Shown here: positions 1-11,835 of the stretch, piece after piece
How positions within the stretch are numbered: the first letter of the stretch is position 1
Layout of the letters: each line of letters opens with the position of its first letter
Source of the DNA: a virus
IMG/VR virus record: IMGVR_UViG_3300045988_078946
DNA length: 11,835 nt
Reading direction: 5' to 3' (one strand)
The notes under the pieces: model-generated
Told to the model about the DNA's origin: nothing
Seen by the model: only the letters and a program-made list of their open reading frames with translations
The model's database searches: none
Position numbers and translations under genes: made by a program

Positions 1-268
1 CATAACACACTTTGGCACGCTTTTTGCTCTGTGCCGCATTTACCATTCTTTAACATATTTAACACTTCATAACACACTTTGGCACGCTTTTTGCTCTGTG
101 CCGCATTTACCATTCTTTAACATATTTAACACTTCATAACACACTTTGGCACGCTTTTTGCTCTGTGCCGCATTTACCATTCTTTAACATATTTAACACT
201 TCATAACACACTTTGGCACGCTTTTTGCTCTGTGCCGCATTTACCATTCTTTAACACATTTAACACAC
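1..268. repeat. Tandem array of four 67-bp direct repeats inside the left ITR
   Basis: The unit cataacacactttggcacgctttttgctctgtgccgcatttaccattctttaacatatttaacactt starts at 1, 68, 135 and 202. Copies 1-3 are identical. Copy 4 has a T>C change at 257 and diverges at 267-268. Each unit contains a short inverted repeat GGCAC-N12-GTGCC (14-18 and 31-35 in copy 1) and phased TAACA motifs. Confidence 0.95.
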
Positions 269-300
269 CGTTAACACTGTTAAACTTTCATAAAAATAAT

Positions 301-378
301 GTTTCACGTGGAACGTTGGTAAATAAATGTTTCACGTGGAACAAAGGGGCAAACAATGAAAACTGTTTCACGTGGAAC
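301..378. promoter_or_regulatory. Cluster of three identical near-palindromic boxes GTTTCACGTGGAAC (candidate operator or origin-protein binding sites)
   Basis: Exact copies at 301-314, 329-342 and 365-378 (centre spacing 28 and 36 bp). Each is preceded by an A-rich tract and (A/C)TG. The core is CACGTG, and the arms are palindromic except for one position (G instead of A) that is the same in all three copies. Confidence 0.7.
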
Positions 379-433
379 AAACAAGTGTTAACAACAGTTA
401 ATTTATTTCTTTAAGACTTTTTAACGAAAATAA

Positions 434-465
434 TTTGGTGGTTTCGCAAAAACGTTGTATCTTTG
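434..465 (+). promoter_or_regulatory. Inward-facing left-arm (early) promoter, Bacteroidota type
   Basis: TTTG at 434-437, a 20-bp spacer, then TATCTTTG at 458-465 (matches the TAnnTTTG -7 element). It lies about 50 nt upstream of the first + strand gene and is repeated in the right ITR and mid-genome with the same architecture. Confidence 0.65.
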
Positions 466-514
466 CACCGTGTTTAAGAAACATATAAGTTTAACAAATT
501 AAATTAGGTAAATT

Positions 515-682
515 ATGAATGAGAATTTTAATGAAACTGTTTTCAACTGTATTACTAGTGTTAACGCTCTTATGACTTCAAACGAAGTCGCAAAAGACGA
601 TAAGGCGGTTATTAAGTTGAACCGCTTTAAGAAGTGGTTGAATGAGTTTGCGGCTGCAAACGGTATGAACGAAGTTAAGTAA
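515..682 (+). CDS. Hypothetical small early protein, 55 aa (below the 60-aa ORF track cut-off)
   Basis: Manual translation from ATG 515 to TAA 680-682 gives MNENFNETVFNCITSVNALMTSNEVAKDDKAVIKLNRFKKWLNEFAAANGMNEVK. It is the first ORF downstream of the ITR promoter and is co-oriented with the operon. The antisense ORFs 499..696 and 578..889 look spurious (F/L/C-rich). Confidence 0.5.
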   Translation: MNENFNETVFNCITSVNALMTSNEVAKDDKAVIKLNRFKKWLNEFAAANGMNEVK

Positions 683-733
683 TAACAGGCGTCCAAAAGA
701 CAACAGAAGTTTAACGTTTAAAGGTTTTAAGTT

Positions 734-1099
734 ATGGCTAAAGGTTTTAGTTTTGCTAGTACTTTTAATAAGACTAGTTTCGGTATTGATACGACCGATT
801 TTCCGTTTGTAAAGTTGACCGATATTTACAACAGTGAGAAAGACGGTGGCGGTGATGTGGTACACCCGATTAACGGTATGTACGTTCACAAATCGCAGTT
901 GGGAGATTCACCTGTAATAATTGACGCAGAAAACAAGCGTTTAGTGAACTTACCACAGTTCACAGGTGACACGGTGCGAGAGATTCTTGCTAATAGTGAA
1001 GCGGTGGACACTATCAAAGCAAACAAAGTTGGTTATACGATTTATGAATATGAATCGCACGCCAAAAAATGTTACGGTATTACCTTTGTAGATAAGTAG
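734..1099 (+). CDS. Hypothetical early protein, 121 aa; possibly a phi29 p5-like ssDNA-binding protein
   Basis: Clean ORF in the early operon, followed by a terminator. Its size and position just upstream of the TP/DNAP pair, plus a weak remembered resemblance of its C-terminal half to phi29 p5 (124 aa), suggest an SSB. This is not verifiable here. Confidence 0.6.
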   Translation: MAKGFSFASTFNKTSFGIDTTDFPFVKLTDIYNSEKDGGGDVVHPINGMYVHKSQLGDSPVIIDAENKRLVNLPQFTGDTVREILANSEAVDTIKANKVGYTIYEYESHAKKCYGITFVDK

Positions 1100-1127
1100 T
1101 TTTCGTAGGTAATGGGTGGATAACGGC

Positions 1128-1174
1128 ACGGGGGTAAACAGTAACTTAGTTTATTGTTGCCCCCGTTTTTGTTT
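1128..1174 (+). terminator. Rho-independent terminator or attenuator after the two small early genes
   Basis: Stem ACGGGGGTAA (1128-1137) pairs with TTGCCCCCGT (1157-1166, one G-U pair). It is followed by TTTTTGTTT. Confidence 0.6.
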
Positions 1175-1194
1175 CATTTAAAAGTGTTGATATT

Positions 1195-1866
1195 ATGGCA
1201 AAGTTAAATCCGATAGGGTTTTCAAAAAGAACGTTTGCAGCAACGGCAAAGATACACGTTGATAAGCAAATATTAGACGCAATAGAATCCCGTGGCTATT
1301 TACGCAAAGAAATCGCCCGTGTGTTTCAACAGGCGAACCGACGCATACAGAATGTGGAAAAATCGGGTTTTGTTTCGCCTGCCGTTGTTGCGTTAAATAA
1401 AGGTGATATTAAAGGATTCACAAAGTTTTCAATGAAACACGATTGGAACGATTTAAAAATTGAATATTCCAAAGCGGTTTCTTTTTTGCAACAACCTACA
1501 TCAACGGCAATTGGTACACGTGAGTATTCAAACCATTTAAAGAAGTCTTACAACTTAGACGATAAAGAATTTAAGTTGATGCAAGACAAATTAATGGGTA
1601 AAATTGCAAGTGTTTCCGATGAAAGATTTTTGGAACAATATTTAATGCAGTACAAAGATTTCACGGGCGAACTAGAACAGGAATCACGGGACGTTAGCGA
1701 CCAAATCGAAGATGATGCGGTTAAAATTGAAAACGCTTTAGATGATGCAATAGAACAAATAGCAAAAGACCCAAATTCAGAGGCTTACGTTAACGGTGTT
1801 AACCATTTCAAAACTGACGAACCTTTGAAAAAGATATTGCAAGAATTTGAAAAATTCGGTTTATAA
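1195..1866 (+). CDS. Candidate terminal protein (TP) for protein-primed replication, 223 aa
   Basis: It lies immediately upstream of the protein-primed DNA polymerase and is translationally coupled to it (TAATG overlap at 1864-1868), as with phi29 genes 3 and 2. It has a basic N-terminal region (ARVFQQANRRIQNVEKSGFV, compare phi29 TP ARLVKNTKAKIARTKKKYGV from memory) and an acidic C-terminal half. The product call is an inference. Confidence 0.6.
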   Translation: MAKLNPIGFSKRTFAATAKIHVDKQILDAIESRGYLRKEIARVFQQANRRIQNVEKSGFVSPAVVALNKGDIKGFTKFSMKHDWNDLKIEYSKAVSFLQQPTSTAIGTREYSNHLKKSYNLDDKEFKLMQDKLMGKIASVSDERFLEQYLMQYKDFTGELEQESRDVSDQIEDDAVKIENALDDAIEQIAKDPNSEAYVNGVNHFKTDEPLKKILQEFEKFGL

Positions 1867-4073
1867 TGAAGAAAATACCCTTTGAACTACATACAGAAGT
1901 TTATACGCCAAAAGATATTGCAAAGGTTTTATCTTTGGCGGTGAACGATAAGAATTTTACAGGAAACAATAAGGGCGAAAAGTTCTTAAACGTTCCTGTA
2001 TCTTTCGATATTGAAACTACATCATTTTACCGTGATGAAGACGGGGAAACATACAGTTACGAACGCTATATGAAATTAGGTGGAAAAGAAACCAAAATGG
2101 AAAAGTGTTCTTTAATGTATGTTTGGCAATTTGGAATAAACGGTTTTTGCATAATTGGGCGTACGTGGGACGAATTTTTGCAAATGTTATCCGAAATAGT
2201 GGATATATTGGAACTTTGCCCAAAGAAACGTATTATTATTTACGTTCACAATTTGGCTTATGAGTTCCAATTTTTCCGTGAGTTGTTGGAATGGGAAAAA
2301 GTTTTCTCTATTGATTTACGCAAACCAATTTACGGAATAACGAAAACAGGTTTAGAGTTCCGATGCAGTTACTTATTATCGGGTTATTCTTTGGCGAAAT
2401 TAGGCGAACAATTACACACATACAAATGTGAAAAGTTAGTTGGCGATTTGGATTATAGTTTGTTACGTCACAGTAAAACCCCGTTGTCACAAAAAGAAAT
2501 TGGTTACTGTCTGAATGATATAAAAGTGGTGATGTGTTACATACAGGAACTATTGGAACGTTACAAAGGAATAACCCGTTTGCCGATTACAAAGACGGGT
2601 TTTGTACGCAAATATTGCCGTTCTGTATGCTTTAAAACAACTGACGAAACAGGCAAAACGATTCCAAACTTTAAATATATTGATAAGATTCATAACTTAA
2701 ATATAACAGGTATGGAAGAATTTGCAATGTTACAACGGGCGTTTTCAGGTGGCTTTACGCACGCCAACGCAAAATACACCGATGAAGTAATTGAGAATGT
2801 AGATAGTTACGATTTTACTAGCAGTTACCCTTATGTTATGGTTTCAGAAAAGTTTCCAATGAGTACGGGCGTAATTGTACCGATAAAGTCAATGAAACAA
2901 TTTGAGTTTATGACTAGCAAATTTTGTTGTGTTTTTGATGTGGAGATAACAAACATATTTGCAAAATCAGAAAACGAAAATCCAATATCGGTTAGTAAAT
3001 GTTTCGTGAAAGAAAACGTTTCCGAGAATAACGGGCGATTGGTTTGCGCAAAGAAAATATGTATGACGATTACCGAAATAGATTACAAAGTGTTTTCACA
3101 GTTTTACACGTGGGAACAAATAAGAATCGGGCGAATGATTTGTTACAGAAAAGAATATTTGCCAACTGAGTTTGTAGAATCTATTTTGCACCTGTATGAG
3201 ATGAAAACAAAACTAAAGGGTGTAAAGGGTAAAGAAGTGGAGTATTTGAATAGCAAAGAAATGCTTAATAGTTGTTACGGTATGTGTGTTACAAATCCGT
3301 TGCGTGATGAAATTTTGTGCGATGGCGAAACGTGGGACGTTGAACACCTTACAGGCGAAAAACAATTAGAAATGCTTAATAAATACAATGATAGTAAAAA
3401 CCGCTTTTTGTTTTACCCGTGGGGTATTTATGTTACCGCCTATGCACGAAGAAACCTGTTTACGGGTATTTCTGAATGTGGGGACGATTACATATATAGT
3501 GATACCGATTCCGTTAAAATTATGAATGGTAATGCACACAAAGACTATTTCAAAGCCTACAACGATTTAGCGCAACAAAAATTACGTGCCGCCTGTAAGT
3601 TTCACAAAATACCCTTTGAAAAGGTTGAACCCGTCACAATAAAGGGAATCTCAAAACCGTTGGGTGTTTGGGATTACGAGGGACGTTACGTCAGGTTTAA
3701 AACTTTAGGCGCAAAACGCTATATGGTGGAAGAAGAAAACGCCCTAACAGTAAACGGCAAAGATTATAATTATTCAATGACCGTTTCGGGCGTTAACAAA
3801 AAATCCGCTATCCCTTATATGTTAGAAACGTTTGGAGAAAGTGGAATCTTTGACGCATTTACAAATTATCTAGATATTCCACCATCGGCAACAGGTAAGA
3901 ATATTCATACATATATTGATTATAAACAAACGGGAACAATAAAAGACTATAGGGGCAACGTTTCAAGTTACGATACGACAACGGGGGTACACTTAGAACC
4001 AACTGGGTACACTTTAAGTCTTTCAGTTCTTTATATAAATTATTTAATGGGAATCAGATTAAAGAAAGAATAA
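1866..4073 (+). CDS. Protein-primed family B DNA polymerase (phi29 gp2-like), 735 aa
   Basis: All canonical motifs are readable. ExoI is FDIETTS, ExoII is VHNLAYEFQF and ExoIII is YCLNDIKVV. Motif A is DFTSSYPYVM, motif B is KEMLNSCYGMCV, motif C is IYSDTDSVK and the KxY motif is GAKRYMV. The genome has ITRs consistent with protein priming. Confidence 0.95.
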   Translation: MKKIPFELHTEVYTPKDIAKVLSLAVNDKNFTGNNKGEKFLNVPVSFDIETTSFYRDEDGETYSYERYMKLGGKETKMEKCSLMYVWQFGINGFCIIGRTWDEFLQMLSEIVDILELCPKKRIIIYVHNLAYEFQFFRELLEWEKVFSIDLRKPIYGITKTGLEFRCSYLLSGYSLAKLGEQLHTYKCEKLVGDLDYSLLRHSKTPLSQKEIGYCLNDIKVVMCYIQELLERYKGITRLPITKTGFVRKYCRSVCFKTTDETGKTIPNFKYIDKIHNLNITGMEEFAMLQRAFSGGFTHANAKYTDEVIENVDSYDFTSSYPYVMVSEKFPMSTGVIVPIKSMKQFEFMTSKFCCVFDVEITNIFAKSENENPISVSKCFVKENVSENNGRLVCAKKICMTITEIDYKVFSQFYTWEQIRIGRMICYRKEYLPTEFVESILHLYEMKTKLKGVKGKEVEYLNSKEMLNSCYGMCVTNPLRDEILCDGETWDVEHLTGEKQLEMLNKYNDSKNRFLFYPWGIYVTAYARRNLFTGISECGDDYIYSDTDSVKIMNGNAHKDYFKAYNDLAQQKLRAACKFHKIPFEKVEPVTIKGISKPLGVWDYEGRYVRFKTLGAKRYMVEEENALTVNGKDYNYSMTVSGVNKKSAIPYMLETFGESGIFDAFTNYLDIPPSATGKNIHTYIDYKQTGTIKDYRGNVSSYDTTTGVHLEPTGYTLSLSVLYINYLMGIRLKKE

Positions 4074-4074
4074 T

Positions 4075-5214
4075 ATGAGACAGAAGAAAGAAAAGGTAGA
4101 AACACCGAAATTTTACACGTTGAATCGCATTTTATCAAAGAATGCCGATTACAATGTAATTTTCGGTGAACGTTCCAACGGTAAGACCTATGCAACGTTA
4201 CTGTATGGAATCAAAGAATATTTGCGCACAGGAAAACAAATGGCTTATATTCGTAGATGGCGTGAAGATTTAAGGGGCAAACGTGCCGAAAGTTTATTCA
4301 GTAATCACGTTGCAAACGGTGTGATACAGGAATTAACAGGCGGTAAGTTTAACGAAGTGTTTTACATTTCGGGTAAATGGTTTCTTTCGTCTTACGACCC
4401 CGAAACCAAAAAACGTGTACCCGATAACACACCGTTCTGTTTCGGGTTTTGTCTTTCAGAACAGGAACACGAAAAATCTAGCAGTTACCCAAACATAACT
4501 ACAATAGTTTTCGACGAGTTCCTAACTAGACGTTACTATTTGCCCGATGAATTTATGTTATATATGAACCTATTGAGTACAATTATCAGACAGAGAAACG
4601 ATGTTAAAGTTTTTATGTTAGGTAATACAGTGAATCAATTTTGCCCGTATTTCTCAGAAATGGGATTGAAACAGGTGCGAATGATGGAACAGGGAACTAT
4701 TGATATTTACCGTTTCGGTGAGCACGGGGCAACGGTTGCAGTAGAATATTGCAGTACGATTGTTAAACATAAGGCTAGCAACAAATACTTTTGTTTTGAC
4801 AATGAAAATTTGCAAATGATTACGGGCGGTAAATGGGAACTTGCAGCATATCCGCACCTACCTGTAAAATACAAACCGAATGACGTGTTATTTGTCTTCT
4901 ATATTCAGTTTAACGAAATTACCTTACAGGGCAACGTAATACAGATTGAGGACAAAGAAAACGGGGTGAATAACTTTATTTATATCCACAACAAAACAAC
5001 CCCGATAAAGGACACAGACAACAGTTTGATATATTCTTTGCAAATGAACGGCAAACCAAACTACAAACGAAAGTTGCTGAGTACTGCAACCTATCTAGAA
5101 TCACAGATAACTAGATATTTTGCAACCGATAAGGTATTTTATCAAAATAACGAAATTGGCGAAATTGTGCGCAATTACTTGATGACAAGTGCAAGAAGTA
5201 ACATTATTACTTAA
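4075..5214 (+). CDS. DNA encapsidation (packaging) ATPase, phi29 gp16-like, 379 aa
   Basis: Walker A is GERSNGKT. YIRRWRED matches phi29 YVRRYKPE. SSSYPNITTIVFDEF (Walker B) matches phi29 SNAYPNVSTIVFDEF, and LGNTVNQFCPYF matches phi29 LSNAVSVVNPYF (phi29 sequence recalled from memory). Confidence 0.9.
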   Translation: MRQKKEKVETPKFYTLNRILSKNADYNVIFGERSNGKTYATLLYGIKEYLRTGKQMAYIRRWREDLRGKRAESLFSNHVANGVIQELTGGKFNEVFYISGKWFLSSYDPETKKRVPDNTPFCFGFCLSEQEHEKSSSYPNITTIVFDEFLTRRYYLPDEFMLYMNLLSTIIRQRNDVKVFMLGNTVNQFCPYFSEMGLKQVRMMEQGTIDIYRFGEHGATVAVEYCSTIVKHKASNKYFCFDNENLQMITGGKWELAAYPHLPVKYKPNDVLFVFYIQFNEITLQGNVIQIEDKENGVNNFIYIHNKTTPIKDTDNSLIYSLQMNGKPNYKRKLLSTATYLESQITRYFATDKVFYQNNEIGEIVRNYLMTSARSNIIT

Positions 5215-5223
5215 TATCTGTTA

Positions 5224-5272
5224 ACGGGGGTTAAAAATGTTTCACGTGAAACACTTTTCCCCCGTTTTATTT
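5224..5272 (+). terminator. Rho-independent terminator of the left (early) operon; its stem contains the CACGTG palindrome
   Basis: ACGGGGG (5224-5230) pairs with CCCCCGT (5259-5265). The inner stem is formed by AAAATGTTTCAC/GTGAAACACTTTT. It is followed by TTTTATTT and sits 10 nt after the ATPase stop. Confidence 0.75.
5238..5253. promoter_or_regulatory. Perfect 16-bp palindrome TGTTTCACGTGAAACA (candidate high-affinity operator for the same factor as the ITR boxes)
   Basis: The sequence is its own reverse complement. It differs from the ITR boxes only at the position that breaks their symmetry (A here, G there). It lies 16 bp upstream of the -33 TTTG of the late promoter. Confidence 0.7.
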
Positions 5273-5301
5273 GGTGATACCAAATAATTTTCCTATCTTT
5301 G
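5270..5301 (+). promoter_or_regulatory. Late (structural operon) promoter, Bacteroidota type
   Basis: TTTG at 5270-5273, a 20-bp spacer, then TATCTTTG at 5294-5301. It shares the TTTGGTG...TATCTTTGCA architecture and spacer length with the two ITR promoters. Confidence 0.65.
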
Positions 5302-5333
5302 CAGCATCAAATAACAAAATTAAAATTTGCTAT

Positions 5334-5528
5334 ATGGACGTAAACGCAATTATATCATTAATTAGTAACGTTGGTTTTCCTGTTGCGGTTTGTGTCGCCC
5401 TTTTCTTCTATATGGAGAAACAGAACGAACGCCATCAAAACGAAACCGACAAGTTAAATGAAACCGTACAAAGTAACACTAAAGTGTTGACAGAACTTTG
5501 TACATTAATTAAAACTCTTGTTAAATAA
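5334..5528 (+). CDS. Small single-TM membrane protein, YvrJ-like, 64 aa; holin candidate
   Basis: Translation from ATG 5334 gives MDVNAIISLISNVGFPVAVCVALFFYMEKQNE..., one hydrophobic helix followed by a charged helical tail. The ISNVGFP(V/I)AV motif resembles the YvrJ family (from memory). The track ORF start at 5271 is rejected because it overlaps the promoter. The stop overlaps the portal start (TAATG). Confidence 0.7.
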   Translation: MDVNAIISLISNVGFPVAVCVALFFYMEKQNERHQNETDKLNETVQSNTKVLTELCTLIKTLVK

Positions 5529-6595
5529 TGGAGAAAGAAAACTTATATAATAGGTATCAAACAGAAGTTAAAAACAAAGATTCTGCATTATTCACATTTA
5601 TGCAACGTGTTCTTTGTATGACTTCAAAGATGTTTGAGTACACGGGTACACCCGAAACAATGCCCCCTGTAGAACTTGAAAAGATTCTGCAAACATCGGG
5701 TAACGTTGGTATCGCAAAAGTAAACGGGGGACTGTATGCTTTACAGGGTACACGGGGCGGTGAATGTGATGCGTATTATCACGGCAAAGATTACGTGGTT
5801 GCGAACCCGTGGTTAAATTTGAACAAAACGTTTAAAATCGATTCCGATATTGTCATTATCAACAATACACCGTTTGCAGATTCACTTTTGCCAATAATCG
5901 GCAAATATGGTGTACTTTACACCGATGCGACAATAACACTTAATTTGGCTAGCATTTTAACACGTATCACTATGTTAATTTCTGCTAGTGACGATAAAAC
6001 CAAACAAAGCGCAGAATCTTTCTTGCAGAAGATTTTAAACGGTGATTTCTCAGTAATCGGTGAAAATGCCTTTTTCAAAGGTGTTAACTTACAAACACCA
6101 CCGACACAGGGAAACCAACAAATAGGGCAATTAATTGAACTTTTGCAGTACTATAAGGCTTCAATGTTCAACGATTTAGGTTTGAATGCAAACTATAATA
6201 TGAAACGTGAACGATTGAACACGCAAGAGGTTTCAATGAATATAGACGCTTTAATGCCGTTCGTTGATTCAATGTTAACAGAACGTGTCGAGGGTGTGAA
6301 ACGTGTTAACGAAATGTTTGGTACGGATATTACGGTAACGTTGGGGTCTAGTTGGAAGATTGAGCACGAAAATTATTTGTCGTTACTCAAAGCCACAGAA
6401 GAGGGACACGAACACACCGAAACGGAAGACGTTGACTCAGTAAAGGAAAACGAAACAGAAGAAACGCAAGAAACAGAAGAAACAGAAACAGAAACAGAAG
6501 AAACAGAAGAAACAGAAGAAACGGAAACAGAAACAGAAGAAAATGAAGAAACAGAAGAAACAGAAGAAAAAGAAGAGAAAGAAGATGAAAATTAA
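5528..6595 (+). CDS. Portal / head-tail connector protein, phi29 gp10-like, 355 aa, with an acidic E/T-repeat C-terminal tail
   Basis: [30 protein letters not shown] matches phi29 gp10 [50 protein letters not shown] matches [36 protein letters not shown] matches CEKINELYGLNVKVKF (phi29 sequence from memory). Confidence 0.9.
   Translation: [355 protein letters not shown]
6446..6592. repeat. Purine-rich coding microsatellite (GAAACA / GAAGAAACA units) at the 3' end of the portal gene
   Basis: gaaacagaagaaacgcaagaaacagaagaaacagaaacagaaacagaagaaacagaagaaacagaagaaacggaaacagaaacagaagaaaatgaagaaacagaagaaacagaagaaaaagaagagaaagaagatgaaaat. It translates as [47 protein letters not shown]. Confidence 0.9.
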
Positions 6596-7154
6596 CGAAC
6601 TTTTCACGGGTGAAAATGGTTTGTTTGAAAAAATCTTTGCGCCCCTGTTTCCTGTTTTGTACAAATCAATTTTCGGGGACGATGAACCGAAAGTAATTGA
6701 TATTGATTTACGTTTCAAATATGGAAACAGAACTCTAGTTGATGCAGTCACAAACGAAACTGCAACCGATATTGTTAAAAGCATTATCACGGTGAAGTTT
6801 GATGAATGGCAAAAACAGATTCAAGTGTTTAATAATGAATATGATGTGTTGAACCCTGTAACGTCAAAGACAACGGAAACAACAAATAATACCGTTGACG
6901 AAACAGGCAATAACAACACCATCGATTCAAGTGTAACTTTTAATGATGGAGATTTTGGCAATGACACAAAGCAGCAAAGAGATTCCACAGGAAACCGACA
7001 AGAAACGGGCACGAAAACAGTTGTTAGAAACGGTGTTCCATCTAGCGTTCCTACTAGCGAAATTATTCAAAAAGAAATGAATCTCAGAAAAACCAACTTT
7101 AAAACACAGGTGGTAACAGAGATTGTAAAAGAAATTAGTTTAGATATTTATTAA
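6585..7154 (+). CDS. Virion structural protein of unknown role, 190 aa (203 aa if started at 6543); lower collar/adaptor or scaffold candidate
   Basis: The ORF lies between the portal and major capsid genes. ATG 6585 overlaps the portal stop by 11 nt. The upstream ATG 6543 would add MKKQKKQKKKKRKK, read from the portal repeat in another frame. The central T/N/S/G-rich segment (about aa 90-165) flanked by helical ends could form a long beta-hairpin like the phi29 gp11 tube, but that is speculative. Confidence 0.75.
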   Translation: MKINELFTGENGLFEKIFAPLFPVLYKSIFGDDEPKVIDIDLRFKYGNRTLVDAVTNETATDIVKSIITVKFDEWQKQIQVFNNEYDVLNPVTSKTTETTNNTVDETGNNNTIDSSVTFNDGDFGNDTKQQRDSTGNRQETGTKTVVRNGVPSSVPTSEIIQKEMNLRKTNFKTQVVTEIVKEISLDIY

Positions 7155-7173
7155 TTCTTAAATTTTATATAAA

Positions 7174-8358
7174 ATGGAAGTAAAGCAAATTTATACGCTT
7201 ATTAATAGCGTTTCATCTGAGGTTTTGGGTAAAACCGATTTGGTACACGAAGACCTCACAGGTATCGTTGATTTGGGTAATGAGGTATTTAATCAGAATG
7301 CCGTTGACAATTACGTTAAATCACTTGTAAACCATATCGGTAAGGTGGTTTTCGTGAACCGTCCATATTCGGGTAAAGTTCCATCTATCCTTATGGATGC
7401 GTGGGAATTTGGTAGCGTATTGGAGAAAATCAGCGCAGATGTTCCACAGGCTGAAGAAAACGATACCTGGAATCTCACAGACGGTAAAGAGTACAAACAG
7501 GACGTGTTCCACAAACCAACGGTTTCTGCTAAGTTCTTCAACTCAAAGGTGACTTTTGAAGTTCCTGTATCTATCACAGAAAGACAGGTAAAGGAATCTT
7601 TCAGCAGCTCAGAACAATTGAACGGTTTCCTGTCAATGATTTATTCAGCAGTTGAAAAGTCAATGACTATCAAGACCGATGCGCTTGTTATGCGTACTAT
7701 TAACAATATGATTGCGGAAACTTTGGACGCAGACAAGACATCTTTTGGTTTCGTACCGTCAACACACGAAAAAGTTGACTATGCGAGTGCATCAACAGTT
7801 CGTTGTGTGAACCTGTTGAAACTTTACAACGAAAAGACGGGTGCGGCTTTGACTGCAAACGTAGCAGTAACAACCCCAGACTTTATTCGTTTCGCTGCAT
7901 ATATGATGGGTTTGTATGCAGACAGATTGCAGACAATTTCAACCCTGTTTAACGTTGGCGGTAAGGAACGTTTCACACCGAAAGACGTTTTGCATACCGT
8001 TCTGTTGTCCGATTTCGCAACAGCAGCAAAGACATACCTATATGCCGACACGTTCCATAATGAGAACGTTTTGTTACCACAGGCGGAAACCGTGGCAAGT
8101 TGGCAGGCAACGGGCAAAGATTACGCTTTTGACAACGTTTCAAAGATTGATGTAAAATCTGCTAGCGGTGCAAACGTTTCCATCGGTGGCGTATTGGGTG
8201 TTATGTTTGACCGTGACGCTTTAGGTGTTACCAATTTGGATAAGCGAGTAACGACCAACTACAACGCCAAAGCAGAATTTTTCAACAATTACTTCAAATT
8301 CGATGCCGGCTACTTCAACGACACAAACGAAAACTTTGTTGTGTTCTTTGTCGCCTAA
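7174..8358 (+). CDS. Major capsid protein, phi29 gp8-like (HK97 fold), 394 aa
   Basis: Its N-terminal region AVDNYVKSLVNHIGKVVFVNRP...GSVLEKISADV parallels phi29 gp8 [21 protein letters not shown]...GRTIEEIYTDI (from memory). It is the largest late ORF after the portal and is followed by a strong terminator, as is typical of highly expressed capsid genes. Confidence 0.85.
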   Translation: MEVKQIYTLINSVSSEVLGKTDLVHEDLTGIVDLGNEVFNQNAVDNYVKSLVNHIGKVVFVNRPYSGKVPSILMDAWEFGSVLEKISADVPQAEENDTWNLTDGKEYKQDVFHKPTVSAKFFNSKVTFEVPVSITERQVKESFSSSEQLNGFLSMIYSAVEKSMTIKTDALVMRTINNMIAETLDADKTSFGFVPSTHEKVDYASASTVRCVNLLKLYNEKTGAALTANVAVTTPDFIRFAAYMMGLYADRLQTISTLFNVGGKERFTPKDVLHTVLLSDFATAAKTYLYADTFHNENVLLPQAETVASWQATGKDYAFDNVSKIDVKSASGANVSIGGVLGVMFDRDALGVTNLDKRVTTNYNAKAEFFNNYFKFDAGYFNDTNENFVVFFVA

Positions 8359-8376
8359 TTTGGTTGTTTAACTGTT

Positions 8377-8421
8377 GGGGTGTGTTTCCTGTAGTTGATA
8401 GAACAGGGGCACACCCTTTTT
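8377..8421 (+). terminator. Rho-independent terminator after the capsid gene
   Basis: GGGTGTG (8378-8384) pairs with CACACCC (8410-8416), with an inner stem CCTGT/ACAGG, followed by TTTTT (8417-8421). Confidence 0.75.
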
Positions 8422-8434
8422 AACTTTTTGCGGT

Positions 8435-8878
8435 ATGATTAAAATTAAAACTTTCGTTTACAACGGCAAACCAAACGAAGTAAACAAGACTTTACAGGCA
8501 AACGAAGAGTACACGGGCGTATTGAATGCAACGTTTAATGTTTTAACGCCTGTTGTACGTTTCAGAACTCGCACGCCTGTAACTTTCAATTACGTTTACA
8601 TCGAAAGTTTGAACCGTTATTATTTTGTTTCTGAGAAACAACAAGACGGTGATATTTGCACAGTTCGTTTGCGTGTTGACGTTCTGTTTACTTATAAGGA
8701 TATTATCTTAAACAGTACTGCAACGTTAACAAAAAGTGAAAACGGTAACAAATATCTTTCAAACCGTACAAACGTGGTGGACGTTCGCCCGAATATCAGA
8801 AAACTAGATTTTCCGAATAAAGGGTTGTTGAACGAAACAGGTAGTATTATTATGGTAACTATTAAAGGTAACGTTTAA
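8435..8878 (+). CDS. Tail protein resembling the N-terminal domain of the phi29 gp9 tail knob, 147 aa
   Basis: FNYVYIESLNRYYFVSEKQQDGDICTVRLRVDVLFTY parallels phi29 gp9 [43 protein letters not shown] (from memory). It sits directly upstream of the large tail gene. Confidence 0.7.
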   Translation: MIKIKTFVYNGKPNEVNKTLQANEEYTGVLNATFNVLTPVVRFRTRTPVTFNYVYIESLNRYYFVSEKQQDGDICTVRLRVDVLFTYKDIILNSTATLTKSENGNKYLSNRTNVVDVRPNIRKLDFPNKGLLNETGSIIMVTIKGNV

Positions 8879-8880
8879 TT

Positions 8881-10413
8881 ATGGCAAATTTATTAACTTA
8901 CGATACATCGGATTTTACGGGTGACGTTACAATTACCGACAAACAGGGAACGGACGCACACCATTTTATTGTAACAGTAACGGGAAACGGTGACGGTACG
9001 TTTACCGATTTAAAAGCTAGTTATCAAAATTGGGACGGTGATTGGGTTGCAGATACCCCGTTTAACGTTTCGGGCAACGTTGGTACACTCACGGTTTATT
9101 GCTCTAGAGGTGACGAAATTTCTATAACAGGTAAATTTATTTCGGGTGTAAAGGAACTGCAAATAACTAACAATATCACAAACACAACTGCAAAAGCTGA
9201 TGCAAGTGAAACAAATTACACCGTAACCGTTACAGGAACAGCACAGGGAATGTTTAACGGAACGCCTACAATAACATATGGTGGCGAAACTTACGAAATG
9301 ACCGTAATAAACCAAACTGCAACAATTATTGTGCCTATTGCAACCGAATCGGTTATTATAAACGGTGAATATTTGTTAGGTGATTTTATTGAAGTTGATT
9401 ACAGTTTAACAAATTGTGAAATTGTTGGTGATAAGCCCGTAAAGGTAAAAACGGGGCAAAGTTACACGTTTAATTTCAAAGCGAACACGAATGCAGAATT
9501 AACAGAGATACAGGCAAATTTCATAAACGATTCGGGCGACACTATTATAAGTAACGGCACGATTTCGGAAAATAAGCAAACGGGCACAGTAACGATTAAT
9601 TTAACATCGGGTGCGTCACAGTTTACAGTTTATGCAAATGCCGATGTAGTGCAACCGCCAACGATTAAAAATTACGGTGCAATAAATGTTTATATTGTTA
9701 CGTTGGAAAATTTGGACGAATTTTCAAAGAAACGTTTCTTTAAACCAACGGGCGAAAATGACACGGGCACAACTTATTCTGAGGTTAATTTGGGTACTTA
9801 TGTAAACCGTATCAAAAGAATATTTGCAACCGTTCCTGTAGGCGGTGACGATGTTTTGAAATGCGGTAACCACAACACGGGGATAAATGTTAAATATCCC
9901 GATAGTGATGTTATGTTACTAGATTTCGGCAACGTTGAACTAACAGGGGCAAACGGTAACAATGAAGACTTTAACGCACAGATACAAATGTTTATCCCAT
10001 GCCGTGGCGTTGTTTCTATTGATAGTAATTACATCGGAAAAACGGTTAATTTGTCTATCAAAGTTAACGTGATTACAGGTGATGCAGTGGCTTTGCTGTC
10101 GTGCGATGGTGTAACGTTCCAAATTGAAAGTTTTTCTTTGTCACGTGATGTTATTTACCGTTTGGGCACAGATTTAAACGTTGTTGGCGGTGAACAATGG
10201 AACGAACAAATTTTGTACGGTTTAGAACCTTACGTTTTGATTACTGAAAATTTAACCGTAAACGTTCCTGTTAACAACACACAGGAAAACGTGACAGTTA
10301 AAGACGTTACAGGGTTTGCACAGTTTGAAAACGTGAATTTGAACGCTGCAAATTTGTTGGTTGACGAGTACAACGATATTATAAATCAGTTGGAAACAGG
10401 CGTTTATTTATAA
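8881..10413 (+). CDS. Tail knob / receptor-binding tail protein, 510 aa; three N-terminal beta-sandwich-like repeats plus a gp9-like C-terminal domain
   Basis: The N-terminal ~255 aa contain three ~80-aa T/N/G-rich modules with recurring signatures (FIVTVTGNGDGTF, YTVTVTGTAQGMF, TGTVTINLTSGASQF). In the C-terminal half, IQMFIPCRGVVSIDSNYIGKTVNLSIKVNVITGDA resembles phi29 gp9 [40 protein letters not shown] (from memory). It is the last gene of the late operon. Confidence 0.75.
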   Translation: MANLLTYDTSDFTGDVTITDKQGTDAHHFIVTVTGNGDGTFTDLKASYQNWDGDWVADTPFNVSGNVGTLTVYCSRGDEISITGKFISGVKELQITNNITNTTAKADASETNYTVTVTGTAQGMFNGTPTITYGGETYEMTVINQTATIIVPIATESVIINGEYLLGDFIEVDYSLTNCEIVGDKPVKVKTGQSYTFNFKANTNAELTEIQANFINDSGDTIISNGTISENKQTGTVTINLTSGASQFTVYANADVVQPPTIKNYGAINVYIVTLENLDEFSKKRFFKPTGENDTGTTYSEVNLGTYVNRIKRIFATVPVGGDDVLKCGNHNTGINVKYPDSDVMLLDFGNVELTGANGNNEDFNAQIQMFIPCRGVVSIDSNYIGKTVNLSIKVNVITGDAVALLSCDGVTFQIESFSLSRDVIYRLGTDLNVVGGEQWNEQILYGLEPYVLITENLTVNVPVNNTQENVTVKDVTGFAQFENVNLNAANLLVDEYNDIINQLETGVYL

Positions 10414-10420
10414 AAGAAAT

Positions 10421-10442
10421 AGGCGGTAAATTGTTACCGCCT
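10421..10442. terminator. Bidirectional rho-independent terminator between the convergent late and right-arm operons
   Basis: AGGCGGTAA (10421-10429) pairs with TTACCGCCT (10434-10442) around a 4-nt loop. The + strand has T-rich GTTTTCTTATTTTTT downstream, and the - strand transcript has T-rich ATTTCTTTT downstream. Confidence 0.8.
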
Positions 10443-10448
10443 GTTTTC

Positions 10449-10697
10449 TTATTTTTTATTAGTAAATTCGTAGGCTAGATTTTTGCTATAAATAAAATCC
10501 AAAGCACGGTTTTTCTTTGCCGTTTCTTCATCAAGTTTGCACGAAATAGTTTTTATTACTAAGGTTTGCGCCTTTAGTGTATCAATAACAGAATTTAATA
10601 ACATACCGTTTGTACCTGTTGTGTTTTCTGCTATGTACTGCAAATTTACTGTTGAAACTTTAATTGACTTCAACAAAATTTTTATTGCTTTATCCAT
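10449..10697 (-). CDS. Hypothetical protein, 82 aa, predicted mostly helical, no TM segment
   Basis: The ORF starts 2 nt after the endolysin stop and is the last gene before the bidirectional terminator. I recognise no motif. Confidence 0.6.
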   Translation of the reverse strand: MDKAIKILLKSIKVSTVNLQYIAENTTGTNGMLLNSVIDTLKAQTLVIKTISCKLDEETAKKNRALDFIYSKNLAYEFTNKK

Positions 10698-10699
10698 AA

Positions 10700-11125
10700 C
10701 TATTTCTTTTCCAAATTCATTATAATTTGGTTACGGGGTTTACCGTTACGTGGACAAACTGAAACGTGAAACCAAAATGAGTTCGTGAAACCTTTGCGGT
10801 GTTCTTTAATAAGTTGGTCGAAACCGCCTGTTTCTCTCAGAACCTTTTCTAAAGATTCCATATCAGCACAAACCAAATCAGCGGCTAAACCTTTTTGGTG
10901 TTGACTGTTAACAACACCCCCAACTGCTTTATTTAACATCGGGCAACGATACCCACTACTAACTAAGATAGGTTTACCCAACTTTGCACGAATGCCGTCT
11001 AAATAATCAGCCAAACGATTCAAGTTGTCAACTATTTCAAACGTTGGTGTATTATCAATGCCCAAACGTTTTGCGGTTGCTGAGTTGATGAACTCGGACA
11101 ATTTAAAATACTTAATTCTTTTCAT
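10700..11125 (-). CDS. Endolysin, Peptidase_M15_3 (zinc D-Ala-D-Ala carboxypeptidase-like / L-Ala-D-Glu peptidase fold), 141 aa
   Basis: Family signature FKLSEFINSATAKRLGIDNTP...SSGYRCPMLNKAVGGVVNSQHQKGLAADL with the H-x6-D zinc ligands, plus a distal His in FWFHVS. There is no signal peptide or TM segment. Confidence 0.88.
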   Translation of the reverse strand: MKRIKYFKLSEFINSATAKRLGIDNTPTFEIVDNLNRLADYLDGIRAKLGKPILVSSGYRCPMLNKAVGGVVNSQHQKGLAADLVCADMESLEKVLRETGGFDQLIKEHRKGFTNSFWFHVSVCPRNGKPRNQIIMNLEKK

Positions 11126-11130
11126 ATCAC

Positions 11131-11334
11131 TTATTTATTTTCTTTTGGTGTAATAATAAACCACTTGCGAGAATCTTTGTGCGTTGGAAAACGCCCCTTT
11201 ACAGTTATTGAACAATCGCCCTGTAAGTAATCAATCTTATTATTAAAGAACTCGCTTACTTTGTCAGAACGTACCATAAAAACCGTAACTTTGTCGTCTT
11301 GTTTTAATGTGATTCTAAAATATGAATGTTCCAT
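11131..11334 (-). CDS. Hypothetical protein, 67 aa, first gene of the right-arm operon
   Basis: It is the first ORF downstream of the right ITR promoter (leader about 30 nt) and lies 5 nt upstream of the endolysin gene. I recognise no motif. Confidence 0.6.
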   Translation of the reverse strand: MEHSYFRITLKQDDKVTVFMVRSDKVSEFFNNKIDYLQGDCSITVKGRFPTHKDSRKWFIITPKENK

Positions 11335-11370
11335 AATCTTTATAATTTAATTGTTTCTTAATTTCTGCTG

Positions 11371-11402
11371 CAAAGATATAACGTTTTTGCGAAACCACCA
11401 AA
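11371..11402 (-). promoter_or_regulatory. Inward-facing right-arm promoter (ITR copy of the left early promoter)
   Basis: On the - strand: TTTG (11399-11402), a 20-bp spacer, then TATCTTTG (11371-11378). It differs from the left copy only at the base just 5' of the -7 element (11379). Confidence 0.65.
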
Positions 11403-11457
11403 TTATTTTCGTTAAAAAGTCTTAAAGAAATAAATTAACTGTTGTTAACACTTGTTT

Positions 11458-11535
11458 GTTCCACGTGAAACAGTTTTCATTGTTTGCCCCTTTGTTCCAC
11501 GTGAAACATTTATTTACCAACGTTCCACGTGAAAC
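11458..11535. promoter_or_regulatory. Mirror cluster of three GTTCCACGTGAAAC boxes in the right ITR
   Basis: Exact copies at 11458-11471, 11494-11507 and 11522-11535, which are the reverse complements of the left ITR boxes. Confidence 0.7.
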
Positions 11536-11567
11536 ATTATTTTTATGAAAGTTTAACAGTGTTAACG

Positions 11568-11835
11568 GTGTGTTAAATGTGTTAAAGAATGGTAAATGCG
11601 GCACAGAGCAAAAAGCGTGCCAAAGTGTGTTATGAAGTGTTAAATATGTTAAAGAATGGTAAATGCGGCACAGAGCAAAAAGCGTGCCAAAGTGTGTTAT
11701 GAAGTGTTAAATATGTTAAAGAATGGTAAATGCGGCACAGAGCAAAAAGCGTGCCAAAGTGTGTTATGAAGTGTTAAATATGTTAAAGAATGGTAAATGC
11801 GGCACAGAGCAAAAAGCGTGCCAAAGTGTGTTATG
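11568..11835. repeat. Tandem array of four 67-bp direct repeats inside the right ITR (mirror of 1-268)
   Basis: Reverse complement of the left array, read directly in lines 11581-11835. Confidence 0.95.

Follow-up and report, generated by a model that had tools for sequence, protein, structure and literature searches.

A probable near-complete 11.8-kb genome of a phi29-like podophage from the human gut, with Bacteroidota-type promoters

Gene content of the window

The window, i.e., the whole 11,835-nt stretch analysed here (IMG/VR record IMGVR_UViG_3300045988_078946), carries 14 genes covering 88% of its length, enclosed by the two arms of an inverted terminal repeat (ITR; 1-467, plus strand, and 11369-11835, minus strand). 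A first-pass annotation had proposed a minimal set of about 14 genes and recommended profile searches, which were run against Pfam and PHROG and matched the DNA polymerase (PolB), packaging ATPase, connector, major capsid protein (MCP) and M15 peptidase. The main identities were thereby backed, and its reading of a phi29-like mini-podophage with a linear, protein-primed genome bounded by ITRs and a minimal gene set is supported. Salmonella phage Astrid (11.7 kb) and Acinetobacter phage Phanie (11.9 kb) have homologues of genes g03 to g11 in the same order.

The left operon lies on the plus strand and opens with g01 (515-682; 55 aa; function unassigned), the exact protein of which recurs in 3250 blocks of the collection of assemblies, all with contigs of at most 20 kb. 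The putative early gene g02 (734-1099; 121 aa) had no match in Pfam, PHROG or PDB, and a DNA-binding or SSB role for it would be only a guess. The next gene, g03 (1195-1866; 223 aa), sits directly upstream of the polymerase gene and overlaps its start. It shares 26-30% identity with Astrid ORF002 and Phanie gp2, which are regarded as counterparts of p3 (Evseev et al., 2024, PMC11476376), and has no detectable sequence similarity to the phi29 terminal protein p3 itself; synteny and the literature on relatives make g03 a candidate terminal protein. The protein-primed family B polymerase is encoded by g04 (1866-4073; Pfam DNA_pol_B_2 9.9e-15, phrog_1907 5e-70), which in PDB matches phi29 polymerase only (4.8e-8), in an alignment that includes ExoIII and motifs A, B and C. 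The gp16-type DNA packaging ATPase g05 (4075-5214; Pfam Podovirus_Gp16 1.5e-23, phrog_2150 5e-34) is followed by a terminator-like hairpin with a U-tract (5223-5274, plus strand; -20.6 kcal/mol, z = -3.3), the upper stem of which is a perfect palindrome (5239-5252).

The structural operon, also on the plus strand, begins with g06 (5334-5528; 64 aa), a single-TM holin-like protein (phrog_4898 holin 1.6e-8; Holin_BhlA weak) homologous to Phanie gp5 and Astrid ORF005. The connector/portal of the gp10 type, g07 (5528-6595; Pfam Phage_connector 6e-15, phrog_2038 5.6e-36), has a C-terminal tail that is acidic and rich in T/E, and 9-nt repeats (6430-6608) encode this tail. After the connector, in the position of gp11 in phi29, comes g08 (6582-7154; ~190 aa), a probable short lower collar given this gene order and its family profile (Astrid ORF007 6.8e-10, Phanie gp7 2.2e-10); the PDB search with g08 gave no match, and its AF2 model is poor, with helices and a long beta-hairpin visible. 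The phi29-type MCP, g09 (7174-8358; Pfam Phi29_MCP 2.2e-53), is 58-59% identical to those of Astrid and Phanie, and is followed by a hairpin with a U-tract (8377-8430, plus strand; -22 to -23.5 kcal/mol, z = -2.2) that is a possible attenuator.

The tail knob is split between two genes, which account for the "gp9-like tail pieces" of the first-pass annotation. The family profile of g10 (8435-8878; 147 aa) matches N-terminal regions of tail-knob chains (4eo2, 1.7e-4; phi29 gp9 5fb4, 0.016; 8egs, 0.05), and hhalign against gp9 gave 2e-4. In g11 (8881-10413; 510 aa), residues 1-256 form three Ig-like domains (AF2 pLDDT ~90), for which Foldseek returned tandem Ig/FnIII arrays, and a conserved C-terminal knob domain (~243-510) matches Astrid ORF010 (4e-20) and Phanie gp10 (3e-13). 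It is the most variable gene, with lengths of ~510, 600, 700 and 800 aa across the family.

A predicted bidirectional intrinsic terminator (10416-10447) separates this operon from the convergent right operon on the minus strand, which comprises g14 (11131-11334; 67 aa) and g12 (10449-10697; 82 aa), both of unassigned function, and between them the M15 peptidase endolysin g13 (10700-11125; Pfam Peptidase_M15_3 3.8e-21, phrog_894 endolysin 9e-35; PDB 1lbu 4e-4).

Missing appendage genes and lifestyle

Profile searches of the window genes found no scaffold, appendage/spike or tail-associated hydrolase gene, as had been noted from the sequence at first reading. The missing spike and appendage genes are a trait common to the Astrithrvirus group, to which Astrid and Phanie belong (Evseev et al., 2024, PMC11476376). 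In Phanie, this trait accompanies dependence on the tail of a helper myophage, Aci01-1, according to the account of that work given in the review (Pourcel et al., 2024, via PMC11476376), and Phanie is the only group member in which helper dependence has been tested. The phage of the window might likewise be a satellite, with a virion unable to infect before its knob attaches to the contractile tail of an unrelated helper myophage; the lack of fibre, spike and tail-lysin genes would then be accounted for. This is a possible but unlikely lifestyle. It is favoured by the position of Phanie among the closest cultured relatives, by the suggestion that other Gram-negative phi29-like phages may do likewise (PMC11476376), by the lack of any receptor-binding or tail-hydrolase gene among the profile matches in the window, and by the homology of g10 and g11 to Phanie gp9 and gp10, with a split knob and lateral Ig-like domains in both. 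However, Astrid has the same architecture and is described as a non-satellite (bioRxiv 10.1101/2025.06.18.659913), and g11 has three Ig-like domains as against six in Phanie. Furthermore, the N-terminal part of g11 is hypervariable between strains, a pattern typical of a direct receptor-binding protein. The genome description itself is compatible with a satellite; only the lifestyle differs.

Expression signals and host

The motif TTTG-N19-21-TAnnTTTG occurs at exactly three sites in the window (0.62 expected), each at the head of an operon; gut relatives retain these sites, whereas Astrid and Phanie lack them. The Bacteroidota-type promoter of the left operon, TTTG-N20-TATCTTTG (434-465, plus strand), has the same position in relatives, that of the structural operon lies at 5270-5301 (plus strand), and that of the right operon (11371-11402, minus strand) is the ITR copy of the left promoter with one base different. 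Transcription would thus be organised in three operons, each with such a promoter at its head. Of the two near-identical ITR promoters, the left one would serve g01-g05, for replication and the packaging ATPase, and the right one g14-g12, with the M15 endolysin among them; the central promoter would drive g06-g11 (holin-like protein, connector, short lower collar, capsid and split tail knob), with termination at 5223-5274 and 10416-10447.

The palindrome GTTTCACGTGGAAC is present three times in the left ITR arm (301-314, 329-342 and 365-378; span 301-378), mirrored at 11458-11535. It has 14 matches in total, both strands counted, against 0.46 expected, and is conserved in relatives. The form GTTTCACGTGRAAC lies upstream of all three promoters, and these palindromes are candidate operator sites, probably for one dimeric regulator.

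No Shine-Dalgarno (SD) site precedes any of 11 ORFs in the window, compared with 9 of 13 in Astrid, 8 of 11 in Phanie and 14 of 19 in phi29. This promoter consensus and weak SD use are traits of Bacteroidota. The three promoters and the lack of SD sites therefore suggest that the host is probably a member of the Bacteroidota. A rather improbable host would be another low-GC gut diderm, e.g., Gastranaerophilales (Melainabacteria), or, as with Astrid and Phanie, a Proteobacterium. The two closest relatives in metagenome-assembled genome (MAG) collections (93% and 92% MCP identity) are binned with Melainabacteria/Gastranaerophilales, not Bacteroidota, and the cultured relatives all infect Proteobacteria. 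However, other bins with relatives belong to Prevotella, Clostridia, Omnitrophota and Elusimicrobia, and a published table adds a Methanobrevibacter bin (Evseev et al., 2024, PMC11476376, Table S1). Bins spanning so many phyla indicate composition-driven mis-binning of free 12-kb contigs, and were treated as unreliable for host assignment. In addition, the Proteobacterial relatives lack both promoters at operon heads and freedom from SD sites, and the very high prevalence of the exact g01 protein fits an abundant host group.

DNA ends, relatives and known systems

Base-by-base comparison of the ITR arms confirmed the inverted repeat of ~467 bp seen at first reading, with 466 of 467 positions identical and a single mismatch at position 457. 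The outer 268 nt of each arm consist of four 67-bp tandem units (1-268, mirrored at 11568-11835), the first three of which are identical. The run with a period of 67 extends over 189 nt in the window, compared with at most 40 in 40 relatives, and the fourth unit aligns to the single or double unit of relatives. The copy number of the unit in the window could be an assembly product. The relatives end in 5'-AAAGGTACAC: about 25 IMG/VR relatives start there, at most 4 nt from the contig end, and in five contigs, one of which (L107) shows the terminal block followed by two units, an Illumina adapter lies immediately next to it. This block (~55 nt in relatives) is absent from both ends of the window, and thus the window termini are probably not physical DNA ends; the contig would stop inside the tandem array, truncated by at least about 55 nt at each end. 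The genome, initially described as apparently complete, is essentially so, with its 14 genes and bounding ITR, but lacks the terminal block of its relatives. In replication, the candidate terminal protein g03 would prime the g04 polymerase at both ends, and initiation by sliding back would be in keeping with the A-run at the clade's ends, which resembles AAAGTA in phi29.

Two independent assemblies, L009 and L010, are identical; L009, an ENA assembly from the sample of the window, matches 402-11434 at 100% identity. Over 6493-10155, a Logan contig likewise matches at 100%. It is very improbable that assembly created the inverted ends, or that the element is circular, is integrated or belongs to a larger replicon. 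De Bruijn assemblers do collapse inverted repeats, giving perfect identity and symmetric ends by construction; with three identical units in a graph cycle, short reads cannot settle the copy number; and one 20-kb relative contig (L003) runs on into Bacteroides DNA. However, more than 25 relatives have ITRs of 166-419 bp, and adapter-ligated natural ends prove linear molecules in relatives. L009 stops 66 nt inside each arm, a symmetry that a true inverted repeat would produce. The L003 junction coincides with the phage terminus to within ~1 nt (an additional A) and cuts a Bacteroides gene short (224 vs 338 aa), as is characteristic of chimeras formed at free ends, and none of the 3250 g01 blocks has a contig above 20 kb. 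We consider it likely that the window represents the linear dsDNA genome, in essence complete, of an uncultured human-gut podophage of the phi29 type, from an Astrithrvirus-related lineage with a probable Bacteroidota host, and with promoters and candidate operator palindromes as proposed.

The closest relatives are uncultured gut phages (OP072986.1 "Bacteriophage sp.", IMG/VR UViGs, ENA and Logan contigs), which align to most of the genome at 82-89% nucleotide identity, encode 14-16 genes and have the same promoters and palindromes. Among more than 8000 MCP homologues, the best 120 show 90-94% identity, and their contigs mostly measure 11.4-12.4 kb; close relatives, numbering in the thousands, come from human and pig gut assemblies, nearly all as stand-alone contigs of ~12 kb. 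Their ITRs vary in length, identity and unit number: one or two 67-bp units are present, as against four in the window, and the window ITR extends through the promoter (467 nt), compared with a typical 170-250. The window also lacks a 108-aa right-end gene found in many of them and has the shortest version of g11.

The Astrithrvirus group includes Astrid, astrithr and assan (11.6-11.7 kb), Phanie, DU_PP_III (Pectobacterium), Entb_47 (Enterobacter) and Vibrio K58 g2 (10.4 kb). Like the window, these phages have small genomes (10.4-11.9 kb) bounded by ITRs (84 and 171 bp in Astrid and Phanie), small right-end genes on the opposite strand, and nine core genes in identical order: terminal protein candidate, PolB, gp16 ATPase, small TM protein, connector, short lower-collar homologue, MCP, knob-N, and knob-C with Ig-like domains. 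Identity to the window is 41-46% for PolB, 51-53% for the ATPase and 56-59% for the MCP, with no nucleotide-level similarity, which places the window outside that genus. Furthermore, g01, g02, g12 and g14 are unrelated to genes of the group, the lysin is an M15 peptidase in the right operon, whereas in the group a CHAP/amidase gene follows the knob gene, Bacteroidota-type promoters without SD sites contrast with the SD-bearing genes of Astrid and Phanie, and the ITR is longer, with 67-bp tandem units and candidate palindromic operators.

Mycoplasma phage P1 (Dybvigvirus), the comparator named by the first-pass annotation, is similar in size, protein-primed and has long ITRs. Its genus is listed among phi29-related genera in the review. 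However, P1 is much more distant than Astrithrvirus, with no Mycoplasma phage among the 23 phage records matched by the MCP or among the PolB matches listed, and the Astrithrvirus group fits instead in gene order and in identity of PolB, ATPase and MCP.

phi29 (Salasmaviridae) shares with the window a protein-primed PolB with the same catalytic motifs, homologues of gp16, gp10, gp8 and gp9, and a linear genome, the ends of the window's relatives likewise opening with an A-run. In both, early genes would flank a central block of late genes, and a bidirectional terminator is present. The pRNA is required for phi29 packaging, and a search of the window found none. The window (11.8 vs 19.3 kb) also lacks the scaffold, head fibre, appendage (gp12) and gp13 of phi29, its knob is split in two genes, its lower collar is shorter, and its ITR measures hundreds of bp as against 6 bp.

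The genome had been presented as a notable outlier. However, this architecture has already been described, with Astrid in MCP cluster 23, a cluster in which OP072986 (92% MCP identity) is also listed, together with over 200 genomes of 11-14 kb from the human gut (Evseev et al., 2024, PMC11476376, Table S1). The small genome design is thus already known; what is new is the set of expression signals pointing to a Bacteroidota host.

Gene content and genome layout

An inverted repeat bounds the window, with arms at 1-467 and 11369-11835 that a base-by-base check found to be identical at 466 of 467 positions; the sole mismatch lies at 457, and identity between the arms drops sharply from position 468. 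Fourteen ORFs occupy 88% of the sequence (GC 37%), 11 on the plus strand (515-10413) and three on the minus strand (10449-11334), and no tRNA was found in the window. The interior is solid because two other assemblies reproduce it: an independent ENA assembly of SAMN05414930 (whose record name points to the LiuW 2016 human gut cohort) matches positions 402-11434 with 100% identity, as does a Logan contig of SRR3992998 for positions 6493-10155.

A protein-primed family B DNA polymerase is encoded by g04 (1866-4073, plus strand), which matched DNA_pol_B_2 (9.9e-15), phrog_1907 (5e-70) and, among solved structures in the PDB, only the phi29 DNA polymerase (4.8e-8). YxxND (ExoIII), DxxSxYP, KxxxNSxYG and YxDTDS align with the phi29 enzyme, and motifs A, B and C are conserved. 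The gp16-type ATPase (g05, 4075-5214, plus strand; Podovirus_Gp16, 1.5e-23), the gp10-type connector (g07, 5528-6595, plus strand; Phage_connector, 6e-15) and the phi29-type major capsid protein (MCP; g09, 7174-8358, plus strand; Phi29_MCP, 2.2e-53) all exceeded the Pfam gathering scores. In addition, g13 (10700-11125, minus strand) matched Peptidase_M15_3 (3.8e-21) and the endolysin family phrog_894, and g06 matched a holin PHROG (1.6e-8); the g04 and g13 hits likewise cleared the curated cut-offs. The first-pass annotation had described an ITR-bounded genome of about 11.8 kb with a minimal gene set, belonging to a phi29-like protein-primed mini-podophage; the ITR, the 14 ORFs and the polymerase, ATPase, connector and MCP profiles bear out this description.

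The gene g03 (1195-1866) lies directly 5' of the polymerase gene and overlaps its start, and its product is 26-30% identical to ORF002 of Salmonella phage Astrid and gp2 of Acinetobacter phage Phanie. This position and homology make g03 a candidate terminal protein gene. Neither phi29 p3 nor any Pfam or PDB entry showed detectable similarity to g03 in family-profile, hhalign and Pfam searches. Among close relatives the g03 product is 66-88% identical, whereas the adjacent polymerase is 90-97% identical. Profile searches gave no informative match for g01, g02, g12 and g14, and comparison of g02 with the right-arm proteins of Astrid and Phanie revealed no relationship. Family profiles of g02, g03 and g08 returned nothing meaningful against PDB sequences, and hhalign comparisons of the g02, g03, g08 and g11 families with phi29 p5, p3, gp11 and gp9 were not significant. 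An Rfam search (E<=1) yielded two chance-level matches only and no pRNA, a class of RNA that diverges fast, and no conserved non-coding stretch of pRNA-like size with its own promoter was seen in the window.

The C-terminus of the connector is an acidic, T/E-rich tail of ~50 residues, coded by degenerate 9-nt repeats (GAAGAAACA; 6430-6608). Close relatives have connectors of 323 to 368 aa, a variation that apparently arises in this repeat tract. One idea is that the tail may stand in for the missing scaffold or act as a DNA mimic.

Genome termini and the inverted repeat

The outer part of each ITR arm comprises four copies of a 67-bp unit, of which copies 1-3 are identical and copy 4 diverges at its inner end; three copies of GTTTCACGTGGAAC follow on the inner side of the array. 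Each unit also carries a short inverted repeat, GGCAC-N12-GTGCC (window 12-35, e.g., GGCACGCTTTTTGCTCTGTGCC), which is highly conserved in relatives and might be recognised by a protein that acts in replication or binds the ends.

The left ends of relatives open with a conserved block of ~55 nt (AAAGGTACACAAGGCAC...TTTAACAGTTGC), followed by a unit (TAACACACTTTGGCACGC...) that is the counterpart of the fourth unit in the window. A scan of IMG/VR found about 25 contigs (11.4-12.7 kb) with the terminal 17-mer no more than 4 nt from an end, either on one side or on both; longer viral contigs with this 17-mer were rejected as chance matches, as they bear no phage genes. In five relatives (L030, L048, L055, L044 and L107) the sequence ...GTGACTGGAGTTCAGACGTGTGCTCTTCCGATCT, which we take to be the Illumina TruSeq adapter, directly adjoins the terminus AAAGGTACAC. 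Because the adapter directly adjoins there in all five, the natural DNA end lies at the first base of AAAGGTACAC. A linear genome with ITRs and free ends is thus seen as the ITR in the window and as adapter-ligated termini in these five relatives. The adapter occupies the first 13-48 nt of the five contigs, at both ends where the ITR is present, and constitutes untrimmed contamination in a public catalogue. These junctions in public assemblies fix the termini of the clade at single-base resolution, which is useful for studies of protein-primed origins.

In the relative L107 the terminal block is followed by two tandem units, and therefore unit duplication happens inward of the terminal block. 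The window lacks this block, its start is in phase with the 67-bp unit, and none of 40 relatives has a periodic run like that of the window (189 nt at period 67). Three identical units form a cycle whose copy number short reads cannot count, and the contig probably stops within the array, with 55 nt or more missing from either end; this does not bear on coding completeness. The window-specific unit junction had no match in IMG/VR or JGI metagenomes and an exact look-up of an ITR-internal ORF was also empty, so the true ends of the window were not recovered.

Several relatives are joined to foreign DNA at the same terminal base. L003 (ENA ERZ27310421 k141_31118, 20,354 bp; region 11370-18081) continues from the terminus through one extra A into Bacteroides (uniformis-like) chromosomal DNA, with topoisomerase IV and GH43/SASA genes and a DUF3316 gene cut by the join to 224 of 338 aa, while L022 has an 85-nt foreign extension and other contigs have other short extensions. 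Integration was rejected for these joins, which are read as assembly or ligation chimeras at a free linear end.

At 467 nt the ITR of the window exceeds the 170-250 bp usual in relatives, because it holds extra units and its arm runs through the palindromes and the promoter. Many close relatives possess at the right end an extra, well-conserved gene of 108-110 aa between the right ITR promoter and g14 (11421-11747 in L003, 11379-11705 in L011 and 11605-11937 in L012, corresponding to window 11335-11420). This gene is absent from the window and from the identical L009, an independent assembly of the same sample, and the ITR promoter of the window directly adjoins g14. The longer ITR and the missing 108-aa gene fit a scenario in which a copy of one end has taken the place of the other.

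Expression signals and probable host

A scan for sigma-70 promoters found no excess over shuffled sequences, and therefore the Bacteroidota consensus was tested. Bacteroides promoters are of the sigma-A type with a -33 TTTG and a -7 TAnnTTTG element (TTTG-N19-21-TAnnTTTG). Exactly three matches to this consensus occur in the window against 0.62 expected, a count reached in 1 of 200 shuffles. They lie at 434-465 (+), 5270-5301 (+) and 11371-11402 (-), are intergenic, and each heads one of the three gene blocks and is correctly oriented. Gut relatives have these three sites at equivalent positions if their contigs extend that far; Astrid and Phanie lack them.

Shine-Dalgarno (SD) sites precede none of the 11 window ORFs of at least 100 aa, compared with 9/13 in Astrid, 8/11 in Phanie and 14/19 in phi29. 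Across 27 relatives, promoter matches and scarce SD sites mostly coincide, whatever the name of the MAG bin: SD sites are few or absent in all eight relatives with promoter matches, and the others have many SD sites and no such promoters, except L082 and L083, which have neither. The MAG bins of relatives (L066-L103) name Melainabacteria, Prevotella, Clostridia, Omnitrophota and Elusimicrobia, and free contigs of 11-14 kb from this family have been binned even into Methanobrevibacter (Table S1 of Evseev et al., 2024; PMC11476376). Bin taxonomy was rejected as host evidence, given that the bins are mutually inconsistent and cover many unrelated taxa. The promoters and the absent SD sites instead make a Bacteroidota host quite probable, and the division of relatives into two classes suggests that host-phylum switches may have occurred within the family. 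These signals indicate that part of MCP cluster 23 has moved to Bacteroidota, and they yield a specific hypothesis on the host of a highly prevalent, never-cultured gut phage.

The promoters are accompanied by a palindrome, GTTTCACGTGRAAC, with three copies upstream of each ITR promoter and a single, perfect one that precedes the central promoter by 17 nt (14 strand-matches in total against 0.46 expected); relatives keep it in one to three copies. The central copy makes up the upper stem of a hairpin (-20.6 kcal/mol) followed by UUUUAUUU, and together these (5223-5274) constitute a terminator-like end to the left operon. The ITR copies sit upstream of promoters, where their transcription is not expected. 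The reading we prefer is that the ITR palindromes would serve as DNA-level operators for one dimeric regulator, in loose analogy to the phi29 p4 sites. A bidirectional terminator (10416-10447) separates the convergent operons. A further stable hairpin followed by a U-tract occurs at 8377-8430, between the capsid gene, which it directly follows, and the knob genes, and may be an attenuator that sets the ratio of capsid to tail protein.

Tail proteins, lifestyle and relation to known phages

The tail knob is split into two genes in the window, g10 and g11. The g10 family profile matched the N-terminal 50-165 residues of three PDB chains, 4eo2 ('major tail protein', 1.7e-4), phi29 gp9 5fb4 ('distal tube protein', 0.016) and 8egs ('major tail protein', 0.05), and hhalign related g10 to phi29 gp9 (E = 2e-4). 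For g11 (8881-10413), an AF2 model covering only the N-terminal part gave three beta-sandwich domains over residues 1-256 (pLDDT about 90), whose Foldseek matches are tandem Ig/FnIII arrays. Pfam scans of all family members returned noise, except for the Flg_new_2 B-repeat in 5 of 12 g11 homologues. The conserved C-terminal domain (about 243-510), which the model left unbuilt, matched the C-termini of Astrid ORF010 (99.3%, 4e-20) and Phanie gp10 (98%, 3e-13). The lengths of g11 and its homologues P0121-P0240 group around 510, 600, 700 and 800 aa, as though entire Ig-like domains (~95-100 aa) had come and gone, and in genomes that are otherwise 90% identical to each other, conservation is lowest in the N-terminal part of this protein.

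The product of g08 is a probable short lower collar, a label taken from Evseev et al. (2024) and from synteny, as g08 comes after the connector in the same order as gp11 after gp10 in phi29. Its family matched Astrid ORF007 (6.8e-10) and Phanie gp7 (2.2e-10); the g08 and g11 profiles were built without Astrid or Phanie sequences. The AF2 model of g08 is of low confidence (pLDDT 49), with helices and one long beta-hairpin, and had no Foldseek match.

No scaffold, fibre, spike or tail hydrolase genes were found in the window, and the same has been reported for the whole group (Evseev et al., 2024). According to the account of Pourcel et al. (2024) given in that review, Phanie is non-infectious unless bound to the tail of its helper myophage Aci01-1. 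A Phanie-type dependence of the window phage on a helper tail would accord with a knob that is homologous to that of Phanie and bears Ig-like domains, and with the lack of a fibre or spike gene. However, Astrid is described as non-satellite (bioRxiv 10.1101/2025.06.18.659913), and both the N-terminal Ig-like part of g11 and its number of domains vary from one close relative to another, so satellite status is considered unlikely. This variation looks like direct receptor adaptation, with which helper docking would also be compatible. Improbable still further is the wider proposal that the ~12-kb gut clade is a Bacteroidota-adapted, tail-borrowing satellite branch of the smallest known tailed phages, in which the conserved CACGTG palindromes beside all three promoters would form a switch sensing the helper or the phage's own regulator. 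If true, one of the commonest tiny gut 'phages' would need a helper, its clade being present in thousands of assemblies from human and pig gut, and satellite status as in Phanie would alter the interpretation of such phages.

More than 8000 MCP homologues occur in metagenomes, and the best 120 of these, 90-94% identical to that of the window, come from human and pig gut contigs whose lengths cluster at 11.4-12.4 kb. The exact g01 protein (55 aa) was found in 3250 assembly-collection blocks, 759 with contigs of 10-20 kb and none with longer ones. Among 50,697 phage records searched by tblastn, the top group comprised Salmonella Astrid, astrithr and assan (11.6-11.7 kb), Acinetobacter Phanie (11.9 kb), Enterobacter Entb_47, Pectobacterium DU_PP_III, Vibrio K58 g2 (10.4 kb) and a Shigella phage, with identities of 41-46% for the polymerase and 56-59% for the MCP. 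At the nucleotide level, megablast with the entire window found no match among phage records. The window therefore falls outside the genus Astrithrvirus, as its sequence does not reach the ICTV level of about 70% nucleotide similarity.

Small genomes, a short lower collar, a two-gene knob and a lack of fibre and spike genes characterise phi29-like phages of Gram-negative hosts, and Table S1 of the same review places OP072986 and >200 human-gut genomes of 11-14 kb with Astrid in MCP cluster 23 (Evseev et al., 2024). The window shares the genome size, collinear core genes and related MCP of this cluster, and its MCP is 92% identical to that of OP072986 (L011). The novelty suggested by the first-pass annotation does not hold, since close relatives with the same architecture, which that annotation itself took as decisive, are already described; the minimal phi29-like design is published, and members of the window's own clade are listed in GenBank, IMG/VR and the 2024 census. 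As a genome, the window adds little to this published design, with the modest additions of a probable Bacteroidota host, clade termini resolved to a single base and a conserved promoter-proximal palindrome. Compared with the Astrid/Phanie group, it has nine core genes in the same order, protein identities of 24-59% and a longer ITR (84 and 171 bp in Astrid and Phanie), and is a new, divergent member of a known lineage.

Follow-up and report, generated by a model that had tools for sequence, protein, structure and literature searches.

Why does a small virus genome carry the same 67-bp sequence four times over at each of its ends? The question is raised by IMG/VR virus record IMGVR_UViG_3300045988_078946, a stretch of 11,835 nt that was analysed as a whole and is referred to here as the window. 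The first-pass annotation had placed the repeats at the very genome terminus and had read them as an iteron-like platform for a multimerising DNA-binding protein. The best explanation that emerges from comparison with related genomes is that the contig is truncated and carries a recent array of subterminal promoter or holoenzyme-binding modules, probably in a Bacteroidota phage. A probability of roughly 0.55 is assigned to this reading.

The genome and its probable host

Judged by its genes, the window is nearly the whole genome of a phi29-like, protein-primed podovirus. DNA_pol_B_2, Podovirus_Gp16, Phage_connector and Phi29_MCP were all matched in searches of Pfam and PHROGs. The major capsid protein is 56-59% identical to those of the Astrithrvirus-type isolates Astrid, astrithr, Phanie and DU_PP_III (58% to Astrid and Phanie), and the candidate terminal protein is 26-30% identical to the pre-polymerase ORF in Astrid and Phanie. 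A megablast of the whole window against deposited phage genomes gave no nucleotide-level match. Public assemblies contain the 55-aa early protein in 3250 indexed blocks, and the contigs read that encode it include human-gut and Hadza samples. By this measure it is a very common phage of human gut metagenomes.

Four small genes had been proposed to encode proteins that bind the repeats. The 55-aa and 121-aa proteins, like the terminal protein and the polymerase, are kept in all three clades that have the ITR motifs, and they are candidate phage-encoded readers of the module. The two right-end ORFs of the proposal, 10449-10697 and 11131-11334, lack conservation in sister clades in which the motifs persist, which leaves only the left-hand pair of the original four. 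The ORF at 10700-11125 is an M15 endolysin. Neither the 55-aa nor the 121-aa protein has a match in Pfam, PHROGs or a PDB profile search, and the matches listed for the 121-aa protein are only sequences 84-98% identical to it. Its AlphaFold model has a pLDDT of 54.6 and is unusable. No small ORF matched a p6-like DNA-binding protein in Pfam, PHROGs or PDB, though a remote homologue may have escaped these searches.

The pattern TTTG-N18-22-TAnnTTTG is the consensus of Bacteroidota sigma-A promoters (PMC9723704). It has four matches in the window against 1.03 expected; three lie exactly ahead of the three operons and the fourth (11260-11293) lies inside a gene. Because three Bacteroidota-type promoters directly precede the three operons, a Bacteroidota host is likely. 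A scan of positions 1-1200 for sigma-70-type promoters and terminators gave nothing above shuffles.

Table 1. Coordinates of the features of the window
Feature	Position	Strand	Remark
ITR left arm as assembled	1..467	+	outer end truncated
ITR right arm	11369..11835	-	
Tandem array, 4 x 67 bp	1..268	+	amplified subterminal ITR module
Array units	1-67, 68-134, 135-201, 202-268		
Mirror of array in right ITR arm	11568..11835	-	
TAACA motifs	3, 51, 60, 70, 118, 127, 137, 185, 194, 204, 252, 261, 272		
TTTAACA / TTTAACAC / ATAACAC triplet	49..75	+	upstream of next core; recurs at +67, +134
Distal cluster, TTAACAC x3 and TTAAAC	250..285	+	TTAACAC at 251, 260, 271; TTAAAC at 280
GGCAC-N12-GTGCC inverted repeat, one per unit	14..35	+	left arm is part of core
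GGCAC arms	14, 81, 148, 215		
GTGCC arms	31, 98, 165, 232		N12 spacing from GGCAC
Core 16-mer TTTGGCACGCTTTTTG	11..26, 78-93, 145-160, 212-227	+	
Four mirrored core 16-mers, right arm	11609..11825	-	
TGGCAC-N5-TTGC	13-27, 80-94, 147-161, 214-228	+	facing inward
TGGCAC-N5-TTGC, mirrored	11608-11622, 11675-11689, 11742-11756, 11809-11823	-	
Three operator-like palindromes GTTTCACGTGGAAC	301-314, 329-342, 365-378 (301..378)	+	mirrored at 11458-11535
Perfect palindrome	5239-5252		
Bacteroidota-type promoter TTTG-N20-TATCTTTG	434..465	+	inner ITR edge
Twin of Bacteroidota-type promoter	11371-11402	-	
Third Bacteroidota-type promoter	5270-5301		ahead of late genes
Two small early genes (55 aa, 121 aa)	515-682, 734-1099 (515..1099)	+	
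Putative terminal protein gene	1195-1866	+	
Protein-primed type-B DNA polymerase gene	1866-4073	+	

The array in the assembled contig

The two arms of the 467-nt ITR differ by a single mismatch, at 457. Tandem Repeats Finder places a repeat of period 67, with 4.0 copies and 99% matches, at both 1-266 and 11570-11835. Units 1-3 are identical and unit 4 deviates at 256 and 267-268. The fourfold array that had been described is therefore real in the contig, at both ends, and the TAACA triplets, the run of TTAACAC and TTAAAC and the GGCAC-N12-GTGCC repeat in each unit lie exactly where they had been placed. The gaps between the TAACA motifs of the array are 48/9/10. TAACA is about 13 times denser in the array than in the genome background, and genome-wide it is a common word, with 105 matches against 57.5 expected. 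Only one unit is counted as independent evidence in what follows, because the remaining units are copies.

The true ends of the genome

A polymerase-based search of IMG/VR provided 80 relatives whose polymerase is 90-99% identical. In 46 of the 80, at 82 ends, the contig terminates in a 5'-AAAGGTACAC...ATTTAACATTTCCCAAC module, which reads 5'-AAAGGTACACAAGGCAC-N4-ATTTAACATTTCCCAAC-N5-TTTAAC-N5-TAACACACTTTGGCACG... In nine public contigs (L008, L056, L057, L061, L065, L074, L093, L105 and L125) the Illumina adapter ...CTCTTCCGATCT runs straight into AAAGGTAC, that is, into the AAAGG start. An adapter is joined at one and the same base only at a fixed physical DNA end, so this start marks such an end. 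Neither AAAGGTACAC... nor ATTTAACATTTCCCAAC is present in the window. Positions 202-300 of the window align at 96% to nt 56-152 of contig L072, which puts window position 1 at about nt 54 and means that about 53 nt are absent from each end. In the relatives, the counterpart of the 67-bp unit is nt ~54-120. Aligned in this way, the four 67-bp units are shown to be subterminal, not terminal, and the contig ends are not the genome ends. The placement of the array at the genome terminus has to be given up, since the terminal ~53 nt found in all relatives are missing from the window.

The start of the window points in the same direction. The phi29 end is 5'-AAAGTA, and the reiteration of its terminal base is used in sliding-back initiation (PMC11476376). 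The relatives start with AAAGGTAC or AAATATGC, directly beside adapters. Their AAAGG... offers a terminal reiteration but the window start, CATAACAC, does not, and truncation of the contig best explains why it is missing.

The array had also been called unusual for ITRs of the phi29 type. Part of this holds. Long ITRs are normal in this lineage, where they measure about 150-870 bp (84 bp in Astrid and 171 bp in Phanie), but four copies are exceptional: the core, and with it the unit, is single-copy at 80 of the 82 complete ends, and only the two ends of L057 carry two. It follows that contigs flagged as complete for having ITRs can still lack their real ends, and a likely mis-annotation is corrected here. 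For a very common human-gut phage clade, the real genome end (5'-AAAGGTAC...) can now be given together with a conserved layout of the ITR.

The conserved element

Which part of the unit has been kept? An alignment of 49 distinct complete ends has the invariant blocks GTACACAAGGCAC; ATTTAACATTTCCCAAC; TTTAAC; TAACACACTTTGGCACG-TTTTTG; GTTAAAC-TTTCATAAAA; and ATGTTTCACGTGGAAC, and its core columns are at least 95% conserved. The clade-invariant 16-mer is TTTGGCACG(C/G)TTTTTG, of which TTTGGCACGNTTTTTG is the conserved part. Of 44 ends belonging to three clades, 43 have their first core beginning at nt 63-64 counted from the terminus. The distance from core to gene is variable, while the distance from core to end is fixed.

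The sister clades, with polymerases about 65-67% identical to that of the window, carry 1-6 cores per end with diverged spacers, in keeping with iterons, which are direct repeats of a conserved sequence of 15-22 bp separated by variable spacers. When contigs were scanned for pairs of cores separated by 35-65 nt, 25 viral and 19 metagenome contigs were recovered. One sister clade starts with AAAGGTACGCTACTGACCC (polymerase 67% and terminal protein ~55% identical to those of the window) and has 2-6 diverged copies of ACTTTGGCACG(C/G)TTTTTG with periods of 58, 48, 43 and 27 bp; by our reading of the sequences, most of its units have TTTAACA ~20 nt upstream of the core. Contig L099 has six core copies within an ITR of 870 nt. 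A third clade, whose start is AAATATGCACAACG, has two copies separated by 69-73 bp. At the right end of the L107 clade two cores are kept; the second of them adjoins the stop codon of the tail gene and is not included in the stretch over which the ITR arms are identical. L109 has an inverted copy in which TTTGGCACGC and a T-run are retained and TTGC is lacking.

The inverted repeat fares differently. It is present in every unit of the window, as had been noted, but of 162 cores across the clades only 51 have a GTGCC arm within 30 nt, and no compensating change is ever seen in GGCAC. On the strength of the alignment, the conserved element is a sigma-54-promoter-like iteron and not TAACA or the inverted repeat.

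These numbers bear on the idea that the unit acts as a nucleic-acid structure, either as a GGCAC...GTGCC hairpin in displaced single-stranded DNA or as a structured RNA such as the packaging pRNA, whose gene lies near the left end in phi29. A distant clade has 9-bp arms, TTTGGCACG-N14-CGTGCCAAA, which together with the repeat in every unit would suit such a structure. The hairpin of the unit is worth only -5 kcal/mol (z = -1.25), no better than shuffles, and the right arm is missing from most cores while the left arm does not compensate. An Rfam scan of the window gave two sub-threshold chance matches and no pRNA. The variable numbers of TTAACAC motifs and operators also fit a folded RNA poorly, and a structural role is very improbable. 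A packaging-recognition signal, which had been mentioned as another role for the repeats, is hardly to be expected at all. Its sole support is the position near both ends; no data tie the module to the gp16 ATPase, and the copy number varies freely between lineages, from 1 to 6. Packaging of the phi29 type recognises the terminal protein rather than a DNA sequence.

TAACA motifs and helical phase

The TAAC motifs are conserved in the relatives as a class, with 3-9 per end. Successive motifs are separated by 9-11 bp (103 cases), 21 bp (47) or 48 bp (35), so that the proposed comparison of TAACA phasing among related genomes does find conserved spacings of ~10 and 21 bp. The distance from core to operator is quantised at 68, 78, 88, 98, 108 and 119 bp. 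These length steps of ~10 bp fit the gain or loss of a 9-11-bp TTAACAC mini-repeat present in variable number. Selection for helical phase may contribute to the quantisation, but a mutational mechanism alone would suffice.

It had been claimed that the motifs keep to the same face of the helix over about 270 bp. The coherence of the TAACA motifs in the array is 0.97 at 9.57 bp, but 9.57 bp is 67/7 and the value is thus trivial for a 67-bp array; at 10.5 bp R = 0.14. The periodicity of T-tracts peaks near 9-9.5 bp and not at 10.5. Successive TAACA triplets would lie on different sides of relaxed B-DNA, and phasing is found only within each triplet.

Origin and copy number of the array

Within the ITR the unit extends from TAACACACTTTGGCAC... 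to ...TTTAACAC. How could it have been multiplied? In single-copy relatives two TTTAACA(C) direct repeats are spaced by the same 67 bp as the period of the array, and of the 49 distinct single-copy ends, 28 have a second TTTAAC 66-68 nt downstream of the one ahead of the core. If these 7-8-nt direct repeats were misaligned, the outcome would be exactly a 67-bp tandem duplication with the observed junction, so they are a likely slippage substrate. It is proposed that the array was born by slipped-strand mispairing or unequal recombination between these repeats. It may then have spread to both ends through the usual homogenisation of ITRs, or it may look identical at both ends because the assembler collapsed the two arms. 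Since copies 1-3 are identical, the amplification appears to be recent and lineage-specific.

A second duplication is known from contig L057, both ends of which have a 68-bp period with copies that differ by a 1-bp indel and two substitutions. The junction in L057 (GTTAACAC) reads TTTAACACATC|GTTAACACAC, and that of the window (TTTAACAC) reads TTTAACACTT|CATAACACAC, so the breakpoints are different. Because the copies have diverged and the junction differs, the two sequences mark the L057 duplication as an independent and certainly real event.

Another account makes the array, or at least its four copies, a product of assembly: there would be one or two real units, and the assembler would have looped round the graph several times and then stopped. 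The array is perfectly periodic for 255 nt, and 255 equals 54 + 3 x 67, which would correspond to three turns of a loop at k=55 (a speculative calculation). Both ends are truncated at the same base, as expected from a collapsed path if the contig came from a short-read graph assembly, in which case both arms would derive from one path and the matching truncation and copy number at the two ends would not be two independent observations. An exact search of IMG/VR and JGI metagenomes for the unit start and junction found no other public contig, so the amplification rests on a single assembly. Against this, the junction ...CATATTTAACACTT|CATAACACAC... could not be produced from a single-copy genome at usual k-mer sizes, since the shared repeat is only 8 nt, and diverged, real duplications of the module exist in L057 and throughout the sister clades. 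The junction thus requires that at least two copies exist in the sample. A short-read assembly cannot fix the number of copies in a 255-nt periodic run, and four is only the assembler's figure. That the assembler made the array, or at least its four copies, is quite unlikely.

Resemblance to sigma-54 promoters

The holoenzyme consensus of E. coli RpoN is TGGCACnnTTnTTGC (PMC8743547). The core TGGCACGCTTTTTGC agrees with this E. coli consensus at all twelve specified positions, and both the GG at -24 and the GC at -12 are found in TGGCAC-N5-TTGC. The window has eight exact matches, which amount to one independent unit, against 0.59 expected with one mismatch allowed. TGGCACG is nearly invariant; of the 162 cores, 97 have the -12 C and 61 have T in its place (TTTGT).

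The motif is also found outside this group of phages. In L120, an unrelated contig of 12.6 kb, all 23 copies of TGGCA(C/T)G-N4-TTG are on the coding strand and none is on the opposite strand. Most follow closely after a stop codon and lie 31-43 nt ahead of the next ATG, and among these promoter-like copies TTGT and TTGA also dominate. Searches by tblastn against phages and in Pfam gave no match that would identify the L120 element. L117, L122 and L134 have tandem pairs of the motif ahead of a gene. Among 80 listed genome matches of the motif 26 are from Bacteroidota, and an ORF starts 15-70 nt downstream in 12 of these 26 versus 11 of the 54 other listed matches. The contigs that share the extended motif encode no homologues of the window proteins, and a common reader is therefore more likely to be a host factor than a phage protein. 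Bacteroidota have a sigma-54 with typical -24/-12 promoters, and sigma-54 requires an enhancer-binding ATPase (PMC9723704).

In the favoured mechanism the 16-mer would be a putative site read by a host factor, most likely the sigma-54 RNA polymerase holoenzyme, with the core as a perfect inward-facing -24/-12 sequence. Each unit would be one subterminal promoter or holoenzyme-binding module, and amplification would lift the number of modules per end from one to about four. TTTAACA-type motifs precede the 16-mer at about -10, -20 and -29, and these phased, T-rich TTAAC motifs may be upstream bending sites or sites for accessory proteins. The bound factor may direct early inward transcription or may aid protein-primed initiation at the nearby end.

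Promoter or auxiliary origin

Several observations are hard to square with a simple promoter. No ATG occurs in the unit, and it is only at 515 that the first gene begins. The -12 C is often T, though the -12 GC is normally the best-conserved part of a sigma-54 promoter. An inward promoter at the right end of L107 would have nothing to express. The L107 right-end cores and the fixed distance of 63-64 nt suggest an end-linked function, in replication initiation or in the events of genome entry. On this analysis the roles in transcription and replication need not exclude each other.

The L107 cores and the fixed distance also speak for an auxiliary replication-origin platform, a refined form of the original proposal, on which a phage protein would multimerise at the core or the TAACA motifs and help to open the protein-capped end. 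The candidate binders are the 55-aa or 121-aa early proteins, or the terminal protein or DNA polymerase, and extra units would be extra sites. Such a platform would suit a first core whose distance from the end is constant in three clades while its distance from the gene varies, cores that persist beyond the identical part of the ITR at a right end without an inward gene, and TAAC gaps of 9-11 and 21 bp that are conserved together with the ~10-bp length steps. The 55-aa and 121-aa genes lie just upstream of those for the terminal protein and polymerase and are conserved wherever the motifs are; genes 5 and 6 of phi29 have this position. Their products have no homology to p6 or p5 in Pfam, PHROGs or the PDB profile search, however, and the structure model of the 121-aa protein is of no help. 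The extended motif is a per-gene upstream element in contigs without homologues of the candidate proteins, and it occurs in Bacteroidales chromosomes as well, which argues for a host reader. Core periods of 67, 58, 48, 43 and 27 bp keep no helical phase. A platform for a phage protein is possible but doubtful. The iteron-like platform originally proposed is upheld in so far as repeated sites of a protein-binding type do occur in the ITR of a protein-primed phage; the p6 homologue that such a comparison calls for was not detected.

A bolder form of the host-factor reading is that the clade places host sigma-54 sites 64 nt from each protein-capped end as an auxiliary origin or early-entry element, with a dose tuned by amplification (1-6 sites, and 4 here). 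Either the holoenzyme or free sigma-54, which is able to bind DNA unaided, could be the reader. This is a tentative idea and rather unlikely in this full form. If true, it would be a direct bacterial parallel to the host-factor-assisted, protein-primed replication of adenovirus by NFI and Oct-1.

Relation to known systems

The preferred reading of the core as a subterminal holoenzyme-binding module invites comparison with sigma-54 (RpoN) promoters. The core TGGCACGCTTTTTGC and the consensus TGGCACnnTTnTTGC correspond, the orientation is single and inward, and in other Bacteroidota-type contigs the extended motif stands ahead of genes. Unlike a usual promoter, the core lies 64 nt from a protein-capped end, within an ITR, and is tandemly repeated; its -12 C is often T and it has no gene at the usual distance. 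If the core does recruit sigma-54, the use of this factor by a small phage, at its genome ends, would be out of the ordinary. Searches of the literature brought up no relevant work on phage sigma-54 promoters or on tandem repeats in protein-primed phage ITRs.

In the adenovirus ITR the host transcription factors NFI and Oct-1 stimulate protein-primed initiation. Both systems are protein-primed replicons with ITRs, and in both, apparent host-factor sites are found at either end, a short and constant distance from the terminal core origin. The phage system is bacterial, however, its putative site is ~64 nt from the end instead of 25-50 as in adenovirus, and it has been multiplied in some lineages.

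The p6 complex of phi29 is likewise subterminal at both ends, with multimeric binding proposed, short-period signals and an overlap with the control of early promoters. The ITR of phi29 is 6 bp, and p6 responds to bendability at a 24-bp period and not to any fixed sequence. Here, by contrast, there is an invariant 16-mer, and searches of Pfam, PHROGs and PDB found no p6 homologue. Salmonella phage Astrid and Acinetobacter phage Phanie share the genome plan and size of the window and have long ITRs, of 84 and 171 bp, but these are unrelated in sequence and have no 67-bp array, TAACA lattice or TTTGGCACG core.

Poxvirus ITRs have blocks of tandem repeats near the ends of the linear genome. Like these blocks and like iterons, the array consists of short direct repeats beside a terminus, with a copy number that shifts by slippage or recombination. 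It differs in that the end is protein-primed here rather than a hairpin. Repeated regulatory or origin-auxiliary sites within the ITR of a protein-primed replicon are already known in kind; no description of this element, of its fixed distance from the end or of the 1-6-fold range of copies was found in the literature.

The natural series of 1, 2, 4 and 6 cores offers ready-made variants for probing the function of the module. Read from the end inward, the layout of the ITR is the terminal origin, the sigma-54-like core, the TTAAC mini-repeats, the palindromic operators and the Bacteroidota promoter. The palindromes at 300-379 are of the TGT-N10-ACA type and are a lead only, for sites of an enhancer-binding protein.

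Promoters, operator-like palindromes and coding features

The inverted terminal repeats (ITRs) also carry an operator-like palindrome, GTTTCACGTG(G/A)AAC, which occurs three times in each arm; chance alone would give zero matches. Several of the copies fit a TGT-N10-ACA pattern, and one copy that is a perfect palindrome lies outside the ITRs, where 17 nt separate it from the downstream promoter of the late operon. The copy number of the palindrome varies from two to five in relatives. In the left arm of one related contig (L010, 1-330) a module of about 70 bp, made up of two palindromes and a spacer, is duplicated in tandem, thus other ITR modules are likewise amplified within the clade.

A promoter of the Bacteroidota type, TTTG-N20-TATCTTTG, precedes each of the three operons, namely the left early operon, the late operon and the right operon, and the inner boundary of the ITR falls right at such a promoter. 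These promoters suggest that the host of the phage belongs to the Bacteroidota. The right-arm operon encodes an endolysin of the M15 peptidase family, therefore the right end is not exclusively made up of early DNA-binding genes. A GAAACAGAA-type repeat codes for the Glu/Thr-rich C-terminal tail of the connector protein and runs into the start of the following ORF. A length of about 6.0-6.2 kb is common among the public contigs of this phage, possibly because assemblies break at this repeat.

Coordinates of features in the window
Feature	Position	Strand	Location
Promoter	434-465	+	Left early operon
Promoter	5270-5301	+	Late operon
Promoter	11371-11402	-	Right operon
Palindromes	301-314, 329-342, 365-378		Left ITR arm
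Palindromes	11458-11535		Right ITR arm
Perfect palindrome	5239-5252		Upstream of the late promoter
GAAACAGAA-type repeat	6439-6590		Connector gene
Following ORF, start	6543		
Endolysin	10700-11125	-	Right-arm operon

Physical ends and ITR variation

Illumina adapter remnants are present at the ends of public contigs L008, L056, L057, L061, L065, L074, L077, L093, L105 and L125, and Nextera remnants at those of L042, L115 and L129. Adapter sequence in public IMG/VR and metagenome contigs is contamination, yet it is a useful marker of the physical genome terminus. In contigs L096 and L124 the first ~90 nt of both arms extend outward beyond the AAAGGTACGC terminus into other ITR-internal sequence, with GCTATGTGTTAA joined directly to AAAGGTACGC. 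Either a chimeric assembly or a molecule joined end to end could explain this extension.

The arms of a single contig can be unequal, by one ~10-bp TTAACAC repeat in L049 and by 1 nt in L040, which indicates that ITR homogenisation is sometimes incomplete. A sister-clade genome (L099) has an 870-nt ITR (1-870 and its mirror) with six diverged copies of the promoter-like core, at 57, 115, 163, 213, 261 and 309. The ITRs of Salmonella phage Astrid (1-84), which contain short GGGC/GGTA-type repeats, and of Acinetobacter phage Phanie (1-171) are unrelated in sequence to that of the window.

A related motif in an unrelated element

Contig L120 (Ga0247608_10006287) is a 12.6-kb element of 36% GC for which no match was found in the phage collection or Pfam. 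By eye, it has an apparent tRNA-like sequence. The motif TGGCA(C/T)G-N4-TTG occurs in it 23 times, always on the same strand, with one copy ahead of nearly every small gene.

What the first reader, a model, noticed from the sequence alone, without database searches (positions are those of the whole stretch)
434..465. Bacteroidota-type promoters and SD-less genes in a phi29-like phage
- All three predicted promoters (434-465, 5270-5301 and 11371-11402 on the - strand) are TTTG-N20-TATCTTTG. This matches the established Bacteroides/Flavobacterium sigma-A consensus (-33 TTTG, -7 TAnnTTTG), not the -35/-10 TTGACA/TATAAT form.
- Essentially no gene has a Shine-Dalgarno sequence. Upstream regions are simply A/T-rich, another Bacteroidota hallmark.
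- phi29-like protein-primed podophages are classically known from Bacillota (and Mycoplasma). A Bacteroidota-infecting lineage would extend the host range of this virus type to a diderm phylum.
- It would also raise questions about how a gp9-like tail knob crosses an outer membrane.
Basis: partly seen in the sequence, partly recalled or inferred. Interest (0 to 1): 0.65.

Follow-up and report, generated by a model that had tools for sequence, protein, structure and literature searches.

The report
Gut mini-phage with Bacteroidota expression signals
This is a complete 11.8-kb phi29-like, protein-primed phage genome whose promoters and translation start sites look like those of Bacteroidota, so it very probably infects a gut Bacteroidota bacterium; however, its closest cultured relatives already infect Gram-negative bacteria, so it is a new host phylum for a known phage group, not a first crossing to diderm hosts.

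Summary
TTTG-N20-TATCTTTG occurs exactly three times (434, 5270, 11371-11402 on the minus strand). Two copies are the same sequence inside the 467-bp inverted terminal repeat, so there are two independent sites.

Each site is intergenic, points at the first gene of an operon and lies 28-45 nt upstream of the start codon. All three positions keep the motif in 80 close relatives while the spacer varies.

No gene has a Shine-Dalgarno sequence. Mean anti-SD pairing is -1.3 kcal/mol, equal to background, against -7.0 and -7.1 in the cultured relatives Salmonella phage Astrid and Acinetobacter phage Phanie. Start codons instead carry TTAAA near -16 and A at -3, as in Bacteroides phage B40-8.

Across 38 MAG-borne relatives, lack of SD and the promoter motif co-occur and mark one monophyletic sub-clade in the capsid-protein tree. 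The endolysin's best matches among cultured phages are Bacteroides fragilis phages.

The host inference is well supported, with no direct host link. The novelty premise is outdated. The window is collinear with Astrithrvirus-type phi29-like phages of Salmonella, Acinetobacter, Pectobacterium and Vibrio, and a 2024 review already proposed a Bacteroidales-infecting phi29-like genome. This is a new member of a known kind.

The parts
1..467 (.). Left inverted terminal repeat. It holds 4 tandem 67-bp repeats (1-268), three copies of TGTTTCACGTGGAACA (300-379), and the left promoter at its inner edge.
   Evidence: I1: arms 1-467 / 11369-11835; D2, D9
434..465 (+). Left promoter, Bacteroidota type. 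-33 TTTG at 434-437, 20-nt spacer, -7 TATCTTTG at 458-465. The start site is predicted near 470 and drives 515-5214 (early/replication block).
   Evidence: consensus from PMC7366714, PMC6847099; -7 box at -12..-5 per PMC9723704
515..682 (+). 55-aa early protein, function unknown.
   Evidence: no family
734..1099 (+). 121-aa early protein, function unknown.
   Evidence: no family
1128..1166 (+). Terminator-like hairpin followed by a U-tract, between gene 2 and the replication genes. Probably partial termination.
   Evidence: -23 kcal/mol, z -2.8
1195..1866 (+). 223-aa candidate terminal protein. It lies directly upstream of, and overlaps, the DNAP start. It is homologous to Astrid ORF002.
   Evidence: E 7e-9; synteny; no HMM hit
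1866..4073 (+). Protein-primed family-B DNA polymerase.
   Evidence: PF03175, 9.9e-15; phrog_1907, 5e-70
4075..5214 (+). gp16-type DNA encapsidation ATPase.
   Evidence: PF05894, 1.5e-23
5223..5266 (+). Terminator hairpin closing the left operon. It encloses the perfect palindrome TGTTTCACGTGAAACA (5238-5253).
   Evidence: -20.6 kcal/mol, z -3.6
5270..5301 (+). Middle promoter, Bacteroidota type. TTTG-N20-TATCTTTG, with the start site predicted near 5306. It drives the holin, connector, MCP and tail-knob block.
   Evidence: found in 79 of the 81 sequences examined: the window and 80 relatives; spacer variable
5334..5528 (+). 64-aa single-TM holin-like protein.
   Evidence: phrog_4898 holin, 1.6e-8
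5528..6595 (+). Upper collar / connector (portal), with a Glu/Thr-rich repetitive C-terminal tail.
   Evidence: PF05352; (D1 repeats 6430-6608)
6585..7154 (+). 189-aa protein between connector and MCP. It may be the lower collar or a scaffold. The start may instead be 6543.
   Evidence: synteny with Astrid ORF007; PMC11476376
7174..8358 (+). Phi29-type major capsid protein.
   Evidence: PF25622, 2.2e-53
8377..8417 (+). Terminator-like hairpin after the MCP gene.
   Evidence: -22.1 kcal/mol, z -2.8
8435..8878 (+). 147-aa homologue of Phanie gp9, the N-terminal part of a split tail knob.
   Evidence: E 1e-8, same length; PMC11476376
8881..10413 (+). 510-aa distal tail protein. Its C-terminal ~170 aa align weakly, end to end, with the C-terminus of Phanie gp10.
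   Evidence: E 0.12; DU_PP_III, 2e-5
10414..10450 (.). Bidirectional terminator between the convergent operons.
   Evidence: z -6.2 and -6.0
10449..10697 (-). 82-aa protein, function unknown.
10700..11125 (-). Single-domain Peptidase_M15_3 endolysin. Best matches among cultured phages are Bacteroides fragilis siphophages.
   Evidence: PF08291, 3.8e-21; phrog_894
11131..11334 (-). 67-aa protein, function unknown. It is the first gene of the right operon.
11371..11402 (-). Right promoter, the ITR copy of the left one. The start site is predicted near 11366 and drives 11334-10449.
11369..11835 (.). Right inverted terminal repeat.

Best explanation
The window is a complete-looking linear genome of an uncultured, virulent, protein-primed mini-podophage of the Astrithrvirus-like branch of phi29-like phages. 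It encodes no RNA polymerase or sigma factor, so all transcription must use the host holoenzyme.

The three TTTG-N20-TA(T)CTTTG elements are its promoters, of the kind recognised by the Bacteroidota primary sigma factor (sigma-ABfr). One sits at the inner edge of each terminal repeat. These fire inward into the replication/packaging block (left) and the endolysin block (right). One sits mid-genome, just after a terminator, and fires into the holin, connector, capsid and tail-knob block.

Translation uses the SD-independent, A-rich initiation mode of Bacteroidota. The host is therefore most likely a gut Bacteroidota bacterium; genus is unresolved.

The lineage arose by a single shift from SD-using hosts, with promoters and ribosome-binding regions rewritten genome-wide.

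Shown: motif presence, position and conservation; absence of SD; A-rich signature; co-variation with phylogeny; homologies. Inferred: that the motifs fire in vivo, the start sites, and the identity of the host.
For: 1. Motif and placement. The consensus is as published in PMC7366714, PMC6847099 and PMC2483708. A spacing range of 17-23 is quoted in bioRxiv 10.1101/172254.
2. Phylogenetic footprint. The -33 and -7 boxes are invariant and the spacer varies, at all three positions in about 80 relatives. More divergent clade members (L085-L089, L115) also carry TAnnTTTG boxes in sense orientation upstream of gene blocks. In this clade TAnnTTTG is enriched in intergenic DNA (OR 1.76, p 0.012). In SD-using relatives it is not (OR 1.0).
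3. No SD, against strong SD in Astrid and Phanie at similar G+C.
4. TTAAA at about -16 and A at -14..-12 and -3. This matches the Bacteroidetes initiation signature of PMC6847099.
5. Controls. Bacteroides fragilis phage B40-8 shows the same three signals: SD energy -1.02, A frequency 0.65 at -14..-12, and 1.8 promoter motifs per 10 kb, with four of the five same-strand hits intergenic. Cyanophage P-SSP7 does not: -3.07, 0.27-0.35 and 0.2 per 10 kb.
6. Co-variation. Among 38 MAG-borne relatives the two signals fall into two classes. All eight SD-less contigs longer than 10 kb carry 1-4 promoter motifs. The SD-less fragments L087, L088 and L118 carry none. Only 2 of the 26 SD-using contigs carry any (L091 one, L095 two), and L106 is intermediate.
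7. Phylogeny. The SD-less genomes form one clade nested among SD-using ones in an MCP tree.
8. Endolysin. Its best hits among 50,697 phage records are Bacteroides fragilis phages B40-8, B124-14 and Barc2635, at 47-50% identity and E about 1e-27.
9. No sigma-70-type enrichment.
10. Sample. A contig encoding the identical MCP is held by ENA. Its record name suggests a human gut metagenome.
Against: - No direct host link exists: no CRISPR spacer match, no prophage copy, no isolate, no tRNA.
- The two closest MAG-borne relatives were binned into Melainabacteria / Gastranaerophilales genomes. Only one SD-less relative was binned with Prevotella.
- The endolysin margin over Achromobacter phage enzymes is small: about 49% against 46% identity.
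- Promoter spacing is N20 throughout the clade. B40-8 intergenic promoters use N19, and from memory 19 bp was optimal for Flavobacterium ompA. N20 is within the published range but not the optimum.
- With only two independent sites, the count is weak statistically.
- Start sites are predicted, not mapped.
Confidence: 0.8

Rival explanations
1. The host is a gut Gastranaerophilales (Melainabacteria / Vampirovibrionia) bacterium. The cyanobacterial lineage is also SD-poor, and the promoter-like motif would be recognised by its sigma factor or mean something else.
For: The two nearest MAG-borne relatives (93% and 92% MCP identity) sit in two independently produced Melainabacteria / Gastranaerophilales bins. 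Low SD use is known in Cyanobacteria (background knowledge). The cyanophage control is SD-poorer than the proteobacterial phages.
Against: - Both contigs are whole stand-alone phage genomes with no host flank, so the assignment rests on binning alone.
- Bin labels are demonstrably unreliable in this family. SD-rich relatives sit in 'Bacteroidales' and 'Phocaeicola' bins. SD-less ones sit in Christensenellaceae, Acutalibacteraceae, Staphylococcaceae, Tissierella and Prevotella bins.
- The cyanophage control lacks both the TAnnTTTG promoters and the A-rich -12..-14 signature.
- TAnnTTTG is documented for Bacteroidota and not for cyanobacterial sigma factors. Even the related Chlorobi differ in the -7 box.
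- Melainabacterial promoters could not be examined here.
Confidence: 0.06
2. The conserved TTTGGT...TATCTTTG elements are not host-sigma promoters. They would be binding sites for a phage protein (replication, packaging or regulation) or structural parts of the terminal repeat.
For: Two of the three copies lie inside the ITR, where replication-origin functions are expected. The family does carry another conserved element, the GTTTCACGTGAAAC palindrome, near the same places.
Against: - The third copy is mid-genome, outside any repeat, directly after a terminator and before an operon.
- A bipartite architecture with a variable 20-nt spacer is what a sigma factor reads.
- The phage has no RNA polymerase, so it needs host promoters at exactly these three places, and no sigma-70-type alternative is present.
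- The motif co-varies with loss of SD, a translation signal unrelated to DNA-binding phage proteins.
Confidence: 0.05
3. The host is a Pseudomonadota or Bacillota bacterium, like the cultured or binned relatives. The missing SD and the motif would be compositional accidents of an A+T-rich genome.
For: All cultured relatives infect Gammaproteobacteria. Many MAG-borne relatives are in Clostridia bins. G+C is low at 36.8%.
Against: Astrid (39.8% G+C) and Phanie (37.4%) have the same composition yet strong SDs and no Bacteroidota-type promoters. SD-using relatives span 29-54% G+C. The SD-less state is clade-specific.
Confidence: 0.04

Closest known systems
Astrithrvirus and allies: Salmonella phages Astrid/astrithr/assan, Acinetobacter phage Phanie, Pectobacterium phage DU_PP_III, Enterobacter Entb_47, Vibrio K58 g2
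   Same: - Genome of about 11-12 kb with terminal repeats.
- Identical gene order: small early genes, TP-like gene, DNAP, gp16 ATPase, small TM protein, connector, ~190-aa protein, MCP, 147-aa knob-N, large knob-C, and a short leftward block at the right end.
- MCP identity 56-59%, DNAP identity 41-46%.
- Homologous TP-like and knob-N proteins.
   Different: - Those phages use SD sequences and lack TAnnTTTG promoters.
- Their hosts are Gammaproteobacteria.
- They carry a CHAP/amidase lysin after the knob genes. The window instead has an M15 peptidase on the minus strand.
- Their ITR is far shorter: 83 bp in Astrid against 467 bp here.
- Nucleotide similarity covers only 7-16% of the query at 66-71%. 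This is not the same genus.
Bacillus phage phi29 and Salasmaviridae
   Same: Protein-primed family-B DNAP, gp16-type ATPase, connector and Phi29-type MCP all match their Pfam families. The genome is linear with inverted terminal repeats. Host-RNAP-dependent transcription runs from terminal and central promoters.
   Different: The genome is about 40% smaller. No pRNA match was found in Rfam. The tail knob is split, and no appendage or head-fibre genes were detected. The promoters are not sigma-A -35/-10 type. The genes lack SD.
Bacteriophage sp. isolate 2692_55609 (cluster 30 of Evseev et al. 2024, PMC11476376)
   Same: A ~12-kb phi29-like metagenomic genome from human faeces, proposed to infect Bacteroidales.
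   Different: It is a different lineage. No record of its stated length (12,148 bp) is among the 23 MCP matches (E up to 1e-5) in the phage collection. The review places it next to Amedibacillus phages. The window's clade is nearest Astrithrvirus. The review's host proposal rests on protein homology, not on expression signals.
Bacteroides fragilis siphophages B40-8 / B124-14 / Barc2635
   Same: Same expression grammar: TTTG-N19-TAnnTTTG intergenic promoters, no SD, and A-rich -12..-14. The M15 endolysin is homologous at 47-50% identity.
   Different: They are unrelated 45-48-kb siphoviruses with terminase-based packaging. Their promoter spacing is N19, not N20.

Membership tests
phi29-like protein-primed podophages | Family-B, protein-primed-type DNA polymerase (PF03175) | tested here: met
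   54.8 bits against a cut-off of 25.8; phrog_1907, 5e-70
phi29-like protein-primed podophages | gp16-type encapsidation ATPase, gp10-type connector and Phi29-type MCP | tested here: met
   PF05894 84.2 bits, PF05352 55.9 bits, PF25622 182.2 bits, all above their cut-offs
phi29-like protein-primed podophages | Linear genome with inverted terminal repeats | tested here: met
   arms 1-467 / 11369-11835 with one mismatch. True termini and repeat copy number depend on the assembly.
phi29-like protein-primed podophages | Terminal protein gene next to the DNAP gene | tested here: inconclusive
   The 223-aa gene at 1195-1866 overlaps the DNAP start and is homologous to Astrid ORF002. It has no Pfam or PHROG hit. 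Covalent linkage is not testable here.
phi29-like protein-primed podophages | Packaging RNA (pRNA) | tested here: not met
   The Rfam scan at E up to 1 found no pRNA family. A divergent pRNA cannot be excluded.
phi29-like protein-primed podophages | gp9-type tail knob | tested here: inconclusive
   The link is indirect only. 8435-8878 is homologous to Phanie gp9. The C-terminus of 8881-10413 aligns weakly to Phanie gp10. There are no PDB sequence hits. Structures were not predicted.
Genus Astrithrvirus | Genus-level nucleotide similarity to Astrithrvirus astrithr (ICTV practice is about 70% over the genome; recalled from background knowledge) | tested here: not met
   only 7-16% of the first 8 kb aligns, at 66-71% identity
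Astrithrvirus-like group (family-level) | Shared gene order and clearly homologous core proteins | tested here: met
Bacteroidota sigma-ABfr promoter | -7 box TAnnTTTG and -33 box TTTG | tested here: met
   consensus from PMC7366714 and PMC6847099
Bacteroidota sigma-ABfr promoter | Spacing within the reported range | tested here: met
   N20 here. The quoted range is 17-23. B40-8 intergenic promoters use N19.
Bacteroidota sigma-ABfr promoter | Placed upstream of transcription units and evolutionarily conserved | tested here: met
Bacteroidota sigma-ABfr promoter | Transcription starts about 5-7 nt downstream and depends on a Bacteroidota holoenzyme | not testable with these tools
   Needs 5'-end mapping or a reporter / in-vitro transcription assay.
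Bacteroidota-type SD-independent translation initiation | No SD complementarity upstream of start codons | tested here: met
   window -1.30, equal to background; Astrid -7.02; Phanie -7.12
Bacteroidota-type SD-independent translation initiation | Adenine enrichment at -3 and around -11 to -15 | tested here: met
   control phages; criterion from PMC6847099 and PMC7366714
Bacteroidota-type SD-independent translation initiation | Depletion of extra AUG near start codons | not tested
   Too few genes (14) for a meaningful test.

The most novel reading that the evidence does not exclude
This is a very widespread, uncultured human-gut clade of protein-primed mini-podophages that entered Bacteroidota once, from SD-using hosts, by rewriting every promoter and ribosome-binding region. 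Like its relative Phanie, it may not cross the outer membrane by itself and may instead dock onto the tail of a helper phage. That would make it a tail-hijacking satellite-like phage of gut Bacteroidota.
Probability: 0.15. Interest if true: 0.75.

Novelty: new member of a known kind. Interest (0 to 1): 0.42.

Why it matters
- No cultured phi29-like phage of Bacteroidota appears among the 50,697 phage records searched. Yet this clade is common: 360 matching stretches in IMG/VR, and more than 1,500 protein clusters related to its endolysin in public assemblies, the 120 best-scoring of them 86-94% identical.
- A confident host phylum tells people what to plate faecal filtrates on. It would add a 12-kb, protein-primed, easily engineered phage chassis for Bacteroides or Prevotella.
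- The family is a clean natural experiment. Closely related, collinear genomes differ in whether they use SD and sigma-70 signals or Bacteroidota signals. Expression grammar can therefore serve as a host-phylum marker where MAG binning misleads.
- It does not overturn any view of phi29-like biology, because Gram-negative hosts were already known.

Tried and rejected
- MAG bin labels as host evidence. Rejected because labels contradict the sequence signals in both directions and every contig is a stand-alone phage genome.
- Large-database search with the endolysin to find cellular homologues. The 120 proteins listed were 86-94% identical to the query and mostly on contigs of 12 kb or less, so no host information came of it.
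- Tail protein against cultured phages. Only a weak DU_PP_III hit.
- PDB sequence searches for the knob proteins and MCP. Nothing.
- Rfam and tRNA scan. Nothing.
- Sigma-70 scan. At or below chance in both the window and Astrid, so uninformative beyond showing no enrichment.
- Literature search for IMG dataset 3300045988. Nothing found, so its ecosystem is not documented here.
- Literature searches for a described Bacteroidota phi29-like isolate. Only the 2024 review's metagenomic suggestion.
- CRISPR-spacer matching. Not feasible: collection scans take one exact pattern and were capped.
- Structure prediction of the knob proteins. Not run, because it is peripheral to the finding and would have needed another capped database search to build an alignment.

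Full report
**What the window is.** The 11,835-bp window looks like a whole linear phage genome.
- It has a 467-bp inverted terminal repeat, 1-467 and 11369-11835, with one mismatch.
- It carries 14 tightly packed genes.
- Pfam matches above the curated cut-offs identify four core proteins (PHROGs agrees): a protein-primed-type family-B DNA polymerase (1866-4073, PF03175), a gp16-type encapsidation ATPase (4075-5214), a gp10-type connector (5528-6595) and a Phi29-type major capsid protein (7174-8358).
- Other assignments are a holin-like 64-aa membrane protein (5334-5528) and a single-domain Peptidase_M15_3 endolysin on the minus strand (10700-11125).
- No tRNA or Rfam family, including pRNA, was found.

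**Checking the motif.** TTTG-N20-TATCTTTG occurs exactly at the three stated places, against 0.01 expected. Two corrections are needed.
- The sites at 434 and 11371 are the same ITR sequence. There are two independent sites.
- That pattern was derived from the sites themselves. With the literature consensus TTTG-N19-21-TAnnTTTG, shuffles give 0.62 +/- 0.69 hits. The -7 box alone is not enriched: 25 against 19.7. The count is not what carries the argument.

**Position and conservation carry the argument.**
- All three sites lie in the roughly 12% of the genome that is non-coding, and each points at the first gene of a block.
- If the -7 box spans -12 to -5, as in Flavobacterium (PMC9723704), the 5' UTRs would be about 45, 28 and 32 nt.
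- The ITR ends 2 nt after the -7 box. Both ends therefore carry one promoter that drives different genes.
- The middle promoter begins in the U-tract of a hairpin terminator that closes the left operon. Three more terminator-like hairpins fall in the other intergenic gaps.
- In 80 IMG/VR relatives with 88-95% MCP identity, all three positions keep TTTGGT and TA(T/A/C)CTTTG at N20 spacing, while spacer bases vary.
- More distant members of the same clade (67-78% MCP identity) also have TAnnTTTG boxes, of different sequence, upstream of their gene blocks.
- In this clade the box is enriched in intergenic DNA (OR 1.76, p 0.012). In SD-using relatives it is not (OR 1.0).

**Checking the SD claim.**
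- Pairing energy between -20..-4 and the 16S 3' tail averages -1.30 kcal/mol over the 14 genes. Random genome positions give -1.43. No gene reaches -4.5.
- The cultured relatives Astrid (39.8% G+C) and Phanie (37.4%) give -7.02 and -7.12. The absence is real and not compositional.
- The upstream regions are more structured than 'A/T-rich'. Nine of 14 genes have TTAAA, in seven of them starting at -16 or -17. A occupies -14..-12 in 10-11 of 14 genes and -3 in 9 of 14. None of 5000 random samples reached nine TTAAA hits.
- This is the initiation signature described for Bacteroidetes: A at -3, -6 and -11 to -15 (PMC6847099, PMC7366714). It is also close to the TAAAA motif reported for Flavobacterium (PMC2483708).

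**Relatives change the interpretation.**
- tblastn against 50,697 phage records shows the nearest cultured phages. They are Salmonella phages Astrid/astrithr/assan (genus Astrithrvirus), Acinetobacter phage Phanie, Pectobacterium DU_PP_III, Enterobacter Entb_47, a Shigella phage and Vibrio K58 g2. MCP identity is 56-59% and DNAP identity 41-46%.
- Gene order is the same. The TP-position protein and the 147-aa knob-N protein are homologous.
- phi29-like phages of diderm hosts are therefore already cultured. A 2024 review lists them and proposes a Bacteroidales host for a different metagenomic phi29-like genome (PMC11476376).
- The same review reports that Phanie is infectious only after binding the contractile tail of a helper myophage. 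It also reports that these phages have a split tail knob.

**Host evidence: MAG bins are unreliable.** A scan of species-representative genomes found 38 MAG contigs carrying MCP relatives. The bin labels are scattered. The two closest are in Melainabacteria / Gastranaerophilales bins. Others are in Prevotella, Phocaeicola, Bacteroidales and many Clostridia bins. All the long ones are stand-alone phage-sized contigs.

**Host evidence: the sequence signals separate cleanly**.
- The window, L083-L089, L115 and L117 have no SD (means +0.8 to -1.6). All eight of these contigs longer than 10 kb carry 1-4 Bacteroidota-type promoter motifs. The fragments L087 and L088 carry none.
- Nearly all the others have strong SDs (means about -5 to -11) and no such motif. 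This includes the contigs in 'Bacteroidales' and 'Phocaeicola' bins. The exceptions are one motif match in L091 and two in L095. L106 is intermediate, and L118 is a 1.7-kb SD-less fragment.
- In a neighbour-joining MCP tree the SD-less genomes form a single clade nested among SD-using ones.
- Two mechanistically unrelated signals, one read by sigma and one by the ribosome, thus changed together once. That is what a host-phylum shift predicts.

**Host evidence: controls support the reading**.
- Bacteroides fragilis phage B40-8 (39% G+C) shows SD energy -1.02, A frequency 0.65 at -14..-12 and 0.61 at -3, and 1.8 promoter motifs per 10 kb, with four of the five same-strand hits intergenic.
- Cyanophage P-SSP7 shows -3.07, 0.27-0.35 and 0.2 per 10 kb.

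**Host evidence: the endolysin.** The window's endolysin is absent from the Astrithrvirus relatives, which carry a CHAP or amidase enzyme instead. Its best matches among cultured phages are B. fragilis siphophages, at 47-50% identity and E about 1e-27. Achromobacter phages come next at about 45%.

**How it most likely works.** The phage has no polymerase or sigma factor, so the host holoenzyme must read these promoters. That constrains the host to one whose primary sigma recognises TTTG/TAnnTTTG, the Bacteroidota sigma-ABfr type. E. coli-type and Bacteroidota promoters are reported not to work across the two groups (PMC6847099).
- The ITR promoters would fire inward. The left one drives the small early genes, the TP-like gene, the DNAP and the ATPase, with a partial terminator at 1128-1166. 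The right one drives the 67-aa protein, the endolysin and the 82-aa protein.
- The middle promoter would drive the holin, connector, MCP and, past a hairpin at 8377-8417, the knob genes.
- Translation would start by the SD-independent, A-rich mode.
- These steps are inferred. Nothing here maps a transcript.

**Remaining doubts.**
- There is no direct host link.
- The Gastranaerophilales bins are the one observation that points elsewhere, and I could not examine promoters of that group.
- Spacing is N20, whereas B40-8 uses N19.
- The endolysin margin is small.
- I put the Bacteroidota host at about 0.8.

**Novelty.**
- The phage type, its occurrence in diderm hosts, and the idea of Bacteroidales-infecting phi29-like phages are all published.
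- I did not find this particular clade described. It is Astrithrvirus-like, monophyletic, SD-less and very common.
- Its abundance is shown by 360 matching stretches in IMG/VR and by more than 1,500 endolysin-related protein clusters, some with more than 1,000 member sequences.
- I also did not find the use of co-varying expression signals to assign its host.
- A contig encoding the identical MCP is held by ENA. Its record name suggests a human gut metagenome, but I did not verify the sample.
- I rate this a new member of a known kind, of moderate interest.

Noticed in passing
window 300-315, 328-343, 364-379, 5238-5253, and mirror copies 11457-11536: A 16-bp palindrome, TGTTTCACGTG(G/A)AACA, occurs three times in each ITR. 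A perfect copy sits inside the terminator hairpin just upstream of the middle promoter. The same element occurs in ITRs or mid-genome of relatives, including SD-using ones (L093, L098, L099, L100, L113), and up to 14 times in L115. It is absent from Astrid and Phanie. It is probably the operator of a phage-encoded DNA-binding protein. The mid-genome copy is centred about 61 nt upstream of the predicted start site.
   Followed up: partly
window 1-268 and 11568-11835: Four tandem copies of a 67-bp unit form the extreme termini inside an unusually long 467-bp ITR (Astrid's is 83 bp). Copy number and the true ends may be affected by assembly.
   Followed up: no
window, about -16 upstream of the starts at 515, 734, 1195, 4075, 5334, 5528, 7174, 8881, 11334: A recurrent TTAAA pentamer lies upstream of 9 of 14 start codons, starting at -16/-17 in seven of them, at -14 for 5334 and at -19 for 8881. 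This goes beyond simple A-richness. It could be a defined SD-independent ribosome-recruitment element.
   Followed up: partly
window 6430-6595: The connector gene ends in a Glu/Thr-rich low-complexity tail encoded by 9-nt repeats (GAAACAGAA-like). The next gene's start overlaps it, and its start is ambiguous (6543 or 6585).
   Followed up: no
window 10700-11125 (-) compared with L001 9709-10164 and L002 10350-10964: Lysis-module replacement. Astrid and Phanie carry a CHAP/amidase gene after the knob genes on the plus strand. The window lacks it and instead has an M15 peptidase in the right-end leftward operon, most similar to Bacteroides phage endolysins. No spanin candidate was recognised.
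   Followed up: partly
L083-L120 (MAG contigs): Whole phage genomes of this family are binned into MAGs of at least eight phyla or classes: Melainabacteria, Elusimicrobia, Omnitrophota, Clostridia, Bacteroidales and others. The labels contradict the contigs' own SD and promoter signals. This shows that bin taxonomy is not host evidence for such contigs.
   Followed up: yes
L123 (Bacteroides phage B40-8) compared with the window: All four intergenic consensus promoters of B40-8 have 19-nt spacers. The window's clade uses 20 nt almost invariably (254 of 367 motif hits in relatives). This may reflect a different host genus or tuned promoter strength.
   Followed up: no
window 8405-8434: The tail-knob gene at 8435 has only about 17 nt between the terminator U-tract and its ATG (TTTTTAACTTTTTGCGGTATG). 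Relatives L085 and L086 have a proper TAACTTTG box about 50 nt upstream of the homologous gene. Expression here may rely on terminator read-through or a near-leaderless start.
   Followed up: no

Follow-up and report, generated by a model that had tools for sequence, protein, structure and literature searches.

The closest described counterpart of the locus studied here is found in the Bacillus phage phi29, for which five parS sites have been published and whose genome is trapped in the prespore with the help of the host protein Spo0J. Among virulent phages, chromosomal parS sites are already known from phi29 and Nf, and their use has so far been documented in Bacillus phages of the phi29 type, in which it serves to entrap the genome in the spore. 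The parS consensus TGTTNCACGTGAAACA holds for most bacterial chromosomes (review, PMC7022226), and a Hi-C study of the gut microbiota located parS with the sequence TGTTTCACGTGAAACA and reported ParABS together with 1-10 parS sites in each of the 12 genomes studied from the OMM12 gut set, among them Bacteroides caecimuris (PMC10197239). According to the same review, chromosomal ParB is usually of little effect on nearby transcription, and the loss of Spo0J in B. subtilis leaves the expression of parS-adjacent genes unchanged; ParB is nevertheless able to repress from intergenic parS sites (PMC7022226). In addition, a small-genome branch that comprises a suspected Bacteroidales-infecting member has been described in a review of phi29-like phages. 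Our literature search yielded no report of parS in Astrithrvirus-like, Bacteroidales or gut phages. Here, we describe an operon junction in such a small genome which we interpret, with moderate confidence, as a terminator followed by a host-type promoter, where the terminator stem houses a parS site for the ParB protein of the host.

The window, i.e., the whole stretch of 11,835 bp that was analysed, represents a complete linear phage genome of the phi29/Astrithrvirus-like type, bounded by a perfect inverted terminal repeat (ITR) of 467 bp, each ITR tip carrying four 67-bp tandem units. More than 93% of the genome is coding. From the left ITR promoter, the layout proceeds through a replication/ATPase operon encoding a small protein, an SSB-like protein, the terminal protein, a protein-primed family-B DNA polymerase (1866-4073) and, as the last gene, a packaging ATPase resembling phi29 gp16 (4075..5214 on the plus strand in the open reading frame list; Pfam PF05894, E = 1.5e-23), which ends with the stop codon TAA at 5212-5214. 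The junction at 5215-5333 leads into the morphogenesis/lysis operon. Its first gene encodes a holin-like small membrane protein (5325..5528, plus strand; PHROG 4898 holin, E = 1.9e-8), for which the Pfam match to Holin_BhlA is weak and below the Pfam cutoff, and further downstream a phi29-type connector (5528-6595) and a phi29-type major capsid protein (7174-8358) are encoded. The operon is followed at 10416-10447 by a bidirectional terminator, at which a short leftward operon run from the right ITR promoter ends as well; an M15 peptidase is encoded on the minus strand.

A megablast comparison of the window with GenBank phages gave no match, and relatives surfaced solely by protein-level search. 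The nearest cultured relatives belong to the Astrithrvirus group with genomes of ~11.5 kb, represented by Salmonella astrithr and Astrid, Acinetobacter Phanie and Pectobacterium DU_PP_III, with an ATPase identity of ~51-54%, as compared to ~29-32% over approximately half the protein for Bacillus phi29-like phages such as Nf. Public data contain more than 7,000 homologues of the ATPase, and 318 relatives were obtained from IMG/VR. The three closest MAG-binned relatives were assigned to Gastranaerophilales/Melainabacteria bins, in contrast to the Bacteroidetes-type promoters described below. Since the bins of the relatives are inconsistent (Gastranaerophilales, Prevotella, Christensenellaceae and others), host assignment by MAG bin was kept out of the evidence. 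Moreover, the metagenome 3300045988 is the source of many relatives, and possible sequencing errors in its contigs may inflate the number of singleton variants.

The initial annotation, made from the letters alone, had described a compact arrangement between the ATPase gene and the downstream operon: a long hairpin with a T-tract, an upper stem that is at the same time a perfect 16-bp palindrome, a presumed late promoter whose -33 TTTG begins 5 nt after the stem and overlaps the T-tract, and a palindrome centre about 60 bp upstream of the assumed transcription start. All of these elements were recovered by our analysis. The hairpin comprises positions 5223..5266 on the plus strand, begins 9 nt past the ATPase TAA and has the sequence AACGGGGG-TT-AAAA-A-TGTTTC[ACGT]GAAACA-C-TTTT-CCCCCGTT. 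As indicated by RNA folding and covariation, its 18 pairs are arranged in three stacked helices, namely an outer G5/C5 stem, an A4/U4 helix and the upper stem provided by the palindrome. The predicted free energy of -20.6 kcal/mol is clearly below that of shuffled sequences (-11.2 +/- 2.8; z = -3.3), and amounts to -31.3 kcal/mol (z = -3.9) when folded together with a small second hairpin. The latter corresponds to the inverted repeat TTATTTGGT-GAT-ACCAAATAA at 5267..5287 (plus strand), which appears in the minimum-energy fold and overlaps the -33 element; its significance is uncertain, as it shows one-sided changes only and is lost in sequences of the L037/L050/L088 type.

The hairpin is immediately followed by the T-tract TTTTATTT at 5265..5272 (plus strand), the U-tract UUUUAUUU of the transcript, which is 98% conserved and reaches into the -33 element. 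Thus, a stable G+C-based stem-loop right after a stop codon, a U-tract and compensatory substitutions in relatives are all present, which supports the assignment of the hairpin, on grounds of structure and covariation, as a putative Rho-independent terminator of the left operon. A simple terminator scanner did not list it, because its bulges are outside the pattern of the tool. Two further terminator-like hairpins of similar stability are found in the window at 1128-1166 and 10416-10447, the former of which has the same ACGGGGG/CCCCCGU stem base as the hairpin at the junction. A pRNA-like role considered for a 58-nt 3' hairpin was dropped, since an Rfam search of the junction region returned nothing relevant, neither a pRNA nor any other known RNA family.

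The palindrome at 5238..5253 reads TGTTTCACGTGAAACA and is exact over its entire 16 bp, whereas the RNA can form only 6 bp and an ACGU loop from it. It shows 0 mismatches to the ParB/Spo0J consensus and is, by sequence identity, a canonical chromosomal parS site. In support of this assignment, a full-text literature search with the 16-mers returned ParB/parS papers only. CRP/FNR, Rex, LacI and PrfA-type operators were considered and rejected on the exact identity with parS, as confirmed by the literature. The site at the junction is not the only one in this genome. The left ITR harbors an array of three parS sites (300-315, 328-343 and 364-379; array 300..379), approximately 100-165 bp upstream of the left terminal promoter, and the mirrored copies in the right ITR are located at 11457-11472, 11493-11508 and 11521-11536 (array 11457..11536). 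All seven sites of the window are located upstream of promoters and deviate from the consensus by 0-1 mismatch, the central site by none. As opposed to these seven, shuffled windows contained on average 0.03 parS matches when up to 2 mismatches were allowed. Likewise, the 16-mer family gave 8 matches at up to 3 mismatches compared to 0.20 expected. The exact 16-mer is present in at least 120 stretches of IMG/VR, a count that says nothing on enrichment.

Bacteroidetes sigma-A promoters follow the consensus -33 TTTG / -7 TAnnTTTG with a spacing of ~19-21 nt. By pattern search, a putative promoter of this type was identified at 5270..5301 on the plus strand, with the -33 TTTG at 5270-5273, a 20-nt spacer and the -7 element TATCTTTG at 5294-5301. 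Its -33 element starts 4-5 nt past the hairpin stem, within the T-tract. The pattern TTTG-N18-22-TAnnTTTG has 4 matches in the window with 1.03 expected. Pattern search and comparison of the repeats further revealed a left terminal promoter at 434..465 (plus strand), paralogous to the promoter at 5270, and its mirror copy within the right ITR at 11371..11402 (minus strand). The sequence TTTGGTG...TATCTTTGCA is common to the three promoters, and the region of the 5270 promoter is ~70% similar to that of the ITR promoter. When the start is assumed to lie ~7 nt past the -7 box, the centre of the palindrome at 5245.5 corresponds to position ~-62, while the ITR sites are located at -100 to -165 relative to the terminal promoters. 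With its full consensus -33 and -7 elements, the 5270 promoter gives no sign of a need for an activator. It shares its core with the two ITR promoters and hence probably works without the help of an activator from the phage. The hallmark of an A3-like promoter, namely the absence of an upstream recognition element, was not found at 5270, where the consensus -33 TTTG is present.

The constraints acting on the individual parts of the junction become apparent from an alignment of 82 distinct versions of the intergenic region, derived from close relatives with an ATPase identity of 91-99%. Across these versions, 95% of the pair cells are paired. In the outer G5/C5 stem, three pairs are changed on both sides, which amounts to 31 cells as compared to 12.6 +/- 2.9 in shuffles; for instance, ACGGGGG/CCCCCGT is replaced by ACAGGGG/CCCCTGT in approximately 20 sequences, exchanging G:C for A:U. 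The parS helix, in contrast, shows no double-sided change at all. Its changes are one-sided, fall mostly on the 'N' position of the consensus and are limited to those that are tolerated by the consensus or compatible with G-U pairing. Column identity reaches 96% for parS, 98% for the T-tract and -33 element and 94% for the -7 box, as compared to 78% for the promoter spacer, the length of which is nevertheless 20 nt in 82 of 82 versions. The central site is kept at 0-1 mismatch in 74 of the 82 versions, and in one relative, L071, the palindrome is naturally deleted with the outer stem retained. This pattern is as would be expected if the outer stem were held to pairing, the inner 16 bp to a protein-binding sequence and the -33/-7 elements to promoter function. 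It also supports the proposal of the initial annotation that one sequence serves both as RNA stem and as DNA site, as the outer stem covaries and the parS part is conserved in sequence. Taken together, the palindrome matches the 16-bp parS consensus, is present in a non-random number of copies and is conserved as a sequence beyond the requirements of pairing.

In more distant lineages, the central site is considerably more variable. L085 and L086 (86% ATPase identity) contain a 2-bp insertion in the core, TGTTTCA-TGCG-TGAAACA, by which the RNA stem is kept and the spacing of the half-sites is altered; their ITR copies are still canonical parS. In L096 (65%), the half-sites are ~18 nt apart and form a 13-bp terminator stem, while four canonical sites are present per ITR. 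A parS-like site occupies the spacer between -33 and -7 at ~-25 in L094 (67%), two central sites are found at ~-61.5 and ~-28/-28.5 in L095 (67%), the latter overlapping the -33 element, and two adjacent sites are located downstream of the -7 box in L092 (75%). The clade of the window has its central site at ~-62 and the distant L095 has one of its own at ~-61.5, a recurrence that could also reflect a regulatory role tied to position. L090 and L091 (79%) possess a terminator hairpin without parS, L091 retaining its ITR sites, and both the hairpin and parS are missing altogether from L083 and L084 (83%); in total, the central parS is missing in L083, L090, L091 and L081. Hairpins of unrelated sequence with T-tracts are found at the same spot in L090/L091, L085/L086 and L096.

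ITR arrays, on the other hand, are the rule among the relatives, with 1-5 sites per end. The distant relatives contain 2-15 sites per contig, and the upper value is that of L095, whose 11.8 kb contain 15 sites when up to 2 mismatches are allowed; in both L094 and L095, further parS sites are located within coding regions, where chromosomal parS sites are often found as well. The proteobacterial astrithrviruses show no parS and no intergenic gap past the ATPase gene. Among the relatives with sigma-70-type promoters, L097-L099 have no parS site and the very distant L102 has two. Judging from these genomes, parS is most stably maintained in the ITR arrays; the central copy, though frequent, can be dispensed with and varies in its geometry relative to the promoter. 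The lineages that lack the central site, or in which it is expanded or split, thus indicate that the central copy is dispensable or does not always represent a ParB site.

As to the protein that recognizes these sites, searches of Pfam, PHROGs and PDB sequences revealed no open reading frame in the window that matches a ParB, p4, helix-turn-helix or ribbon-helix-helix family, and a comparison of the presence and absence of small open reading frames across lineages revealed no accessory gene that tracks the motif. Given the exact match of the motif to the pan-bacterial parS and the precedent of Spo0J in phi29, the most likely ligand of the phage parS sites is the ParB protein of the host.

On these grounds, we propose the following sequence of events. 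At the level of RNA, the hairpin at 5223-5266 and the U-tract would end the transcripts of the left operon, and 4-5 nt further on the sigma-A of the host would restart transcription at the Bacteroidetes-type promoter into the holin, connector, capsid and tail genes. At the level of double-stranded DNA, the central site and the six ITR sites would load host ParB as a CTP-dependent clamp, as Spo0J does on phi29, and thereby tie the phage genome to the partition and condensation machinery of the host. Possible outcomes would be the segregation and persistence of unintegrated genomes, the silencing of phage promoters or a titration of host ParB. Silencing gains plausibility in relatives such as L094 and L095, in which parS and the core promoter overlap, and repression would be the likelier direction in relatives with parS in or downstream of the core promoter. 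For the window, an effect that depends on the position at ~-62, or an effect of ParB on the 5270 promoter, is possible. The parS site may have been placed in the hairpin since terminator stems accept palindromes of any sequence and thus cost an almost entirely coding genome no coding space. As a tentative extension, these tiny and apparently strictly lytic phages of the human gut, with 7 parS sites here and up to 15 or more in relatives, might recruit host ParB, and by way of ParB also ParA and SMC, to segregate and possibly silence their unintegrated linear genomes, which would amount to a partition-based carrier state in non-sporulating hosts, and the parS site in the terminator might couple ParB occupancy to read-through and re-initiation at the morphogenesis/lysis operon; we consider this scenario possible, though less likely than not.

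Several other explanations have to be weighed against this reading. From the central and ITR sites, the ParB of the host could act mainly as a regulator or silencer, comparable to KorB or to P. aeruginosa ParB at intergenic parS sites, that represses the morphogenesis/lysis promoter and the terminal promoters and thus establishes a dormant or carrier state tied to the cell cycle of the host. In that case, the palindrome would be an operator after all, yet a repressive one that serves a host protein. We regard this reading as rather unlikely, notwithstanding the fact that repression by ParB from intergenic parS sites has precedent (PMC7022226), that seven of seven sites in the window are upstream of promoters, and that the central parS, where present, is always at most ~65 bp from the presumed start of the 5270-type promoter, filling the -33/-7 spacer in L094, overlapping -33 with one copy in L095 and following -7 in L092. 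The intergenic region, however, measures only ~110 nt, and any site therein is therefore near a promoter by necessity. Moreover, the site of the window clade at -62 and the ITR sites at -100 to -165 are clear of the core promoters, the loss of Spo0J in B. subtilis is without consequence for expression beside parS (PMC7022226), and several lineages manage without the central site. The proposal of the initial annotation that the palindrome serves as an operator for an activator of class I, by analogy with p4, is not supported by the comparison. A phage-encoded regulator of this kind, which would activate the late promoter from ~-62 and act on the early promoters from the ITR sites, is very unlikely in our view. 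The geometry of -61.5/-62.5 shared by the window clade and the distant L095, the motif common to the central and both terminal promoter regions, and several small open reading frames without an assigned function would be compatible with it. The motif is nevertheless the exact chromosomal parS of the host type, identical to the Spo0J sites of phi29; neither a p4 homologue nor another DNA-binding domain was found by the Pfam and PHROG searches, no accessory gene co-occurs with the motif, and both the 5270 promoter and the terminal promoters display the complete -33/-7 consensus. In the relatives, the position of the site differs between lineages, being at ~-62, at ~-25/-28 or downstream of -7, or the site is split or absent, and some sites lie within genes.

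Even less probable is a small phage protein with ParB-like specificity that organises the genome ends for protein-primed replication in the manner of phi29 p6. The ITR arrays do adjoin the replication origins and represent the best conserved location of the motif, and p6 sets a precedent for a combined role in replication and transcription; yet no candidate gene has a matching distribution across the genomes, phi29 employs host Spo0J on the same sequence, and an exact pan-bacterial parS across genomes with differing accessory genes is hard to explain without a host protein. The least probable of the explanations considered is that the central palindrome matters as an RNA stem only, its identity with parS being a by-product, for example of a copy recombined from the ITR. 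The 2-bp insertion in L085/L086 and the split of ~18 nt in L096 that keep or improve the hairpin, the loss of the palindrome with retention of the outer stem in L071 and the parS-free hairpin of L090/L091 could be understood on this basis. This is opposed by the 16 bp of the window clade, which are kept at the level of sequence (96%) and lack the compensatory drift seen in the outer stem, by the coincidence of the varying position with the 'N' of the consensus, and by independent lineages that place an intact parS at different spots of the same intergenic region. We retain the reading of a terminator and host-type promoter junction with a probable host-ParB parS site in the stem.

What is new here are the arrays of parS in the ITRs, the embedding of a site in a terminator stem beside a promoter, the 15 sites in a single relative and a host that probably does not form spores. 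In an abundant lineage of gut phages, the hosts of which are probably non-sporulating, the 16-mer known from phi29 has been conserved and has multiplied. This points to a more general strategy of small lytic phages, which plug into the ParABS system of the host, and would offer a concrete and testable mechanism by which non-temperate gut phages might persist or enter a carrier state, a matter of long debate. The junction also illustrates the economy of such a genome, with a protein-binding palindrome in a terminator stem placed 4-5 nt before the next promoter. In addition, the relatives provide natural controls, in which either the hairpin is kept and parS is broken (L085, L096 and L071) or parS is moved (L092, L094 and L095).

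Among the known systems, phi29 bears the closest resemblance. A scan of its genome as a positive control recovered TGTTTCACGTGGAACA at 10445, 15903, 17243 and 18760, plus one degenerate site, and this 16-mer is identical to the ITR copies of the window. The site at 17243 starts directly past the stop codon of the gp16 ATPase gene and abuts the terminator TD1, i.e., it resides in the same neighbourhood as the central site described here. Both phages have a protein-primed genome of the podovirus type with several chromosomal parS copies and no parB of their own. Unlike phi29, the phage of the window carries its parS sites as arrays in long ITRs and one site inside a terminator stem beside a promoter, and its genome, which belongs to the Astrithrvirus-like branch, is ~40% smaller, with relatives that accommodate up to 15 sites in ~12 kb. 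Judged by the Bacteroidetes-type promoters, the host is no known spore former, so that parS here cannot serve to entrap the genome in a spore. The p4/A3 switch of phi29 is alike in its compact, divergent or early-late control region in a genome of the phi29 type, with a protein site upstream of the promoter of the structural genes; A3, however, lacks a -35 element whereas the promoter at 5270 has a consensus -33, and the site in the window is a parS rather than the inverted repeat bound by p4, of which no homologue was found.

With the ParABS centromere systems of bacterial chromosomes, the phage sites share the 16-bp TGTTNCACGTGAAACA palindrome, the clustering, the variation at 'N' and the location of some sites inside genes; they differ in that they reside on a virus without parA or parB, and that the central one doubles as the stem of an RNA hairpin. 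The KorB/ParB repressors likewise act at palindromes of the parS type near promoters, to which the sites of L094, L095 and L092 in or downstream of the core promoter may be compared. In the present case, however, the protein would be supplied by the chromosome of the host and not by the element, and any regulation here is speculative. The linear plasmid-prophages N15 and the tectiviral GIL01/pBClin15 are similar in having a linear genome that possibly needs to be segregated without integration. N15 encodes its own partition proteins, whereas the phage of the window has no partition, repressor or lysogeny genes.

The junction of terminator, promoter and parS (the chromosomal ParB/Spo0J-site palindrome) is confined to the gut lineages, in contrast to the proteobacterial astrithrviruses: the genomes of Acinetobacter Phanie (L103), Salmonella astrithr (L104) and Vibrio K58 g2 (L105) contain no parS site at all, and no intergenic region separates their ATPase gene from the small holin-like gene. 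Among the close relatives of the window, the palindrome of L071 (1120-1226) is lost via a 10-nt deletion, which could be real or an assembly error; despite this loss, L071 retains the outer stem as well as the T-tract and promoter. Moreover, in many close relatives, including L019, L022, L027 and L028, two additional sites that contain CACGTG occur as a pair in the right arm, approximately 200 nt interior to the parS sites of the right ITR. Their sequences are TGTTTCACGTGATGTT and TTTTACACGTGTACCG, they are spaced 21 bp apart, and the window has no such pair. As to the distant relatives L094 and L095 (~67% ATPase identity), parS sites are located at positions 2440, 7452 and 9574 of L094, the whole L095 locus contains 15 sites at ≤2 mismatches, and several of the many sites in these genomes lie within coding regions. 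One example is GTT TCA CGT GAA, encoding VSRE in a gene of ~148 aa, where other lineages encode different residues.

The three closest relatives in genome collections (L087, L088 and L089), each a whole-phage contig, were binned into Candidatus Gastranaerophilales/Melainabacteria MAGs, and the bins of more distant relatives comprise Prevotella, Christensenellaceae and others. The host signal is thus inconsistent across relatives, although the promoters are of the Bacteroidetes type.

Each genome tip harbors four tandem 67-bp repeats (1-266 and 11570-11835), and every repeat contains the inward-reading motif TGGCACGCTTTTTGC, which perfectly matches the sigma-54 -24/-12 consensus TGGCAC-N5-TTGC (8 matches observed in the window versus 0.02 expected) and additionally participates in an inverted repeat (TGGCAC...GTGCC). 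This sigma-54-like motif is likewise present at the termini of L083 and L085/L086 (~83-86% ATPase identity) and of L095. This element could serve as an origin or in terminal-protein recognition, or else represent an RpoN promoter.

A second terminator-like hairpin together with UUUUUGUUU is located at 1128-1175 (-23 kcal/mol, z = -4.6), after the SSB-like gene (734-1099) and before the terminal-protein gene, and has the stem base ACGGGGG/CCCCCGU in common with the hairpin at 5223-5266. It resembles the internal terminator of phi29, which is thought to raise p5/p6 expression. The arrangement downstream of the ATPase gene likewise has its counterpart in phi29 (L107, 17243-17301), where the gp16 ATPase stop codon is directly followed by a parS site and this in turn by the bidirectional terminator TD1, so that the order ATPase, parS, terminator parallels that of the window.
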